Made by a program: the position numbers and the translations under genes
Assembly (NCBI GenBank): GCA_016188705.1
Contig: JACPHH010000016.1
Location: 21,690 to 85,689 of the forward strand
Length of the DNA stretch: 64,000 nucleotides
From: Candidatus Peregrinibacteria bacterium
GTDB taxonomy: Bacteria > Patescibacteriota > Gracilibacteria > UBA1369 > JACRIC01
Reading direction: 5' to 3'
In this document: positions 1 to 64,000 of the stretch, one piece after another
How positions within the stretch are numbered: position 1 is the first letter of the stretch
Layout of the letters: the number at the start of each line of letters is the position of its first letter
Notes under the pieces: model-generated
Told to the model about the DNA's origin: nothing
The model's input: the letters and a program-made list of their open reading frames with translations, nothing else
Database searches by the model: none

Positions 1-499
1 CAAGACGACCTTCTCCATAGTCTCCACAAGCGAGTTCTCCTCTATCAGGACCAATAAAAACGCAACCGACTTTTTGAAGTTTAGTGACATTTTCTTGAAC
101 CATCGGATTACTCCACATACGATAATTCATTGCTGGAACTATTAAAACAGGCTTTTGATTACCCAAAAAAATCGTCGTAAGAAGATTATCCGCGATTCCA
201 TGCGCCATTTTTCCTAAAATATTCGCAGTAGCAGGACAAATAATAAAAATATCATGAATTTCTGACAACCGAAGATGAGCATAAGGAAAAGAAAAATCGT
301 CAGGCATCTCATCAAAATAAACTTGATTACCCGAAAGAGCGGCAAAAACAGTCGGATTGATACATTTTTTAGCTCCCCGCGTCATAACAACTGTCGTGGT
401 AGCCCCTTCATTTTTAAAAAGACGAATAAGGTCTAATGCTTTATAGAGAGCCACGCTTGCAGTAACGCCTAAAAGAATTTTTTTGCCAGATAGATACAT
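1..499 (-). CDS. coaBC: phosphopantothenoylcysteine decarboxylase flavoprotein domain (CoaC, N-terminal part of CoaBC); gene continues past window start
   Basis: Own minus-strand translation from ATG at 497-499: MYLSGKKILLGVTASVALYKALDLIRLFKNEGATTTVVMTRGAKK...ICPATANILGKMAHGIADNLL...VPAMNYRMWSNPMVQENV...GELACGDYGEGRL. This is the typical CoaC flavoprotein signature. It is absent from the ORF track because it is truncated. Confidence 0.8.
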   Translation of the reverse strand, partial: MYLSGKKILLGVTASVALYKALDLIRLFKNEGATTTVVMTRGAKKCINPTVFAALSGNQVYFDEMPDDFSFPYAHLRLSEIHDIFIICPATANILGKMAHGIADNLLTTIFLGNQKPVLIVPAMNYRMWSNPMVQENVTKLQKVGCVFIGPDRGELACGDYGEGRL

Positions 500-503
500 T
501 TTT

Positions 504-1268
504 TTATGAATAACTTTCTTGTTCAGAAGGATAATTGCCGGAAATAACATCTTTTATAAAATGATGAGTCGCTTGCGAAATTTCCTTATCAATATGAGCA
601 TATTTTCGAACAAATCTAGGACGAACATCGCTCGAAAAACCCAAAATATCATGAAGTACAAGAATTTGACCATCTGTCAAAGACCCAGCGCCAATTCCAA
701 TAGTTGGAATACGAAGTTTTTGAGTTATTTCCAAGCCCAAAGAAGATGGAATACATTCTAAAATTACAGCAAAAGCACCAGCCTGCTCCAATGCTACCGC
801 CTCTTCAAAAACTTTTTTTCGAGAAATATCATCCTTTCCTTGAATCTTATAGGACTGAACTTCCTGCGGTTTTAAACCCGTATGTCCCATGACGGCAATA
901 CCTGTCTGTGCCACGGCCCGAACAGATTCAGGTTTACCTTCAATTTTCACCACGTGAGCGCCTGTTTCTTCGCAGACTTTGCGACAAGAGGCGATAGCTT
1001 TTTCCGGTGTGTCACAGGTCGCGATAGGCATATCAATAACCACAAGAGATTTGCTATTTCCGCGCATCACGGCCTGTCCATGACGAATCATGTCATCAAG
1101 AGTAACAAAATGAGTGCTGGAATATCCAAGAACGACCATGCCAAGGGAATCTCCGACCAAAATCACGTCCACTCCAGCCTCGCTTACAATTTTGGCAGTC
1201 GGATAATCATAGGCCGTAAGAGCCGTAATTTTCCTTTTCCCTTTAAGCTGAACAATATGTTGCATCAT
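504..1268 (-). CDS. panB: 3-methyl-2-oxobutanoate hydroxymethyltransferase (ketopantoate hydroxymethyltransferase)
   Basis: 254 aa ORF. LTAYDYPTA, ILVGDSLGMVVLGY, VKIEG and GHTGL(K)PQ blocks are characteristic of PanB. Confidence 0.9.
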   Translation of the reverse strand: MMQHIVQLKGKRKITALTAYDYPTAKIVSEAGVDVILVGDSLGMVVLGYSSTHFVTLDDMIRHGQAVMRGNSKSLVVIDMPIATCDTPEKAIASCRKVCEETGAHVVKIEGKPESVRAVAQTGIAVMGHTGLKPQEVQSYKIQGKDDISRKKVFEEAVALEQAGAFAVILECIPSSLGLEITQKLRIPTIGIGAGSLTDGQILVLHDILGFSSDVRPRFVRKYAHIDKEISQATHHFIKDVISGNYPSEQESYS

Positions 1269-1277
1269 AATATCATT

Positions 1278-1353
1278 TTAGGAATCTCTGAAAAAACATA
1301 CCATCTACTGCGATTTTACCATGTCGGCTGCAAAATGTTCAGAGGCTCCTTTA
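1278..1353. repeat. inverted pair of the stop-anchored intergenic repeat (motif A), between coaW and panB
   Basis: Plus strand reads TTAGGAATCTCTGAAAAAACATACCATCTACTGCG. Minus strand reads TAAAGGAGCCTCTGAACATTTTGC and starts at the coaW stop codon (1351-1353). The two heads can pair as a hairpin. Confidence 0.7.
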
Positions 1354-2286
1354 CACTCCTGCTCCAATCGCGGAAACATATTCAGCATTTTTCGGCAAAA
1401 TCACTCGAATTTTATACATATCAGCAACGGAAAAAATAACATCCATAATTTTTTGAACACGAGTGAGTTTTCCTGTCAAAACAACAATTTTAACATTATG
1501 AGCCTGCGCCGCGAAAACAAACGCAGTGGCAATCGTTTGACCTATGAGATTCACAATACCTGCCGCCAAATCATCTTTTGAAAAAATAATTTCTTTCCCA
1601 ACTATCTTTCCAAAATTCGAAGCCGTCGCATAAGCCGGCACCATTCCAATCCCCTCTCCAATAATATCCGAAACGCTCAGGTCAACATGTTCAACATTGC
1701 CGCGTTCATATCGTTTTATAATAGCACGAATATCATTTTCTCCAAGTATAAGATGATTTAAGGCAAGAAAAGTGCCACCTCCTATTCCCGTCCCTCCAAT
1801 ATGCTGACAAATTCCATTTTCCACCTTCACCATGCAGGTTCCAGTTCCCATACTGACAACAAGAATAGGATCAATGGAACAACTCGAATTGGCCACATAT
1901 TTCGAATCATTTATACAATGCGAATCATTTGCATGGCTTGAACTGGTTGCGTAATTTGAATCAATCACGCGATTTAAATCAGATGCAGATGCCAAATCCG
2001 ATTGGAGAAGAAACATTCCTCCTTTTCCAACAGCCTCAATTTCGTCAACTTTTTGAACTTCTTTTCCAAAAACACGCGACGGAAAAAAACGACTTCTACC
2101 ACCGGTAACCTTTAAAAAATCAAAAGAAGCCAGTTCAAACGCATTTTTTTTTAAAAAAACTTCAAGATCGCTAACTTCCACTTCCCGTGTATTAAAAGAA
2201 ATAATACGGGAAGGAATATTATTGTTCCACCAAATGGCATCGACTGTCGAAGCGCCAAAATCAAGAGTGAGAAAAGATAAAATCAT
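1351..2286 (-). CDS. coaW: type II (CoaW/eukaryotic-like) pantothenate kinase with a Ser/Asn-rich insertion
   Basis: ASKHA-fold blocks LTLDFGASTVD, VTGGRS, VSMGTGTC, GGTGIGGGTF and TGKL. The start is placed at the internal Met (MILSFLTLDFG, 2286), not the ORF-track start at 2346. Confidence 0.7.
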   Translation of the reverse strand: MILSFLTLDFGASTVDAIWWNNNIPSRIISFNTREVEVSDLEVFLKKNAFELASFDFLKVTGGRSRFFPSRVFGKEVQKVDEIEAVGKGGMFLLQSDLASASDLNRVIDSNYATSSSHANDSHCINDSKYVANSSCSIDPILVVSMGTGTCMVKVENGICQHIGGTGIGGGTFLALNHLILGENDIRAIIKRYERGNVEHVDLSVSDIIGEGIGMVPAYATASNFGKIVGKEIIFSKDDLAAGIVNLIGQTIATAFVFAAQAHNVKIVVLTGKLTRVQKIMDVIFSVADMYKIRVILPKNAEYVSAIGAGV

Positions 2287-2471
2287 GACACATAAATATT
2301 GACGCAATCGTAATATGAGCAAAGCCAAAATACAAGAACGAGACAATTATTTCTTGAGGTAGCAAGGAGATTTTTAAAAAAAATATTTATTTTGTGTAAT
2401 TTTTCCGATACAATTTCACCTTGGATTATCTCTATTTTTATACATAAAAAATATCTTAAAAAATCTTCCGC

Positions 2472-4547
2472 ATGAACATTACATTTCTCGCCATAGTGGC
2501 AAGCCTTATCTCGATTTTATGGGCTTTATATCTTGTAATCGACGTTCTTCGACAAAAAACAGGAACACCTGAAATGCAAAAAATCGCGCAAGCTATTCAA
2601 GAAGGCGCCAATGCTTATATACATCGACAGTATAAAACAATAGCACTTTTTGCCATTATAATTTTTATAATTCTCGGCGTGGTGCTTCCAAAAGGAGACT
2701 ATAATTCAAATTATCTGATTGCTTTAGCGTTTCTTGTTGGAGCCGTTTTTTCAGCGCTCGCGGGTTATACAGGCATGGCAATATCAGTTCGCGCCAATAT
2801 TCGTACCGCAAATGCTGCGAAAAAAGGCTTAAGTGAAGCTTTAAGCGTCGCGTTCCGTGGAGGATCGGTTACTGGACTTGTTGTTGTTGGACTCGCGTTG
2901 CTTGGAGTAAGCGGCTTTTATTTTCTTTTTCAATCTGTCTGGAATGTCCCTCCAAGTGAAACTCCAAAACTTCTCATTGGCTTTGGATTCGGGGCATCGC
3001 TCATCTCACTTTTCGCTCGAGTTGGAGGCGGTATTTTTACGAAAGCAGCTGATGTTGGAGCAGATCTTGTAGGAAAGATAGAAAAAAATATTCCGGAAGA
3101 TGACCCAAGGAATCCAGCAGTAATCGCGGATAATGTTGGTGACAACGTTGGTGATTGCGCGGGAATGGGAGCGGATCTTTTTGAAACCTACGCGGTAACG
3201 CTTATTGCCGCGATGATTCTCGCCGCGTCGACTATAACGGAAAAACTTTCTCCAATCTTGGCGATTGAATTGCCATTACTTTTGGGATCAATCGCTATAA
3301 TCGCCTCGATTATCGGAACATTTTTCGTAAAACTTGGAAAAAATAAAAACATTATGGGAGCTCTCTACAAAGGCATGATCGCGACTGGAATTGTTTCAGC
3401 CGTAGGATTTTATTTTGCTGTAGATTTTATGATCGGATCTATTGAAATTTTTTATGCAACGCTCGTTGGACTTTTATTAACGCTTGCCATAAACATAATC
3501 ACGGAATATTACACTTCAACGAAATACCAACCTGTGCAAAAAATCGCAAAAGCGTCCGAAACCGGAGCAGGAACAAATATCATTATCGGACTCGCCGTTG
3601 GTCTTCAAAGTACAATTCTTCCTGTTTTTGCCATCGTTATTGCGATTGGCGCTTCCTACTATTTTGGCGAAACATCTTACCTTGAAAATGGTGTTTATGG
3701 AATCGCGATCGCGGCGGTAGCAATGCTTTCCACCACAGGTCTCGTCATTGCGACGGATTCGTATGGACCAATTACTGATAACGCGGGAGGTATCGCGGAA
3801 ATGGCGCACCTACCCGAATCCGTACGAAAAAATACCGACGCGCTCGACGCAGTCGGAAATACAACCAAGGCCGTAACAAAAGGATATGCCATCGGTTCCG
3901 CGGCTCTGGCGGCAATTGTTCTTTTCCAAGCATACACCGAAGAACTCTCCATTAATTCAATAGGAAAAACTTGGACTTTTGATCTCTCCGACCCTCGAGT
4001 CGTCATCGGTCTTTTCCTTGGAGGAGTGCTTCCTTTTTTCTTTTCAGCGCTCACGATGCAAGCCGTAGGAAAAGCAGCGCATAAAGTAGTGGAAGAAGTA
4101 CGCCGGCAATTTAGAGAAATTAAAGGTATCATGAGCGGAAAGGAAAAACCGCAATACGATGTTTGCGTCGATTTAGTAACTCAGGCGGCCTTGAAAGAAA
4201 TGATTTTCCCCGGCCTCATTGCCATATTCGCTCCAATCTTGGTCGGATTTATTCTCGGACCGCAAGCTCTTGGAGGGCTTCTCATGGGTGTCATTATTAC
4301 CGGTCTCCTTATGGCTATTCAAATGGCCAATGGCGGAGGAGCTTGGGATAATGCTAAAAAATATATCGAAAACGGAAAATTCGGAGGAAAAGGATCCGAT
4401 GCCCACAAAGCAGCAATAGTTGGAGATACTGTTTGCGATCCATTTAAAGATACTTCAGGTCCAGCTCTCAATGCTCTCATTAAAGTAATAAATACGATTG
4501 CTCTCATTATCACGCCTCTCATCGCAACTTATACGCTTTGGAGTTAA
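2472..4547 (+). CDS. hppA: membrane-bound proton/sodium-translocating inorganic pyrophosphatase
   Basis: 691 aa polytopic protein carrying the hallmark GGG(I)[35 protein letters not shown] and [13 protein letters not shown] motifs. Confidence 0.95.
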
Positions 4548-4590
4548 AAACATTTCTGCCACTAAGAAAACATCACATTTTTTTTAAAAA

Positions 4591-4833
4591 ATGGCGCTCA
4601 GACCGAATACACATCAAGATACCTGCCAAGTTCAAGTTACCCTCGAGAAATTTGAAGAACGATACGCCATACTGCGTTCGCCGCACGGCTTCGAATACCG
4701 TTGGCCGATAAAAAATCTCCCTGAGAGTATTCAAATTGGCGAAACCATTTTTCTCACATTGAAAACGGATAATATGTTGAAAGACCAACAGTATAAAAAC
4801 ATGCGCGAACTTCTTACGGAAATGATCAATTAA
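4591..4833 (+). CDS. small hypothetical protein (possibly DUF3006-like)
   Basis: 80 aa ORF on the coding strand between hppA and the convergent DUF3048 gene. There is only a weak resemblance to the DUF3006 beta-barrel proteins. Confidence 0.4.
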   Translation: MALRPNTHQDTCQVQVTLEKFEERYAILRSPHGFEYRWPIKNLPESIQIGETIFLTLKTDNMLKDQQYKNMRELLTEMIN

Positions 4834-4870
4834 AAAACACTTTTTCAACTGCAAATAGAAAAAGTTGAGG

Positions 4871-4995
4871 AGTGGTGAAAAATTTATAGCCAATTTTGCA
4901 AATTGCAGTAGTAAGCACATTTTTCTTAAGGTTCCTAAATGATTCTCTGAAAATGCAACTTTTTTCGTTCGAATACTGAAAATATCGCTACTAAA
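4871..4995. repeat. head-to-head pair of the intergenic repeat family (long variant with CTACTGCAATTTGC)
   Basis: The minus strand of 4871-4937 reads AGGAACCTTAAGAAAAATGTGCTTACTACTGCAATTTGCAAAATTGGCTATAAATTTTTCACC, about 75 percent identical by eye to 53396-53455. The plus strand from 4941 reads GATTCTCTGAAAATGCAAC. Confidence 0.7.
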
Positions 4996-5001
4996 CTCTC
5001 T

Positions 5002-6156
5002 TCACGGATAGATTTCAAGGCTCTTTTCATCATTAAGAATCGTAATCCAGGTCTGTCCAGGCCTCAAAACAAATTGCTGACCGCTGTCATCATAAAATCG
5101 TGTCACGTCGTCCGATTCCTTTTTCCAAACACCAAAATACTGACGACCGCCTGAAAAAAGAAACGCTTTTCCAGAACCGGAAGTTTTCATTTCAAGCCTT
5201 CCTTCGTCGTCGATTGGATAATAAGAAGTAAACTGAACAAGAATATTTCGGGGAGTAATATCACCAGTAGAATCGTGATGGATATTTCCAGCGAGATAGC
5301 GAACATAACGATCAGAAACAGGATCATAAACGTACTCAACTTCAAAAGAAGGAGTGGAAAAATGAATATCAAATCGTGAAACAGATGCAGAAAAAAAAGA
5401 CGATCCGGAAACAGAACCGGAAACAGAAGAAGAAACATTGCCAAAAAGAAAATGGGGACGATCAAGCGAAACATTCCACTTTTTATCATTTATGATGCTC
5501 TGAATACCTGCGAATGAACCAAAAAGATTATGAGGAGCGGCATATTGAATATCTCTCGCAAAATAATGTGCAATCCGCGTATCGGACTCAGGCGAAATTT
5601 CCTCCCAATAAAGGGCCTCAATATTCAACAAATCTTTAGTGGAATAAAGACGAGTAAGGGCATCATTACTACCGCCGGCATGAACATAGGCGGCCTTGTA
5701 TTCGGAAGCAAAATCAATAAAATACGGTCTCGCTGAACGAACAGGACCAACCCATGAAAGATTTTGATACGAATATAAAGCCAAAAAACGAGTAATGCCT
5801 CCTTCAGCGAGAGCTTCATAAACAATACTGGCTTTGCTGAGTCCTTCATGCTGAACTCGGGCTTGAGGATGATTCTCAATCATAACAGCAATAACCGGCC
5901 CTTCTGGAGCAGAAAGTACGGTTCCATCAAGCGCCGAAATATATTTTTCTGTCGGTAATACATTTTTCGATACATTCCGCGGAGACGAGGTCTGATCACT
6001 CTGAATGGCAGAAGTAAGATTTGGAAAAATTTGAGAAACTTGATGCAGAGTAAATGACTGTTCCTGAATTACAAAAAACCACAAGGCTAAAAAAATCGCC
6101 GTACCGACAAAAAAAATCATCAAAAAAAACGCTCTACGCTTTACCCAAAACAGCAT
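5002..6156 (-). CDS. DUF3048-domain secreted/lipoprotein-like protein
   Basis: N-terminal TM/signal segment. The VIAVMIENHPQARVQHEGLSKASIVYEALAEGGITRFLALY block is typical of DUF3048 (YerB-like). Confidence 0.75.
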   Translation of the reverse strand: MLFWVKRRAFFLMIFFVGTAIFLALWFFVIQEQSFTLHQVSQIFPNLTSAIQSDQTSSPRNVSKNVLPTEKYISALDGTVLSAPEGPVIAVMIENHPQARVQHEGLSKASIVYEALAEGGITRFLALYSYQNLSWVGPVRSARPYFIDFASEYKAAYVHAGGSNDALTRLYSTKDLLNIEALYWEEISPESDTRIAHYFARDIQYAAPHNLFGSFAGIQSIINDKKWNVSLDRPHFLFGNVSSSVSGSVSGSSFFSASVSRFDIHFSTPSFEVEYVYDPVSDRYVRYLAGNIHHDSTGDITPRNILVQFTSYYPIDDEGRLEMKTSGSGKAFLFSGGRQYFGVWKKESDDVTRFYDDSGQQFVLRPGQTWITILNDEKSLEIYP

Positions 6157-6165
6157 TGCAAAAAA

Positions 6166-6828
6166 TTAAGATGCAGCTTCTTGTTTTGATTCTTCTCCTT
6201 TCGGCGCTTCAGCTCCTTCCACGGGAACTTCTGTTGTAGCAGCTGTCTCAACAACAGGAGCTTCTTCAACCTCTTCCTTCACCATTGTAACACTCACTAC
6301 GGTAAGTTCGGGAGAATCCATTACTTCAACGCCTTCAGGTACGCTAATTTCGCTGACATGAATAGAAGTGTGAAAATCAACAATAGAAGAAATATCAACT
6401 GTAATAGAATGAGGAATATTTTCAGGAAGACAGCGCACCTCGATTTCATGCTTATTAATGGTAAGAACTCCTCCAAGATCCTTCACCGCGAGAGACGTTC
6501 CTGTAAATTGAAGAGGTACCGAAGTGGTTACTTTTTTCGTCATATCCACATGAATAAAATCCACATGATCGAATGTATCTCTTACCGGATTCATCTGCAG
6601 ATCATGAATAAGGACCTTCAAAGGATTATTTCCATCAATATTAAGATCAAGAACCGTATTCGTGCCGCCTTGAGCATATATCTTACAAAAATCCTGATAC
6701 GATATTTTTAAAGATATATTCTCCTTTTTCATACCATAATAAATGGCGGGTATAAAACCATCAGAACGAAGATATTTCGCCCTATCTTTTGGATCGCGTA
6801 TAAAAGCTCGAAGCGCGAGAGTTTCCAT
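6166..6828 (-). CDS. rplY: 50S ribosomal protein L25 / general stress protein Ctc, with an acidic C-terminal tail
   Basis: METLALRAFIRDPKDRAKYLRSDGFIPAIYYG... followed by both L25 beta-barrel domains. The start is placed at the Met at 6828 because the upstream 36 codons of the track ORF look non-native. Confidence 0.85.
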   Translation of the reverse strand: METLALRAFIRDPKDRAKYLRSDGFIPAIYYGMKKENISLKISYQDFCKIYAQGGTNTVLDLNIDGNNPLKVLIHDLQMNPVRDTFDHVDFIHVDMTKKVTTSVPLQFTGTSLAVKDLGGVLTINKHEIEVRCLPENIPHSITVDISSIVDFHTSIHVSEISVPEGVEVMDSPELTVVSVTMVKEEVEEAPVVETAATTEVPVEGAEAPKGEESKQEAAS

Positions 6829-6947
6829 AAATAAAAATTTCCATAAATAATATAGCGGAGCGAAAATGAGTATAGCCAACCCTTTAAACAAAAGCAAGAG
6901 ATTTCCACGTACCTTTACTTCAAACTCAAATCTCATTACAATGGAGC

Positions 6948-7274
6948 ATGCGAAAATACCTTTACATCATTACTATGCTCGAAAAAATAAAAGACATGTA
7001 TAAGCTGCAAAAAGAAGCGAAGCAGATAAAAAAAGAGCTTAAAAATATACATATTGAAGCGGAATCAGGAGAAGTAATCGTTACTATTAACGGTGAACAG
7101 GAAGTGGTTGCCGTAAAACTCCCCGATATAATAAATGAACCTCAAAAAATAGCGGAAAATCTTCTCAAAGCTTTCAATAAAGCTATAAAAAAATCCCAAC
7201 AAATTGCCGCAGAACGCATGAGCGGAGTGATGAAAGAAATGGGACTTGGAAACCTTTTGGGACAAGAAAAATAA
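6948..7274 (+). CDS. ybaB: YbaB/EbfC family nucleoid-associated protein
   Basis: MYKLQKEAKQIKKELKNIHIEAESGEVIVTINGEQEVVAVKL...LLKAFNKAIKKSQQ fits the YbaB pattern. The true start may be the Met at 6975. Confidence 0.8.
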   Translation: MRKYLYIITMLEKIKDMYKLQKEAKQIKKELKNIHIEAESGEVIVTINGEQEVVAVKLPDIINEPQKIAENLLKAFNKAIKKSQQIAAERMSGVMKEMGLGNLLGQEK

Positions 7275-7278
7275 AAAA

Positions 7279-7317
7279 CCCTAAGAAAAACGTACCATCT
7301 ACTACAATGCGAAATTG
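7279..7317 (+). repeat. intergenic repeat family copy just after the ybaB stop
   Basis: ACCCTAAGAAAAACGTACCATCTACTACAATGCGAAATTG aligns with the copies at 1281 and 53396. Confidence 0.6.
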
Positions 7318-7405
7318 TATTTATGGATAAATTCTAAATATTTTAACGTCTCTTCATTTCGTTCAGTAGCGCTTAACTTTCGCTCATTTATAGGATTTCT
7401 CACTC

Positions 7406-8443
7406 ATGAGAAAAAATTATCAAACGCAGCGCGTTATTCTCATTATAGTAAGCTTGGGAATGTTTGCCTTCATGGTATTTCAGGGCATTTCAGCTGGTTA
7501 TCTCTATTATATTCAAAAACCTGTCGATTCTCAGGATAGTAATCAACACATTATTACGATAACTCGAGGAGAAACGATAGATTCCGTGGGGAAAAAATTA
7601 AAATCAGAGGGGCTTATTCGAAATACATACATTTTTTATATATACATCCGTCAAAAAAATCTCGATGAGAAGGTGCGATCAGGCCGTTTCATTCTTCAAA
7701 AAAATTTTTCGCTCGAAAAAATTGTCTCGCTTCTGACAAATGCATCGCTTGCTGAAAACTCCATAAGCATTATTGAAGGTTGGACCATATTCGATATTGA
7801 TAAAAAATTAACGGAATTGAAGCTTATTAAAACAGGAGAATTTATAGAATACGCGCAAAATTACAACGCGAAAAATCACAATTTGAAAGATTATCCTTTT
7901 TTAAATAATATTCCAAGCATTGAGGGATTTATTTTCCCAGACACTTATTTTATTGATCCAAAAACATTCACGCTTCAAGGTTTCATTCGCCAGACGCTGG
8001 ATAATTTTCAAAAAAAATTAAAAAAGGTTGAAGAGAAAGGAAATATTTCCACGAAACATTCTTTCTATGAAAATATTATCATGGCATCAATTTTAGAAAA
8101 AGAAGTGCGTACAAACGCAGATAGAGCAATTGTCGCGGGAATCCTATGGAAACGTCTTGAAAATAATTGGACGCTCGGCGCCGACGCCACGCTGCTCTAT
8201 GCCACGAAAAAAAATACCATTACATCTGCTGATCTCGATATTGATTCACCGTATAATACTCGAAAATACCGAGGACTACCCCCAACCCCGATATCCAATC
8301 CCGGACTCGAAAGCATCATTTCTGCTTTTTCCCCGGAAAAAAGTCCTTATTGGTTCTATCTTACAAAACCGGATACAGGTGAAGTCGTGTACGCCATTAC
8401 CAATGAAGAACAAAACCTCAATAAACAAAAATACCTTCGCTAA
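7406..8443 (+). CDS. mltG: endolytic murein transglycosylase MltG (YceG-like)
   Basis: N-terminal TM helix, then the YceG domain. SILEKE, LGADATLLYA and PYNTRKYRGLPPTPISNPG are hallmark blocks. Confidence 0.9.
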   Translation: MRKNYQTQRVILIIVSLGMFAFMVFQGISAGYLYYIQKPVDSQDSNQHIITITRGETIDSVGKKLKSEGLIRNTYIFYIYIRQKNLDEKVRSGRFILQKNFSLEKIVSLLTNASLAENSISIIEGWTIFDIDKKLTELKLIKTGEFIEYAQNYNAKNHNLKDYPFLNNIPSIEGFIFPDTYFIDPKTFTLQGFIRQTLDNFQKKLKKVEEKGNISTKHSFYENIIMASILEKEVRTNADRAIVAGILWKRLENNWTLGADATLLYATKKNTITSADLDIDSPYNTRKYRGLPPTPISNPGLESIISAFSPEKSPYWFYLTKPDTGEVVYAITNEEQNLNKQKYLR

Positions 8444-8446
8444 TCG

Positions 8447-8947
8447 CTAAAGACCTCCCCTCCTGCTCTCGATATAACGCCTCAATAATATGTAAGCTGC
8501 ATCTTCTTTTTCACGGATAATTCTAATTCTTTCGATTTCATTAGGTGTAAATTCATGAGATCGTAGGGAAACTAAATCCATACGTCTTGTTAGCAATTCA
8601 CGATAAATTATATTTAAATATTCTAAATTTGGTAGTGAATTAATTCTAAATATTGATAGTGCTTCCAAAAAAAGATTTTGTTCTTTTTCTTTTTCTCGTT
8701 TTCTTTCTTTCTCTGCTTCTTCTTCTAAAGCTGCAAGCACTAAGTCTTTATTGTGATCAACTATATTAAGGAAGGTACGATTAACAAAGTTATAAACCCT
8801 TATTTGTCGAGGAGGATCCAGTAACATATTTGGAATTGGTGGTCGAACAGATGGACGCGGTTCTAATACTCGTTGATCAAAATCGACAATTTCTACAAGA
8901 TTATCATTTAATATATCTTGATAAACATCTTTCAATTCTTCCCCCAT
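8447..8947 (-). CDS. hypothetical protein (orphan, compositionally atypical)
   Basis: 166 aa ORF with its own AT-rich upstream region (TATAAT-like sites at 8950-8990). No motif was recognised. Codon choice is visibly more AT-rich than the neighbouring genes. Confidence 0.4.
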   Translation of the reverse strand: MGEELKDVYQDILNDNLVEIVDFDQRVLEPRPSVRPPIPNMLLDPPRQIRVYNFVNRTFLNIVDHNKDLVLAALEEEAEKERKREKEKEQNLFLEALSIFRINSLPNLEYLNIIYRELLTRRMDLVSLRSHEFTPNEIERIRIIREKEDAAYILLRRYIESRRGGL

Positions 8948-8993
8948 AAAAATAAATTATTATTAACTAAGGTAGTATAATATTATATTTATA

Positions 8994-9755
8994 TTAAAAG
9001 TCAAGAAGAAATTTCATAGGAGACGCGTCTTCCGAAATATTCCAGGAATACCACTGCGATTGTTTAAAATCTTCATCAATGAGAGAAATCGGTTGAACCG
9101 TGTAAAAATTTTCCAAGGCGCGAATATCTTTCGCTCCAATATTCATGGATTCACCTGATTTAAGAGCAAAACTTTCCAAAACTCGTTCAGGCTCGTTGCG
9201 ATCAAAAATTTTAACATGAAGCCCTCCGTCAATCACCCGAACAGTCCCGGAAACATCCTGAGTGAGAGAAAAAATACGAACGCTCGACATGGTAGTATCA
9301 AGAGGCTCAAAGGACATATCATCGCTGCGAACATAAAAAGAAAAATCATCCGCAGCGTCATGGACCCAAATAGCTCCCTGATGAAGAATGATTTCAGCGC
9401 TGGAAACTGTTCCATTAATATTCAATGCTTCCATTTGAAATTCCGTATTTTCATCAAGTCGAATAATATTTTTACCATAAAAATAAACCAAAGCTCGACC
9501 GGCTTTTGAAACATGAACGGTATCTCCTTCCAAAAGCTTTTTTTGTCCCTGTACTTCAGTCCATGCCGAAGATCCCCAAGTCAAAACCTGCGCGCTCCCT
9601 TTTTCCACATAAAGAATCGCTTCCTTTTTTTCCGCATCTTTCGTTCGATCAAAAAAATGAAAACCAAGATTGAGAAAAAAAATACCTCCCAATCCAAAAA
9701 AAATAAGGAGCAAAAAAGGAAAAACATTACGAGAAGAGTATTTTCTATGAGACAT
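8994..9755 (-). CDS. FecR-domain membrane protein
   Basis: N-terminal TM helix followed by the GSAQVL...LLEGDTVHVSKAGRALVYFYGKNIIRLDENTEF pattern typical of the FecR/PF04773 fold. Confidence 0.6.
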   Translation of the reverse strand: MSHRKYSSRNVFPFLLLIFFGLGGIFFLNLGFHFFDRTKDAEKKEAILYVEKGSAQVLTWGSSAWTEVQGQKKLLEGDTVHVSKAGRALVYFYGKNIIRLDENTEFQMEALNINGTVSSAEIILHQGAIWVHDAADDFSFYVRSDDMSFEPLDTTMSSVRIFSLTQDVSGTVRVIDGGLHVKIFDRNEPERVLESFALKSGESMNIGAKDIRALENFYTVQPISLIDEDFKQSQWYSWNISEDASPMKFLLDF

Positions 9756-9768
9756 ACGCTGCTACTAA

Positions 9769-11190
9769 TTATAAGCCCATCTCTTTTTTAAGAGCATTCA
9801 TATCGCGCACCAAAGTAGTGCTTGTACGCAATTTTTTTATAATCATTTCACAACCATGAAGCACGGTCGTATGGCTGCGATTGCCAAAATCAAGACCAAT
9901 ATTTTCATAAGACCTTCCGAGTTCATGTCGAATAAGGTACATCGAAATCTGTCTTGGAAGCATGATCTCCTTGCGGCGCGACTCGCCAATGAGATCGCTT
10001 TTAGTTATTTTAAAATAATCAGCCACGATTTCGATAACATCTTCCGGAGCGCGAGCAATGGAACGATGAGCTGCTTGTTCATCAAAACCAGCCACGGGCT
10101 CATCTTTTGAAAGTTTTTTCAACAACAAACCGACGCTTCGTACGGTCGGCGTGCTATTTTCCAACTGCGCTTGAGCAATAGCCTGAAGAAGAACACCTTC
10201 AAGTTCTCGAATACTGTGATGCACATTAAAAGCAATAAATTCCAAAACTTCCGCGGGAATAATGGCGTTATGCTCGGGACATTTTGCATGGAGTATCGCA
10301 AGCCGAGTCTCATAATCAGGAAATTGAACATCCACTATCATACCCATCCCAAATCGACTCATGAGACGATCCTGGACGCCTTTGAGTTCCCGAGGAGGCC
10401 GATCCGAACTGATAATGATTTGCTTATTATTATCGTACAGCTCATTAAAAGTATGAAAAAATTCTTCCTGCGTCATTTCCTTATTTCCCAAAAATTGAAT
10501 ATCATCAATGATAAGACAATCAACCTGGCGATAACGATCCTTAAATTGTTTCGTATTTCTTCTTCCTATAGCCTCAACGATTTCATTCATAAAACGTTCC
10601 GCCGTAATATAGACGACAACACTTTCCGGAAAACGCTTTAAAATAGCATTGCCAGTTGCCTGCAAAAGATGCGTCTTTCCAAGTCCAACACCTCCATAAA
10701 TAAAAAGCGGATTATATTCCGAACCCGGCCGCGAGCAAACCGCAGAACAAGCGGCATGAGCCAAACGGTTATCAGGACCGACGACAAAATTTTCCAAACG
10801 ATAACGTTCATTCAAAAATTTACTTTGAACACCATCATGGGTAACGCGCATCACCGATTTATTAGGCAATTTTCGAATGGATTTTACAGGTTTTTCAACG
10901 AGTGTTTGAATATTAACCGCCCGTTCATCCTGACCAGCTTTTAAGCTGGACATAACGACATACTCAATCGATTCAATCTGAGGACGAATGCTTTTTATCG
11001 CGTCGATAATGAACTGATGATACTTTTTTTGAAGCCAGTCTTTCGCAAAAGGATTCGGCACGCCAACGGCAACCGTAGTATCGTTAACATCGAGAATAGC
11101 CGTGTCCTGAAACCATGTCACAAAATTAGAACGCTTGAGTTTCGGCTCAATAGAAAGGAGTACCTGTTTCCAAAATTCCAAATGATCCAT
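9769..11190 (-). CDS. dnaA: chromosomal replication initiator protein DnaA
   Basis: 473 aa. Walker A GGVGLGKTHLLQA, Walker B LIIDDIQFL, sensor and box VII blocks, and the C-terminal DNA-binding domain (ISMYLIRHELGRSYENIGLDFGNRSHTTVLH). Confidence 0.95.
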   Translation of the reverse strand: MDHLEFWKQVLLSIEPKLKRSNFVTWFQDTAILDVNDTTVAVGVPNPFAKDWLQKKYHQFIIDAIKSIRPQIESIEYVVMSSLKAGQDERAVNIQTLVEKPVKSIRKLPNKSVMRVTHDGVQSKFLNERYRLENFVVGPDNRLAHAACSAVCSRPGSEYNPLFIYGGVGLGKTHLLQATGNAILKRFPESVVVYITAERFMNEIVEAIGRRNTKQFKDRYRQVDCLIIDDIQFLGNKEMTQEEFFHTFNELYDNNKQIIISSDRPPRELKGVQDRLMSRFGMGMIVDVQFPDYETRLAILHAKCPEHNAIIPAEVLEFIAFNVHHSIRELEGVLLQAIAQAQLENSTPTVRSVGLLLKKLSKDEPVAGFDEQAAHRSIARAPEDVIEIVADYFKITKSDLIGESRRKEIMLPRQISMYLIRHELGRSYENIGLDFGNRSHTTVLHGCEMIIKKLRTSTTLVRDMNALKKEMGL

Positions 11191-11196
11191 AAACAG

Positions 11197-12870
11197 CTAA
11201 GATTGAGGGCTAAAAATGCGAACAATATCATTAAAAGTCACCATAATGATAAGCAGCATAAGCAAAGCATAACCCATACCGTGTATCATAGATTCGAAAC
11301 GAGCATTTGCTCGTTTTCCACGAATAATTTCAACCACAATAAAAAGAAGACGGCCTCCGTCAAGCGCGGGAATCGGAAGAATATTAATCACGCCCAAACT
11401 TAAGGAAAGAAGCGCTGTAAAACGGACAATGGAAAGAAAACCTTGTTTTACGAAAACATGAGTAAGTTGGGCAATGCCAATGGGGCCTGCGACTTCTGAG
11501 GGAACGCGGCCTTCGGAAGTAAGTTTTTGAACCACATTCACAAACATTGAAACCGTAATTTTTGATAAACGCCCAAGTTCGCTCCAGGCCTGAATCGGAG
11601 CTTGCCAAAAAGGATATTTTACAGGACTAATATGAACCACTGAAGTCAAAAGGGAATCGTCATATACTTTGATTCCTGCATACGGATCGCCAAGAACTTG
11701 CGAGAGAACCACTCCCATATAGCCTTGATTATCAGGAACAACTGTAATCGGAAAATTCTGTCCCGAACGGTTCACAACTATTTCGAGAGGCGAGTCGGGA
11801 TATTCTTTCGTAATCGCCCTAACATCCTCAAAGGTTAAAACTTTTTTTCCCTGAACGCTCTGAATCTCATCCCCAGGCTTCAGCCCTGCGGTTTCAGCTG
11901 CGGATTGAGGCAAAACACTACTTACTGCGACAATCGCATTTTGAGAAAAAGGCACCGAAAATTTTATGCGTTCATTATTACGCAAAATTTCATACTCCGT
12001 CGAATCTTTGTATCCGATAGAATCCTCAAGATCTTTAGCAAAATAGAGTTCCTGACCATTCACGCGAAGAATAATATCTCCTGGAAGAATACCTGAAGAA
12101 TAGGCCAAAGAATTGGCATCAATAGAATGAACTCGAACCCGTGGAAGTTCCAGAAGTTCATGCAGAACAAGCCCGCTTTCTTTTTCTGGAACATCAGTAA
12201 GCTGTAAAACAACGGTATTCGCGTTTCTTTGAATTTTAACCTCTTTTATTCCATACTTTCGAATCGTGGCAAAAAAATCTTGAACCGTAAAAACGCGTTC
12301 TGTTTCAAAGCCAAGAATACGGTCTCCCGGATTAAAACCTGTTTTTTCAGCAAAACTTCCTGGCTCCACATTTTTCACCAACATGCCCGGCTGAACTTCC
12401 ATGGTTCCGTTACTAATATTAGAGAGAACATCTTCCCCATTCACAATAAGTGGCTCAATGCCAAAGGTAAAACCAATGTCCAAAAGAATAAACGCGAGTA
12501 AAAAATTCATGACTACTCCCGCGACAATAACTTTCATGCGAGCAAATATGCTTTTATTCACAAAACTGCGAGGATTTTTGAGAGACTGAGAATCGCGGAT
12601 ATCTTCTCCTAAAAGCCTAACAAAACCCCCAAAAGGAATGGCATTAAGGGAATAAACAGTTTCACCATATTTTTTTCCAAATATTCTTGGAGGAAGTCCC
12701 AACCCAAACTCCTGCACATATATATCGGCTCGCTTTGCCATGATAAAATGACCAAATTCATGCACAAGAATAAGAAGTGAAAAAATAATAAAAAATGCCA
12801 GAATTGAAATAAAAATACTCATACGAAAATAAAAATAAGTAATGGGAAAAATTAAACGATATATGTTCAA
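11197..12870 (-). CDS. rseP: RIP site-2 metalloprotease RseP (M50 family) with multiple PDZ domains
   Basis: HEFGHF zinc motif, PDZ-like repeats, and the C-terminal LSLSLGVINILPIPALDGG motif. The likely true start is the Met at 12822 (MSIFISILAFF). Confidence 0.9.
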   Translation of the reverse strand: MNIYRLIFPITYFYFRMSIFISILAFFIIFSLLILVHEFGHFIMAKRADIYVQEFGLGLPPRIFGKKYGETVYSLNAIPFGGFVRLLGEDIRDSQSLKNPRSFVNKSIFARMKVIVAGVVMNFLLAFILLDIGFTFGIEPLIVNGEDVLSNISNGTMEVQPGMLVKNVEPGSFAEKTGFNPGDRILGFETERVFTVQDFFATIRKYGIKEVKIQRNANTVVLQLTDVPEKESGLVLHELLELPRVRVHSIDANSLAYSSGILPGDIILRVNGQELYFAKDLEDSIGYKDSTEYEILRNNERIKFSVPFSQNAIVAVSSVLPQSAAETAGLKPGDEIQSVQGKKVLTFEDVRAITKEYPDSPLEIVVNRSGQNFPITVVPDNQGYMGVVLSQVLGDPYAGIKVYDDSLLTSVVHISPVKYPFWQAPIQAWSELGRLSKITVSMFVNVVQKLTSEGRVPSEVAGPIGIAQLTHVFVKQGFLSIVRFTALLSLSLGVINILPIPALDGGRLLFIVVEIIRGKRANARFESMIHGMGYALLMLLIIMVTFNDIVRIFSPQS

Positions 12871-12897
12871 TAATTTAAGACGCTATGTATAAGATAA

Positions 12898-13458
12898 TTA
12901 CACGGTCATTATATCTTTTTCTTTGCTTTTCGCGAGTTCAAGTATAACTTCATTCACCGCATCAACTTTTTCCTGCATTTTCTTTTCACCGCCAAAATAT
13001 TCATTTTCACCGATTTTCTTGTCTTGCTCAAGCTTTTTCATCGCAGTCAAAACATGCTGTCTCGCGTGACGAACTGAAATTCGCGCTTCTTCCGCAAATT
13101 TATGTACTACTTTCACCAATTCCTGGCGTCGTTCCTGCGTAAGAGCTGGAATGGGTATTCGTATCGTGGAACCATCATCGGAAGGATTCAAATTGAGTTC
13201 GGAAGTCTGAATCGATTTTAAAATCGATACAAGAACATTTTTATCCCATGGCTGAAGCGTAATAGTTCGAGCGTCAGTCACCATAATACTGGCAACGGCT
13301 TTCAAAGGTTGCCTGGAACCGTACGCTTCAACTAAAATACCTTCAACTAAAGCAGCATTGGCTCTCCCAATATTGAGGCGTGAATATTCTTCTTTCAAAT
13401 GATTCAAAATTTTCTGGAATTCTTTTTCCGAATCAGTAAGAAATGATGAGATCGACAT
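12898..13458 (-). CDS. frr: ribosome recycling factor
   Basis: 186 aa. LNIGRANAALVEGILVEAYG, IRIPIPALTQERRQELVK and ARISVRHARQ blocks. Confidence 0.95.
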   Translation of the reverse strand: MSISSFLTDSEKEFQKILNHLKEEYSRLNIGRANAALVEGILVEAYGSRQPLKAVASIMVTDARTITLQPWDKNVLVSILKSIQTSELNLNPSDDGSTIRIPIPALTQERRQELVKVVHKFAEEARISVRHARQHVLTAMKKLEQDKKIGENEYFGGEKKMQEKVDAVNEVILELAKSKEKDIMTV

Positions 13459-13467
13459 AAATAAAAG

Positions 13468-14193
13468 TTAAGAAACAAGGGTTCCGACGTGATCACCATT
13501 GCAGGCCTTCAGAAGATTACCTTTTTTCAAAACATTAAAAATCCGAATAGGCAAATGAGCTTCCTGGCAAAGTGATACAGCGGTCAGGTCCATGACCATA
13601 AGCCGCTTTGCAAGTATATCCGAAAAAGAAAGAGAATCAAATGATTTGGCGTTACGATGCTTCATGGGGTCTTTATCATAAACATAATCCACTTTTGTCG
13701 CTTTAAGGAGTTCTTCACATCCAAGTTCAAGGGCGCTCAAAGCAGCCGCTGAATCCGTGGTAAAATAAGGATTTCCAGTGCCTCCAGCCAATATAACAAC
13801 ATCGCCCGACATCAAATGATTACGTGCTGTTTCACGAAAGTAACGAGGAATAATTTGAGGCGCGTCGATGCGAGAAAAAGCAACAGCTGATATATGTTCT
13901 TTGAGAAGCATTCCTTTAAAAACAACGGCATTCATGAGAGTTGCCAACATTCCCAAAAAATCCGAATCGCTTCGCTCAATGGGAAGATCAATACAATCAC
14001 GATACCGCCAAATATTTCCGCCGCCAATGGTAATCGCCAACTGACATCCTCCAGCATGAATCTCTTTTATTTCGCGAATAATATTTTCCATCCGTGACAG
14101 CTCAAAAACACTTTCTCCATCACCGGAAAAAACTTCTCCTGAAAGTTTCAACATAACCCGTTTCTTTTTTTTCACCATATTTTTCTCTGCCAT
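13468..14193 (-). CDS. pyrH: UMP kinase
   Basis: 241 aa. VMLKLSGE, ITIGGGNIWR, GMLATLMNA, ILAGGTGNPYFTTDSAAALSA and VDYVYDKDP blocks. Confidence 0.95.
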   Translation of the reverse strand: MAEKNMVKKKKRVMLKLSGEVFSGDGESVFELSRMENIIREIKEIHAGGCQLAITIGGGNIWRYRDCIDLPIERSDSDFLGMLATLMNAVVFKGMLLKEHISAVAFSRIDAPQIIPRYFRETARNHLMSGDVVILAGGTGNPYFTTDSAAALSALELGCEELLKATKVDYVYDKDPMKHRNAKSFDSLSFSDILAKRLMVMDLTAVSLCQEAHLPIRIFNVLKKGNLLKACNGDHVGTLVS

Positions 14194-14307
14194 ATCGATA
14201 TTTTTTTACGCTCTATATAAATCTACCTTACATTCATGAGCATACTAAATTTCGAAAGAGAAAATGTCAACGAAAGCAATAGGAGTTGTTCACCGCTTTT
14301 GTTGAAG

Positions 14308-14527
14308 CATACTCTTTTTCTTTTGAATACATATGCTGGCAGGCGGAAGTTCGGAGCGAGTTACTCAGGCTGGTTTTCAAAAAGAGGCGAAAATGAGCGT
14401 TAAAAAATGTGTAGCCGATAGCATTTTTAGCGAATTTTCGTCCTTTTTGATCCAGCCGAGTATCCGAGCGACGAGCCCCCGCCTCCCAGCATATGTACTT
14501 TTTTTCAAAGGAAAAAGCGTATGATCC
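14308..14527 (+). mobile_element. MITE-like palindromic element, copy 1
   Basis: Near-identical core to 24093-24317 (inverted) and 39596-39809. It has ~35 bp imperfect terminal inverted repeats and is flanked on both sides by TTTTGTTGAAG (14297-14307 and 14529-14539). Confidence 0.7.
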
Positions 14528-14606
14528 ATTTTGTTGAAGAAATGCCAAAATTTTAATTGACAATATGACATCAAATATTGTAAAATGAATAAATAAAAAC
14601 ATAATT

Positions 14607-17435
14607 ATGTTTTCAAAAAACAAACCTTCAAAAAAACGTCTTTCCTGGAATATTTTTTTCCTGCTTTTAATAGCGGCTATGGCGCTCATATTGCTAATCA
14701 ACATACGATTTGAAGGACAAATCGCGATTTTTCAAAAAAAAATCTCAAGAACAGAACAAAAAACCCTTGAACTCAAAGGAATAAATCTTGGCGCGGATAC
14801 CTATATTTATAAATGGAGCGAAGGAAATGATAACTACGTGACAAAATCCAACCTTATGGCAAGAAGAAAAAAAGATTCTGCAGTATTTATAAAATTTTCA
14901 TCAAATGCTTTTCCAAGTACCAGTATTTCAAGCGCTATTCTCACATTAACCGCCTCAAGCGTGGAAAATGAAAACGATGGAGCTCTTTTCAAAATATATA
15001 GAATACTGCCGGAATATTCCTGGAATTCTGAAACAATACGATGGATTGATGTAGACACAAACTACGACCAAAATATAGCAGATGCTGAAATATTCTATGA
15101 TACCACGGCAGTAGCGTCTGTATCAGCCAATAGATTAAAAATAGGACAAACCATTTCATTCGATATTACGAACCTCATGAAATTATGGGCAGGCGGAACA
15201 TCCAATAACGGACTTGTTATTTTTAATGAAGGAACCAAGGGACAAGTCGATTTTGCGAGCACTGAATCAACTGACACGTCAAAACAAGCCATTCTTACGA
15301 TAAAATACACGCCAGCAAGTGATACGGATCAAGACGGAATTACTGACGATGTGGATAATTGTCCGACAATAGCAAATGCGAACCAGGGAGATGGGGATCA
15401 TGATGGACAGGGAGATATTTGCGATAATGATGATCGAGATATCATGAATTCTACGGATTGGTCATATGTGGAATACGAAGCGCTTCAAAAATACAAAATG
15501 CTTGCAGATTTTTGGAAAGCTCGCGTGGCTCCAACAAGCGATGACTTTTTTAACGTTGGAGGAGGATGGAATGATGACGTCGAACTCGCGGCTTCTCTGA
15601 CGGGATATTGGTATTTGACAGGAGATTCATCGTTAAAAGACATGTTTGAACTCATGGCGGATACAATCCAAAAAGAACCCTACGTAGGCTCAAAATCAAG
15701 TCCATGGGTTCAACCAGGCGATCACAGGATAGAACAAGGTTTTAGCACCGTGATGCTGGACGTTGAACATTCCGCGGAAGAAACGACACTGGTTTTTCCA
15801 AGAATGACGCTTGTGGACTTCGGCGAACCAAAAAATATTGAACTTATGACACGAACCATCTGGAATTTCCAGGATAATGTCGCGCAAAACGGCTATACTG
15901 AACAAAACTGGGCCGTGGATATCGGTATAAATAAAATGCTCATGAGAAGTCCAAGATACAATGCGCGAAACGTCGACTTTACTTGGGTTATTCCAGAACC
16001 TGATAAAACGATTGAACCGCAAGACGTGGTAGAAAACTTCAAAACTACGATGCCCGGGCTTTCGATTGCATGGTATTACGGGCCAAATCATTATTTCTGG
16101 CAGGATGCAGGATTTATGAAAAAACACGCCAATGCCTGGATTGAAGCCAGCAAACTAACAATGTCATCTCAAAATGGCATTACGGAAAAACCAGCCGAAA
16201 TTCCACCTTCAAAAATTCTCCTTACAAGTATGCCCGATCAAAAAATCTGGAATTTCGACGACTGGCAAAAAAATCAATCCGACACTGAAGGATACGATGG
16301 AGGGTGGATAAACGGAGCATGGGTATTCCGTCATTTTTATAGCGCCATGATTGCTGATTGGATGCTTTTTAAAAACACAAATGAGACCTTTGCGACCGAC
16401 GCGTCAAATATCGTGGAAAAAGCATTTCATTACCGACAAAATGGCCTGAAAATTGGAGAAAATAGTCTTTCGCTCGATCGACAATACATGCAATGGAGAG
16501 CTGAAGTTTCGAGCGCTCCTGATGATCAGCTCTTTTTGGACACCAGAAAATCAAAAGATTCCGACACAAGGATGACGGCTTATCACATCTATCTTCAACG
16601 CGGAGATATTAAAAACGCCGTCGCGTTGGCTTGGGATGGATTTAATCACATTCGCGACACCTTAAATTCCTATTATACTTCATGGACCGATGACATAGTG
16701 ACAAGCGGAGTAACGGATAATGTAAAATTCGAAGAAACCGATTCATGGATGATGGGCGCATTAGGAGGAGCGGGAATCTATGATGGAGCCTATCCAAGTA
16801 TTTACATGTCGCTCAATAAAACCGACGCAAAAGTTTCCACGCTCATGCTCGAAAAATCTGATACAAAAATAAAATTCTGGGCCTACAATTTTGACGCGAT
16901 AAATAAAGAAATCGGGGTACGGCTCTGGAGGCTCAAAGATGGATCGGGAAAAATAACCATTGCGCGTGATAGCGATAAAGACGGACAATCAACAGATATA
17001 ATTTACGCCGCGGATGTTCCTGACACAGGACGCGGTCAAGAGCTAAACTTTATACTGCCGTTACAAAAACTTTACATTGTAACAATCGAAGTAACCTCGC
17101 CAAAAACACAAGATTTCAGCGCTTTACCAGATCCGGCAATCGGCCGAAAAGATTATCGATATGAAAACGGCAACGTATATCTTGATATTCACAACATTGG
17201 TTTGAAAGAAGCACGAGGAGTGGTGGTAAAAGTACTGAAATCAGACGTGAATAAAACAGAACTGGGACGCGCAACCATTGATCTTGCAGGTTTCACAAGC
17301 ATGAACCCCGTTATACAGTCGGTAACATTCGATATCGGTTCAAAAATAACAACTTCGTCCGACATTGGCGAAATTGTACTGGAATTCAATTCAGATGAAA
17401 TCACCAAGCTTAATAATGTCTTGATAGTGAACTAA
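14607..17435 (+). CDS. large secreted/anchored protein: DNRLRE-like carbohydrate-binding domain, thrombospondin type-3 Ca-binding repeats and a large uncharacterised domain
   Basis: N-terminal TM helix. AILTLTASSV...FKIYRILPEYSWNSETIRW resembles the DNRLRE domain. DTDQDGITDDVDNCPTIANANQGDGDHDGQGDICDND is a TSP3-type repeat. The remaining ~650 aa were not recognised. Confidence 0.6.
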   Translation: MFSKNKPSKKRLSWNIFFLLLIAAMALILLINIRFEGQIAIFQKKISRTEQKTLELKGINLGADTYIYKWSEGNDNYVTKSNLMARRKKDSAVFIKFSSNAFPSTSISSAILTLTASSVENENDGALFKIYRILPEYSWNSETIRWIDVDTNYDQNIADAEIFYDTTAVASVSANRLKIGQTISFDITNLMKLWAGGTSNNGLVIFNEGTKGQVDFASTESTDTSKQAILTIKYTPASDTDQDGITDDVDNCPTIANANQGDGDHDGQGDICDNDDRDIMNSTDWSYVEYEALQKYKMLADFWKARVAPTSDDFFNVGGGWNDDVELAASLTGYWYLTGDSSLKDMFELMADTIQKEPYVGSKSSPWVQPGDHRIEQGFSTVMLDVEHSAEETTLVFPRMTLVDFGEPKNIELMTRTIWNFQDNVAQNGYTEQNWAVDIGINKMLMRSPRYNARNVDFTWVIPEPDKTIEPQDVVENFKTTMPGLSIAWYYGPNHYFWQDAGFMKKHANAWIEASKLTMSSQNGITEKPAEIPPSKILLTSMPDQKIWNFDDWQKNQSDTEGYDGGWINGAWVFRHFYSAMIADWMLFKNTNETFATDASNIVEKAFHYRQNGLKIGENSLSLDRQYMQWRAEVSSAPDDQLFLDTRKSKDSDTRMTAYHIYLQRGDIKNAVALAWDGFNHIRDTLNSYYTSWTDDIVTSGVTDNVKFEETDSWMMGALGGAGIYDGAYPSIYMSLNKTDAKVSTLMLEKSDTKIKFWAYNFDAINKEIGVRLWRLKDGSGKITIARDSDKDGQSTDIIYAADVPDTGRGQELNFILPLQKLYIVTIEVTSPKTQDFSALPDPAIGRKDYRYENGNVYLDIHNIGLKEARGVVVKVLKSDVNKTELGRATIDLAGFTSMNPVIQSVTFDIGSKITTSSDIGEIVLEFNSDEITKLNNVLIVN

Positions 17436-17462
17436 GAAACCTTAAAAAATCACGAAAACTCA
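17433..17462 (+). repeat. stop-anchored intergenic repeat copy
   Basis: TAAGAAACCTTAAAAAATCACGAAAACTC begins at the stop codon of the 942-aa gene. Confidence 0.55.
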
Positions 17463-17517
17463 AGCTTATAAACCAACTTCTTTCTTCCTCCAACCAGCCA
17501 CAAAAAAAATACATTAA

Positions 17518-17562
17518 GTCAAAATTTCGTAATGAAAATCTATTTTTCTAAAAAGTTCTCTA
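17518..17562 (-). repeat. stop-anchored intergenic repeat copy
   Basis: The minus strand reads TAGAGAACTTTTTAGAAAAATAGATTTTCATTACGAAATTTTGAC and begins at the stop codon of 17560..18063. Confidence 0.55.
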
Positions 17563-18063
17563 AAGCTTCAAAAGAATGTAGGTTATGCCAACACCAAGAA
17601 CAATGCCGACAACAAATACCCAAGGAAGACGGTTAGGACCAGCGTCTTCATGACAGGAAGCTAAGTCAGCTAAAAGGTCAGCCGAAAGAATAATTTCCTC
17701 TTCACCGCGCGTTTTGAGAACTGTATCAAAATCATGCGTGGCAACCAGTTGAACAAAATTCGTAAAATGCATTTTTACCTTATCCCCAATTTCAGGCATT
17801 TTTTCATACATAGTTGCGTCCGTTTCAGCCATATCAGAATTTTCAGTCGCATCAAAACCTTCACCTGCATGAGAATTTTGAAAATTCTGACTACTCAAAT
17901 CAAACTTTTGATCTCCATTACGCGACAATTCGACAGAAACTTCTTCAATGGGAGTTACTTCAAAATGCTCAGACTCCCGGGATTTCTTTTTTTTCTTTAT
18001 ATCATCCATAATATCGTTCATAAAAGTTAAAAAAATATTAAAAACGTATCGATGAAGAAACAT
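17560..18063 (-). CDS. hypothetical acidic protein with a C-terminal TM anchor
   Basis: 167 aa ORF with a C-terminal hydrophobic segment (LPWVFVVGIVLGVGITYILL). No motif was recognised. Confidence 0.45.
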   Translation of the reverse strand: MFLHRYVFNIFLTFMNDIMDDIKKKKKSRESEHFEVTPIEEVSVELSRNGDQKFDLSSQNFQNSHAGEGFDATENSDMAETDATMYEKMPEIGDKVKMHFTNFVQLVATHDFDTVLKTRGEEEIILSADLLADLASCHEDAGPNRLPWVFVVGIVLGVGITYILLKL

Positions 18064-18107
18064 GAATCACGAAATCCGCTGTAAAATGAAAAAATAAATT
18101 CTTGAAT

Positions 18108-18560
18108 TCATGCATCCTTTTTCCCAGAGCGAGAGTTCTTTTCCGTCTGATCTTGCGAACGTAATTTTTCTATTTCAGGAAATTCAAAACGCTTCTCTTT
18201 TCGATATATCCTCTTAAAAAGATTCATAGCATAATTCCAAACATTTTGAAAGAAATTAAATACATGTTGAAATTTACCCGATGCTAAATCAGAGACCAAA
18301 GGAATTTTAGCGTATTGACCTTGCGCCGCATAAATAAAACCCATAATCATGCCAGCGACCACGAAAATTTCAAGTATACGGCCAATAAAAGGTATCATCC
18401 AAAAAATAACAGAAAAAACAAAAAGAACACTCCCCTGCCGTGAATGAAACTGAACAAAAGCGCTATCCTTACGAAACGAAAAAATAATAATGGAAAGAAT
18501 CCATATATACGAAACCGCGGCTATATCCTTATTTTCACGAATATCATCAATGTCGCCCAT
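18108..18560 (-). CDS. DUF4870-like small membrane protein
   Basis: AAVSYIWILSIIIFSFRKDSAFVQFHSRQGSVLFVFSVIFWMIPFIG matches the DUF4870 pattern. It lies 4 nt downstream of pilT. Confidence 0.6.
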   Translation of the reverse strand: MGDIDDIRENKDIAAVSYIWILSIIIFSFRKDSAFVQFHSRQGSVLFVFSVIFWMIPFIGRILEIFVVAGMIMGFIYAAQGQYAKIPLVSDLASGKFQHVFNFFQNVWNYAMNLFKRIYRKEKRFEFPEIEKLRSQDQTEKNSRSGKKDA

Positions 18561-18563
18561 ACT

Positions 18564-19625
18564 TTAAGTTCGTAAAGCAATACGAAGAAGATCAGGATCA
18601 TGAGACTTAGAAAACGCCATATCTTCGGTAATAACCCCAGCCTTGCAAAGACGCGCAAGGGAATCATCAAGAGTATACATGCCTTCAGCTCTCCCAATCT
18701 GTATCATTGAATAAATTTGATGAATATTTGATTCTTTAATAAGATTTCGAATCGCATCATTCACAACCATAATTTCAAAGGCCACAATTCTTCCCTGCCC
18801 ATTCGCCCGAGGAAGAATGGTTTGAGAAATAACGGCTTGAAGTGAAAGAGAAAGCTGGGTGCGAATTTGCTGTTGCTGCTCAGCGGGAAAAACATCAATA
18901 ATGCGATGAATCGTCTGTGGCGCGTCGGAAGTATGAAGTGTAGAAAGCACCAAATGACCGGATTCCGCGAGAGTCATAGCCGTCCCAATAGTTTCAAGAT
19001 CACGCATTTCACCAACCATAATGATATCCGGATCCTGACGAAGCGATGAACGGATAGCGTCGGCAAAAGAATGCGTGTGATAGGTAACTTCGCGTTGAGT
19101 AATAAAGGCTTTCTTGGAAGAAAAAATAAATTCAATAGGATCTTCAATGGTAAGAATGTGGCAACGCCTCCGAGCATTCACAAAATCGATCATCGACGCG
19201 AGAGTTGTGGATTTACCGCTTCCCGTAGGTCCTGTAACAAGGATAAGCCCTCGAGCTTTCATGGCGAGAGTATGAACAATCGTCGGAAGCATCAATTCCT
19301 CGGGAGTGGGAATAATCGAAGGAATAGAACGAAGGGCAAGCGCGGGACCATCTTTTTCAAAAAAAAGATTAATGCGAAAACGTCCAATACCCTCAACGCC
19401 ATAAGAAAAATCCACTTCATAATCTTTTTCAAATCGTTCATATTTTTCCGTGCTCGCTATAGATTTAGCAAGTTCCATAATGTCTTTTTTCGTAATATTG
19501 GGAAGCCCGTCAACAGGATAAAGATCACCATTGACGAGTCGAACAAACGGAGGATGCCCAACCTTCAAATGAAGATCCGGGGCTTTATGTTCAATGAGCT
19601 TTTTAAGAAGACTATTGATGTCCAT
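18564..19625 (-). CDS. pilT: type IV pilus retraction ATPase PilT (paralog 1)
   Basis: 353 aa. Walker A GPTGSGKSTT, ILTIEDPIEF, Asp/His boxes (IMVGEMRDLETI, TGHLVLSTLHT) and an AIRNLI-type motif. Confidence 0.9.
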   Translation of the reverse strand: MDINSLLKKLIEHKAPDLHLKVGHPPFVRLVNGDLYPVDGLPNITKKDIMELAKSIASTEKYERFEKDYEVDFSYGVEGIGRFRINLFFEKDGPALALRSIPSIIPTPEELMLPTIVHTLAMKARGLILVTGPTGSGKSTTLASMIDFVNARRRCHILTIEDPIEFIFSSKKAFITQREVTYHTHSFADAIRSSLRQDPDIIMVGEMRDLETIGTAMTLAESGHLVLSTLHTSDAPQTIHRIIDVFPAEQQQQIRTQLSLSLQAVISQTILPRANGQGRIVAFEIMVVNDAIRNLIKESNIHQIYSMIQIGRAEGMYTLDDSLARLCKAGVITEDMAFSKSHDPDLLRIALRT

Positions 19626-19708
19626 GAATACAATTTCAAAATATTCATACTATTATAGCAAAAAAAACCTCTTTTCTCAAGAAAAAAGGACGTATTTACC
19701 CCATTGCT

Positions 19709-19775
19709 TTAAAAAAGGCCTTGCAAACTATTTTTAAGTCCATAATGAGGACAAAAAATATCTTTGCAAGGCCTT
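19709..19775 (-). terminator. probable intrinsic terminator downstream of groEL
   Basis: A perfect 13-bp inverted repeat, AAGGCCTTGCAAA (19715-19727) and TTTGCAAGGCCTT (19763-19775), is followed on the minus strand by TTTTTT. The 35-nt loop is unusually large. Confidence 0.5.
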
Positions 19776-19869
19776 AAAACATATCCACAAATATTTTTTT
19801 ACTGCAACGCGTTACCGCAATACTCAAATTTTGTTTTTACTTATGAACAAACTCTTAATCTCTCCTACA

Positions 19870-21534
<1,665 letters not shown>

Positions 21535-21594
21535 TTATGTCGTCTTACTTTCGTTGACGAGAAAACCAACGATAGCAAAACGATAAAAAAAAAC

Positions 21595-21912
21595 CTACTC
21601 AAGAACAGCAAGTACATCAGATTCATCAAGAATGAGAATTTCCTTGCCGTCGATTTTGACTTCCGTGGGGCCATATTTTGTAAAAAGAATGGTATCGCCT
21701 TCTTTAACGCTCATCGGAAGGCGTTTACCGTCATCCGATAATTTTCCTGGACCAACGGCCATAACTTTCCCTTTTTGAGGCTTTTCTTTGGAAGCAGTAT
21801 CAGGAATCACAATCCCCGAAACCGTTTTTGATTCGTCTTCAAGAGCTTCAACAACGAGACGATTTCCCAAAGGGTGTATTTTTTGCCCTGCAGAATCAGT
21901 CTTTTGAGACAT
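21595..21912 (-). CDS. groS: co-chaperonin GroES
   Basis: 105 aa. [14 protein letters not shown]...[24 protein letters not shown] pattern. Confidence 0.95.
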   Translation of the reverse strand: [105 protein letters not shown]

Positions 21913-21959
21913 AATTATAAAAAATTAAAAAATAAATGGAAGAAAAAAACGCTTACAAT

Positions 21960-21986
21960 TTAGCACTCAAAATTTCACAGTGCTAA
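21960..21986. promoter_or_regulatory. CIRCE operator (HrcA binding site) in the groES leader
   Basis: TTAGCACTC-AAAATTTCA-CAGTGCTAA has one mismatch to the consensus TTAGCACTC-N9-GAGTGCTAA. It lies between the putative promoter and groES. Confidence 0.85.
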
Positions 21987-21989
21987 TGC

Positions 21990-22017
21990 AATATAACAAA
22001 TCTCAGAAAAGCGTCAA
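21990..22017 (-). promoter_or_regulatory. putative sigma-70-type groESL promoter
   Basis: Minus strand reads TTGACG, a 16-nt spacer, then TATATT, immediately upstream of CIRCE. Confidence 0.5.
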
Positions 22018-22165
22018 GATTTTAAAAAAAGAAATGAAAATTGAATATTGCAAAAAAACAAAAATATTATTAAATAAACATTAATTCAACTTAGGAAACA
22101 TCTAAAAAATATGATTTCATTACAAAATTTGCATATTTTGTGCGAAAATTTTAAACCGCGACGAT

Positions 22166-22203
22166 TAAGGAACCTCTGAAAAACACAATTCAGAGGGTCA
22201 TTA
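22166..22203. repeat. motif-A inverted pair forming a hairpin immediately after the rny stop
   Basis: Plus strand reads TTAAGGAACCTCTGAAAAACACAATTCAGAGGGTC. The stem is CCTCTGAA/TTCAGAGG, 8 bp (22174-22197). The minus strand reads TAAGACCCTCTGAA from the rny stop codon. Confidence 0.6.
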
Positions 22204-23727
22204 GCTCGCAAATTCTTCGACTCGGGTTTCTCTCACGACTTCTACTTTAATTTGACCAGGATAGACAAGGTCTGTTTCAATCTTTTTAGCTATATTATGA
22301 GCGAGTTTAAAAGCCTCCAAATCATCAATTTTCTCAGGTTCCACAAAAATACGAACTTCTCTTCCTGCTTGAATGGCATAAGCTCGTTTCACTCCATCAA
22401 ATGAACTTGCGACATTTTCCAATTCTTCCAAACGTTTAATAAAATTATCCAAATTATCTTGGGTAGCGCCCGGTCTCGCATTAGAAATAATATTCGCGGC
22501 CTGCACAATTTTCGCCTCGATACTCTCAGGCTCAATCTCATCATGATGCGCTTCCACGCAATGAATAATCTCTTTCGATATGCCAAATTTTTTCAAAATA
22601 TCACGTCCAATAGCAGCATGCGGCCCTTGAATTTCATGATCAACCGCTTTTCCGATATCATGCAAAAGACCGGCGCGGCGGCATATATTTACATCAGCGC
22701 CGAGTTCCGAAGCAAGTGAAGCCGCTAAAAATGAAACTTCCATAGAATGCTTCAAAACATTCTGTCCAAAGCTCACGCGAAATTTCAATCTTCCTAAAAG
22801 TTTTACAAGATTCGGATGAAAACCTGCGACGCCTGTATCATAAACGGCTTTTTCGCCCCATTCCTGAATAAGAATATTCACCTCTTCTTTGGTTTTTTCT
22901 ACGGTTTCCTCAATGCGTGCCGGATGAATACGCCCATCTGTAAGCAGCTTTTCAAGCGCCACTTTGGCAATATAACGTCTCACAAGATCAAAACCTGAAA
23001 TAACAATGGATCCAGGAGTATCATCAACAATCACGTCAATACCTGTAATCTGCTCAAAAGTATTAATATTTCGACCTTCTCTTCCGATAATACGACCTTT
23101 CATTTCATCACCAGGAAGCGTCACGATTGTTGCCGTTGTTTCCTGAGCCGTTTCAGCGGCATATTTTTGAATAGCCTCGGCAATAATATTTTTCGCGCGA
23201 TCCTTCGCTTCCTCTTGAACTTCTTGTTCCGCTTTTTTCATATGCTGTAAAATCTCACGCTTCGACTCTTCTTCCACCTTTTTTATAAGAAGCTGTTTAG
23301 CATCTTCTTTAGAAAGAGCGGCAATTTCTTCCAACTGATGTTTTTGAACATCAACCATATCCTGCACCTGCGCTTTTAATTGTTTAACCGATTCGACTTT
23401 TTTCTCAAGTTCTTCGCGCTGTTTTTCACTTTCTTCAATTTTTTTATCAAGCGTTTCTTCCTTTTTCACCAAACGCTCTTCCATGACGCTCAACTGCCGA
23501 CGGCGTTCAATTTCTTCACGCTTTGCGTCCTCCTGAATTTTAAGAGCCTCATTTTTGGCTTCCAAAAACATTTCTTTTGATTTGGCATTTGCTTCCTGCA
23601 AAATGCGACGATGTTCTTCTTCCAATTCTTCTCGACGTTTTTTAAGAACTCCGGTGCGGATAAAATATCCCGCCACCGAACCGCTTGCAAGCGCCGCAAG
23701 AATAAGAATGATTGTAAGAGTATCCAT
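22201..23727 (-). CDS. rny: ribonuclease Y
   Basis: 508 aa. N-terminal TM helix, a long coiled coil, a KH domain (GRIIGREGRNI) and an HD domain (LLHDIGKA...EAHH). Confidence 0.95.
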   Translation of the reverse strand: MDTLTIILILAALASGSVAGYFIRTGVLKKRREELEEEHRRILQEANAKSKEMFLEAKNEALKIQEDAKREEIERRRQLSVMEERLVKKEETLDKKIEESEKQREELEKKVESVKQLKAQVQDMVDVQKHQLEEIAALSKEDAKQLLIKKVEEESKREILQHMKKAEQEVQEEAKDRAKNIIAEAIQKYAAETAQETTATIVTLPGDEMKGRIIGREGRNINTFEQITGIDVIVDDTPGSIVISGFDLVRRYIAKVALEKLLTDGRIHPARIEETVEKTKEEVNILIQEWGEKAVYDTGVAGFHPNLVKLLGRLKFRVSFGQNVLKHSMEVSFLAASLASELGADVNICRRAGLLHDIGKAVDHEIQGPHAAIGRDILKKFGISKEIIHCVEAHHDEIEPESIEAKIVQAANIISNARPGATQDNLDNFIKRLEELENVASSFDGVKRAYAIQAGREVRIFVEPEKIDDLEAFKLAHNIAKKIETDLVYPGQIKVEVVRETRVEEFAS

Positions 23728-23995
23728 AAAAAAAACGTAAGGGGTTTATCCTTCGTTTTATAGCTTTTTTGACACATGTATCCCCTGAGGTTTCAGGACA
23801 GCGATGAACACCAAAGGAAAAAAATAATCCGAAATAAAAGAAGAGGAATACAAAATGACCTCGTAAATAAAAGCTAAAAAAACGTAAAGATCGACCATAA
23901 GATTAAAGGAGAAATAAAAAAATGTCAATCAGCAATAATTCGGCTACAAATAAAGAAAAAAACATAATTTCTTCAGTTATTTTAGCTTCAAAAAC

Positions 23996-24032
23996 GGATC
24001 ATGCGCATATTACTTTGAAAAAAAGTATGATC
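23996..24032. mobile_element. 37-bp internally deleted derivative (two termini only) of the MITE-like element
   Basis: GGATCATGCGCATATTACTTTGAAAAAAAGTATGATCC is the left terminus joined to the right terminus of the family. It is flanked by AAAAAC on both sides. Confidence 0.55.
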
Positions 24033-24092
24033 CAAAAACCATTTGATTTGCATTTTAGATTTTTTTTAAAAATTTTTGAAATAGTAAAATAT

Positions 24093-24317
24093 GGATCATA
24101 CGCTTTTTCCTTTGAAAAAAAATACATATCGCTGGGAGGCGGGGGCTCGTCCCTCGGATACTCGGCTGGATCAAAAAGGACGAAAATTCGCTAAAAATGC
24201 TATCGGCTACACATTTTTTAACGCTCATTTTCGCCTCTTTTTGAAAACCAGCCTGCGTAACTCGCTCCGAACCCCCGTCTCCCAGCATATGTTTTCAAAG
24301 AAATTTGCGTATGATCC
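24093..24317 (-). mobile_element. MITE-like palindromic element, copy 2 (inverted relative to copies 1 and 3)
   Basis: The reverse complement aligns end to end with 14308-14527 and 39596-39809. Termini are GGATCATACGC...GCGTATGATCC. Flanks GTAAAAT / GTAAAAAT are imperfect direct repeats. Confidence 0.7.
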
Positions 24318-24361
24318 GTAAAAATCTAAATAGATCCTAATTTTATTTACATTTCAAGAAA

Positions 24362-25498
24362 ATGAATTCTAAAAACTTATCCATAACTCTTAAACACATT
24401 TTTCAAAAATTCTTGAGTATTATTTTTATCATTTTCACTGTGTTTTTTTTGTCGTATTACAAAAATGCAGTACTCAAAACATCCGCGATTGTTCATCAAA
24501 GGTACATCGTAAAAAAAAATACGCATATTTTAAAAAACATCACTCCTAAAAACAACATACCTGAAAAAACCAATCCTAAAACAGAAAAAAAAAAAAAATA
24601 ATCATAAAAAAAAAACAACAACAAAAAATCCACAAAAAAAAAAAATACAAAGAAAAAAAACAACAACAAATCGAAAACTCAAAAAAAAACCACGCAAATA
24701 GCTAAAAATGGAGATCTTTCGAACAAAATTTTTATAACGGAAATTTTTCCAAATCCGCCAGGTCCGGACACAGAAGAAGAATGGATCGAACTTTTTAACG
24801 CGGGAGACACAAAAATATCTCTCGGAAACTGGACTCTCGACGACAGCGAAGGCGGAAGCAAACCATACTCTTTTCCATTTACTACCATCATAAAACCTCA
24901 GGAATATCTTGTTATTTCAAGAAATATCTCGAAAATAGCGCTTAACAATAATCAAGAAAGCGTGCGACTCTTCGACTTTAAAAAAAATACAATAAACGAA
25001 ATCGAATATGAAGAATCCAAAGAAAACGCTTCCTTTTCACGAATTCATATATCTTCAACGGATGAAATCTGGGAATGGACAAACGACATTACCAAAGGAA
25101 AAAAAAATCCACAGTACGAAATATTTACGGGAAATATCCAACAATTTCAAAAAAACCCCTCAAATCCGGAACAAAACGAATTATTATTACAAACCAGTAT
25201 AGAAAAAATTGCGATATTTGTTTCCGACAGCATCGTTGAAACGGCTTTAGCGAAAACACTTTTCGTGCCGGAAACGAAAATAAAAATCATAGCGCAAGAA
25301 AAAAACCAAGGAAATTACGAATTAAAAAGCTTCGAAATACTCAAAAAAGCTCCTCCTCAAAAACAAAAAACGAGTACAGCCGCGACTCTTATAAAATGGA
25401 CTCTGCTTCTACTCGCAGGAGGAATATGTTTGAAAAAAATATGGTTTAAAAATAATCTTTGGGAAAAAATAAAAGCCTCTGTTATTTCAAAAAAATAA
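24362..25498 (+). pseudogene. TM-anchored Lys/Asn-rich linker plus lamin-tail-domain (LTD) protein, interrupted by two in-frame TAA codons
   Basis: ORF 24362..24601 (TM helix) and the LTD-coding segment (ITEIFPNPPGPDTEEEWIELFNAGDTKISLGNWTLDDSEGG...) are in the same frame. They are separated only by TAA at 24599 and TAA at 24605, inside A14/A10 tracts. The LTD part has no ATG/GTG/TTG start before 24962. Confidence 0.5.
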
Positions 25499-25541
25499 AT
25501 AGTATTATTCATGAGGTTCCTTTTCCTATACTTATTTTACT

Positions 25542-26537
25542 ATGTCGGCTGAAAAAATATATGATGTCATTATTGTCGGAGGAGGCGTGGCAGGACTTGG
25601 CGCCGCGGTTTATACGCGAAGATTCGGCCTCAAAACTCTCATACTTGCCGAACTTCCCGGAGGAACGATCACCCAAACGCATCTCGTTGAAAATTATCCG
25701 GGTTTCGTACGTCTTTCAGGTCAAGAACTCGCGGATCATTTTATTGAACACGCCAAAAGCGTCGGAACGGAAATAAAAGCAGAAAAAGTAAAAGAAATAA
25801 CGCGTGAGAAAGATAGTCTCTTCTTGGTAAAAACCGCGGAGGAACAATTTTTCTCTCGAACGATTCTTTTCGCGACGGGAACGCATCACAAACGACTGGA
25901 AATTCCAAGCGTCATTGCTTTTGAAAATAAAGGGGTTTCATACTGCGCCACTTGTGACGGACCTTTATTTAAAGGAAAAACTCTCGCGGTGGTCGGCGCA
26001 GGCGATTCAGCCACGAAAGAAGCTCTTCTGCTCACGGAATTCGGCACGAAAGTATATATTATTGTGCGGGGTGACGACATTCATCCGGAACCAATAAATA
26101 AAGTTCGGGCGGATCAAAATCCAAAAATTGAAATTATTCGACGGGCAAAGGTTATTGAAGCTCGCGGATCAAAATTTTTAGAAGAAATCATCCTCGATAC
26201 AGGTCAAACACTCGCGGTACAAGGTCTTTTTATAGAAATCGGCCGAATTCCGCAAACCGAACTCGTAAAAAATCTCGAAGTCGAACTCAACGAACTAAAA
26301 GAAATTAAAATAGATCGAAAATCTCGAACGAATATTGAAGGATTTTTCGCCGCCGGCGACGTGACGGATACCGAATGGAAACAAGCAATCACCGGAGTCG
26401 GCGAGGGAGCGCAAGCCGCCAACAGCATCTACGAATATTTAATGCGAAAAAATACATTTCGGGGGGAAGGATTCGAACCCTCACTCCATGGTTCAGAGCC
26501 ATGTATCCTACCTTTAGATGACCCCCGATCAATATAA
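25542..26537 (+). CDS. trxB: thioredoxin-disulfide reductase
   Basis: GGGVAGLGAAVY FAD site, CATCDG redox centre, VVGAGDSA NADPH site and FAAGDV. The last ~27 codons read through the antisense tRNA-Gln gene. Confidence 0.9.
   Translation: MSAEKIYDVIIVGGGVAGLGAAVYTRRFGLKTLILAELPGGTITQTHLVENYPGFVRLSGQELADHFIEHAKSVGTEIKAEKVKEITREKDSLFLVKTAEEQFFSRTILFATGTHHKRLEIPSVIAFENKGVSYCATCDGPLFKGKTLAVVGAGDSATKEALLLTEFGTKVYIIVRGDDIHPEPINKVRADQNPKIEIIRRAKVIEARGSKFLEEIILDTGQTLAVQGLFIEIGRIPQTELVKNLEVELNELKEIKIDRKSRTNIEGFFAAGDVTDTEWKQAITGVGEGAQAANSIYEYLMRKNTFRGEGFEPSLHGSEPCILPLDDPRSI
26458..26528 (-). tRNA. tRNA-Gln (anticodon CUG)
   Basis: Hand-folded cloverleaf. Acceptor TCGGGGG/CCCCCGA, D stem ATCT/GGAT, anticodon stem CATGG/CCATG with loop CTCTGAA, T arm GAGGG-TTCGAAT-CCTTC. 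No encoded CCA. Confidence 0.85.
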
Positions 26538-26574
26538 TCTAATATTTTTGTCAATGACTTAAAAAAACCCCTAT

Positions 26575-27165
26575 TTAAGCCTCCTTTTCAATAATTTTTT
26601 CAATTTCTTCGACCATTTCTTGTATCTTTCCTTCAAAACTATGCACAATATAATCACAATTCCCCGCGTCTTGCATCTCTTTTTTATAACTTTCCTCACG
26701 TCGTTTCAGTTCTTCATCGCTTTCATGATGACGCCGTTGAATGCGTTTCCTTAAAACTTCCCACGAAGGAGTGGTAAGAAAAACCGTAACAATGTGTCCA
26801 GATGGAATAATTTTTTTTAATGAATGCATTCCCTGAACATCCACTTCACGAACAAGTATTTTTCCATGAGCCAACGCGTCTTCAATCGGTTGTTTCAATG
26901 TGCCATAAAAATGTTCATTGTGAACTTTGGCCCATTCAAGAAAATCTCCTCGTTTCATGCGCCGTTCAAATGCTTCTCTTGAAATAAAATGATACACTTC
27001 TCCATCTTGCTCCATCGGACGCGGAGCACGAGTGGTGCATGAAACAGGAAACACATAATCATGATGCCGTTTTTTTAAATACTGAATAACGACGCCTTTC
27101 CCCGAACCCGATGGCCCAAGAATGAGAATAAGTTTTCCTGGATAAATTGACTTAATATTTAAAAT
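26575..27165 (-). CDS. gmk: guanylate kinase (start codon uncertain, probably non-canonical)
   Basis: The track ORF starts at a GTG that would remove the P-loop. Own upstream translation gives ...IKSIYPGKLILILGPSGSGKGVVIQYLKKRHHDYVFPVSCTTRAPR. The reading frame opens at 27174 and holds only ATT (27165, 27156) as possible initiators. Confidence 0.8.
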   Translation of the reverse strand: MLNIKSIYPGKLILILGPSGSGKGVVIQYLKKRHHDYVFPVSCTTRAPRPMEQDGEVYHFISREAFERRMKRGDFLEWAKVHNEHFYGTLKQPIEDALAHGKILVREVDVQGMHSLKKIIPSGHIVTVFLTTPSWEVLRKRIQRRHHESDEELKRREESYKKEMQDAGNCDYIVHSFEGKIQEMVEEIEKIIEKEA

Positions 27166-27213
27166 ATTGTATAATTAAATAATTTCCTTTCAAAAAAATG
27201 GCACCGCAAAAAA

Positions 27214-27222
27214 ATTATAACA
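27214..27222 (-). promoter_or_regulatory. extended -10 element (TGTTATAAT) upstream of gmk
   Basis: The minus strand reads TGTTATAAT about 50 nt upstream of the gmk reading-frame opening. Confidence 0.4.
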
Positions 27223-27255
27223 GAAAAAAGGATAATTGAAATGACATATAAACTC

Positions 27256-27264
27256 TGTTATAAT
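27256..27264 (+). promoter_or_regulatory. extended -10 element (TGTTATAAT) pointing into the gene-free region
   Basis: TGTTATAAT on the plus strand, divergent from the gmk promoter. No ORF of 60 aa or more follows on either strand. Confidence 0.35.
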
Positions 27265-27269
27265 GGTGA

Positions 27270-27800
27270 GATTCGAAACGGAAGGAAAAAAAAGTTCTTT
27301 GAAAACAAAAAATCCCTACCAAAAAAGTAGGGAGCGAAAAAGGGGTTTAAAAAAAACCTCTAAAAAGCTCCTTGTTCCCTCCCTACTTTTCGAATCAGGC
27401 TTAAGGCCCTAAACTACCCTAAGCCTCCTTCCCAAGGTAGCCTCCCATCAATAAATCGATCGGGATGGCGAAAAAAAACAAAAATAAATGGAAAAAAAAT
27501 TCCTTTATTGGAAATCAAAAAACAAAAACACATAGACCGATGGTGATAAACGGTTCAATAAATTCACCAAAGAACGGTAGGGATGTAATTGACAGGAGAT
27601 TTTAGGGCCAAACCTGTCATGTACCGCTCTTTTTGACCCTGTTTTGACCTCTGTGAAAATAACATACACAGATTAGGACAATTCATTCAAAAGAGCAATA
27701 TGCAGGGCGTTTACTCCACCTCTGAGCATTATCCTTTTACGGATCTCTCATTGTGCAAATCGAGTAAACGCTCTGATTAAATTTCAAAAATCTCGCTTTA
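27270..27800 (+). ncRNA. candidate structured non-coding RNA(s), class not recognised
   Basis: Gene-free stretch with nested helices. GATTCGAAA(27270)/TTTTCGAATC(27387). GTAGGGAG (27327) can pair with either CCCTAC (27314) or CTCCCTAC (27379). CGGTA-GACAGG...CCTGTC-TACCG (27575-27626). GCGTTTACTC/GAGTAAACGC (27707/27762). No tmRNA, RNase P, SRP or 6S signature was seen. Confidence 0.25.
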
Positions 27801-27804
27801 ATAA

Positions 27805-27861
27805 TCTGTTTTTCAGGATGTCCCTAGGCAGTGTTCACATAAAATTTTCAGAGGCTTCTTA
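27805..27861 (-). repeat. composite repeat after the ssb stop: motif A, motif B, motif A
   Basis: The minus strand reads TAAGAAGCCTCTGAAAATTTTATGTGAACACTGCCTAGGGACATCCTGAAAAACAG, starting at the ssb stop codon (27859-27861). Confidence 0.65.
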
Positions 27862-28404
27862 AAAAGGCAAATCATCAATCGCGACATCTTCTTCAATGGG
27901 ACCGGATTTTTTTTCCGAATCAAAAGTAAAATCATCCGCGCCCGCTGTTTTGTCATTCATGGATTCCGAAGGCAGAGGATGAAGACCACCTTGTGAACGC
28001 TCTTCCATGGAAGAAACTTTCGCCATGGCAGGAGCATAAGAACCACTCACGTCTTCACCCATGGAAACTCCTTTGCGATCTAGCATAATAATATTGTCCG
28101 CGATAATTTCAGTTCGATAGCGTTTTACCCCGTCTTCACCCTGCCAATCATGCGTCTGAAGTCGGCCTTCGACATAAACCTTACTCCCCTTTCTCATGTA
28201 CTGACCGCAAATTTCCGCGAGCCTTCTCCACGCAACGATATTATGAAATTCGACCTTTGTCTGTTTCTGGCCTGCCTGATCGGTCCAGACAAAATTCGTG
28301 GCAACTCCAAAAGAAGCCACGCTTTGACCGCTCGGAGTTTGCTTGACTTCGGGATCACGCGTAAGATTTCCGATAATCTGCGCGCGATTTAATGACATTG
28401 CCAT
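27859..28404 (-). CDS. ssb: single-stranded DNA-binding protein
   Basis: OB-fold N-terminus (LNRAQIIGNLTRDPEVKQTPSGQSVASFGVATN...FHNIVAWRRLAE), a disordered linker and the acidic tip DDLPF. Confidence 0.93.
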   Translation of the reverse strand: MAMSLNRAQIIGNLTRDPEVKQTPSGQSVASFGVATNFVWTDQAGQKQTKVEFHNIVAWRRLAEICGQYMRKGSKVYVEGRLQTHDWQGEDGVKRYRTEIIADNIIMLDRKGVSMGEDVSGSYAPAMAKVSSMEERSQGGLHPLPSESMNDKTAGADDFTFDSEKKSGPIEEDVAIDDLPF

Positions 28405-28565
28405 AAAAATAAAATAAAAAAATAAATTTCAAATATCCCTCAAGTATCCAAAGTTTAACACATTTTTTAGAAAGAAAAAATTTTTCCTACATATAAAAAT
28501 TTTAAAAAAACGCTATTTAAAAAACAAAAACGCAGTTAAAAAAATATTTTTCTTCAAGGTTCCCA

Positions 28566-28574
28566 TGCTATAAT
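28566..28574 (+). promoter_or_regulatory. extended -10 (TGCTATAAT), first of two tandem copies upstream of the methyltransferase gene
   Basis: CATGCTATAAT occurs at 28564-28574 and again at 28631-28641. Confidence 0.35.
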
Positions 28575-28632
28575 GAGCCACGAATACCTGGATTAATATC
28601 AGGAATAACTTGAATGGGCGGGCGATGTAACA

Positions 28633-28641
28633 TGCTATAAT
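28633..28641 (+). promoter_or_regulatory. extended -10 (TGCTATAAT), second copy
   Basis: The same 11-mer, CATGCTATAAT, lies about 90 nt upstream of the ATG at 28732. Confidence 0.4.
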
Positions 28642-28731
28642 AGGCTTTTACAGAAAAAACAAACAATACAAAGACTATGAAAATCAAAATACTTACTATA
28701 ATATAATTGAGCCTTTTTATATTCATACACA

Positions 28732-30027
28732 ATGAAAAACGAACCATACATATACATTCTCGGCCGAAAACCTCTTCTTTCTTTGGCCGAACTGCTGACA
28801 CAATTTCCTGATAAAGACATTCTCTCGATTCGACCGAAAACTTTTGTGTCGAAAACAAAAATTAATGATCCACAAGCCTTTCTTAACACTCTCGGAGGAA
28901 CCATTCGCGTTGCGAAAATATTTCATAAAGCGCAGAAAAAAAATGTAAAAAGTTTGGAAGCTGAAATTCCGAAATGGATTCCATTTTTAAAAAAATACTT
29001 TAAAGATCGGTTTAAATCGTGCGACGGAAAAATTCGTTTTGCCATGAATATTTACAACATACCGCATCCTCGTGAAATTTTTCTAAAAAAATTATTAAAT
29101 GAAGTAAAACGAAATTTAAAAGAAACAGGACTTAAGGTGCGTTTCGTAAATAACAATTTTAAAAATGTAGAAAGTGTCGTGACGTTAAAAGAAAAACTTA
29201 TTTCAAAAAAAGGCTGCGAGATAAATGTGATTGTAGGTGATAAATTTTTTCTCTTTGCGGAAACTGTCGCGGTTCAGAACGTGGACAAATACTCGGAACG
29301 CGACTATGGAAAACCCGCGAGAGACCCGAGAAGCGGCATGTTGCCGCCAAAACTCGCGCAAATCATGATCAATCTGGCAAAAACGAACGCGAAAGGTCAA
29401 AAAAATAAAATTGAATATGTGTACGATCCATTTGGCGGAACCGGAACGATTTTGATGGAATCGGCGCTTCAAGGCTTGCATGCGATCGGTTCAGACATTG
29501 ATAAACAGGCCGTGCAATATTCGAAAAAAAACATCGAATGGCTAAAAAAAGTGCATAAAATTGGAAGCAAACAAAAAATAAAAATAGCGACACTCGACGC
29601 GACCAAATTGACCGCCAAACAATTGAAAGAAAATATGTCAGTGAAACGGCTGGAAAAATTTGCCATTGTAACCGAGCCTTTTCTTGGACCTCCATTTTTC
29701 AGATTTCCACTTATGGAAAAACTTGAGGAGCACATGCGATTTCTTGACTATCTTTATACAAAATTTTTCGAACAAATGAAGGAAATTCTGCCAAAGGGCA
29801 CGATTATTATTTTTGTCATACCGGCTTTCCGTGATAAAACTCATGACATACGCATGGGAAAAACAGTTGAAAAAATTTGCAGCCTTGGCTATAGTGTCAT
29901 CGATCTGATTCCCGATCATGTCGCCAAAAAATACGAAATCGGAAAACCTGAAACGCCTTCCCTCCTCTACGACCGCAAAGATCAAATTGTCGCCCGAGAA
30001 ATCTATAAATTCGTAAAAAACACGTAG
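28732..30027 (+). CDS. class I SAM-dependent RNA (guanine-N2-type, Trm11/UPF0020-like) methyltransferase
   Basis: PARDPRSGMLPPKLAQIMINLA followed by VYDPFGGTGTILMES (motif I), IGSDID and the PFLGPP motif IV region. An N-terminal ~190 aa putative RNA-binding domain precedes these. Confidence 0.7.
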   Translation: MKNEPYIYILGRKPLLSLAELLTQFPDKDILSIRPKTFVSKTKINDPQAFLNTLGGTIRVAKIFHKAQKKNVKSLEAEIPKWIPFLKKYFKDRFKSCDGKIRFAMNIYNIPHPREIFLKKLLNEVKRNLKETGLKVRFVNNNFKNVESVVTLKEKLISKKGCEINVIVGDKFFLFAETVAVQNVDKYSERDYGKPARDPRSGMLPPKLAQIMINLAKTNAKGQKNKIEYVYDPFGGTGTILMESALQGLHAIGSDIDKQAVQYSKKNIEWLKKVHKIGSKQKIKIATLDATKLTAKQLKENMSVKRLEKFAIVTEPFLGPPFFRFPLMEKLEEHMRFLDYLYTKFFEQMKEILPKGTIIIFVIPAFRDKTHDIRMGKTVEKICSLGYSVIDLIPDHVAKKYEIGKPETPSLLYDRKDQIVAREIYKFVKNT

Positions 30028-30143
30028 GGCAATGGGAAATACCAATCGATAAATAAAAGTATGCTGTCAATGAATAAAATCATATAAAAGGGTGAAATTT
30101 TAAAAATATTCGACAAAATAAAAACATAATCGCTCCTTCACAT

Positions 30144-30218
30144 TCCGGGGTAGCTCAATGGTAGAGCAACTGGCTGTTAACCAGTGGGTTGTCGGTTCGA
30201 ATCCGACCCCCGGAGCCA
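30144..30218 (+). tRNA. tRNA-Asn (anticodon GUU), CCA encoded
   Basis: Hand-folded cloverleaf. Acceptor TCCGGGG/CCCCGGA, D arm GCTC-AATGGTA-GAGC, anticodon stem ACTGG/CCAGT with loop CTGTTAA, T arm GTCGG-TTCGAAT-CCGAC, then G-CCA. Confidence 0.9.
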
Positions 30219-30267
30219 AATTGGAATAAATAAGCATGATTCAAAAAATTGTTATCTCTGTTTTGGA

Positions 30268-31491
30268 ATGTGGAAATCCCAAGACTGTCTTTATTGTCGA
30301 ATCTGCGATCAATCAAAATTCTGCGTTGATTGCGAAGGCGTAAAATTAGGTTCAGAGCTTGTATATGAAAGCGTTGACTCAAAACGCCTCTATCGTTGCG
30401 CTTTTCTGCAAAATTCCGAAAATTGCAATGATTGTTTTTTTGGATTTGATCTCAAGGGATGTAGTGATTGTAGCGCATGCGTGGGATTGCGACAAAAACG
30501 TTTCCACATTTTTAATAAACCATACTCAGAAGAAGAATATCGCAAACGCGTGGCGGAATTTAATCTAAGTTTCCGCTCGGGACTTAATGGATTGCATACA
30601 CAATTCATTCATTTCGCGCAAAACTTTCCTCGTAAAAATATGAATCTTCAAAATTGTGAAAATTGTCTTGGCGATCATCTTTTTAATTGTCGAAATGTTA
30701 TAGGATACGTGAGTACGAATTCCGAACATTCTCATTGGATTGAACGCTGCGACGGGCCAATATGGTGCTATGATCAAATTCAAAGCGGTTCTCCTGAACT
30801 TTGCTACGAATGCATAACCAACGATAATGGATACATGGTTCTTTTTTCTTTGTATTGCAATCAATCCCATTACACTTTTTATAGTGATAATTGTGTGCAT
30901 TGCGACAATCTTTTCGGATGCATTTCCCTGCGCAGAAAAAAATATTGCATTTTAAATAAGCAATATACAAAAGAAGAATATGAAAAACTCACAGGATCCA
31001 TTATTAAAAAAATGCAACAAGAAGGAATATTTGGTGAATTCTTTTCAATTGAAATGTCTCCCTATGGATACAATGAAACAAACGCGGCAGAATTTTTTCC
31101 TTTCACTAAAGAAGAAGTAATACAAAACGGATGGAAATGGCGCGATGATTTACCTTATACAACGGGAAAAGAAACACTTACCTCTCAAAATATTCCCGAT
31201 GATATTAAAAATGTCGATGATTCCATTTTACAAGAAATTCTTGCATGTGAGCAGTGTGGGAAAAATTATCGAATCATCCGTGAAGAACTTACATTCTATC
31301 GGTCGCTCGAAATACCAATTCCAGCGTATTGTCCTGATTGCCGCAACCGAAAACGCTTAAGTCGAAGAAATCCTCAACGGCTCTGGGAACGAATATGTAA
31401 AAAATGTAGAGAAAAAATGTTCTCTACATATTCGCCGGAAAAACCGGAAAATGTTTATTGCGAAAAATGCTATTTAAAAATTGTATATTAA
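30268..31491 (+). CDS. Cys-rich repeat protein with C-terminal zinc ribbons
   Basis: Repeated NCxxC...C.DC.xC units, and a C-terminal CEQCGKNYRII...FYRSLEIPIPAYCPDCR...CKKC...CEKC. The track ORF start (GTG 30184) lies inside tRNA-Asn. The first ATG is 30268, but the Cys pattern (KNCYLCFG) already begins upstream in frame. Confidence 0.6.
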   Translation: MWKSQDCLYCRICDQSKFCVDCEGVKLGSELVYESVDSKRLYRCAFLQNSENCNDCFFGFDLKGCSDCSACVGLRQKRFHIFNKPYSEEEYRKRVAEFNLSFRSGLNGLHTQFIHFAQNFPRKNMNLQNCENCLGDHLFNCRNVIGYVSTNSEHSHWIERCDGPIWCYDQIQSGSPELCYECITNDNGYMVLFSLYCNQSHYTFYSDNCVHCDNLFGCISLRRKKYCILNKQYTKEEYEKLTGSIIKKMQQEGIFGEFFSIEMSPYGYNETNAAEFFPFTKEEVIQNGWKWRDDLPYTTGKETLTSQNIPDDIKNVDDSILQEILACEQCGKNYRIIREELTFYRSLEIPIPAYCPDCRNRKRLSRRNPQRLWERICKKCREKMFSTYSPEKPENVYCEKCYLKIVY

Positions 31492-31579
31492 GGCTTCTTT
31501 ATTAAAAAACCCTATTTCACTGAAATAATACAAATATTGTTTCCCCACATTAAGAAGCTACATTTTCTTATGTGGAAAA

Positions 31580-32122
31580 ATGGAAGCCGATAAAAGGTGC
31601 TGCTTGATGGTTGGTAGAAGATTAGGAACAGAAAATACGGCAGATGAAGGCGTAAGCAATGTAACTACCAGTGGTATCCCTGCGGCGCCGAGCCACTTCA
31701 GTAATGTTAGAGGAGTTATAGAATTGTGCATGAGTGATCCATCTCGTGGTTCTCACGCTCGTGACCGTTTAAGAGATTTGAAAATTGTCGTTGCCGCCGC
31801 TCAGCCACTTGGTATTAATTTAGAATTTTTGAGAGACTGCCCGCATTCTTCAGAATTTCCTCCCATTGAAAATCTCATTCCATCTGAATTTTTCCCTCAA
31901 GGAATACCTCAAAAAGCCGCCAAATACGTTAAAATGATAGCTGTTGAGGACGCATACAAACTATTATATCCTGAAAATGATGATGGCCCTGTTGAAAACA
32001 ATGGCACGCCCCATGTACTCCATATTGCAACGGATCACAAAGAGCAAACTGATTCCGGGCCAGGAATGATGTATCTTTACTTCGCGCCACAAGGTGAAAA
32101 TCTCCCGATAAAAATTTCCTAA
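31580..32122 (+). CDS. hypothetical protein (orphan, more GC-rich than neighbours by eye)
   Basis: 180 aa ORF with no recognisable motif. It is preceded by the hairpin CCACATTAAGAA-N8-TTCTTATGTGG (31546-31577). Confidence 0.4.
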   Translation: MEADKRCCLMVGRRLGTENTADEGVSNVTTSGIPAAPSHFSNVRGVIELCMSDPSRGSHARDRLRDLKIVVAAAQPLGINLEFLRDCPHSSEFPPIENLIPSEFFPQGIPQKAAKYVKMIAVEDAYKLLYPENDDGPVENNGTPHVLHIATDHKEQTDSGPGMMYLYFAPQGENLPIKIS

Positions 32123-32161
32123 AATTGTTCAATAAAAAAACCTCTAAAAAAAACTCTCATT

Positions 32162-33391
32162 TTACCCCATTCTTTTTTTAAAATCTTCGTATTCAAATTT
32201 TCGAATACGTTTCGCCGCATATTCTTTACCAATTTTTTTCCACAACACGATATCCGGATGCTGAATCCCATTAAACATGGTTGTTTTCACCAATGAATAC
32301 TGAATGCCGTCTTCAAAAACCACTCGATCCCCCACTTTCAATTTTTGAGAAAAACTATACAATTGCTCACGCCTGTCACCGGCTAGACAACTGCAGCCGC
32401 CAAATTGATACACATATTTATTTTCTCTCCCTTCAACGGCGCCTCGTACTCGTAAATTCAAACTGGGCGTAAGCATAAAATCCGTCAAATGCGCCTCAAA
32501 CGAAATATCCAAAATCGCGATTGAATACGGGACATCTTCACTTTCGATTATATCAAGAACAGAAGCCACCAAAGTGCCGGATTGCCACACCACGGCCGCG
32601 CCGGGTTCCAAATGAACCTCGACTCCGTATTTTTTTTTAAAATTTTTAATAAGCCTGATCAATGCCTCTACGTCATAATTATCATCCGTAATTTTCTGAC
32701 CCCCTCCAAAATTTACCCACTTGAGCTGCTTCAAATATTTTCCAAATCTCTTTTCAATGTGATACAAAGCTTTTTCCAAATCTTGTTCATCTCTTTCAAA
32801 AAAAATATGAAAATGTATTCCTGACAAGCCATCCATCACTTTCGGGTCTTCAGCCAACGCTTTTTCAAATTCACTCAAACGCACCCCAAGTCGCGAATCC
32901 ACCGCGCAAGGATTATACATATCCTCGCCTTCGCCAAAACTCATCTCAGGATTAATACGCAAACCGCATTCTATGTTTTTTTTATTTTTCCGAGAAAAAT
33001 CCTTCACTGTTCGACGAAATTGCCGCCACTGAGCGAATGAATTAAAAATAACATGACTGCAATTTTTCAATATTTCATGAAATTCCTCAGGCTTATAGGC
33101 AGGAGAATAAATATGCACCTTCTGTCCGAATTCCTCAAAACCAAGCCGCGCCTCATTTAAAGAGCTTACTTCGACGCCGCTTAAATACTTTTTTACCATT
33201 CCAAAAAGCGGCCAAGTCGCCCAAGCTTTCATGGCAAGCAAAATGGTGCAGCCAGCCATATCGCTCACGTACTGCAATCTCTCCAAATTATGCTTCAATA
33301 AATCTTCTTCGATAACAAAAGCTGGTGTTTGCACTTTGCCTGGATTCAACGTTGAAGCAGGTCTTTTTTTTATAGCTCCAATGCTCTGCAT
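32162..33391 (-). CDS. nspC: carboxynorspermidine/carboxyspermidine decarboxylase
   Basis: 409 aa PLP fold-III decarboxylase. TPAFVIEEDLL, LLAMKA, HFH, LEPG and GGCSCLAGD blocks resemble NspC/CANSDC. Confidence 0.85.
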   Translation of the reverse strand: MQSIGAIKKRPASTLNPGKVQTPAFVIEEDLLKHNLERLQYVSDMAGCTILLAMKAWATWPLFGMVKKYLSGVEVSSLNEARLGFEEFGQKVHIYSPAYKPEEFHEILKNCSHVIFNSFAQWRQFRRTVKDFSRKNKKNIECGLRINPEMSFGEGEDMYNPCAVDSRLGVRLSEFEKALAEDPKVMDGLSGIHFHIFFERDEQDLEKALYHIEKRFGKYLKQLKWVNFGGGQKITDDNYDVEALIRLIKNFKKKYGVEVHLEPGAAVVWQSGTLVASVLDIIESEDVPYSIAILDISFEAHLTDFMLTPSLNLRVRGAVEGRENKYVYQFGGCSCLAGDRREQLYSFSQKLKVGDRVVFEDGIQYSLVKTTMFNGIQHPDIVLWKKIGKEYAAKRIRKFEYEDFKKRMG

Positions 33392-33474
33392 GACATCTTA
33401 AATTATTCAATGCGTTACAATTTCATGACTCCATCAAAACATATCATCATAACCTTTGCCAAACAAAAATTGGA

Positions 33475-34677
33475 TTATTTCACCACGGCTTCATCCGGCT
33501 GAAGCTCTCGAAGTTTCCAAGGCAGACCGCATGTATTCAATTCTTCCATAAACGGCTTGGCGTCAAATTGTTCCATGTTAAAAACACCAGTCCCCTTCCA
33601 AGTTCCTGTCAAAATCATTTTCGCGCCAATCATGGCGGGTACGCCGGTTGTATAGGAAATCGCCTGACTTTTCACTTCCTTATAACATGCTTCATGATCG
33701 CACATATTATAAATATACATGCGTTTTTCCACGCCGTCTTTTGTGCCTTTAAAAATACAGCCGATATTTGTCTTACCTTTCGTGCGAGGGCCAAGCGAAG
33801 CGGGATCAGGCAATACCGCCTTTAAAAATTGAAGCGGAACAATCTCACGACCTTCATACATGACAGGCTTGATGCCGGTCATGCCAACATTTTCCAAAAC
33901 TTTCAAATGATTCAAATAATTCGCTGAAAAAGTCATAAAAAATCTCATGCGCTTTATGCCTTTGAGATTTTTGGAAAGCGATTCCATTTCTTCATGATAC
34001 ATAAGATACATTTCTCTCTCTCCGATTCCTTCAAAATTAAAAGTTTGATGCACGGACAAAGGATCGGTTTCTTTCCATTCGCCATTTTCAAAATAACGAC
34101 CTTTGGCTGTTACTTCGCGAATATTAATTTCAGGATTAAAATTTGTCGCGAAAGGATAGCCATGATCCCCTCCGTTCGCGTCCAAAATATCCACGGTTTC
34201 AATTTCATCAAAATGATATTGCTGAGCATAAGCGCAAAAAACATTGGTCACGCCGGGATCAAACCCCGAACCGAGAAGAGCCATAAGACCTTTTTCCTTA
34301 AATCTATCCTGATAATCCCACTGCCATTTATATTCAAATTTCGCCACGTCGAGCGGCTCATAATTCGCTGTATCCATATAGTGAACACCTGTTTCGAGAC
34401 ACGCATCCATAATATGCAAATCCTGATACGGCAAAGCAACATTGATGACCAAAGCAGGTTGAATTTTTTTAATAAGAGCGACCAATTCCGGCACGTTATC
34501 CGCGTCCACTTGAAACGGTTCCACTTTATTGCCACCGATATCCTCTGCTATTTTTTGCACTTTAGATAATGTTCGGCTCGCCATTGCAATTTTAGTGAAA
34601 ACGTCCATATTTTGAGCGCATTTATGGGCAACCACTCCACCAACTCCGCCAGCGCCAATAATAAGAACAGTACTCAT
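33475..34677 (-). CDS. carboxy(nor)spermidine dehydrogenase/synthase (saccharopine dehydrogenase family)
   Basis: 400 aa. N-terminal IIGAGGVGGVVAHK Rossmann motif, then YMDTANYEP and GFDPGVTNVF blocks typical of CANSDH/CASDH. It is adjacent to nspC. Confidence 0.85.
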   Translation of the reverse strand: MSTVLIIGAGGVGGVVAHKCAQNMDVFTKIAMASRTLSKVQKIAEDIGGNKVEPFQVDADNVPELVALIKKIQPALVINVALPYQDLHIMDACLETGVHYMDTANYEPLDVAKFEYKWQWDYQDRFKEKGLMALLGSGFDPGVTNVFCAYAQQYHFDEIETVDILDANGGDHGYPFATNFNPEINIREVTAKGRYFENGEWKETDPLSVHQTFNFEGIGEREMYLMYHEEMESLSKNLKGIKRMRFFMTFSANYLNHLKVLENVGMTGIKPVMYEGREIVPLQFLKAVLPDPASLGPRTKGKTNIGCIFKGTKDGVEKRMYIYNMCDHEACYKEVKSQAISYTTGVPAMIGAKMILTGTWKGTGVFNMEQFDAKPFMEELNTCGLPWKLRELQPDEAVVK

Positions 34678-34758
34678 ATTTTTAATTTTAAAAAATAATC
34701 GACCTCACTATACCCTACGAATGAAAAATGTAAATATTGGAAAAAATGATCTTATTTT

Positions 34759-35826
34759 CTAATCTGGAATTTGTAAATCCAAAGATGGAAAGTTTTCCAA
34801 CGGTTTTAAAATTTTATCATTTAATAGAGCCATTACGATTGCTTTATGTTTTTGCCAAGCGTCATCATTATCAAACTCATTTTTCGGTCGAATATACCAG
34901 CTTTCCCAAAGCGCCGTCAAAAGTGCGCGAAGTTCTTCTATGGAAATAGAATCAGAAGACCCTTTGAACGCCAATTGCAGATATTCTGATTGCGGTTTTA
35001 ACAATAACTGTGCGTCACAAGGCGTACCATCGTCGCTATTCCACTCAAAAGGAGGGAGAAAATAATCAATGGGGACATCACTAAGACCAAAATTCATAGA
35101 GTCACCTGATGGAATATAAACCCATTGCATTCCATTACCTTCTTCTACTTTAACTCTATACCACCTCTTGCCAGCCTTCTTGCTGGTAGCCTCTACGAGA
35201 AGAGCATCAACTGAGCTTTCTCGTTGAAAGTGTTCAATCAATCGCTGATCTGCTCCTTGACCAGGTTGAATAAGAGGATCAACTTCCGCACCTGTAAAAC
35301 GAAAAGCCAATAAATTTTTATCTTCTGCGTAAGAAATCAAGGAACCGTAAGCAAAGTCAATTATTTCGCCCTTCAAATTTTTAATAACAAACAGAGAACA
35401 TTTGCCACTGCGAATTTCCTGTTTGAAAGTTTCCAATGGCTCTACCTCGGTTTCTTGAAAAAAAGACACTAATTTATTATAAAACTCTTGAATTAGAGGA
35501 GATTCAGGATCGCAAACAAGTTCAACCGCATCAAAGTTTCGTGCCATGTTCATCCTGTCTTCAGCTATAACATTACTAACTGAAACATCATCGTTTGGCT
35601 CTGGTGTTGACGTTGGCTCTGACGTTACCCGCGGCGTTGGTTCTTCTGGCCTTGGCTCTGACGTTGATCCTGGCGTTCTTGTTGGATTTGGATCCGTCAT
35701 TGATTCCGTACCTTCATTCATTGTTAGCACTCTATCTCCAGTCATATAAATTAAGTTAAAAATAATTACTCTGCGTATTTTTCGACAAAAACGATGACAT
35801 CTTATCAAAATATCTAAAAATGTCAA
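34759..35826 (-). CDS. hypothetical protein inside the polyamine cluster (possible GNAT-like fold)
   Basis: 355 aa. Pro/Thr/Ser/Glu-rich N-terminal region. The FTGAEVDPLIQPGQGADQRLIEHF segment loosely resembles GNAT motif A (V.P..QG.G). The likely start is an internal Met (35745 or 35721). Confidence 0.45.
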   Translation of the reverse strand: MTFLDILIRCHRFCRKIRRVIIFNLIYMTGDRVLTMNEGTESMTDPNPTRTPGSTSEPRPEEPTPRVTSEPTSTPEPNDDVSVSNVIAEDRMNMARNFDAVELVCDPESPLIQEFYNKLVSFFQETEVEPLETFKQEIRSGKCSLFVIKNLKGEIIDFAYGSLISYAEDKNLLAFRFTGAEVDPLIQPGQGADQRLIEHFQRESSVDALLVEATSKKAGKRWYRVKVEEGNGMQWVYIPSGDSMNFGLSDVPIDYFLPPFEWNSDDGTPCDAQLLLKPQSEYLQLAFKGSSDSISIEELRALLTALWESWYIRPKNEFDNDDAWQKHKAIVMALLNDKILKPLENFPSLDLQIPD

Positions 35827-35909
35827 GGCAATAACTTGTTACTAATCTGTTAAAATTTTAACACTCCAAATGAATTTTTTACAACAATGAAATAACTCAA
35901 AAAAATAAA

Positions 35910-37016
35910 CTATAAACCCAATAAAATCGCTGCGATCCAAGGGAAAACAACGGTTACGTCGCTTTGAATAATCTGATAATAACTTTGAGGCGATAATTTA
36001 TCACAAGTAATTTTCTCTTTCCCTCCTGCTCCGGAGTATGAACCAAAAGACATTGGAGAAGAACCGATTTCAATAAATCCAGCCCAATCGCGAACACCTT
36101 TGAGCTTTAAATCATGCTTAAGAGAAGGCACGACGCAAATTGGAAAATCAGCCGCGATACCTCCACCAAGCTGCAAAAAAGCTATCGGATGTTTTTTCGC
36201 GGTTTCCATATACCAATCGTAGAGCAAATGAAAATACTCCAAACCAGTTTTCATAATGTTTTGATCAATTCGCGGTCCGTTATCCTTACGACATCTGCCA
36301 TCGTAACAGTAGCTCGAAAAAATATTTCCCATAGTCGAATCTTCAAATCCCGGCACTACGATAGGAATATTTTTTTTATAGGCCGAGTATGCCCAACAAT
36401 CATTTTCATTCGCTTCCGGATCAGGAAAAATAAGGCCTTCAGAAAAAAGTTTTCGAAAATACTCATGAGGAAAATACCTCTCACCTTTTTTCTGCGCGTC
36501 TTTCCACATTTTCAAAAGATGTGGTTCCATAATGCGCACACTTTCATCTTCAGGAAGAAAAGTATCAGTAATCCGTCGAAGGCCAGCATCACGAAGCTCT
36601 GCTTCTTGCTCTGGAGTAAGCTCAGTATAATGAGGAATATAGGCATAATGAGAATGTGCCACATAACGATAGTAAGATTCTTCATGATTGGCGGCGGTAG
36701 CAGAAACAAGATGCACCATGTCTTTGCGAATAAGTTCTGCGAGCATAACGCCAACCTGAAAAGAACTGAGAGCTCCAGCAATAGTAACGACTATTTTTCC
36801 GCCACGAGCAATATGATCCTTCAACCAAAAAGCGGCTTGAAGAGTAGCGCCGCCATTACAATGATTAAGAGTGCGCTCCGTATACGCCGAAACCGGCCTC
36901 TTATTTCCTGTAACATAGGAACTGAGTGTCCCTGAAGCCGTTTTTCCCGCGCCTCCTGACAAAACAATCAATTTTCGTAAACCAGATGATAAAGCATTAA
37001 AAGTAGATCGTTGCAT
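35910..37016 (-). CDS. deoxyhypusine synthase-like protein (bacterial DHS/homospermidine-synthase-like)
   Basis: 368 aa. TIAGALSS, LVSATAANHEES, VPGFEDSTMGN and LGGGIAADFP blocks are typical of the DHS family. Confidence 0.8.
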   Translation of the reverse strand: MQRSTFNALSSGLRKLIVLSGGAGKTASGTLSSYVTGNKRPVSAYTERTLNHCNGGATLQAAFWLKDHIARGGKIVVTIAGALSSFQVGVMLAELIRKDMVHLVSATAANHEESYYRYVAHSHYAYIPHYTELTPEQEAELRDAGLRRITDTFLPEDESVRIMEPHLLKMWKDAQKKGERYFPHEYFRKLFSEGLIFPDPEANENDCWAYSAYKKNIPIVVPGFEDSTMGNIFSSYCYDGRCRKDNGPRIDQNIMKTGLEYFHLLYDWYMETAKKHPIAFLQLGGGIAADFPICVVPSLKHDLKLKGVRDWAGFIEIGSSPMSFGSYSGAGGKEKITCDKLSPQSYYQIIQSDVTVVFPWIAAILLGL

Positions 37017-37107
37017 AAAATTTTCAATAATAAAATTTGAACACCGCGATTATAATACACAAAAAATTTTCTATGTAAAAAAAATTAACTCGAACAACCT
37101 AATAAAA

Positions 37108-37161
37108 CAGATTTTCAGAGGCTCCTTAACTTAAATTTCGGGCAACACTGGTTAAACCTTA
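37108..37161 (-). repeat. stop-anchored repeat after the SemiSWEET gene
   Basis: The minus strand from the stop at 37159-37161 reads TAAGGTTTAACCAGTGTTGCCCGAAATTTAAGTTAAGGAGCCTCTGAAAATCTG. Confidence 0.55.
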
Positions 37162-37443
37162 ACTTGTCGCTACTTTGAGAAGAGGCTCGTTGCCGCGACC
37201 GTAGTGGAATTTTAAAAATATAAGAAAAAGCGTCAATAAAAAATGAAACCCATCAAAAATAATAAGAGGATATTGATTGATATGAAAGCCATAAAGACAC
37301 CATAAAAAAGAACTGATGGCGAACATACAGAGCATCCCCCACGCGACATCTTTTAAATGATGAGTGTGGAGCGCCTGCCTTATTTCAGGAATGAGACTAA
37401 TGGAACCTAAAATACCAGCCAAAAAACCAATAATTTCTATCAT
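37159..37443 (-). CDS. SemiSWEET/PQ-loop 3-TM transporter subunit (paralog B)
   Basis: 94 aa. The SISLIPEIRQALHTHHLKDVAWGMLCMF...LWCLYG pattern aligns with the SemiSWEET consensus (FLPQv..v.ktk...diS), with PE replacing PQ. Confidence 0.75.
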   Translation of the reverse strand: MIEIIGFLAGILGSISLIPEIRQALHTHHLKDVAWGMLCMFAISSFLWCLYGFHINQYPLIIFDGFHFLLTLFLIFLKFHYGRGNEPLLKVATS

Positions 37444-37760
37444 ACGTCCTGTTGAATGGATTTTATTTCGAACGCGAATTTTTCATGAAAAATCGGAGCT
37501 TTCATTTTATCATAGCGTACTTTAAGGCTTATGAGAATTATTTCCATTAAAATGTTAAAACTTGCTGACGCCATAAGCAAAATTTCATGAATCATATAGC
37601 CATAAAGCGACCACAAACTCGAGCAAACAAAAAACAAAAAAAGCATTCCCCACGATACATCTTTCAAATGGTGAGTATTCAGCGCTTTATAAACTTCCGG
37701 GATAAAAGAAACAACTCCTGTAAGAGCCGCGAGAAGCACAATAATAGACCAAATATCCAT
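37440..37760 (-). CDS. SemiSWEET/PQ-loop 3-TM transporter subunit (paralog A)
   Basis: 106 aa. VVSFIPEVYKALNTHHLKDVSWGMLFLFF...LWSLYGY. It overlaps the downstream paralog by 4 nt (ATGA). Confidence 0.75.
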   Translation of the reverse strand: MDIWSIIVLLAALTGVVSFIPEVYKALNTHHLKDVSWGMLFLFFVCSSLWSLYGYMIHEILLMASASFNILMEIILISLKVRYDKMKAPIFHEKFAFEIKSIQQDV

Positions 37761-37859
37761 ATAAATTTTTATAAAAAATCATATTATATTAACACAATCT
37801 GGGACAATTTGTCAAAGTCAGACATATATTTTCCCACTGCCGTTATTTTTTATTCAAAT

Positions 37860-38094
37860 AAAAGAGGGCGGGGACTCCATTTTCGCTACGCTTCGCTATG
37901 CGCTCAAATGGCAGGAACTCACACAAACTCGCTTTCGTAACGAAATTTTAAATTTTTGAGCGAAAATTGTGAAGAACGAGGAAGGCGTATCAAATAAGAT
38001 ACGTTGACGAGTTCTGAACAATTTGGAGCCAAAAATTTAAAATTGCAGTAGAAATGGGGTTTTGTGTGAGTTCCTGTTGTCCCCGCCCTCTTTT
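37860..38094. repeat. ~235-bp nested inverted repeat (rod-like element)
   Basis: Outer arms are AAAAGAGGGCGGGGAC (37860-37875) and GTCCCCGCCCTCTTTT (38079-38094), perfect over 16 bp. Inner arms are CAGGAACTCACACAAA (37912-37927) and TTTGTGTGAGTTCCTG (38061-38076), also perfect over 16 bp. A 36-nt side hairpin (CCATTT...AAATGG) occurs on the left arm only. There are further internal pairs (AATTTTAAATTTTTG/CCAAAAATTTAAAATT, CGTATC/GATACG). Confidence 0.7.
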
Positions 38095-38168
38095 TCAAAA
38101 AAACGATGGACAAGCACTAGACATCTCAAAAAATACGTACTATTTTCAATTTTGCGATAAAAACTTCA

Positions 38169-38648
38169 ATGATCTACGATTTTTTAAAAAAATACGGCAT
38201 ACACTACGAACGGTTCGATCACCCCGCGGTTTTTACCTGCGAAGAATCAAAAAAACTCTGCTTCGATATGCCCGGAAATTCCACAAAAAATCTTTTTCTT
38301 CGGGATAAAGACGGAAAACGGCATTTTTTAGTCATCGTAGGCCATGAAAAACGCGTGGATCTTAAAAAACTCAAATTACTGCTCGGACTCTCTAAACTTA
38401 GCTTCGCCTCTGAAGATCGACTCAAAAAATACCTCGGTGTCGAACCTGGATCAGTCACGCTCCTCGGGCTTATTCACGATACCAATCACTCGGTGGAAGT
38501 CATTATCGATGAAAAACTCTGGGACAAAAATCTCCAGTGCCATCCACTCGTCAATACAGCAACTCTTGTCATTTCGCGTGAAGGAATAGAAACATTTTTC
38601 AAAATCACCGGCCACATTCCGAAAAAAATAAACGTCCCAGAAAAGTAG
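38169..38648 (+). CDS. YbaK/ProX-type aminoacyl-tRNA deacylase domain protein
   Basis: 159 aa. STKNLFLRDKDGKRHFLVIVGHEKRVDLKKL...LGVEPGSVTLLGL matches the prolyl-tRNA-synthetase-associated editing domain. Confidence 0.8.
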   Translation: MIYDFLKKYGIHYERFDHPAVFTCEESKKLCFDMPGNSTKNLFLRDKDGKRHFLVIVGHEKRVDLKKLKLLLGLSKLSFASEDRLKKYLGVEPGSVTLLGLIHDTNHSVEVIIDEKLWDKNLQCHPLVNTATLVISREGIETFFKITGHIPKKINVPEK

Positions 38649-38676
38649 TAAGGACGTTTTTCTTAAGCTTCCTTTA
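38645..38676 (-). repeat. stop-anchored intergenic repeat copy
   Basis: The minus strand reads TAAAGGAAGCTTAAGAAAAACGTCCTTACTAC, starting at the stop of 38674..39564 and running into the 3' end of the convergent ybaK-like gene. Confidence 0.6.
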
Positions 38677-39564
38677 TTCGTTCAAAAGAAAAGAAACTCC
38701 AATTCCAACATCACTTTCAGGGCAAGTTAAACAAACTTCTGTCCCAATTTTTACATCGACATTTCTATTAAGGAATGAAGATAAAATTCTATGAAAAAGA
38801 GTCGCCGTTGCGTTCACTTCAAGAGATGACGGTTGCATATTAATAAGCGAACTCGCAGAGGGATGGTCGCCTGAATGACGATCTCGATCGATTGAATTAT
38901 TGGGAAAAGTCACATGAGCTCTTAATCCAAGCCGAGAATGAAACGCCTTACTTGATAAAAAAGCGCTATGACTTGAAACATCTCTTACATTCAATGCCAA
39001 TGCGCCAGAAACAAAAGAAAAATCGGAATTCACAGATGACCTTTTTAAATCCTCGCCTTGTAAATCAAGATCATGTTGTAAATCGGGAGCCGAAGGGTTG
39101 AATATGCCTTTATTCATAATAGCGCATAAAGATGGCTTTTGTTCAGCTCCATCAGTAAGTTCCATAAGTGGCGCGCTCCTAAAATCAGGAGTTCCTGTCG
39201 CGCCAAGACTTAAAGCGAATGGAAAATCTGATGGACATGAGTTAATGGGTGCTGGATTATTTTTCTGTAAAATTGCATATGAGGAAAAAGGCTGAGGAGC
39301 GATTTGAGAAAATCCCACTCTCGGGCTAACATCCGTCGCGGAAGCTTGGCGTGAAGAAACATCCATCGCAGAAGCTTGATTTGGAGAAATAAGTCCTAAT
39401 ATCGCCGAAGCGACAAAAATACGACAAGCTCTCAAAAATGAAGAAGGAAAAAAACTCGCGCGATCTGAACAAGAAGGATCATCTGGCCTATCAGGACTCT
39501 TAGAATATGATAAAGGCATAAATAAAATCAAAAAATACCTCGATGAGCCTTTGAAAAATGCCAT
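38674..39564 (-). CDS. hypothetical Ser-rich secreted protein
   Basis: 296 aa ORF with a hydrophobic N-terminal region (IFVASAILGLISPNQASA). No recognisable domain. Confidence 0.45.
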   Translation of the reverse strand: MAFFKGSSRYFLILFMPLSYSKSPDRPDDPSCSDRASFFPSSFLRACRIFVASAILGLISPNQASAMDVSSRQASATDVSPRVGFSQIAPQPFSSYAILQKNNPAPINSCPSDFPFALSLGATGTPDFRSAPLMELTDGAEQKPSLCAIMNKGIFNPSAPDLQHDLDLQGEDLKRSSVNSDFSFVSGALALNVRDVSSHSAFLSSKAFHSRLGLRAHVTFPNNSIDRDRHSGDHPSASSLINMQPSSLEVNATATLFHRILSSFLNRNVDVKIGTEVCLTCPESDVGIGVSFLLNE

Positions 39565-39595
39565 TTCAATGACAAAATTGCAAATTTTTTATTAA

Positions 39596-39809
39596 GGATC
39601 ATACGCAAATTTCTTTGAAAACATATGCTGGAAGGCGGGGGTTTAGGCAGGCTGGTTTTCAAAAAGAGGCGAAAATGAGCGTTAAAAAATGCGTAGCCGA
39701 TAGCATTTTTAGCGAATTTTCGTCCTTTTTGATCCAGCCGAGTATCCGAGCGACGAGCCCCCGCCTTCCAGCACATGTACTTTTTTTCAAAGGAAAAAGC
39801 GTATGATCC
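39596..39809 (+). mobile_element. MITE-like palindromic element, copy 3
   Basis: GGATCATACGC...GCGTATGATCC termini. A perfect 8-bp direct repeat, TTTATTAA, abuts both ends (39588-39595 and 39810-39817). It carries a ~10-nt internal deletion relative to copies 1 and 2. Confidence 0.75.
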
Positions 39810-39940
39810 TTTATTAAAAAAAATCGTTAAAACCTGAATTACTTGATTATTAAGAGAAAATTTATCATAATAAAAACCTGTCATTTATGAAAATTCATCG
39901 ATCATTCAATATTCTCGTTCAAAGTTTTTACTCGAATTAT

Positions 39941-39978
39941 GCAACTTTCGTGACGAAATCACGTTTTTCAAAGGTTTC
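39941..39978 (-). repeat. intergenic repeat family copy (TTTCGTCACGAAA variant)
   Basis: The minus strand reads GAAACCTTTGAAAAACGTGATTTCGTCACGAAAGTTGC. Confidence 0.6.
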
Positions 39979-39993
39979 TACAATATAAATCAC

Positions 39994-41895
39994 ATGTCAT
40001 TCCTACGAAAAAAACGATTTATTTTCACATCCATTGCGATCATTTTTATCGCAAGCATGACCAGTTATTCGATTTTTTTTAAAAAAAATGAAACGCTTTT
40101 TGAGACCACTACGGCAAAAAAACAAACACTTATTCAAAAAGTAAGCATCACGGGACGAGTAAAAGCGACGGAGGAAGTCGATCTTGCCTTTCAGGATGGC
40201 GGGAAAATTCGAAAAATTTTTGTAAAAATAAGCGACAAAGTAAGTGAAGGACAAATACTTGCCGAAGTGGAAGACAATGAATTACTGGCGCTTTTGTCAC
40301 AATCTCAAAGCGCAGTTCAAAGCGCAGAGGCTTCGATGCTGCAATACGAAGCAGCTCTTGAAAATCAAAAAGTAAAATTACAAGAACTCGTTCGAGGCAC
40401 GAGATCCGAAGAAATAACCATAGCTGAAACAAATGTAAAAAATAGTAAAAAAACCATTGAAGACGCGCAAAAAAACCTTGAAGCCGTAACCAAAACAGGC
40501 AATGCCGAACTCGAAAGACTCACTCAAATAAAAACTCAAGCGGAACTCGACCTCAAAAACACCAAAGAAGCAGCAAATACCGACATCGAAAATCTCTTGA
40601 AGGAAAGCGCCAATCTCCTCATAGACAGTTTCGCTAAAGCGAAAGATTCAGTTGAACGCCAACCAGACGAGATGTTTATGAACGAAAATCTTATAGGATC
40701 AACCGAACTCTCCTTTAACACAAGCGACATAATTACGGAAACAGACGTAATAAGGCGAAGAGATGAATTAAACGTAACGCTCAAAGATTTTAAAAAATAC
40801 TCTGATAATGCTTACAACTATAGTGAAAGCGAGCTTGAGACAGCATTAGAACAAGCTAAAACGTACCTTCTGAGCATCCAAACTTTTCTTTACAAACTTA
40901 CGGACGCGCTTAATTACGCCATTGGACTTTCTCAAACTTCCATCAACACGTTCCGAACAAACCTCAGTACAGCGATCACAAACACGAATACGGCTCTCAC
41001 GAACATCACGAACAAACAGCAAGAAATAAAAACACAAAAGGAAAATAATTCGCATAACATTTCCACTCTCGAAGAAAAAGTAAATATAAGCGAAATAAAT
41101 AAGAACAACCAAGAAGTAACGAATGAAAATAACGCGTTAGCCGCTGAAACAAAACTTCACGAAGCGGAAAACGCGCTCGCAACCGCCGAAGCTGATTTTA
41201 ATTTAAAAAAAGCAGGAAGCACCGCCGAGCAAATCGCTTCTCAAAAAGCGCAAATAAAACAGGCGAAAGCAACCTTAGCCTCGCAAGAAGCTCAGGTGAA
41301 AAGCGCGGAAGCCCAAGTGCAAAACATAGAAGCCCAACTTGCAAAAAAAAGAATTTTGGCTCCATTCAAAGGAATCGTAACGGATACAGCAGTTGAAACA
41401 GGAGAAATAGCGGCGCCGAATACTCCTGTAATTTCACTCATTTCGGAATCTCTCGTGCAAATTGAAACGAATGTTCCCGAAGTTGATATTGCGAAACTTG
41501 CTCCCAACAATATCGCTGAAATCACATTGGATGCCTACGGAAGCAACACGTTTTTCCAGGGAAAAATCGTTCACATAAATCCCGCGGAATCAATCATCGA
41601 TGGAGTCGCGACTTATAAAATAACGATTGAATTTATCAATCCCGACGAACGGCCAAAACCAGGGATGACAGCCAATATCGACGTTGAAACAGCGCGTCGC
41701 GAAAATGTTATCGTCGTACCGCAACGCGCAATTATTTATGAGAATGAAAAAAGTTATGTTCTTTTCAAAACCGAAAATGAGGAATCTCTCAAACGTGAAG
41801 TTGAAGTGGGAATTCGAGGATCAGAAGGGGAAATAGAAATTCTGTCGGGACTGATGGAAGGTGAAAAAATTATTCTCTCCAAAAAAGAGCAATAA
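39994..41895 (+). CDS. HlyD/MacA-family periplasmic adaptor with an unusually long coiled coil
   Basis: 633 aa. N-terminal TM helix, a lipoyl-like barrel half (VSITGRVKATEEVDLAFQDGGKI...GQILAE), a ~330-aa Ala/Gln/Glu/Lys coiled coil, then a second half (ILAPFKGIVTD...) and a beta-barrel. Confidence 0.8.
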   Translation: MSFLRKKRFIFTSIAIIFIASMTSYSIFFKKNETLFETTTAKKQTLIQKVSITGRVKATEEVDLAFQDGGKIRKIFVKISDKVSEGQILAEVEDNELLALLSQSQSAVQSAEASMLQYEAALENQKVKLQELVRGTRSEEITIAETNVKNSKKTIEDAQKNLEAVTKTGNAELERLTQIKTQAELDLKNTKEAANTDIENLLKESANLLIDSFAKAKDSVERQPDEMFMNENLIGSTELSFNTSDIITETDVIRRRDELNVTLKDFKKYSDNAYNYSESELETALEQAKTYLLSIQTFLYKLTDALNYAIGLSQTSINTFRTNLSTAITNTNTALTNITNKQQEIKTQKENNSHNISTLEEKVNISEINKNNQEVTNENNALAAETKLHEAENALATAEADFNLKKAGSTAEQIASQKAQIKQAKATLASQEAQVKSAEAQVQNIEAQLAKKRILAPFKGIVTDTAVETGEIAAPNTPVISLISESLVQIETNVPEVDIAKLAPNNIAEITLDAYGSNTFFQGKIVHINPAESIIDGVATYKITIEFINPDERPKPGMTANIDVETARRENVIVVPQRAIIYENEKSYVLFKTENEESLKREVEVGIRGSEGEIEILSGLMEGEKIILSKKEQ

Positions 41896-41930
41896 GGAGC
41901 ATCTGAAAAACGTAACTTCGCAACGAAAAA
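41893..41930 (+). repeat. stop-anchored repeat filling the adaptor-ATPase intercistronic gap
   Basis: TAAGGAGCATCTGAAAAACGTAACTTCGCAACGAAAAATG starts at the adaptor stop codon and ends 4 nt before the ATG at 41935. Confidence 0.65.
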
Positions 41931-41934
41931 TGAT

Positions 41935-42651
41935 ATGCGTCTCATTGAATTAAAAAACATTGATAAAATCTACGAAGGAGGAGTTCCCACTCAGGCTCTC
42001 AGTAATATTTCTTTTTGCATAAATCAAGGAGAATTTGTCGCCATTATGGGCCCATCCGGTTCGGGAAAATCGACACTGCTCCATATTCTTGGTTTTTTGG
42101 ACCGTCATACATCAGGAGAATACCTTTTTGACGAAAAAACTATCGACGATTATTCAAAAGAAGAAATAGCACGAGTACGAAACAAAAAAATGGGGTTCGT
42201 TTTTCAAGCGTTTAACCTCCTGCCACGCACGACGGTATTTGAAAACGTCAAACTGCCACTCCTCTACTCGGACGTACAAGAAACTGAACAGGACTCGCTG
42301 ACCGTCAAAGCAATTGAAGCAGTAGGACTGTCTCACCGCATTTCACATGAATCTTCGCAGCTTTCCGGAGGGGAAAAACAGAGAGTCGCCATAGCTCGAG
42401 CGCTTGTAAATAATCCAAACGTCATATTCGCCGATGAGCCGACGGGAAATCTCGATTCAAAATCCGGCCAGATTATTATGAAAATTTTTCAGCGCCTTAA
42501 CGAAAACGAAGGAAAAACCATTATTCTCATCACGCATGAAACCTACACCGCCGAACATGCCAAACGAATTATACGAATCCATGATGGAGCCATTGAAAGC
42601 GACATGCTCGTTACAAAACGTCATAAAGCAGAAACAACATTTATAAAATGA
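41935..42651 (+). CDS. ABC transporter ATP-binding protein (MacB/LolD family)
   Basis: Walker A GPSGSGKST, Q-loop, signature LSGGEKQR, Walker B VIFADEPTGNLD and the H-loop ITHE. Confidence 0.92.
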   Translation: MRLIELKNIDKIYEGGVPTQALSNISFCINQGEFVAIMGPSGSGKSTLLHILGFLDRHTSGEYLFDEKTIDDYSKEEIARVRNKKMGFVFQAFNLLPRTTVFENVKLPLLYSDVQETEQDSLTVKAIEAVGLSHRISHESSQLSGGEKQRVAIARALVNNPNVIFADEPTGNLDSKSGQIIMKIFQRLNENEGKTIILITHETYTAEHAKRIIRIHDGAIESDMLVTKRHKAETTFIK

Positions 42652-43886
42652 AATTAAAAAATACCATTCAAACAGCGTTCCACGGTCTGCGGCGTAATAC
42701 CTCGCGTTCTCTTTTAACAGTTCTCGGAATCGTCATCGGTATTACAGCGATCATACTGGTCATGTCCGTGGGAAAAGGAGCTCAAAATCTTATTCTTGAT
42801 CAAATTCGCGGTCTCGGTTCGCAAACTATAATCATCGGACCAGGGCAAGAGCCAAAAGGCCCATCAAGCTATGCTGAACTTTTTACCGACTCTTTAAAGG
42901 AAAAAGATATCACTGCTCTTAAAAAACCTTCAAACGTGCGAGGTATACGCGATCTCACTCCCAATGTCGAACAAATTGCAACCGTAAGTTATGAACAAGA
43001 AACAATGAGAACGAATATTATCGGAACCTCTGAATTGCTCTCAAAAATTCTTGAAGTATTTCCAAATGAAGGAACTTTTCTGAGTGATAACGACGTAAAA
43101 CAAAAAGCGAAAGTTGCGGTAATTGGTTCAGAAGTGAAAAAAGAACTTTTTGGGCCTTCAAACGCGCTTGGAAAAAAAATAAAAATTAAAGGTAAAACAT
43201 TTGAAATAATAGGAGTGCTTTTAGCAAAAGGAAGAGTGTCCTTTCTCGACGTTGATCACATGGTTGCGATTCCTTACACCACGGCGCAACAATATTTACT
43301 TGGAATAAACTATTTTCAAAACATCATTATACGAGTGGAGTCCGAAGACATCATTCCGCGAGTCGTGGATGAAATAAAACTCACTATGCGGGAAACGCAC
43401 GGAATCGATGATCCATCCAAAGATGATTTTCATGTCATGACTCAAGCAGACGCCGCGGAGCGAGTAAGCATGATAACAGGAATTCTCACCATACTTTTAA
43501 TGTCCGTGGCTGCCATTTCACTTATAGTCGGAGGCATTGGAATCATGAATATCATGCTTGTTACCGTAAGTGAACGTACTCACGAAATCGGATTGAGAAA
43601 AGCCATTGGAGCCACTGAAAAAGACATCATGCAACAATTTCTTCTGGAAGCCATGCTTCTGACGGCCTTTGGTGGACTCATCGGAATTGGCTTAGGAGCA
43701 TTTTTTGCTCTACTGACATCCGTTATTCTGACGCAAATCATCGGCTTAAATTGGTCTTTTGCTTTTCCTATTTCAGCGTCAATCCTTGGAATAGGCGTAT
43801 CAAGTACCATTGGGCTTATCTTTGGCCTCTATCCTGCAAAAAGGGCATCTCGACTCAGTCCAATCGAAGCTCTGCGATACGAATAA
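42648..43886 (+). CDS. ABC transporter permease, FtsX/MacB-type
   Basis: 412 aa. MacB_PCD-like periplasmic domain between TM1 and TM2, and a C-terminal FtsX 3-TM bundle (GIGIMNIMLV.V.ERTHEIGLRKAIGA). It overlaps the ATPase gene by 4 nt. Confidence 0.9.
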   Translation: MKLKNTIQTAFHGLRRNTSRSLLTVLGIVIGITAIILVMSVGKGAQNLILDQIRGLGSQTIIIGPGQEPKGPSSYAELFTDSLKEKDITALKKPSNVRGIRDLTPNVEQIATVSYEQETMRTNIIGTSELLSKILEVFPNEGTFLSDNDVKQKAKVAVIGSEVKKELFGPSNALGKKIKIKGKTFEIIGVLLAKGRVSFLDVDHMVAIPYTTAQQYLLGINYFQNIIIRVESEDIIPRVVDEIKLTMRETHGIDDPSKDDFHVMTQADAAERVSMITGILTILLMSVAAISLIVGGIGIMNIMLVTVSERTHEIGLRKAIGATEKDIMQQFLLEAMLLTAFGGLIGIGLGAFFALLTSVILTQIIGLNWSFAFPISASILGIGVSSTIGLIFGLYPAKRASRLSPIEALRYE

Positions 43887-43891
43887 AAAAT

Positions 43892-44482
43892 ATGAAAACG
43901 CTTATTATCGACAATTTTGATTCATTTACTTATAACCTCTATCAATATTGCGCCGAACTTGGAGGAAATCCAATCGTATGCCGCAATAACGAAATAACGA
44001 TCAAAGATATAGAAAAAAACACATTCACCCATATTATTATTTCTCCTGGACCCGGCACTCCAGAAAAAAATTTTGGAATTTGTAAAAAAGTTATCGAAGT
44101 ATTCACCGGCCGAATCCCGATACTTGGTGTTTGTCTCGGTCATCAGGGTATAATTTTTCATTTTGGAGGACGCATTATTCGAGCTCCGAAACCCGTTCAC
44201 GGAAAACAAAGCACAGTAAAACTCAAAATAACGCATCCGCTTTTTCACGGACTGCCTGAAAAAATAAAAGTTATGCGCTATCATTCACTCATTGGAGAAA
44301 AAAAAAGTCTTCCAAAAGAACTCGAAATTATCGCTGAAACCGACGGGCTTATAATGGGAATAAGCCATAAATTCGCTGACGTTTTTGGAGTTCAATTTCA
44401 TCCAGAAAGTATCGGCACGCTTCACGGGAAAAAAATACTAAAAAATTTTTTCTCCATCGATTCACATAAAAAAAAATCTTGA
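43892..44482 (+). CDS. class I glutamine amidotransferase (anthranilate/aminodeoxychorismate synthase component II)
   Basis: MKTLIIDNFDSFTYNLYQY..., ILGVCLGHQ (catalytic Cys) and GVQFHPES. The start is taken at ATG 43892, not the track start that overlaps the permease. Confidence 0.88.
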   Translation: MKTLIIDNFDSFTYNLYQYCAELGGNPIVCRNNEITIKDIEKNTFTHIIISPGPGTPEKNFGICKKVIEVFTGRIPILGVCLGHQGIIFHFGGRIIRAPKPVHGKQSTVKLKITHPLFHGLPEKIKVMRYHSLIGEKKSLPKELEIIAETDGLIMGISHKFADVFGVQFHPESIGTLHGKKILKNFFSIDSHKKKS

Positions 44483-44754
44483 TAAATATTATTTCGTTAT
44501 AAAAATGTGCTCGAGTAAACATTTATTAAAGATAAAAAAGTGAAGTCACTACTACAAATTGCTCGAGTAAATATTTATCAAAACTGAAAAAATGAAAAAA
44601 AATATACAAAAAATGCGAAAAAATATAAAAGTTAGGAAACACTAACTTTTTTATGCATTTAAAAAAATGGCTTATAATCTTGCCATTTTGCTATTGTATT
44701 TTTTGCACAATAATTCATAATAAAAATAGTTTTTATTTTTTAATACTCGTCACC

Positions 44755-44823
44755 ATGGTCGCAAGAAAAGGCGGAAAAAAAGGTGGAAAGAAAAGAGTTG
44801 CTCCAAAGAGAAAAAAGAAATAA
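44755..44823 (+). CDS. candidate 22-aa Lys-rich peptide (speculative)
   Basis: Own reading: MVARKGGKKGGKKRVAPKRKKK. It is followed by two hairpin plus T-run terminators. No clear SD is present. Confidence 0.25.
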   Translation: MVARKGGKKGGKKRVAPKRKKK

Positions 44824-44824
44824 G

Positions 44825-44852
44825 GCGTATATCTTTATGCGCTGCTTTTTTT
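44825..44852 (+). terminator. putative intrinsic terminator
   Basis: GCGTAT-N6-ATGCGC stem followed by TGCTTTTTTT. Confidence 0.45.
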
Positions 44853-44884
44853 AAAAAACCGTGAAAAGCGCTTCAAAAAGAGAT

Positions 44885-44912
44885 AAAAAGCCCAGTTAAT
44901 ATTGGGCTTTTT
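44885..44912. terminator. putative bidirectional intrinsic terminator
   Basis: AAAAAGCCCA-GTTAATAT-TGGGCTTTTT. Confidence 0.55.
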
Positions 44913-45125
44913 ATAAAAAATATTGTCAGTAAAAAAATTAAAAAATAAAGATAGCTCACACTAACATTCTTATAAAGAATTTTCCATTATGTCAAAAATT
45001 GCATCGAAATTTTTTACAATAAAAAAATATCGTCGTAAAAAAAATAAAAAAACGCAGCTTCATAAATAAAAACTTACTCACAATTACCGGCTCTATATAA
45101 AGAATGGTTAATTTGTATTTAAAAA

Positions 45126-45183
45126 GTCTCCGAAAAACGTGCTTACTATTGCAATGCTCAAAATTAAGCAGTGTTCACATATA
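45126..45183 (+). repeat. intergenic repeat (motif A long variant) fused to inverted motif B
   Basis: GTCTCCGAAAAACGTGCTTACTATTGCAATGCTCAAAATTAAGCAGTGTTCACATA. Confidence 0.6.
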
Positions 45184-45227
45184 AAAAAATTTGATACAAT
45201 GCAATAAAATTTTTATCATACCATTCT

Positions 45228-45563
45228 ATGAAAATTGAAAAAAATAATAAGAACCAAACAAATGTGGCTATCTATGCGATTTTGATTCTTTACATTACTC
45301 TGTCTTCCGGATTCATTTTTTTTACGCTCTACAATAATTTCAAAATAAATATTATTCAAAAAGCATATACAAAAGGACAGCAGGATGCCGAAGTCGCCAC
45401 AGTGCAAAAAATCATTCAACAAGCGGAAAATACCGACTGCAAACCTTTTCAAGTATTTATCAATGAAAAAAAAGTCAATCTCATGAATATCGCGTGTTTG
45501 CAAGCCGAGACAAAAACTCCAAAAACAGAAACTTCAGAAAATTCAACAGATACTACAAAATAA
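45228..45563 (+). CDS. hypothetical small membrane protein
   Basis: 111 aa ORF with one N-terminal TM helix (VAIYAILILYITLSSGFIFFTLY). Confidence 0.45.
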   Translation: MKIEKNNKNQTNVAIYAILILYITLSSGFIFFTLYNNFKINIIQKAYTKGQQDAEVATVQKIIQQAENTDCKPFQVFINEKKVNLMNIACLQAETKTPKTETSENSTDTTK

Positions 45564-45632
45564 AAAAGCCTCTTTAAAAAAAATAGATACAACACATTCC
45601 TATGCTTCGCTCACGGTGGCTGAGAACACTGC

Positions 45633-46424
45633 CTAAATAACGACGGAAAGCGATCCAGGAAGAGCATCTAAAAATTCTTTTTTACTTTCAACAAAAAACT
45701 CCAAAAGAGTATTACTCAAACGATCTTTATCATCAAGTGATGAATCTGCTAAATTTTCAAAAAAATGAACGGTTTCAAGAGTTTCCACTCGAAGATGACC
45801 TTCATTTAAAATATATGTGGCGGCGATAATATCAAGGACTTCTTCTTGTACGATAATACAGCCATAGCTTCGATATCGTTCACCTTCCCGAAACATCCAT
45901 TGTTCAGGATTATAGCCATGAATGCCGTAAGCCGTTCGTCCTCCTTGAAAATTAAGACGAAAAAAACGACCGGTCTTTCCAAAAGTTACCCGATCGTCCT
46001 TAATATCCATCGATGCAACTTCCCATAAACGCACGGGAGTCGCTGCAAAATAATAAAGTCCAATATAATAAACGTATCGCTTTTGACCCGTGGCAACGTC
46101 AAAAGAAAATCTTTCGCCATTGGGATGAATAAGGTATCCTCTATTTTGAGTCAAATCGACTTCCATGCGATCATCTTTTTGAGGATGCCAAGCCAGAATC
46201 TCTGATCCTTGAATCAACGAAGGAACACTTTCTAAGACTTCTGCCGCGAAAACTTTCTGCGAAAATGATGCATGCGAAAAGGACAAAGAAAATGGTAAAA
46301 GAGAAAAGAAAAAAACGAGAAAAGAAAAGAAAAAAATTCTACGAGGGGAAAAATCAAACTTCATAGATAATTTAAGTAATTTCATAAAAAAAACCCGAAA
46401 AAAAATTTCTTCATAAAACTTCAT
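45633..46424 (-). CDS. L,D-transpeptidase (YkuD-fold) family protein
   Basis: The catalytic region IHGYNP...RSYGCIIV fits the H-x-S/G-x-GC motif. The signal peptide probably begins at the Met at 46364. Confidence 0.7.
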   Translation of the reverse strand: MKFYEEIFFRVFFMKLLKLSMKFDFSPRRIFFFSFLVFFFSLLPFSLSFSHASFSQKVFAAEVLESVPSLIQGSEILAWHPQKDDRMEVDLTQNRGYLIHPNGERFSFDVATGQKRYVYYIGLYYFAATPVRLWEVASMDIKDDRVTFGKTGRFFRLNFQGGRTAYGIHGYNPEQWMFREGERYRSYGCIIVQEEVLDIIAATYILNEGHLRVETLETVHFFENLADSSLDDKDRLSNTLLEFFVESKKEFLDALPGSLSVVI

Positions 46425-46436
46425 AAAAAATAAATA

Positions 46437-46487
46437 AAGGGTAAGTAAGGGTAAGAGTAATTTAAGAATAAAGGGTAAGATAGTAAG
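46437..46487 (+). promoter_or_regulatory. cluster of AAGGGTAAG direct repeats upstream of the TraD-like gene promoter
   Basis: AAGGGTAAG occurs at 46437, 46447 and 46471, plus GTAAG fragments, 35-85 nt upstream of the TGTTATAAT box. Confidence 0.3.
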
Positions 46488-46518
46488 TCAATTCGGACTC
46501 GATGTCAAGGAAAAAATA

Positions 46519-55284: not shown

Positions 55285-55818
55285 ATGAACACAATAAAAT
55301 ACATTCAATTCAGTTTCGTTCTAATAATAATAGGAGCATCACTCCAAACAGCTTTCGCTACAAATGATACATTATTGACAATATCAAATGCCGTGGCAGA
55401 AACGTCTACTCCTTGCACTTCAACTGATCAGGGACTCTGCGTCGACCTTCGAGAGCCTTTAGGCGATCAGGGAACGATACGTGCTAATAGCGGCCTTGGA
55501 TTGGTACAGGAATACGTGAAAGCTATTTACCAATGGGCCGCGGGACTTATTGGAATCGTCGCGGTGCTTAATATGGTTATTGCCGGTATTCAAATAACAA
55601 CTTCCGCTGATTCAGAACGCGCCGCAAGCGCGAAAACTCGCATTATGCAATCGATCGCGGCCATTTGCGTGCTTTTCCTCTCAGGACTTATTCTCTACAC
55701 CATTAACCCAAACTTTTTCGTCACACAAACTATCACAAAGGAAGAAACAATAAATACACAAGCCGAGCCCAGCTCACCTAGTAATACTGGAAGAACCCAA
55801 GACACAACTCCTGAATAA
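55285..55818 (+). CDS. TrbC/VirB2-like T4SS pilin family protein (paralog 2)
   Basis: Same architecture: IYQWAAGLIGIVAVLNMVIAGIQITTSADSERAASAKTRIMQSIAAICVLFLSGLILY. Confidence 0.7.
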   Translation: MNTIKYIQFSFVLIIIGASLQTAFATNDTLLTISNAVAETSTPCTSTDQGLCVDLREPLGDQGTIRANSGLGLVQEYVKAIYQWAAGLIGIVAVLNMVIAGIQITTSADSERAASAKTRIMQSIAAICVLFLSGLILYTINPNFFVTQTITKEETINTQAEPSSPSNTGRTQDTTPE

Positions 55819-55836
55819 TAAAAAATTCTCGTTTGC

Positions 55837-56622
55837 ATGAAGTCAAAAACCATCACAATAAAAATCATAAATATCAGCACAATGTTCATCGTCAGCATAA
55901 ACACAATATTTATGCTGACGAGTCCCGTTTTTTCTACAAAAAATATCGTCTATGCAATGGATTCCACAAATCTCATTGTAGCGAATTCCATAGCAGCGAA
56001 TGCCATAAAACCCGATCTTCCGAGTAATATATTTCTTCCTCAACCAACTGACTCTCAAGCCAATTTTGAATACTTTGTCGATACCTTTCTTCCAAAAATT
56101 TTTGGTTGGTTCATCGCAGCAATCGGAGTTTTCGGACTGATATTTATTCTCATCGGAGGCATAGAATTTTTAACTGCCTACGGAAACGATCAAAACATTG
56201 AAACCGCCAAAAAAACCGTACAAAACGCCGTCATAGGAACCGTTATCGGACTCCTTTCCTATAGCATCGTACTCGCTATAAACAACCTTTCATCCTATTT
56301 TAATTCGATAGAAAATCAACCTCCAACAAATCCCCTCAATCCACCACCCTCCGGAACATTTGATAAAGTACCAAAGGGAGACCTTTTTAAAGATACCGCG
56401 CCAGGAATAATTCGAATTATTCTTGAAATCACGGGATACCTGCTTTTTGCTGCCATCGTAGTGGCGGCAATTATGCTTATCACCGCGAGAGGAAAAGAAG
56501 ACGGCCTGAAAAAAGGGAAAGAAATTCTGAAATACAGCGTCATGGGTCTTATTATTATCGCGATTGCTTACGCTGTTATTTACGGCGTTGCCTCGCTTGA
56601 CTTCTTTAATCCCATCGGATAA
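55837..56622 (+). CDS. TrbC/VirB2-like T4SS pilin family protein with a duplicated pilin module (paralog 3)
   Basis: Two helix-loop-helix modules: FGWFIAAIGVFGLIFILIGGIEFLTAYGNDQNIETAKKTVQNAVIGTVIGLLSYSI, and IILEITGYLLFAAIVVAAIMLITARGKEDGLKKGKEILKYSVMGLIIIAIAYAV. Confidence 0.7.
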   Translation: MKSKTITIKIINISTMFIVSINTIFMLTSPVFSTKNIVYAMDSTNLIVANSIAANAIKPDLPSNIFLPQPTDSQANFEYFVDTFLPKIFGWFIAAIGVFGLIFILIGGIEFLTAYGNDQNIETAKKTVQNAVIGTVIGLLSYSIVLAINNLSSYFNSIENQPPTNPLNPPPSGTFDKVPKGDLFKDTAPGIIRIILEITGYLLFAAIVVAAIMLITARGKEDGLKKGKEILKYSVMGLIIIAIAYAVIYGVASLDFFNPIG

Positions 56623-57017
56623 TGATGCAAAAACGTCTAAAAAAAATATCTATCTGCCTTATAGCTTTTATAATCCTCATAAAAGAAACCATAACCTATG
56701 CCGCTGGCTATAAAATACCTCCTGACTTAACGCCAAATAACGTGCCTTTTATCGAAGATTACATTCCTGATAAAATAAATAATTTTTTGTATGCGTTGAT
56801 CGGAGGTTTGATGGTTATAAGTGTATCTCTCGCTATTTTCTTTATTTTTCAAGGTGGATTCAGCTATATCATTTCAAGAGGAAGCGACGATGCCACTGGC
56901 AAAGCGAAAAAAGGCATTACCTGGGCCATTTTGGGACTTCTCCTTATTATTTTCGCTTATCAAGTCGTAAAAGTAGTGCTTGATCTTGGTTTTACGCCAG
57001 ATCCAACAAGTCCATAA
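56622..57017 (+). CDS. TrbC/VirB2-like T4SS pilin family protein (paralog 4)
   Basis: LYALIGGLMVISVSLAIFFIFQGGFSYIISRGSDDATGKAKKGITWAILGLLLIIFAYQV. The start overlaps the stop of paralog 3. Confidence 0.7.
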   Translation: MMQKRLKKISICLIAFIILIKETITYAAGYKIPPDLTPNNVPFIEDYIPDKINNFLYALIGGLMVISVSLAIFFIFQGGFSYIISRGSDDATGKAKKGITWAILGLLLIIFAYQVVKVVLDLGFTPDPTSP

Positions 57018-57096
57018 GCCTCATTTTCAAAAACATTCTTTTTTCGTGACGAAACCACGTTTTTCTTAAACCTCATTTTTTCAAAAACTCCTTTTA
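57015..57096. repeat. cluster of three motif-A heads between the pilin array and convergent metG
   Basis: The plus strand reads TAAGCCTCATTTTCAAAAACAT from the pilin stop. The minus strand reads TAAAAGGAGTTTTTGAAAAAATGAGGTTTAAGAAAAACGTGGTTTCGTCACGAAAAAAGAATG from the metG stop. Confidence 0.65.
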
Positions 57097-58683
57097 TAAA
57101 AAAGTGTCTTCCATCTTAGGGAAAATGGGTTGCAAGTGCGTTGAAAGCGTATACTTTGCCAAATAACCAAACTGAAAAATTTCGGAAGAAAACGCTAACG
57201 GCTCTTTGATGCCGAGCTGCGAAAACATTTTTTCCGACGTTTGAGGAATAAAAGGAGCCAAAAGAAGCGCGATGACGCGATTAAGTTCCAAAAGCGAATA
57301 CAAAACCTTACGAAGTTCATTTTCATCCTGTTTCGCCAAAATCCAAGGTTTTTGGACATCCACGAATTGATTCGCGAAATACGAAAGTTTTAAAACATCT
57401 TCCAGCGCCAATTTAAGCTCAAATCCTTCAAAATGTTTTTTATACGAATTCCATGTTGATTCAACAAGTTGAGCTATTTCAAAATAAACAGAATCAGAGG
57501 AATGGACAGAAAAAACATATCCATTCATAAAATCATGTTCGCTGATAAAAGCATCTTCTCGATTCAATGCGCCGCCACAATATCGCTGAACCATGTTCGT
57601 CACGCGATGAAGCAAATTTCCAATAGTATGGGAAAGTTCCGAGCTATATATTTCTAAAAAACGCTTTCGACTAAAATCTCCATCGTCAAGTGTTGGAATT
57701 TCACGTAAAAGATAATAACGAAGCGCGTCCGATCCGAATTCTTCAATATACCCAAAGGGATCAACGACATTTCCAAGAGATTTACTCATCTTTTGGCCTT
57801 CCGAAGTAACAAATCCATGGACATACATATTTTTCGGAACAGGAAGCTCGGCGGAAAGAAGCATTCCAATCCATATTCCCCCATGGAAACGCAAAATATC
57901 CTTTCCAATCAAATGAACTTGAGCCGGCCAATATTTTTTAAAAAGAGCATCATCGCGTTCATAATGAAGACCAGAAATATAATTTGTCAAAGCATCGCAC
58001 CACACGTACATGACTTGAGTTTCATCACCAGGGACCGAAACACCCCAATTAAGAACCTTTCTCGGCCGCGAAAAACTCACGTCTTTAAGCCCTTCTTCTC
58101 CGATAATATTCAACATTTCATTTTTTCTCGCTTCCGGCAAAATTCGAAAAGTATCAGAGGTAATAAGACTTTTAATTTGATCCGAATATTTCGATAATCG
58201 AAAAAAATAATTTTCTTCATTGAGCCGTTCAGGATTCGTATGGTGAATGGGACACTTACCCTCCGCAAGGTCTTTTTCGAGAATAAACGCCTCGCAGCCA
58301 ACACAATAAAAACCGGAATAAGAACTTTTATAAATATCACCTTTTTCGACAAGCCTCTGCCATAATTTCTGACTCGCTTCGTGATGAAAAATCTCAGTAG
58401 TGCGAATAAAAAAATCATTGGAAATATGAAGCGACGAAGTAAGATTTTGAAAAAATTCAGCATTGCGATCAACGAGTGTTTGAGGGGAAATACCTTCTTT
58501 TTGAGCTAATTGAAAAAGTTTTTGACCATGCTCATCAGTGCCTGTAAGAAAAAAAGTGTCAAATCCGTTCAGCCGATGATAGCGCGCAAGCGCGTCAGCT
58601 TGCGCTAATTCAAGCGCGTAACCAATATGCGGCGGCGCATTCACGTACGCGATGGACGTGGAAATATAAAATGTGGAAGTCAT
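57094..58683 (-). CDS. metG: methionine--tRNA ligase
   Basis: 529 aa. A HIGH-type motif (PPHIGYA), a CxxC...CPxH zinc knuckle and KMSKS. Confidence 0.95.
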   Translation of the reverse strand: MTSTFYISTSIAYVNAPPHIGYALELAQADALARYHRLNGFDTFFLTGTDEHGQKLFQLAQKEGISPQTLVDRNAEFFQNLTSSLHISNDFFIRTTEIFHHEASQKLWQRLVEKGDIYKSSYSGFYCVGCEAFILEKDLAEGKCPIHHTNPERLNEENYFFRLSKYSDQIKSLITSDTFRILPEARKNEMLNIIGEEGLKDVSFSRPRKVLNWGVSVPGDETQVMYVWCDALTNYISGLHYERDDALFKKYWPAQVHLIGKDILRFHGGIWIGMLLSAELPVPKNMYVHGFVTSEGQKMSKSLGNVVDPFGYIEEFGSDALRYYLLREIPTLDDGDFSRKRFLEIYSSELSHTIGNLLHRVTNMVQRYCGGALNREDAFISEHDFMNGYVFSVHSSDSVYFEIAQLVESTWNSYKKHFEGFELKLALEDVLKLSYFANQFVDVQKPWILAKQDENELRKVLYSLLELNRVIALLLAPFIPQTSEKMFSQLGIKEPLAFSSEIFQFGYLAKYTLSTHLQPIFPKMEDTFL

Positions 58684-58766
58684 ACGATGAACTTACTGTA
58701 AAAACCGCATCTAGGTCAAGAGTCTACAAAGTAGCTCGCCAATTTGCGCATGATCCAGTTTCCTCT

Positions 58767-59747
58767 TTATAAGGCCGTAGTGCGATAGAGAGCGAAGTCA
58801 AAAACAGGCAAAAAATCACTGAGGGAAATATTGATATTCAAATTTTGCACATATTGCTCAAGTTCCAAAGGCGCATCAATATTGTCAGCGGCGCCGTCAG
58901 CTTCAATGCGAACGGAATTGCACACAAGCGAATCGTTTTGATCTTCAAGCATCCGAACATAGAGAGTCGTTTCATCCTCGGAATCAATCTGCGAAAGATT
59001 CACGACATTCGTAAGCACGATAAAATTATGCTCATGCTTACTGAGAAAAGTGGCAATCGAATATTTCTCGTAAAAAACACACATTCCATCGCTGCAATCA
59101 CGAAACTGCGCTTGATCACCGTCGATTATTTCGCCTCCGCTACCGGAAAGAAAAGTGCCAAAATTCGCAGGATCGGAAACACGATTAAAATTTTCCAAAA
59201 CAGGGACATATTGGCTAATAGCTTGAGTATCGCCGCTTGATGTCTGACCAAAAATTTTCCATCGCAGCGCCGAAATTTTTTCATTCGCGCCAGACGGCCA
59301 AGATTTAAGATAATATTCTATATGAAAATTCTGAATTTTTTCTTCAACTGATAAAAAATCAGGATCCGCGCGAAAAAGCGGCAGCGTTAAAGAATCATTC
59401 AGCTTCAATTTTTGCCATGGCGCGTCTTCCAACGCGTCAAAATTACATGGAACCGCATTGCCCGAAGAACTTGAAAGCGCCCGTATCGAATAACGATAAT
59501 CTTGTACTCCGTCACCACTCGCGTCGCCTTTTTTTTGAAACACTTCATAGCCGGGAAGATGGCGATCAATAACGAAAAGCGCTTCTTCTATGGCCGATTC
59601 AGCATGATAATAAGATTTTCCAGCTTGTACGATATCATAATCAAGTCGAATGGCATCAATAATGAGCTTTCCAAAACCAAGACCTAAAATCATAAGTACC
59701 GACATTAAAAGAAGAGTAACCAAAAGAGCGCTTCCTTCCGAACGCAT
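58767..59747 (-). CDS. PilX-like type IV pilus minor component
   Basis: MRSEGSALLVTLLLMSVLMILGLG N-terminus is typical of PilX-type proteins. The track ORF extends to 59891; the start here is chosen at the internal Met. Confidence 0.55.
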   Translation of the reverse strand: MRSEGSALLVTLLLMSVLMILGLGFGKLIIDAIRLDYDIVQAGKSYYHAESAIEEALFVIDRHLPGYEVFQKKGDASGDGVQDYRYSIRALSSSSGNAVPCNFDALEDAPWQKLKLNDSLTLPLFRADPDFLSVEEKIQNFHIEYYLKSWPSGANEKISALRWKIFGQTSSGDTQAISQYVPVLENFNRVSDPANFGTFLSGSGGEIIDGDQAQFRDCSDGMCVFYEKYSIATFLSKHEHNFIVLTNVVNLSQIDSEDETTLYVRMLEDQNDSLVCNSVRIEADGAADNIDAPLELEQYVQNLNINISLSDFLPVFDFALYRTTAL

Positions 59748-59844
59748 AAACCACGACCTGAAAGACCTTAAAAAAACATTCAATCTGTTCTTTCGAATAA
59801 AAAAAGGTCGGAAAAGATAAAAATAAAAAAAAACTTTCATATAA

Positions 59845-60489
59845 TTACAAACGTTTATAAGTTCGTGAAGAAAGAGTAGTTTGAAAATCAAGTCTCATAT
59901 TTCCAGATCGAAATGGCGTTTTTGGCCGAAGAGTGATGAAAATTGTTACTCTGGGTTGATACTGAACCTCATTTTTCGACACATTTTCGCTTTGATACGG
60001 ATCAGCGACAGGAGTTATAAGAAAAGCCAACCGTTCAACCACAATGGAATCACGGCTTAAAACGGCAAATCCATCAGAAAAATCCGAAGCATCACGCCAC
60101 GTCCCATCATCTGACTCAATTTGCCGGACAAAACGAAGCGCATTTTCCTCATTTTTTTGAAAAATAACGCGCTGCCCCTCAGGAAGCCGAATAGCCAATG
60201 TATTATCAACAAAACCATTATTTTCATCGAGTTTCTGGCTCTCGCAGTTCGAATCACCGTAGCACGAATAATCTATGGTGCCAGCTCGTATATTCTGACT
60301 CATAAAACCCAGAAGATACTGAGCTTCCTGATACATAAGGCGTTCTTCATTCGCGGAACGAAAAGCTCGAGCCAAAAAAAGACCTGAAGAAAAAACCACG
60401 GCAATAAAAATCACAAAAACAATCATCGCGATAGTAAGTTCAATAAGCGTAAAACCGGCATGAATTTTAAAATTTTTAGAAGTAAACAT
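59845..60489 (-). CDS. prepilin-type N-terminal cleavage/methylation domain protein (minor pilin)
   Basis: MFTSKNFKIHAG-FTLIELTIAMIVFVIF class III signal. The track ORF start is 60510. Confidence 0.8.
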   Translation of the reverse strand: MFTSKNFKIHAGFTLIELTIAMIVFVIFIAVVFSSGLFLARAFRSANEERLMYQEAQYLLGFMSQNIRAGTIDYSCYGDSNCESQKLDENNGFVDNTLAIRLPEGQRVIFQKNEENALRFVRQIESDDGTWRDASDFSDGFAVLSRDSIVVERLAFLITPVADPYQSENVSKNEVQYQPRVTIFITLRPKTPFRSGNMRLDFQTTLSSRTYKRL

Positions 60490-60513
60490 ATGCATGAAAG
60501 TTTCAAACAATAA

Positions 60514-61218
60514 TTAAAGGAGACTGCCTTTCCAATCGGTCAAAAACATTTCTAAACTGAGTTTTCTTGTCCTTCCGCGTTCATTCCATTGAACGATACT
60601 TTGAATACGGGCTAAAGCGTTATCTTTGCCTTCAAGCGGAAAAAATTCAACCATGATATATCGAAAAAACTTACTTTTTGTATCATCCGCGTCAGTTTTT
60701 CCAACAAGATACTGAACGATTTCACGCTCCGTTCCTTTGAAAAGAATATGTTGATAGAGAGAAAGTTTTTCGAGATCAGACGCTTGGAGATTTTCAAAAT
60801 TACGCGGATCAAAATCCAAACATTGAAGCATCCATGGATTAAAATTCATATTTTCACCCACGGGTTTATAATCAGGATTGAAAAAAATACGATAAAACGA
60901 AATATTTTCTTGTTGAAAAGAGCAAGTATCGTGCTCAAACGGACTGCTCGGATTAAAGGAAAGACCAACATTTTCAGAATATCCGGTCCAAGAAAAATTG
61001 GAAAGCCAGTGGGAATCACGAATATTACGAAAAGCCTCAATCCCCTCTTCAGCCAATCCATAAGCCAAAAAATTATTAATATTTGCCTGATTGGCGCGCA
61101 AAGCCGAAAGAATCAAACCTGCGAGCGCGGCAAAAGCCACCGTGAGCACTGAAATGCTCATAAGTACTTCCGCGAGAGTAAAACCTGAATTATTACTTCG
61201 TCCTTTATATTCGATCAT
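60514..61218 (-). CDS. prepilin-type minor pilin (PilV-like)
   Basis: NNSG-FTLAEVLMSISVLTVAFAAL leader and N-terminal helix. Confidence 0.8.
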   Translation of the reverse strand: MIEYKGRSNNSGFTLAEVLMSISVLTVAFAALAGLILSALRANQANINNFLAYGLAEEGIEAFRNIRDSHWLSNFSWTGYSENVGLSFNPSSPFEHDTCSFQQENISFYRIFFNPDYKPVGENMNFNPWMLQCLDFDPRNFENLQASDLEKLSLYQHILFKGTEREIVQYLVGKTDADDTKSKFFRYIMVEFFPLEGKDNALARIQSIVQWNERGRTRKLSLEMFLTDWKGSLL

Positions 61219-61874
61219 AAAAATTTTTGAATCATCATTCTTCCTGTAAGTGGCTCAAGAATAATCTTTTTTTTCAATGAATCACTCGTGCCGTACCTCA
61301 CAAAAAACATGGCCTCGGCATTTCCGGAACGAAGAGCTGTAAATGTATTTCCATCATACCCAAAAATTGAAAAATCGCCATGAGGAGGCGCGAATAAAAC
61401 CAAAAAATACTGATAAAAAATGCCAGAAAATTGAAAATCCGTCATTTCAATACGATCTCCAAAAAAAGTACTCACGGACGAAAAATCAATCGACTCAATC
61501 GATTCAATATCGCAAACAGGAAATGAATTGGATTGAAAAGCAGTACTGACAATTTTGACATCTTGAGGATTCAATTGAATTCCAAGACAGCGAACCTCTT
61601 TTGTGGATTCAACAGGAGCTCCAAGCCCCATTTGCTGATTGACATCATTTTTCTGATTCACATATCGATAACCGCTCTGAATGCGAGTACGAAGCGACGT
61701 AAGAGTGGCGACCACGGAATGAGCTCCAACATCCAGCCGAGCTCGAGCCACATAATCTTGAGTGAAAAAAAGAAGAGCGGAAACAAGAATAAGAATAATC
61801 GTAATGACCACAACAAGTTCAACAAGCGTAAACCCTTTTTTTAAATAAGGAAACCCTGATACATATGATTTCAT
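61215..61874 (-). CDS. prepilin-type minor pilin (FimT/GspH-like)
   Basis: YLKKG-FTLVELVVVITIILILVSALL leader and N-terminal helix. It overlaps the downstream gene by 4 nt. Confidence 0.8.
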   Translation of the reverse strand: MKSYVSGFPYLKKGFTLVELVVVITIILILVSALLFFTQDYVARARLDVGAHSVVATLTSLRTRIQSGYRYVNQKNDVNQQMGLGAPVESTKEVRCLGIQLNPQDVKIVSTAFQSNSFPVCDIESIESIDFSSVSTFFGDRIEMTDFQFSGIFYQYFLVLFAPPHGDFSIFGYDGNTFTALRSGNAEAMFFVRYGTSDSLKKKIILEPLTGRMMIQKFL

Positions 61875-61890
61875 AAAATTTTCAAAAAAA

Positions 61891-63075
61891 TTATACCAAA
61901 CTGCTCAAAGAAAAAATGGGGGCAAGCAAAGCTAAAGCGACAAAAAGCACACCCAAGCCAACAATGACAATAAGTACCGGCTCAATGAGAGAAGTAACTT
62001 CCTGAATGGAGTGAATAACTTCCTGTTCATAATGTTTCGAAACTTTTTCAGCGGCCTGATCAAGAGTACCGGCTCGCTCTCCAATATCAAGAACCGCCGA
62101 AACAATGGAAGGGAAAAGAAAAGAGCTGGACTCAAGACCGGGAACGAAACGCTCTCCATGTCGTATTTTCCAGTCAACTTCGCGTAATTTTCGTTTATAA
62201 ACATCGTTACCAGCCGACCGAATAAGAATCTCCGAAACTTTAATCATGGAAAGACCAGACGTAAGAAGAACGGAGAGAAGTCTTAAAAGTCGAGCAAGAA
62301 TAATTTTTCGCTTCAACATGCCAAAAAATGGAAATCGTAATTGAAACATATCAAAACGAAATTTTCCTTCTTCCGTAGAAATATAAAACTGAAAAAAAAC
62401 ATGCAAGGAAATAAACGCGAAAATCAGCGTCCACCAGTAACTTGTCATAAAATTGCTCACGCGAATAAGGATAATCGTGATAAAAGGAACTTCCGCGTTA
62501 TTGAGAGTAAAAAATTCCATCAAGTTCGGCACCACGAGAGTAACAACAACCAAAATCGCTATAAAAAGCACAATAAGAACCATCACCGGATATGTCAGAG
62601 CCGAACGAATCTTCAGCCTCAATGTATAATCATCTGCCACTTGTTGAGAAAGTCGTTCAAACATTTTTTCCAGATTACCCACGGTTTCGCCGCTTCTCAC
62701 CACTTCCACTTCTCCTTCGTGAAACACGTCAGGAAAACGCGCCATGGCATCGGAAAGATTTTTCCCCGCGTCAACATCTCGCGCAGCGGTTCCAAGAACG
62801 CGTTTAAAACGCGGCGTTTTAAGTTTTCGCGCCAAAATATGCAAAGCCTTGACTATGGAAACACCTGCGTCAATCATCACGGACATCAGATGAAAAAAAT
62901 ACGCTTTTTCTTTTAAAGAAACACGACTGCGATCAATAAAAAAATCTTCCAATCTTTGAAAAAATGATCGATAATGTTCTTCTCCTGATCCATAAACAAA
63001 AATAGGCTCTGAATCTTCAGTGAGAGTAAAGCCCTCAAGCAAACGATCCTTCTTTTCACTCTCGGAAAAGTCCAT
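61891..63075 (-). CDS. pilC: type IV pilus platform protein PilC (GspF family)
   Basis: 394 aa with two GspF repeats (LSDAMARFPDVF..., FPSIVSAVLDIGERAGTLD) and three TM segments. Confidence 0.9.
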   Translation of the reverse strand: MDFSESEKKDRLLEGFTLTEDSEPIFVYGSGEEHYRSFFQRLEDFFIDRSRVSLKEKAYFFHLMSVMIDAGVSIVKALHILARKLKTPRFKRVLGTAARDVDAGKNLSDAMARFPDVFHEGEVEVVRSGETVGNLEKMFERLSQQVADDYTLRLKIRSALTYPVMVLIVLFIAILVVVTLVVPNLMEFFTLNNAEVPFITIILIRVSNFMTSYWWTLIFAFISLHVFFQFYISTEEGKFRFDMFQLRFPFFGMLKRKIILARLLRLLSVLLTSGLSMIKVSEILIRSAGNDVYKRKLREVDWKIRHGERFVPGLESSSFLFPSIVSAVLDIGERAGTLDQAAEKVSKHYEQEVIHSIQEVTSLIEPVLIVIVGLGVLFVALALLAPIFSLSSLV

Positions 63076-63084
63076 AAAAATGGG

Positions 63085-63603
63085 TTATGAACTCTGATAA
63101 TACGATTCCATGCGAAGGTGAAAAGTGCTTGAGCCATCATCATGGCGTTCAATTTGCATGGTTTTGACCCGTATAATGCGGTGTTCTTCTTCCAAAGCCT
63201 TTAAAAAGGCCAAAAGATCAGAAAAACTCCCCTGAAAACTCGAAGAAATTGAAAGAATTGCGACCCCCTCAATAAAATCTTCTCCGAGAGTAAAATTCAT
63301 ATCTTGAAACGTAATATGAAATCGAGAAGCCAAAGTATCAAAAAGTCGCACAATCCGATCCTGTTCGCTTTGAGCCGGCACTTGAGCCAGAATGAGCTGG
63401 CGTGAAGCCTTATCTTCGGGAAAAGATATTTTAAGAGCTTCCAATTCCTGCGCTTGTTTTTCAAGTTCCTGAATTTCCTTCTGCCGTTCGTCGCGTTGAG
63501 CAGTAAGACTATCAATTTTCGTTTGAACAGGACGGATATAAAATACCCACAAAGCAACAATAACAAGAAGGAGAAAAAGAGTGAAAATTCGCGTTTTTTT
63601 CAT
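63085..63603 (-). CDS. pilO: PilO-like pilus assembly protein
   Basis: 172 aa. N-terminal TM helix, a coiled coil (QRDERQKEIQELEKQAQELE) and a ferredoxin-like C-terminal domain. Its position between pilN-like and pilC genes supports the call. Confidence 0.6.
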   Translation of the reverse strand: MKKTRIFTLFLLLVIVALWVFYIRPVQTKIDSLTAQRDERQKEIQELEKQAQELEALKISFPEDKASRQLILAQVPAQSEQDRIVRLFDTLASRFHITFQDMNFTLGEDFIEGVAILSISSSFQGSFSDLLAFLKALEEEHRIIRVKTMQIERHDDGSSTFHLRMESYYQSS

Positions 63604-63607
63604 AAAA

Positions 63608-64000
63608 TTAGTCTTTACGGGCTACTTTTTGCCTTTGCTGATATTCTAATTGAAGAGGAAAAATGACGACCTTTTGCCCTTCTGAAGTAATGCCCTGAGA
63701 AATTGAGGGAGAAAAAACCATTTCAAAATCACTGCTATCCTCCAAAACACGAATAACGCGGGAAGCAGAAGAAAGCGAAGAAGTTACCGCGTTCAAGGTA
63801 ATATGACCTTTTTCATCAACAGAGTACGAAGAATATTCCACGTCTTTCGGAGTAATAATAAGAAGTGTCTGAAGCGCTTCAGACCAAATAACAGCATTCT
63901 CTTTGAGATACGTACCGGCCTTTTCAGCAAGCGCGAGACGGTTTAAATTTTCTTGCTGCAATATTTGAATTTTCTTTTGATTTTCCTGAAAAACGATTTC
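63608..64000 (-). CDS. pilN: PilN-like pilus assembly protein, 5' end outside the window
   Basis: The frame stays open to the window edge (own translation ...EIVFQENQKKIQILQQENLNRLALAEK...). The call rests on size and position upstream of pilO. Confidence 0.5.
   Translation of the reverse strand, partial: EIVFQENQKKIQILQQENLNRLALAEKAGTYLKENAVIWSEALQTLLIITPKDVEYSSYSVDEKGHITLNAVTSSLSSASRVIRVLEDSSDFEMVFSPSISQGITSEGQKVVIFPLQLEYQQRQKVARKD

Follow-up and report, generated by a model that had tools for sequence, protein, structure and literature searches.

The window analysed here is a 64-kb stretch (64,000 nucleotides) of a Candidatus Peregrinibacteria metagenome-assembled genome (MAG; locus tag prefix HYV57). 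The genes pyrH, frr, rseP and dnaA and a CBM96-domain gene are divergent at a spacer that holds a palindromic repeat element, the first of three full copies in the window (Table 1). The UMP kinase adjoining this copy is closest to Peregrinibacteria and Gracilibacteria proteins. An earlier note, made from the letters alone, had described three copies sharing a nearly identical core, the middle one inverted. The description was reproduced, and a profile built from the three copies finds each of them at nhmmer E values of 1e-78 to 1e-83.

Table 1. Positions of the element, its derivatives and neighbouring features in the 64-kb window
Feature	Position	Strand	Remarks
dnaA	9769-11190	-	
rseP	11197-12870	-	
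frr	12898-13458	-	
pyrH	13468-14193	-	
Promoter-like site for pyrH	14242-14270	-	TTGACA-17-TAGTAT, 10/12; between element and pyrH
Left 8-bp duplication, copy 1	14296-14303		CTTTTGTT
Element copy 1	14304-14527 (14308-14527 in the earlier note)	+	Left terminus degenerate, GAAGCATACTC; right terminus canonical, GCGTATGATCC
Right 8-bp duplication, copy 1	14528-14535		ATTTTGTT; 7/8 match to left
Promoter-like site for CBM96-domain gene	14557-14586	+	TTGACA-18-TAAAAT, 11/12; between element and gene
CBM96-domain gene	starts 14607	+	
38-bp mini-derivative	23996-24033	+	GGATCATGCGC, 18 nt resembling the subterminal right end, GTATGATCC
Element copy 2	24093-24317	- (inverted)	Both termini canonical
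LTD-domain gene	24362-25498	+	
281-aa hypothetical gene	38674-39564	-	
Left 8-bp duplication, copy 3	39588-39595		TTTATTAA
Element copy 3	39596-39809	+	Both termini canonical; left arm with 10-nt deletion
Right 8-bp duplication, copy 3	39810-39817		TTTATTAA; perfect 8/8
Possible solo end remnant	58741-58756	+	AATTTGCGCATGATCC, 15/16 match to left-type end AATTTGCGTATGATCC; weak
Second repeat family	4886-4950 (+), 38011-38085 (+), 53385-53450 (-), 37912-37977 (-)		Unrelated to the element
37-nt motif TTTCGTGACRAAATCAYGTTTTTCAAAGGTTT	39941-39977 (+), 49088-49124 (-)		Small hairpin and T-run
Surface and DNA-uptake loci	46569-48821, 52349-53395, 55285-56622, 59845-63603		

The element and its genomic setting

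All three copies lie in AT-rich intergenic DNA, in both orientations (+, -, +), and the earlier placement of the full copies between divergent genes holds for each of them. Copy 1 is found about 111-126 nt upstream of pyrH, in agreement with the 115 nt upstream of the pyrH-frr-rseP-dnaA operon given before. It occupies the spacer that separates two divergent promoter-like sites, one for pyrH and one for the CBM96-domain gene. The -35 region of the former is kept in a related lineage (Logan SRR22387933, discussed below). Because both sites are left intact, the arrangement suggests a tolerated insertion rather than a function for copy 1. Copy 2 has RNase Y (-) on one side and, on the other, an LTD-domain gene (+) whose ATG (24362) follows after 44 nt. 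Copy 3 is situated between a gene for a 281-aa conserved hypothetical protein (-) and an RND adaptor gene (+).

Two of these neighbours deserve comment in their own right. The LTD-domain gene contains two in-frame TAA codons (~24599-24607) within a lysine-rich A-tract, and its product is 64% identical over 339 residues to an intact 356-aa protein (P0125) of the relative. It may be a pseudogene, perhaps after the insertion displaced its promoter, in which case copy 2 may have silenced its neighbour, or the stop codons may reflect a homopolymer assembly error. The 281-aa hypothetical protein is encoded by a Ser/Pro-rich open reading frame that matched no Pfam or NCBIfam family and is conserved only in the close relative (57% identity). 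As conservation begins at residue 16, the true start is probably at 39519.

The element is 214-225 bp long in the three full copies. Its canonical ends are GGATCATACGC on the left and GCGTATGATCC on the right; the former, allowing at most one mismatch, occurs seven times in the window against 0.67 expected. These 11-bp termini are perfect, and are set inside imperfect inverted repeats of 34-37 nt with 79-84% complementarity, close to the ~35 bp first reported. The symmetry extends well beyond the ends: the left half is 64-71% identical to the reverse complement of the right half over ~110 nt. Since the unit is a palindrome, the profile also scores on the opposite strand of the copies (E ~1e-23). 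The proposal that the whole unit folds into one long imperfect rod was borne out by folding of its RNA (-110.8 kcal/mol, z = -12.8). The RNA of the opposite strand folds at -100.8 kcal/mol (z = -10.8), and copy 1 as single-stranded DNA at -58.3 (z = -8.9). A promoter scan found no site inside the element. An outward-facing promoter in the termini was considered, with a TATGAT lying 2 nt from each end, but was rejected for want of an acceptable -35.

Conservation along the element is uneven. A 26-nt core probe has three exact matches in the window (none expected), the core quoted in the earlier note has only two variable positions across the three copies, and ~160 nt comprising the core and right arm are 96-99% identical among them. 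The centre and right arm are the best conserved parts (2-4% differences), while up to 22% of positions differ in the left subterminal arm. A core of 100 nt is nearly invariant, both in the three DNA copies and in five more judged from translated open reading frames. A purely neutral interior would not predict fewer differences in the central core than in the subterminal arms, as observed here. Copies 1 and 2 differ at 14 positions in the left 63 nt (22%) and at three in the remaining 162 nt (2%), a contrast with a Fisher p value of 2e-6. Because its left 63 nt are diverged and its remaining 162 nt are nearly identical to copy 2, copy 1 is a mosaic. Its left-arm variant, GGCAGGCGGAAG, is also found in one copy of the relative.

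The open reading frames that cross the element are frame-shifted between copies, with different starts and ends, and for this reason the element holds no credible gene. A transposase was likewise sought and, as the earlier note had stated, none is detectable in the window: no transposase domain occurs in its 53 non-nested open reading frames of at least 150 aa, no Y1_Tnp domain occurs in frames of that size, and no autonomous partner with matching termini was found in the 64 kb. Elsewhere the window encodes machinery for the cell surface and DNA uptake of a kind typical of CPR genomes, comprising a TraD-like coupling protein, a second T2SSE ATPase, a pair of T4SS-pilin-domain proteins and a type IV pilus block with N-methyl pilins, T2SSF and PilO.

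Target duplications, derivatives and further copies

The flanks of the element carry short direct repeats. Those of copy 3 are identical over 8 bp, and those of copy 1 match at seven of eight positions and can be written jointly as (C/A)TTTTGTT. The flanks of copy 2, TAAAATAT and GTAAAAAT, match at five of eight positions; taken instead as GTAAAATAT and GTAAAAATC, they match at six of nine. For AT-rich positions of this window at equal spacing, the chance probability is ~0.001 for a match of 8/8, ~0.010 for at least 7/8 and ~0.14 for at least 5/8, figures to be read with three copies examined. An 11-bp direct repeat immediately outside both ends of copy 1 had been proposed as the target duplication. 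The repeat, TTTTGTTGAAG, is indeed exact (14297-14307 and 14529-14539), but it is not strictly external to the element and the duplication is shorter. The last four nucleotides of its left occurrence (GAAG, 14304-14307) align with the terminal GGAT of the other copies, and its right occurrence begins 1 nt beyond the terminus of copy 1. Because the repeat overlaps the mutated left terminus (GAAGCATACTC for GGATCATACGC), it is an 8-bp duplication extended by three to four matching bases, and the target duplication of the family is 8 bp, not 11.

The window also contains shortened forms. The mini-derivative near copy 2 keeps both element termini in 38 bp and is flanked on each side by AAAAAC (23990-23995 and 24034-24039). 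Apart from this derivative, nothing significant was found when the reconstructed pre-insertion sites were searched for residual element sequence.

Further copies outside the window were detected through NCBI-annotated open reading frames that cross them. The 118-aa frame through copy 3 is MBI2463975.1 (HYV57_03395), on a contig of 90,385 bp, and the 76-aa frame through copy 2 is MBI2463959.1, called by PGAP. The latter clusters at 90% identity or more with five further open reading frames of this MAG, each on a different contig outside the window's own, and contig ends interrupt two of them. The genome therefore has at least eight copies, three in the window and at least five on other contigs. 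"Hypothetical proteins" called by PGAP across the element are HYV57_03300, _03395, _01615, _03545, _04700, _05140 and _05275; those over window copies lie at 24091-24321 (+) and 39528-39884 (-). These reading frames through the element, at least seven in number, are almost certainly spurious.

An independent assembly bears on the integrity of the copies. In Logan SRR12113422, contigs of the same strain break off within copies 1 and 3 and within the mini-derivative, as assemblies typically do at repeats. They reproduce the flank-element junctions base for base, over 92 nt for copy 1 and 30 nt for copy 3 and also at the mini-derivative, and thus confirm them independently.

No named family could be attached to the element, as the earlier note had anticipated: Rfam, plasmids, phages, IMG/VR, JGI, GTDB representatives and the literature gave no match. 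The Rfam check that the note had proposed was run on the element and matched no family. Only three tRNAs in the window reach gathering scores, and the best hits around copy 1 are of 12-15 bits against gathering thresholds of 50-64. A core 20-mer had three matches in GTDB representative genomes, at the junction between the stop of methionine aminopeptidase and the start of the next gene in Clostridia MAGs. Because that junction resembles an RBS-plus-ATG-like string, these matches were set aside as chance. JGI metagenomes and IMG/VR gave no match to the both-ends pattern and a second core 20-mer; one JGI/IMG-VR match, in a GC-rich contig, was also attributed to chance. A blastn search of plasmids and phages with copy 3 returned nothing real. 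A search of 5.8 billion proteins with three element-frame peptides joined recovered only one open reading frame, the window's own (P0121). This search missed the 76-aa frame of copy 2, which is present in the collection, and it was an exact-cluster look-up that revealed the extra copies. Literature searches on MITEs in CPR, Patescibacteria and Peregrinibacteria, and on the terminal 11-mers, produced nothing relevant, and the main text of a survey of MITEs in 183,232 genomes makes no mention of CPR (PMC11602168). Although of a textbook kind, the element belongs to a family that has no name, in a phylum that has been little studied.

The element in a related lineage

The relative represented by SRR22387933 is syntenic with the window (PyrH 78% identical, DnaA at least 90% identical), and all three insertion sites can be compared. 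At the copy-1 site the spacer between pyrH and the CBM96-domain gene is 198 nt, against ~413 nt here, and the element is absent. The pyrH promoter region aligns; the remainder is too diverged to show an exact empty target with a single TTTTGTTGAAG. A sequence in this spacer that resembles the terminal inverted repeat, GTGTATAATC, was considered as a remnant but is better read as an extended -10 promoter.

The other two sites retain traces of the family. At the copy-2 site (~24093; positions 3373-3386 of the relative's locus L010) the relative reads GCATCATACGCTTT. Here ATCATACGCTTT, at the aligned position, is a 12/12 match to an element end, and the element and the mini-derivative are otherwise absent. 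This sequence may be what is left of a deleted copy, or an end-like target that existed beforehand. At the copy-3 site the flank ...ATTGCAAATTTT runs directly into CGCCATTTTTGATCCAGCTGAATATC..., which belongs to the right arm of the element in the same orientation (~74% identity; nhmmer E = 3e-10). The junction would fit a deletion between GCAAATTTT in the flank and GCGAATTTT within the element. A second copy, at the other end of the same contig, is ~87% identical (E = 1e-19). In it the left arm and apex are fused directly to GTGTATGATCC, and the right terminus is kept. The contig (L019, 2.4 kb) has element copies at both of its ends, 1-75 and 2272-2377, one of them 5'-truncated and the other lacking the right arm but possessing the right terminus. 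That it is bounded in this way indicates that the family breaks the assembly of the relative too.

The family is thus present in at least two lineages, with the copies of the relative diverged and partly deleted. Internally deleted members keep their termini in both genomes, as expected if a transposase needs them. Where both lineages have a copy at the same site, the flanking proteins are 57-90% identical, and copies within the genome resemble one another more closely than do those that the two lineages have at the shared site. The insertions at the copy-2 and copy-3 sites may therefore be old, yet the copies within the genome are 96-99% identical over the core and right arm, a pattern that calls for gene conversion or for recurrent insertion at these spots. 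The mosaic structure of copy 1, together with the same-site copy in both lineages, suggests that gene conversion has homogenised the core and right arm in this genome, or that insertion has recurred in certain spacers. A conserved saccharopine dehydrogenase led to Peregrinibacteria loci at a greater distance (L011-L016); these lack synteny with the window and have no copy of the element.

Nature and significance of the element

We consider the element to be a non-autonomous MITE that relies on a DDE-type transposase supplied in trans from another locus, with a probability of about 0.8. This reading is based on its size, inverted termini, flanking repeats, AT-rich intergenic sites and stem-loop, all of which agree with the structural definition of prokaryotic MITEs in a review (PMC10969869). 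The earlier note had likewise called the element MITE-like and non-autonomous, a view that the inverted termini, the 8-bp duplications, the hairpin and a copy number of at least eight all support. The 11-bp termini, within their ~35-bp imperfect inverted repeats, would be the sites of transposase binding and cleavage. The transposase, whose type and action in trans are deduced from these features, would make cuts staggered by 8 bp in AT-rich intergenic DNA, and integration would leave direct repeats of that length. Copy 1, with its mutated left terminus, would no longer be able to move, and the copies within the genome would have been homogenised by gene conversion.

Duplications of 8 bp are typical of several DDE families of insertion sequences, among them IS1, IS6, IS66, IS256, ISL3 and IS1595. 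Prokaryotic MITEs such as QMITE2 of Coxiella and MITEAba12 of Acinetobacter resemble the element in being shorter than 500 bp and lacking a transposase, in their terminal inverted repeats, flanking direct repeats, AT-rich intergenic targets and dispersed copies, and in the stable stem-loop of the transcript or single strand. The element differs from them in its CPR host and in having no sequence similarity to the collections searched. The enterobacterial ERIC/IRU and YPAL repeats and the Neisseria Correia element, all from Proteobacteria, are intergenic, 100-170 bp long and imperfectly palindromic over most of their length, are thought to be MITEs mobilised by transposases, and have TA or very short target duplications. 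The present element is longer, has 8-bp duplications and shares no sequence with them, and neither an IHF site nor a promoter function was seen in it. In particular, a TA dinucleotide duplication defines Correia and IS630-Tc1-type MITEs, whereas the flanks here are 8-bp repeats.

The same-site copy in two lineages, the 96-99% identity within the genome and the mosaic nature of copy 1 could mean that the element is a long-term, vertically inherited intergenic resident of Peregrinibacteria, kept uniform in each genome by gene conversion or by selection on the 100-nt core. We think this unlikely, but if true it would make the element a REPIN-like "nested replicator", or else a hairpin that has been domesticated as a module between divergent promoters, in a reduced CPR genome apparently without a transposase of its own. 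A REPIN-like element proper would consist of two inverted halves moved as single-stranded DNA by a RAYT, inherited vertically and persistent at its sites. Such an origin would account for the symmetrical hairpin, palindromic over the whole unit (arms 64-71% identical) and strong as single-stranded DNA. It would also account for the multiple intergenic copies and for the apparent long residence at a site occupied in the same orientation in both lineages; a greater similarity among copies within a genome than between copies at a shared site has been reported for vertically persistent REPINs. REPINs, however, are hairpin-forming inverted doublets tied to RAYTs, with two conserved REP 16-25-mers and a looser spacer (PMC3116915). 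In the present element conservation is highest at the centre and not in two REP motifs, its shortened derivatives retain the 11-bp termini as a DDE transposase substrate should, and neither a nearby RAYT nor a Y1 transposase domain occurs among the window's open reading frames of at least 150 aa. The element has 8-bp flanking duplications, which IS200/IS605-type and RAYT chemistry is not known to produce, and a REPIN-like origin is improbable.

It is quite improbable that the element is instead a functional structured RNA or cis-regulatory hairpin, duplicated and kept by selection as an insulator or attenuator between promoters or as a dsRNA substrate. The near-invariance of the 100-nt core in three DNA copies and in five judged from reading frames, the extreme fold z-scores and the location of all three copies between divergent genes would suit such a role. 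Yet a preference for divergent spacers cannot be judged from three sites, an inverted-duplicate transposon yields a long near-perfect hairpin in any case, and the element lacks both an Rfam match and a promoter-like site within it. Relative to the neighbouring genes its copies face either way, and the truncated or internally deleted copies of the relative speak against a conserved function. A gene for a small protein carried on the repeat, whether the 43-aa frame beginning MSVKKCVADS or the NCBI-annotated frames of 63-76 aa on the other strand, has very little to recommend it. Frames do run through the element on both strands, seven have been annotated by PGAP, and the internal ATG of the 43-aa frame has a Shine-Dalgarno-like AGAGG 5 nt upstream. 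Open frames on both strands are, however, a by-product of the palindrome; their starts and ends vary among copies, and a 1-nt insertion in copy 2 alters the C-terminus of the + frame. The joined-peptide search of 5.8 billion proteins, though it missed the copy-2 frame, gave only one open reading frame, from this MAG. That the element is a collapsed or chimeric repeat produced by assembly might be suspected in a MAG with two of the extra copies at contig ends. This explanation is scarcely tenable: it is effectively refuted by the independent Logan assemblies that reproduce the flank-element junctions, and related copies occur in a second lineage from another sample.

CPR genomes are ~1 Mb in size and are usually described as poor in mobile DNA. 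If the element is a MITE, as we favour, then at least eight copies in one genome, three of them within 64 kb, show that small transposons do proliferate in CPR bacteria. The element explains contig breaks in these MAGs and at least seven spurious NCBI "hypothetical proteins", and possibly the decay of the neighbouring LTD-domain gene. A repeat model that masks the element's reading frames would be of practical value in annotation. The biological interest is modest: a family common to two lineages, and apparently homogenised within each genome, offers a possible system for studying gene conversion or the persistence of transposons in the reduced genomes of episymbionts.

Other small repeats are present in the window. 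A second, unrelated family of ~65-75 nt (...AGCCAAAATTTGCAAATTGCAGTAGTAATCACATTTTTC..AGTTCCT...) has two members arranged as an inverted pair with 33 nt between them, shortly before a tRNA_edit-domain gene (38169). The 37-nt motif TTTCGTGACRAAATCAYGTTTTTCAAAGGTTT precedes the RND adaptor gene by 17 nt and lies upstream of an FtsQ-like gene as well; it may be an operator or a terminator, or one more small repeat.

Follow-up and report, generated by a model that had tools for sequence, protein, structure and literature searches.

The DNA analysed here, referred to as the window, is a stretch of 64,000 nucleotides and corresponds to positions 21690-85689 of contig C22 in the 1.37 Mb draft genome of an uncultured Peregrinibacteria bacterium, with 35 contigs and 39% G+C. 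The locus under study is situated between two genes. The left neighbour is the divergent gene rny (RNase Y; 22201-23727, minus strand; Pfam RNase_Y_N, KH and HD). The right neighbour is a lamin-tail-domain (LTD) surface-protein gene (24362-25498, plus strand), whose LTD domain was matched by Pfam on 24701-25495 with an E value of 4.7e-18. Two units of one repeat family lie between these genes. The larger is a full-length copy of 225 nt at 24093-24317 (plus strand), which forms a single long hairpin and has its left end at 24093-24120 and its right end at 24290-24317. This copy was found to be 91-97% complementary to the other copies in the window, copy 1 (14304-14527, minus strand; mutated right tip, flanks AACAAAAT / AACAAAAG) and copy 3 (39596-39809, minus strand; perfect 8-bp duplication TTAATAAA), and it is inverted relative to both, in accordance with the original prediction. 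The smaller unit, hereafter the stump, occupies 23996-24033 (plus strand) and reads GGATCATGCGCATATTACTTTGAAAAAAAGTATGATCC, which is 38 letters. It had been described as a 37-nt unit ending at 24032 and made of both termini only; its derivation from the termini was retained and both ends are represented, but the length is one nucleotide greater and the unit joins one whole 32-nt end to a 9-nt tip of the other instead of two whole ends.

The stump is bordered by the hexamer AAAAAC to the left (23990-23995) and to the right (24034-24039), as had been noticed earlier; flanks that agree at 6/6 positions with this spacing are found at a frequency of 7e-4 of the genome positions. The AT-rich spacer 24034-24092, which begins with the right hexamer, separates the stump from the full copy; it is unique in the genome and no repeat-family match to it was found elsewhere in the genome. 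The last 9 nt of its remaining part (24040-24092) are GTAAAATAT and those following the full copy are GTAAAAATC (24318-24326). These flanks agree at 5/8 positions in strict register and are a decayed target duplication, of which the former is the left and the latter the right member. The predicted placement of the adjacent pair between rny and the LTD gene was correct, while both distances were one nucleotide too long: the spacing of the units is 59 nt and not sixty, and the full copy ends 44 nt and not 45 nt before the ATG at 24362.

The comparison with related genomes gave the next information on the locus. The gene order rny-LTD-trxB is kept in a genome of the same family (G002) and in a genome of the same order (G009), with rny-LTD spacers of 228 and 376 bp respectively, and the element ends were absent from both spacers. 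The corresponding spacer here is 634 bp, consisting of 371 bp and 263 bp of element DNA, and the 371 bp lie within the range of the relatives. This comparison fits a lineage-specific insertion, at the level of spacer length and content, the relatives being too distant for base-by-base alignment. The frame of the LTD gene was observed to be broken by TAA at 24599 within an A14 run (window 24585-24610), with the LTD domain following from about 24701, whereas the LTD relatives are single proteins of 576-764 aa; this break may represent a pseudogene, a homopolymer assembly error or a slippage-prone tract. The ORFs called across 23922-24321 are spurious, which should be considered by annotators.

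The distribution of the repeat in the genome was analysed by blastn using the 225-mer as query. The search revealed 67 loci, with a total of 9.4 kb, on 29 of the 35 contigs. Eighteen loci were at least 205 nt long, 15 were at contig ends and the remainder were truncated or internally deleted, partial and deleted copies making up about half of all loci. The pairwise identity of the copies had a median of 94% and reached 99-100% for the best pairs. The 11-nt tip GGATCATRCGC, for which a genome-wide search had been proposed, occurred exactly 46 times compared to 1-3 times in shuffled genomes, and the spacing of facing tips clustered at 106-108 nt and 206-232 nt. The terminal inverted repeats GGATCATACGC...GCGTATGATCC reach about 28 nt with a variable 7-nt spacer, giving an end module of GGATCATRCRM, seven variable bases (N7) and then TTTGAAAA. 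Perfect 8-bp target duplications were present in 13 of the 26 two-ended copies and 7/8 matches in two more, while mismatched left/right pairings used as the null gave 0/650 at 8/8 and 0.6% at 7/8; the duplicated 8-mers are 81% A+T. The copies avoid genes, as ORFs of 120 aa or more take up 85% of the genome but contain only 11% of the element bases, and 2/67 loci lie inside a long ORF. The mobility proposed in the original prediction was supported by these duplications, by the avoidance of genes and by the ends, which are of the type of ISL3 insertion sequences (IS), as described below.

The family is a MITE, a small non-coding non-autonomous repeat, on account of its size (below about 500 bp), its lack of coding capacity, its terminal inverted repeats, its duplications of a fixed 8 bp and its multiple dispersed intergenic copies. 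Pfam analysis of the ORFs crossing the units gave no family above noise, and one of the six reading frames of the element is open, which is not beyond chance. A Rickettsia-type in-frame palindromic element (RPE-like) was also considered and rejected, the sum of 225 and 8 (233) not being divisible by 3 and only 2/67 loci being in a long ORF. A Dam-methylation switch was suggested by the GATC in both tips but was discarded, as a D12-class methylase was not found in the assembly. The alignment of 38 copies separated two subfamilies: subfamily A with ends ACGCTTTTTCC and stem GGGAGGCGGGGGCTC, and subfamily B with ends GCGCATATTAC and stem GGCAGGCAAGAGTTC, having matching changes in the opposite arm.

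Two further observations on repeats were made in the same genome. Short additional pieces of the tips, 10-20 nt of GGATCATACG or GCGTATGAT, adjoin full copies at C33:46371-46390, at C19:9877-9893 and in the region of C29:67557, a sign that existing ends, or sites beside them, may have been hit more than once. The genome also contains at least 12 near-full copies of a second repeat family, about 233 nt in length; one member is nested in a MITE copy at C31:73754-73988, where the outer MITE retains AATTTTTT as its duplication. The terminal sequence of the nested element, ...GAACACTGCCTA, is the reverse complement of TAG-GCAGTGTTC; this motif, which is also present at window 27828-27841, is probably the tip of the 233-nt family.

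The folding of the 225-mer was calculated for both strands. Either strand gave one long hairpin, with energies of -99.7 and -115 kcal/mol (z scores of -11.3 and -12.6), and this stability was reached by 0/200 shuffles. The hairpin contains 78 pairs; among 18 copies, 97.7% of the pair cells were standard and both-sided changes were seen in 11 pairs. This very stable and well-kept fold, together with its location in a divergent promoter region, would be expected if the element served first of all as a structured RNA or as a REP-like regulator of rny or the LTD gene, with its spread being secondary. The pair pattern is not read as proof of selection, since arm-to-arm conversion in a palindrome would give the same co-variation, and the IS-type ends with the 8-bp duplications account for the spread. 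The Rfam search of the element gave no family, the consensus scans of the element for promoters and terminators were at or below shuffle level, by which donation of a promoter or terminator by the element was also rejected, and the orthologous spacers of the relatives carry no element. The core was further absent from 40 related genomes and from three genomes sharing the ends. A primary role as RNA or regulator is thus very unlikely.

The parent of the MITE was sought through its ends. A stretch of 129-141 nt, 100% identical in all cases and ending in GGATCATGCAATTTTTGGTTTGAAAAAA, is present at four contig ends (C31, C34, C35, C20), and this IS left end contains the ORF start MNEHELLWDILPDGLNEYFELE. 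The inverted counterpart was found at C18:1-139, with GGATCATGCAATAAATAGTTTGAAAAAA on the other strand as the matching IS right end. It encodes the last 31 residues (...SFNAKLKGFRALVRGVRDINFFLFRVSTFYA) of a transposase, matching positions 297-327 of NF049917 (ISAon1 family transposase) with an E value of 6.6e-10; Pfam gave no match for the 22-aa and 31-aa transposase fragments, which are very short. A six-frame search of 400 phylum genomes with the 31-aa piece revealed homologues of 68-87% identity in 8 genomes and one weak match of 45%, several of the homologues lying in open frames of 330 aa. In two scanned genomes the homologues (81% and 80% identity) belong to proteins of 311 and 328 aa, which matched DDE_Tnp_ISL3 with E values of 1e-48 and 4e-47 and the ISAon1 downstream ORF with E values of 5.5e-138 and 1e-121. 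A complete two-ORF IS was identified at locus L013; it has the inverted ends GGCTCATACGCAATATAGGG, and its upstream ORF matched NF049916 with an E value of 2.3e-25. Further IS copies end in GGATCATACGCAATA.

The alignment of all ends revealed that the MITE ends match the ends of the IS encoding the DDE_Tnp_ISL3 / ISAon1 transposase, and the parent of the MITE would accordingly be an ISL3-type (DDE) IS of the ISAon1 group. The 8-bp target duplication is typical of ISL3-type IS. The IS ends of the genome itself (GCAAT...) differ at several positions from the MITE ends (ACGC...). The four identical left ends and the one right end at contig ends point to a putative autonomous partner in the same genome, and no complete IS or intact transposase gene was found in the assembled genome, with no full match to PF01610 or NF049917. 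The exact IS tip gave 0 matches in the genome contigs and 0 in the metagenome contigs, and the MITE core likewise gave 0 matches in the metagenome contigs; in the public collections only a degenerate pattern of the end was successful. Every contig end caused by a repeat carries about 139-141 nt of that repeat, which applies to C31, C34, C35, C20, C18, the 15 MITE ends and also the ends in the genomes JACRID01 and CAYHVY01. This common length suggests that the IS copies were collapsed at the largest k-mer of the assembler and that the short contig carrying the IS did not enter the bin. The IS and some MITE copies are under-counted in these MAGs because the contig-end repeat stubs look like the largest k-mer. 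A weak match to the ISAon1 upstream-ORF model (E value 0.06, one stop codon) was observed at C15:8960-9175, about 1.6 kb from a MITE copy, and may be a decayed orfA remnant.

The same ends were found in other Peregrinibacteria. An IS right end (GGATCATACGCAAATTACTTTGAATAAAAGATTGAC...) next to a transposase C-terminus is present at six contig ends of the Peregrinibacteria MAG JACRID01. This right end (GGATCATACGCAAATTACTTTGAA) is homologous to that of the IS of the present genome, and 23 of its first 24 nt are the same as in the MITE right end. A 'left-type' contig-end repeat of JACRID01 was considered as the left end of its IS but was rejected, being a 294-nt MITE. Exact matches to the 27-nt left end of the MITE are numerous in JACRID01 and in the Peribacteria MAG CAYHVY01, and CAZZPB01 has near-identical versions of it (93-96%). 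These shared ends bound elements with unrelated interiors, such as the 294-nt palindromic MITE (L068, G435 C57:7482-7775) and another of about 261 nt (L069, G437 C67). The 225-nt core was absent from JACRID01, CAYHVY01 and CAZZPB01, as from the 40 related genomes searched. The conserved and functional part is therefore the end module, and the core is private to this genome. New MITE families have arisen repeatedly from a single IS lineage.

The structure of the stump was then compared with both subfamilies. Its nucleotides 1-32 show 32/32 identity to the subfamily-B left end GGATCATGCGCATATTACTTTGAAAAAAAGTA, as at C5:10448 and C35:20024. The right part is only the last 9 nt, the tip GTATGATCC, and overlaps the left part by GTA. 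This overlap sits in a longer imperfect direct repeat, whose two members are GAAAAAAAGTA (left end) and GAAAAAAGCGTA (subfamily-B right end), and about 190 nt of palindrome between the repeats are missing from the stump. A chance resemblance in AT-rich low-complexity DNA, in which AAAAAC would belong to the A-rich background, could draw on the A/T-rich region and on a duplication of only 6 bp. The complete identity to the subfamily-B end with the opposite 9-nt tip, the 46 occurrences of the tip 11-mer against about 2 in shuffles and the low frequency of the 6/6 flank match leave practically nothing of this explanation. The reversed control is in accordance, with 0 matches in five genomes compared to 5 real matches in this genome for the pattern 'end ... 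tip' within 70 nt. The low-complexity condition under which the original prediction would have failed was excluded by these results.

The stump belongs to subfamily B and its neighbour to subfamily A; therefore, the two units are independent insertions, 59 nt apart. The original prediction had argued for repeated independent insertion or deletion events, of which two independent insertions are present, and the evidence favours an insertion followed by a deletion in place for the shorter unit. The best reading of the stump is the insertion of a full copy and its later deletion in place. The flanks of the stump match over 6 bp and at only 3/8 positions in strict 8-bp register, the left flank in this register being TCAAAAAC. 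An 8-bp duplication (TCAAAAAC or AAAAACCA) reduced by 2 nt at one junction would give exactly the observed flanks, so that an extra loss of 2 nt must be assumed for a match of 6 bp and not 8.

The events at the locus can be arranged as follows, with a probability of about 0.7 for the whole reading of a MITE with ISAon1/ISL3-type ends that is mobilised in trans and of a stump that arose from a separate subfamily-B insertion losing its interior in place. The transposase of the IS, acting in trans, would recognise the ends of the MITE of about 28 nt. Insertion of the MITE would take place in intergenic, AT-rich DNA through a staggered cut of 8 bp, which would yield the 8-bp target duplications. 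A subfamily-B copy would have been inserted separately, 59 nt from the place of the subfamily-A copy, and its palindromic interior of about 190 nt would then have been lost in place. This loss would likely have occurred by slipped-strand or microhomology-mediated deletion between the A-run-containing repeats GAAAAAAAGTA and GAAAAAAGCGTA, and the long hairpin would promote such a deletion. The remainder would be one complete putative transposase-binding end, the 9-nt right tip and the duplication minus 2 nt, or a duplication that was originally of 6 bp. The order of insertion before deletion is likewise what we infer.

The pattern search, extended to other genomes, revealed four other stumps with perfect 8-bp duplications, in this genome and two others. 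Two are in the present genome, a 40-nt unit at C7:10101-10140 (junction overlap AT, duplication TACTCTTG) and a 63-nt unit at C17:13292-13354 (duplication GTTTTATA). The others are a 38-nt unit in JACRID01 (G435 C19; duplication GATAATCT) and a 50-nt unit in CAYHVY01 (G436 C59; duplication CTGATAGG). In the CAYHVY01 stump, 36 nt of the commonest contig-end repeat of that genome, whose start resembles the left end of the IS of the present genome, are joined directly to a 14-nt right tip. Every stump (38-63 nt) is single-copy with its own junction, and consists of one whole end and only 5-16 nt of the other. Two 43-nt end-plus-tip units in G009 (L059 and L063; C4:25322 and C9:37516), of which one is followed by tandem ACGAATT/ACGGATT heptamers, were considered as a multiplied stump; their flanks are also repeated, which makes them part of a larger repeat and uninformative on stump mobility.

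The deletion derivatives of about 107 nt gave similar information. They are present at three or four loci with almost the same junction and break at the same microhomology (GAAAATTCGC / GAAATTTGCG), with at least 2 junction sequences in two subfamilies. The copies at C33:51154 and C4:6606 have identical junctions at different sites with different duplications, while the junctions of a third copy at C13:164608 and of one from another subfamily at C13:61997 differ slightly but fall at the same microhomology. Recurrent deletion explains this class, too, and the pair C33:51154 and C4:6606 leaves some room for mobility of derivatives.

These derivatives bear on whether the 38-mer could itself be a minimal element competent for transposition, for which a full end and 6-14 nt of the opposite tip would suffice, and which would have arrived at 23996 by its own insertion. 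The stump does have its own flanking direct repeat, similar 38-63-nt units, each with a perfect 8-bp duplication, are found in three genomes, and the junction shared by C33:51154 and C4:6606 at different sites would be expected of a moving derivative. Deletion in place would equally retain a duplication, all the stumps are single-copy with differing junctions, and the slightly different junctions of C13:164608 and C13:61997 at one microhomology point to recurrent deletion. The right part of the 38-mer moreover is without the TTTGAAAA block, which is conserved in all the IS and MITE ends. Arrival of the 38-mer by its own insertion is therefore considered unlikely. An origin as a transposase-made footprint or abortive repair, by imprecise excision or by gap repair that was halted by the hairpin and completed by joining at microhomology, is judged improbable to the same degree. 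Its outcome would be the same as that of slippage, with the duplication kept, the interior lost and 2-3 nt of junction microhomology, and half of the family loci are partial. This route would require excision by this IS group, and the loss is asymmetric (32 nt against 9 nt), unlike the classic short footprints; the sequence itself does not separate the transposase route from replication slippage. The deletion in place of a separately inserted subfamily-B copy stays the preferred reading. It is unlikely, and slightly less probable than either of these alternatives, that the 38-63-nt units, which have one full ISAon1-type end and 6-16 nt of the opposite tip and occur in at least three Peregrinibacteria genomes, are a regular product of transposase chemistry or the smallest mobilisable form of the element. 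If true, the minimal substrate of an ISL3-type transposase would be one binding site and a cleavage tip.

The family was compared with known systems. Among ISAon1-group IS (NF049916, NF049917; DDE_Tnp_ISL3 PF01610; for example L013) the common end is GG(A/C)TCATACGC, which the MITE shares, and the 8-bp duplications of the MITE fit ISL3-type elements, while the L013 copy has no clear duplication. Unlike these IS, the MITE lacks a transposase, and its palindromic core is unrelated. Palindromic MITEs such as Chunjie of Geobacter, the QMITEs of Coxiella and the Correia elements of Neisseria resemble it in the whole-length hairpin, the high copy number in a small genome, the intergenic location and the internally deleted variants, and differ from it in their ends, in the length of the duplication and in the family of the partner IS. 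Of the documented cases, the 187-nt MITE of Microcystis aeruginosa PCC 7806 comes closest; it is linked to ISL3, and its connection to the transposase was, as here, deduced from matching ends (PMC11448079). Both elements are short and non-coding, form a stem-loop and have tens of mostly intergenic copies, 8-nt direct repeats and terminal repeats matching an ISL3-type IS of the same genome. The ends are GGATCATACGC here and GGCTCTTCG there, and the partner is of the two-ORF ISAon1 group here and a classic one-ORF ISL3 there. The host here is a CPR genome of 1.4 Mb, and many deletion derivatives down to 38 nt are present in it, which is a further difference from the Microcystis element.

The new points of the present analysis are the genome census, the parent IS group, the end module shared among Peregrinibacteria, the origin of the stump from a separate subfamily and the recurrence of stumps of 38-63 nt. 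The element is an ordinary kind of mobile DNA, and the current understanding of transposons is unchanged by it. Many contig breaks of the draft are explained, as 15 contig ends stop in the MITE and 5 in its IS; the start of contig C13 (positions 1-70) lies in the tandem repeat (CCCACTCCAAGTCCTGACACA)n, which is a further source of breaks in the assembly. For this CPR (Peregrinibacteria) genome, the repeat family gains a concrete putative parent in an ISL3-type IS of the ISAon1 group, and unrelated MITE cores have arisen with the same 27-nt end module in several genomes of the Peregrinibacteria. The deletion stumps together form a natural record of the decay of long palindromes in a streamlined genome.

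Follow-up and report, generated by a model that had tools for sequence, protein, structure and literature searches.

The window analysed here is a 64,000-nt stretch of a Candidatus Peregrinibacteria genome, in which the guanylate kinase gene gmk (26575–27165, minus strand) and ssb (27859–28404, minus strand) bracket a gap devoid of open reading frames (ORFs) of 60 aa or more, as a first, sequence-only reading of this DNA had pointed out. The longest ORF lying entirely within the gap has 54 aa, and Pfam searches with four ORFs of 39–54 aa returned zero matches. A small-protein gene was rejected, as the reading frame across the conserved core changes from genome to genome, the 18-nt core is unvarying at all codon positions and no Pfam match was obtained; a 46-aa ORF (27465–27605) with a superficially L34-like sequence (KTH...KNGR..RR) was dismissed too, given its unconserved frame and the lack of a Pfam match. 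The comparative data support the view that the gap harbors the gene for an intricately folded non-coding RNA of ~515 nt, predicted to be encoded on the plus strand from 27271 to ~27785. The assignment of this structured RNA gene (27271–27785, plus strand) draws on conservation, on alignments and on the predicted folding energy (MFE -149.6 kcal/mol, z = -7.7 versus dinucleotide shuffles), and the segment has no Rfam match. With respect to the RNA, gmk is the divergent neighbor and ssb the convergent downstream neighbor.

A sigma-70-type promoter for the RNA was identified on the plus strand at 27236–27264, with a -35 box TTGAAA (27236–41), a 17-nt spacer and an extended -10 box TGTTATAAT (27256–64); it scores 11/12 plus the TG extension in a simple promoter scan and occupies the same alignment columns across the relatives. 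The strict pattern TTGAAA-N17-TGnTATAAT is present on the sense strand in 37 of 51 loci and on the antisense strand in none of them, compared with a background of 1.3% of random 330-nt windows of the source genome. An own promoter in the right geometry is in this way conserved among the relatives, which supports transcription from the plus-strand TGTTATAAT (27256–27264), a possibility raised initially from the sequence, and the position of the promoter would place the 5' end of the RNA near 27271. The identical box on the minus strand that had been noticed together with it (reading ATTATAACA on the plus strand) is indeed found at 27214–27222 and serves as the -10 element of gmk; the -35 box of the RNA is separated from it by just 14 bp. 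The 3' end of the RNA is placed at ~27785 from the point where conservation stops and from a U-rich tail after the helix P10 (see below). A canonical plus-strand terminator was not found in the source genome; in three relatives (L037, L057, L052) a plus-strand intrinsic terminator, composed of a stem and a U-tract, takes the place of the 3' domain, and in most other relatives the sequence UUAYYUUU occurs right after the last helix.

DNA searches of 40 relatives revealed that the region 27471–27583 shows 68–79% identity in numerous families of the order, with the two family-level relatives aligning across nearly the whole spacer. A covariance model built from the central domain of the RNA (R1) picked up exactly one copy in each of 38 genomes, out of 65 sampled from the order, and it matches also several sister orders within the class; among ~375 genomes from other classes of the phylum it gave one weak match only. 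Within the order, R1 failed to match family f6 and one genus of family f17, where the RNA is either not essential or diverged beyond the reach of the model; the RNA is widespread, not universal, in the order. Across the class, the families that carry it include f1, f2, f3, f9, f15, f19 and f43, while f6 and the genus g40 lack it. A pattern scan of public genomes yielded 35 matching contigs, 32 of which belong to Candidatus Peregrinibacteria, Peribacteria, 'Gracilibacteria' or to unclassified or Patescibacteria-group metagenome-assembled genomes (MAGs), one is labelled Nitrospirota, yet exhibits the same gmk context, and two (Rhizobium, Bacteroidales) are chance matches. No copy of the RNA was found in viral contigs and the core is single-copy in the source genome, on which grounds a mobile or phage-borne origin was rejected. 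A search of the source genome, in an assembly that lacks rRNA genes, for complements of the invariant RNA blocks revealed no other site.

The 5' domain contains a conserved block GUUCUUUGAAAAC (27294–27306), whose UUGAAAA part could pair with UUUUCGA (27387–93), and in the source genome an additional segment GAUUCGAAA (27270–78) probably pairs with UUUCGAAUC (27388–96). This region includes the motifs GATTCGAAA (27270–27278) and TTTTCGAATC (27387–27396), earlier proposed as the two strands of a closing helix and located as described. Between them, segment 1 (UCCCUAC, 27313–19) and segment 2 (AAAAGUAGGGAG, 27323–34) form a small hairpin (27313–27334), which competes with the pairing of segment 2 to segment 3, a nearly invariant block CUCCCUACUUUUCGAA (27379–27396) capable of pairing either locally with segment 2 or over a long range with a downstream segment 4. 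The extra upstream segments 1 and 2 occur in many genomes including the source, where they can pair with each other or with segments 3 and 4, and lineage-matched versions of the segment 1/segment 2 pair recur in the relatives (e.g. UACUCCU/AGGAGUA). Downstream of segment 3, the hairpin P2 (AGGCUUA/UAAGCCU, 27397–27426) is replaced in the relatives by varying stems (GGCAG/CUGCC, GGUGG/CCACC, GGUUG/CAACC, GACAG/CUGUC, GGACG/CGUCC), and it is followed by a conserved block AAGGUAGCCUCC (27434–27445, consensus AAG-NNN-YCUCC) and, directly after it, by a variable hairpin P3 (27445–27468).

The sequence-only reading had proposed a switch, in which GTAGGGAG (27327–27334) pairs with either CCCTAC (27314–27319) or CTCCCTAC (27379–27386), and all three motifs are present at these positions. 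The alternative pairing is real and recurs in the relatives, but the best-supported partner of CTCCCTAC is a second copy of GTAGGGAG (27577–84), which lies 190 nt downstream and had been overlooked. The resulting long-range helix connects the nearly invariant CUCCCUAC (27379–86, segment 3) with GUAGGGAG (27577–84, segment 4); 452 of its 459 alignment cells are paired, a value reached by none of 2000 shuffles. At position 4 of the helix, 46 genomes carry C-G and 4 carry U-A; at position 5 the pairs are C-G (37 genomes), U·G (11) and U-A (3). In the genomes with the change at position 4 the local 5' partner is merely AAAAGUAG, therefore the covariation is specific to the long-range pair. The alternative pairings may represent either a functional switch or a folding aid.

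The central domain comprises two conserved A-rich tracts, with the consensus AAACAAAAACAAAC..AACAAAAA (27471–89) and AAAAACAAAAAYA (27514–34), in which Cs are conserved at fixed spacing and between which a small variable hairpin P4 is located (27490–27513). The second tract is followed by an H-type pseudoknot (27535–27569), with stem 1 formed by GACCG (27535–39) and CGGUU (27551–55) and stem 2 by UGGUGA (27541–46) and UCACCA (27564–69). Compensatory changes occur at 4 of 4 pairs of stem 1, and stem 2 is 97% paired, with such variants as GGGAU/AUCCC, GGAGU/ACUCC and UUGGAAC/GUUCCAA. The most conserved block of the entire RNA, CCAAAGAACGGUAGGGAU (27567–27584, consensus ...GGGAG), is identical in most of the >50 genomes, and its 3' half is segment 4 (27577–84). 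Helix P6 (GA·CGGU 27572–78/ACCG·UC 27623–29), which contains an invariant A·C, encloses the hairpin P8 (GACAGG 27591–96/CCUGUC 27613–18). These elements correspond to the second domain suggested earlier, whose strands CGGTA/TACCG (27575–79/27622–26) and GACAGG/CCTGTC (27591–96/27613–18) were located as proposed, and the P6/P8 pair 133/276 is GC in 44 sequences and AU in 4. In alignment A3 (54 distinct sequences) 92.9% of the pairs of the central domain, counted with both pseudoknot stems, are standard, compared to 33–49% with slid partners. The variable hairpins P7/P8 were assessed by inspection, as the MAFFT alignment is too noisy there for pair counts.

Further downstream, helix P6' (GCUCUUUUUGA 27626–36/UCAAAAGAGC 27687–96; 27626–27696) encloses the hairpin P9 (UCUGUG/CACAGA, 27650–55/27667–72); it is 83% paired, with compensatory changes at 4 pairs (e.g. 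GCUCG/CGAGC in L047 and L085). The 3' domain (27705–27773) is closed by helix P10 (GGGCGUUUACUC 27705–16/GAGUAAACGCUC 27762–73), within which reside an invariant CACCUCUG (27717–24), CAUUGUG (27749–55) and helix P11 (UGAG 27723–26/CUCA 27747–50) with the inner pairing AUCC/GGAU (27731–44). P10 is paired in 93% of cells and exhibits compensatory changes at 12 of 13 pairs, and P11 is 90% paired. The 10-bp helix GCGTTTACTC (27707–16)/GAGTAAACGC (27762–71) enclosing 45 nt, deduced previously from the single sequence, thus reappears with compensatory changes as a conserved part of P10. For the 3' domain as a whole, alignment A4 (28 sequences) contains 89.3% standard pairs versus 37–52% with the partners slid, and 156 compensatory cells versus 46 ± 8 after shuffling, with 0 of 500 shuffles reaching the observed values.

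The proposal that the interval 27170–27858 encodes a large RNA is well borne out by these comparative data, i.e. by the covarying helices, the conserved promoter and the census of wobble pairs discussed below; all motifs listed in the sequence-only reading are in place, and the observation is regarded as confirmed foremost because alignment of the spacer among the relatives, a check proposed with it, revealed compensatory changes in the named helices in >50 genomes. The right-hand boundary of that interval had to be revised, with the last ~35–70 nt excluded from the RNA. The segment 27779–27849 matches dispersed repeats, with the flank 27779–27823 itself repeated in a few places, and 27824–27848 (plus strand) is CTAGGCAGTGTTCACATAAAATTTT, the 25-bp inverted repeat that terminates a ~272-bp MITE. 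Altogether 68 such termini are present in the genome, many of them as inverted pairs that share their interiors and are spaced ~250 bp apart, and the element occurs as full copies, as 41-nt palindromes composed of the termini only and as solo ends, of which 27824–48 is one.

Comparison with known RNA families revealed no relationship. At gathering thresholds, Rfam 15 identified three tRNAs and nothing else in the whole 64-kb window; cmscan of 27050–27950 at E <= 10 gave spurious miRNA-type matches only, on the hairpin 27323–27390; and ten homologous loci from other genomes had zero Rfam matches at the position of the RNA at E <= 0.5. The scan covered the large RNAs, as had been recommended from the outset, and neither OLE, ROOL, GOLLD, HEARO and raiA nor any of the remaining Rfam 15 covariance models matched the RNA region. 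ARAGORN applied to 26000–29000 found tRNA-Gln alone and no tRNA-like domain in the RNA. The early exclusion of tmRNA, RNase P RNA, SRP RNA and 6S RNA also holds, as the region matches none of them. tmRNA is characterized by a tRNA-like acceptor/T-arm domain and a tag reading frame, RNase P RNA by the conserved P4/CR-I to CR-V core, and 6S RNA is a ~185-nt rod with a central bubble resembling an open promoter. The tmRNA identity (RF00023) was rejected on the basis of no Rfam match at E <= 10, no tRNA-like domain and a complete tmRNA elsewhere in the genome (C33:3354–3795, 133 bits); RNase P RNA (RF00010) on the basis of no match, no P4-type core and a genuine copy elsewhere (C11:4603–5093, 163 bits); and 6S RNA (RF00013) on the basis of no match at E <= 10, a different size and branched fold, and a probable 6S RNA elsewhere (C13:74357–74525, 42.5 bits). 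A search of the freely accessible literature retrieved no such RNA tied to Peregrinibacteria, CPR or gmk. Since no known RNA family is matched, the RNA seems to represent a new class among the large structured RNAs of bacteria, one that appears confined to the Peregrinibacteria lineage.

The genomic neighborhood calls for an explanation of its own. In ~55 of 60 loci, other orders included, tblastn places gmk on the opposite strand, 400–500 nt upstream of the core, and in the homologous loci gmk is followed by a tRNA; downstream of the RNA, 22 of 50 loci have a convergent ssb, with different genes in the remaining loci. Such near-universal adjacency of gmk is more than would be expected if a trans-acting RNA had nothing to do with it, and is a hint of a functional link, while the arrangement tRNA-gmk-RNA-ssb as a whole looks like an ancestral block, i.e. 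plain synteny in streamlined genomes, and the overlapping divergent promoters of the RNA and gmk might explain the strict linkage without any direct regulation. The cis-regulatory alternative left open by the sequence-only reading finds no support, because the RNA runs antisense to gmk and no same-strand gene was found after it, the downstream neighbor being convergent or variable; a riboswitch or 5' leader would reside in the 5' UTR, on the strand of the gene that it regulates, and have its expression platform close to the start of that gene. It is conceivable, though we consider it unlikely, that the RNA is a local regulator of guanine-nucleotide supply tied to gmk and not a general trans-acting RNA. 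Its transcription from the overlapping promoter would then determine how strongly gmk is expressed, through competition between the promoters or through local supercoiling, or else a nucleotide-sensing fold in its 5' part could operate via the competing pairings of segments 1/2/3/4. Such a tie would agree with the constancy of the gmk flank as opposed to the varying other flank, with the 14-bp distance between the promoter elements and with the recurrence of the alternative CUCCCUAC/GUAGGGAG segment pairings in the relatives. However, promoter coupling needs far less than a 500-nt ornate fold with invariant junctions, the two transcripts do not overlap, the Rfam scans of the region and of ten loci revealed no ligand-pocket motif of a known riboswitch, and plain ancestral synteny would suffice for the gene order. 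An even less credible variant, which we rejected, reverses the strand and takes the region for a very long minus-strand 5' leader of gmk, a riboswitch-like attenuator with a terminator-like site UCCCUACUUUUUUGGUAGGGAUUUUUUG at 27333–27300 as its expression platform. The linkage to the gmk start is strict, as this variant would have it, the source genome does possess that site on the minus strand, and the minus strand also beats the shuffles in folding (z = -5.1, versus -7.7 for the plus strand); the invariant A·C in P6, the sole contrary sign concerning the strand, would read as G·U. Nevertheless, the promoter pattern is found only on the plus strand, the terminator-like site is unconserved in the relatives, and the -10 element of gmk lies downstream of it. 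The wobble pairs point the same way: in the covarying helices of the 3' domain there are 57 G·U/U·G cells against 14 A·C/C·A cells, the latter occurring at the level of other mismatch types, and at one pair of P6 22 sequences have U-A and 8 have U·G; read from the other strand, these would be A-U and a C·A mismatch. Altogether the promoter, the terminators of the relatives, the wobble census and the folding z-score favor the plus strand as the RNA strand.

The best explanation of these data would be an independent gene whose product, a structured non-coding RNA of ~515 nt, is expressed from its own strong sigma-70 promoter and works in trans, as a stable RNA with a housekeeping role; we assign it a probability of about 0.65. 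Our best guess for the mode of action is a scaffold or a ribozyme-like RNA, i.e. the molecule would most likely organize a ribonucleoprotein or be a self-organized, possibly catalytic RNA machine. Many of its invariant nucleotides are located in junctions, and these junction blocks may be its working or binding surfaces, with the A-rich tracts perhaps forming tertiary contacts (A-minor or triplex). A more specific proposal, which we regard as a tentative possibility, is that it is the RNA core of an unknown housekeeping machine (a ribozyme or an essential ribonucleoprotein) found only in the Peregrinibacteria branch of the CPR and conserved there like RNase P RNA or tmRNA. The invariant CCAAAGAACGGUAGGGAG, CUCCCUACUUUUCGAU and CACCUCUG...CAUGUG would then make up the active or binding center, and its evolution could be linked to the unusual cell biology of the clade (no SRP, reduced genomes). 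It seems improbable that the RNA sequesters a protein, in the manner of 6S, CsrB or CrcZ, with the (AAN)n tracts and the repeated GUAGGGAG/CUCC titrating an RNA-binding protein or the ribosomal anti-Shine-Dalgarno/Shine-Dalgarno partners. The tracts AACAAAAACAAA are kept in sequence, beyond mere composition, and conservation extends to the blocks that resemble Shine-Dalgarno (GGGAG-like) and anti-Shine-Dalgarno (CCUCC-like) sequences, in favor of a sponge; but the GGGAG and CUCCC blocks pair with each other with covariation and are therefore not free binding sites, the A-tracts number just two, and sponge RNAs usually consist of many repeated hairpins, whereas here a single complex fold is observed. 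A sponge for Hfq in particular was rejected, as Hfq is absent from the genome. There is hardly any probability left for a highly divergent universal RNA, such as the missing SRP RNA of the lineage. The hallmark of SRP RNA is helix 8, which has a GNRA tetraloop as well as the symmetric and asymmetric loops to which the M domain of Ffh binds, and Ffh would be expected beside it. SRP RNA was detected (RF00169) neither in the source genome nor in 121 genomes of the order, which made this identity attractive; but a motif scan and tblastn found no Ffh/FtsY-type GTPase in the source genome, and loss of SRP subunits has been reported for many CPR bacteria (PMC8080830), so that no SRP RNA is expected and the lineage is without SRP altogether. 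The region also lacks an SRP match (RF00169/RF01854) at E <= 10 and a helix-8-like GNRA-capped motif, and sister lineages likewise devoid of SRP do not carry the RNA; the SRP identity was rejected on account of the absent Ffh/FtsY, the published loss and the missing helix-8 signature.

To our knowledge, only a handful of classes of large (>400 nt), highly structured bacterial RNAs are known, and we are aware of none that has not yielded new biochemistry. The known large classes are rRNAs, RNase P RNA, tmRNA, group I and II introns, OLE (ornate, large, extremophilic RNA), GOLLD, ROOL, HEARO and raiA. The apparent new class, with its promoter, pseudoknot, long-range helices and invariant junctions, would be an ornate target for RNA structural biologists, and those working on the CPR could use it to mark the lineage and to approach its specific physiology. 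It would also improve the annotation of many MAGs, in which the corresponding 700-bp gap now stands blank; the covariance model R1 and the alignments A2–A4 suffice as a seed for an Rfam-style family.

Among the known systems, RNAs of the 6S/CrcZ type share with the present RNA the (here predicted) independent transcription and the conserved single-stranded A-rich motifs, but their bubble rod or string of hairpins differs from its complex multi-domain fold. tmRNA and RNase P RNA resemble it in size, in having pseudoknots and A-rich single strands, in occurring once per genome and in their strong promoter, although the present RNA has neither the tRNA-like domain of the former nor the P4-type core of the latter. 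ROOL and GOLLD, bacterial RNAs without a known function and with a complex tertiary architecture (PMC12286853), resemble it in being large and ornate; they are often associated with prophages or tRNAs and multi-copy, whereas the present RNA is single-copy, fixed beside gmk and absent from viral contigs. As for OLE, the present RNA does not match its Rfam model, comes from the CPR and not from Firmicutes, has no adjacent oapA-like partner gene, and possesses long A-rich linkers and an H-type pseudoknot. Yet the two are alike as chromosomal, single-copy, highly conserved and lineage-restricted RNAs of ~500–600 nt, with many invariant nucleotides, multiple helices backed by covariation and a function that is not obvious from the genomic context.

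The right-hand end of the gmk-ssb spacer carries a solo terminus (27824-27848 in the window) of a MITE of about 272 bp with 25-bp terminal inverted repeats, YTAGGCAGTGTTCACATAAAATTTT; further copies are dispersed over the genome, e.g. at contigs C20:12883-13155, C13:124996-125269 and C11:15900-16172. The 1.37-Mb genome (G000) contains 68 such termini, which belong to complete elements whose interior is conserved at both ends, to 41-nt termini-only palindromes or to solo termini; a second recurrent motif, TTTTTCAGAGGTTCC, adjoins several of the copies.

In G000 and two relatives of the same family (G001 and G002), the gmk (guanylate kinase) reading frame exhibits no ATG, GTG or TTG between the upstream stop codon and the P-loop (27141-27177 in the window; homologous loci L002 and L003), and in the other families an ATG is present in this interval. 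In the former family, gmk is likely to start with ATT or ATA. Beyond gmk, a trxB-like ORF (25542-26537, plus strand) reaches its first stop codon only past an antisense tRNA-Gln gene (26458-26528, minus strand).

At the homologous loci of G030 and a relative (L008 and L028), and in these two related genomes only, a convergent reverse-transcriptase-like ORF (…FFDSVDQDILL…YGDDFIIV…) lies immediately downstream of the structured non-coding RNA; an insertion of the group II intron or retron type, with no relation to the RNA, is the probable explanation. The RNA was also identified (107 bits with R1, the covariance model of its central domain) on JAUVQE010000075.1 (L042), a 2.2-kb contig from a MAG labelled Nitrospirota. 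Here gmk is divergent to the RNA, an arrangement typical of Peregrinibacteria, and the contig has probably been mis-binned.

Among other RNAs, G000 possesses a probable 6S RNA (C13:74357-74525, plus strand), which scores 42.5 bits, slightly below the Rfam gathering score of 46.4. SRP RNA (RF00169, RF01854) was detectable neither in G000 nor in 121 genomes of the order, and a motif scan combined with tblastn found no Ffh/FtsY-type GTPase in G000. The entire signal recognition particle pathway appears to be missing, consistent with the published remark that many CPR bacteria are devoid of SRP subunits (PMC8080830).

Follow-up and report, generated by a model that had tools for sequence, protein, structure and literature searches.

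A probable MITE family dispersed through a Candidatus Peregrinibacteria genome

Results

The DNA examined here, referred to as the window, is a 64,000-nucleotide stretch of contig JACPHH010000016.1 from a Candidatus Peregrinibacteria bacterium. It contains three full copies of a repeat, 214–225 bp in length and 91–95% identical to one another, together with one 37-bp deletion derivative and one possible solo end. The positions of these features, with the genes adjoining each full copy, are given in Table 1. Each of the three full copies is situated between divergently transcribed genes.

Table 1. Repeat copies, their component parts and neighbouring genes in the window
Feature	Coordinates	Strand	Remarks
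Copy 1 of the probable MITE, ~220 bp	14308..14527	+	Read-through ORF is P0006
Genes next to copy 1			pyrH-like kinase (-); CBM96 protein (+)
Internal-deletion derivative, 37 bp	23996..24032	+	E 2.6e-4 and 1e-3 against the two ends of copy 2
Copy 2 of the probable MITE, 225 bp	24093..24317	-	Read-through ORF is P0001
Genes next to copy 2			RNase Y (-); ORF without assigned identity (+)
Left target-site duplication of copy 3, TTTATTAA	39588..39595	.	Adjoins left TIR; same as 39810-39817
Copy 3 of the probable MITE, 214 bp	39596..39809	+	Orientation "+" defined as L-type end on the left
Left TIR of copy 3, L-type, GGATCATACGC AAATTTC TTTGAAAA	39596..39621	+	11-nt core at 39596-39606
GC clamp of copy 3, 5' arm, GCTGGAAGGCGGGGG	39627..39641	+	Position 6 (39632, alignment A3 column 37) is A
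GC clamp of copy 3, 3' arm, CCCCCGCCTTCCAGC	39758..39772	+	Position 10 (39767, alignment A3 column 182) is T
Right TIR of copy 3, R-type, minus-strand reading GGATCATACGC TTTTTCC TTTGAAAA	39784..39809	-
Right target-site duplication of copy 3, TTTATTAA	39810..39817	.	Directly after right TIR
Genes next to copy 3			296-aa ORF (-); HlyD/MacA-like gene (+), followed by ABC and MacB/FtsX genes
Possible solo-end remnant, AATTTGCG(c)ATGATCC	58741..58756	-	L-type end, 15/16 positions

Copy 3 is bounded by terminal inverted repeats (TIRs) whose cores, GGATCATACGC (39596-39606) and GCGTATGATCC (39799-39809), are complementary at 11 of 11 positions, and the extended arms pair over approximately 26 nt save for a 3-nt AAA/AAA internal loop. 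Within the window the TIR core occurs seven times at no more than one mismatch, against 0.67 occurrences expected from shuffles. An earlier note on this DNA had described an 8-bp target-site duplication at copy 3, and this was confirmed, with TTTATTAA abutting both TIR ends and matching at 8/8 positions; an estimate from base composition puts the chance of such an in-register 8/8 match in AT-rich intergenic DNA at ~2e-5 to 2e-4. The duplicated target is itself AT-rich. The same note's description of the interior of copy 3 was likewise borne out. The GC clamp forms 15 bp with perfect complementarity, in which pair 6:10 is A:T where copy 2 has G:C, and the 10 nt missing from a side loop belong to a segment that the consensus fold leaves unpaired.

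A GATC site is present in each TIR core (39597-39600 and 39804-39807, in the context G-GATC-AT) and a third is internal (39725-39728). GATC sites in the ends of some IS elements tie transposition to Dam methylation, and an ORF with a DNA methylase domain is found at 28732-30027; any link between the GATC sites of this element and that ORF, or Dam, is pure speculation.

Over the full length of copy 3, identity to copy 2 is 91.6%. The TIR cores of copy 2 are perfect at both ends, with the flanking duplication degraded to GTAAAATAT / GTAAAAATC, a 5/8 in-register match. Read in the same orientation as copy 3, its clamp arms are GCTGGGAGACGGGGG and CCCCCGCCTCCCAGC, and clamp pair 9:7 is an A·C mismatch. 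For copy 1 the identity to copy 2 is 95.3%, measured over 212 nt. The left TIR of copy 1 lacks the first 4 nt (GGAT), both of its ends bear the R-type spacer (TTTTTC), and its clamp has C·C at pair 6:10 plus two other A·C mismatches. The flanks of copy 1 carry an 11-nt direct repeat, TTTTGTTGAAG, at 14297-14307 and 14529-14539 with a one-base offset, which does not fit a clean 8-bp duplication; among the three full copies a clean 8-bp duplication is thus present only at copy 3.

In the 37-bp derivative, which sits 60 bp from copy 2, a segment of approximately 31 nt from one end meets the terminal 6 nt of the opposite end at a shared GTA. The presence of two insertions within 100 bp suggests a preferred AT-rich target. 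The match to AATTTGCGcATGATCC at 58741-58756, between a metG-like gene and the next ORF, is possibly a solo-end remnant or may be a chance match, and constitutes weak evidence. A long intergenic tract of A-rich, low-complexity sequence was also observed at 24585-24674.

When the read-through ORF of copy 2 was used as a protein query, 14 "hypothetical proteins" were retrieved, all from one Candidatus Peregrinibacteria MAG (locus tags HYV57_) and including the window's own three copies (P0001, P0006 and P0013), which places the window on a 90,385-bp contig of that MAG. Four further ORFs, again from this MAG, came from a profile search covering 1.84 billion representative proteins; P0019, also returned by the profile search, was a spurious repeat protein. 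The total of 18 read-through ORFs (P0001-P0018) is spread over at least 12 contigs of this single MAG, which is probably of modest size, with locus tags running to at least HYV57_05650. These data show a dispersed element, of which a single Candidatus Peregrinibacteria genome contains at least 18 copies or derivatives. Two of the ORFs, P0016 and P0017, are internal-deletion forms with the junction at a repeated KFA codon triplet. ORFs crossing the element gave no Pfam match and their frames are disrupted by indels between copies, and the element is therefore read as non-coding. The 18 NCBI "hypothetical proteins" (e.g. MBI2463332.1, MBI2463465.1, MBI2463744.1 and MBI2464413.1) are annotation artefacts produced by read-through of the repeat.

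Several of the 18 repeat ORFs are annotated as partial at contig ends, indicating that the repeat breaks the assembly, and it also fragments short-read assemblies. Both flank-TIR junctions of copy 3 recur in Logan contigs (run SRR12113422), which end 29–30 nt inside the repeat, the expected behaviour for a multi-copy repeat; another ends 29 nt inside the 37-bp derivative. Up to each element break the Logan contigs are identical or nearly identical to the window, with one mismatch in 2,172 nt for contig L001. Since these junctions are independent of the MAG, the copy 3 insertion is not a MAG-assembly artefact, and an artefact of that kind was ruled out by their recurrence in the Logan assembly.

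No relatives outside the MAG were found among ~15 billion predicted proteins, GTDB representatives, JGI metagenomes, IMG/VR, plasmids and phages. A TIR-plus-gap pattern gave nine matches in the GTDB representative genomes searched, a set that does not include the HYV57_ MAG; these were in unrelated taxa, with blastn similarity limited to 11-mers, and were attributed to chance. The 26-nt TIR pattern had no matches in JGI metagenome contigs or IMG/VR viral contigs. Of 77 pattern matches from an ORF-alignment search of metagenome contigs none was confirmed, the opposite-strand read-through frame gave no matches as a protein query, and blastn against plasmids and phages gave no meaningful match.

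The element is ~69% identical to its own reverse complement, an imperfect palindrome from end to end, and either strand consequently folds into a single long hairpin. The RNA fold of copy 3 has an energy of -110.8 kcal/mol on the + strand (z -12.8 against shuffles) and -100.8 kcal/mol on the - strand (z -10.8), and the fold with DNA parameters one of -62.5 kcal/mol (z -10.5). Consensus fold energies of the copies are -128.7 and -108.5 kcal/mol, leaning to the + strand. The earlier note had refrained from assigning an orientation, and that position stands, as the lean in consensus energy and the tally of five G·U pairs on the + strand against one or two on the - strand are too small to fix the transcribed strand. 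A hairpin spanning the whole element is typical of MITEs and is not by itself a sign of an RNA gene; any palindromic MITE has such a hairpin automatically, with no need for separate selection. At both gathering and permissive thresholds no Rfam family matched the element, the best sub-threshold match over it reaching 21.9 bits against a gathering value of 35.2 (E 0.14), and only three tRNAs passed in the window.

Copy 3 ends 31 nt upstream of the ATG of the 296-aa gene, and the sole promoter-like site aimed at this gene lies at 39893-39864, beyond the copy. From this arrangement copy 3 is probably located in the 5' leader of the 296-aa gene and would probably be transcribed, from the minus strand, as a leader hairpin. 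Strong promoter-like sites lie outside copy 1 on both sides, placing it between two core promoters. The insertions lie in promoter regions and may alter the expression of pyrH, the RNase Y gene and the macAB-like transporter operon. No consensus promoter or terminator was detected inside any of the three window copies. A role as a carrier of a bidirectional terminator or promoter was rejected on this ground and on the location of all copies between divergent genes. Copies 1 and 3 face one way and copy 2 the other, and the element therefore has no fixed orientation toward its neighbours.

Discussion

The segment at 39596-39809 most probably belongs to a family of non-autonomous DNA transposons of the MITE type, a reading to which we assign a probability of about 85%. 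Features that typify bacterial MITEs and were found here are a length of 214–225 bp (MITEs being shorter than ~400 bp), lack of a transposase gene, TIRs, a target-site duplication at copy 3, many dispersed copies, internal-deletion derivatives and a very stable full-length hairpin. In the proposed mechanism, the GGATCATACGC-type ends would be bound by a DDE-type transposase whose gene lies elsewhere in the genome or has since been lost; this enzyme would cut AT-rich intergenic DNA with an 8-bp stagger and insert the element, and gap repair after insertion would then give rise to the TTTATTAA duplication. An 8-bp duplication fits several DDE families. No transposase Pfam domain was found in window ORFs of at least 150 aa, and the search for an autonomous IS with matching TIRs returned none in the window, only chance matches in GTDB representatives and none in JGI metagenomes or IMG/VR. 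An empty site was not found in related genomes or alternative contigs, and for this reason mobility is a deduction. An element of the REPIN or IS200/IS605 hairpin type, mobilised as single-stranded DNA by a Y1 (RAYT/TnpA) transposase, would also be present as a long hairpin in many copies, and compensatory changes are common in REPINs. This origin is nevertheless very improbable, as elements moved by Y1 transposases produce neither TIRs nor an 8-bp target duplication, both of which are present here, and as the element has no REP-like doublet of short GC palindromes and a Y1 transposase domain is absent from the window ORFs searched.

The exchange of G:C for A:T at clamp pair 6:10 had been taken in the earlier note as a demonstration of selection on the secondary structure, and a covariation test was proposed there. 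Such a check, performed with RNAalifold and column shuffles on the three DNA copies, gave a background level of covariation and leaves the claim unsupported. The consensus comprises 82 pairs, of which 68 are invariant, one (37:182) is compensated, four show a one-sided wobble and nine are broken. The covariation term is +2.23 kcal/mol, a penalty, and 151 of 500 column shuffles matched the observed covariation score, a comparison of low power given three DNA copies, with other copies available only as nucleotides inferred from amino-acid changes. When changes were placed at random, a double hit arose with P ~0.015 for copy 3 alone and ~0.12 for any of the three copies, values that are if anything underestimates because both changes are C-to-T-type transitions, the commonest class. 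The remaining copies were followed by threading their translations on copy 2 DNA and keeping those amino-acid changes explicable by a single nucleotide change. On these inferred nucleotides, P0005 (WK...ASQ) has T at column 182 while column 37 remains G, which makes the pair G·T in the + orientation. K is likewise present in P0017, where column 182 is therefore T and the partner arm is deleted, and in P0014 (WQ) column 182, on the 3' side, is G, with the partner outside coverage. Elsewhere, P0004 is altered at both partners of another pair, T:A becoming C·T without restoration of pairing, and in P0005 an unchanged C faces a G-to-T change. Pair 37:182 thus exists in multiple states across copies, which marks it as a tolerant or mutable site and not as evidence of a maintained helix, and the difference between A:T and G:C at pair 6:10 is most simply explained as two C-to-T-type transitions at a variable pair.

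These observations bear on a rival reading, which is unlikely, in which transposition has spread a selected structured RNA that makes up the element or is carried by it, for example a cis-regulatory 5'-leader hairpin or a processing site for RNase III or RNase Y. That the A:T/G:C exchange reflects RNA-level compensation through a G·U intermediate on the + strand is equally hard to credit, even though there is one genuine double change, the P0005 state can be read as the G·T intermediate in the + orientation, and the + strand has the more G·U pairs (5 against 1-2) and folds 10–20 kcal/mol better. The unusual conservation of the central 90 nt, the position of all three copies upstream of genes, with copy 3 in a likely 5' leader, and the compensatory changes reported for bcr1 and REPIN repeats are also in keeping with a structured RNA. 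Against this are set the covariation, which is no better than the control, and the unfavourable RNAalifold term, the nine pairs broken outright in one copy, the C·C at pair 6:10 of copy 1 and the double change in P0004 that leads to a mismatch. Moreover, inverted copy 2 makes the orientation to neighbours inconsistent, there is neither an Rfam match nor a promoter inside the element, and the copies are all paralogues in one genome, so that what they have in common stems from recent amplification and not from long-term constraint. The conserved central ~90 nt (39660-39749; A3 columns 65-154) contains one of the 22 substitutions among the three DNA copies. Over 14 read-through ORFs the corresponding peptide KFAKNAIGY.FFNAHFR is near-invariant, in contrast to the arms and side loops, which are variable and contain indels. 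This pattern is not predicted by a pure model in which only the ends matter and leaves some room for a constrained core. It is quite unlikely that the module is a functional RNA or protein-binding DNA hairpin riding the transposon, with pair 6:10 having passed from G:C through G·U to A:U on the + strand; were it so, a MITE would have been domesticated in a CPR bacterium of reduced genome, serving as a regulatory hairpin dispersed upstream of genes.

Within the MITE reading, and compatible with it, the paired changes may have a different source. Both the double change and the closure of the AAA loop by TTT might have been made by templated repair from arm to arm, mimicking compensation without selection, which we regard as conceivable but somewhat doubtful; the same degree of doubt attaches to the route, either correction of the quasi-palindrome in a DNA hairpin or a swap of the two ends. 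Templated mutation in quasi-palindromes is established. Copy 1, with TTTTTC at both ends, has three adjacent changes that turn the AAA/AAA loop into pairs, and P0007 and P0008 read ...MYSKEKAYDP, the same end type as copy 1. The ends of these three copies look like one arm copied from the other, or two like ends, and not like three selected mutations. For pair 6:10, however, the G·T intermediate in P0005 better fits two separate point mutations than a single event, and most mismatches in the hairpin have been left uncorrected.

The element matches the published definition of bacterial MITEs. A close counterpart is Chunjie of Geobacter uraniireducens Rf4, summarised as 178–235 bp long and A+T-rich, with 21-bp TIRs, 9-bp direct repeats and a hairpin of dG about -98 to -130 kcal/mol (PMC3184786). 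By that description the two resemble each other in size class, A+T-richness, TIRs of ~20 bp, flanking direct repeats, overlapping ORF calls and a very stable full-length hairpin, -100 to -129 kcal/mol in the present element. The likeness is one of features, no similarity of sequence being expected, and the hosts (Desulfobacterota versus CPR/Peregrinibacteria) and the direct repeats (9 bp versus 8 bp) differ. Correia/NEMIS elements of Neisseria are likewise short, intergenic, palindromic MITEs, the hairpin of which is often co-transcribed with neighbouring genes, and have a conserved 26-bp TIR, but they also have a TA duplication, a length of 100–155 bp, known promoter boxes (-10/-35) and an IHF site, and none of these last four is seen in this element. 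The bcr1 repeat of the Bacillus cereus group is also mobile, ~155–220 bp long and flanked by direct repeats, and compensatory changes have been reported for it. It differs in having 5-bp direct repeats, a cruciform of two stem-loops and known transcription, whereas the present element has one long hairpin, 8-bp repeats and covariation that is not significant. REPINs (REP doublets, Pseudomonas) share the character of hairpin-forming miniature mobile DNA with changes on both sides of the arm, but are RAYT-dependent and lack the target-site duplication and DDE-type TIRs present here (TIRs with an 8-bp duplication).

To our knowledge, bursts of mobile elements have seldom been described in small, streamlined CPR genomes, and no publication on MITEs in CPR came up in a limited literature search. 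Read as a MITE, the element represents a new family of a well-known type, apparently genome-specific, in a CPR bacterium with a reduced genome, and the finding leaves the understanding of MITEs unchanged.

Other features of the window

A dnaA gene encoding DnaA N-terminal, ATPase and C-terminal domains is located at 9769-11190 (-). Cumulative GC skew declines across the whole window with no switch, and no origin signature was seen. A 435-aa ORF without a Pfam match (30184-31491) has its longest call starting inside a tRNA gene (30144-30215), indicating that its true start lies further downstream. An intergenic tandem pair of 52-nt units, 73% identical, is found at 44508-44611. A type IV pilus/T2SS-like cluster at 52349-53395, 55285-56622 and 59845-63603 encodes a T2SSE ATPase, T2SSF, PilO/T2SSM and three N-methyl pilin-like ORFs, next to which are two T4SS_pilin-domain ORFs.
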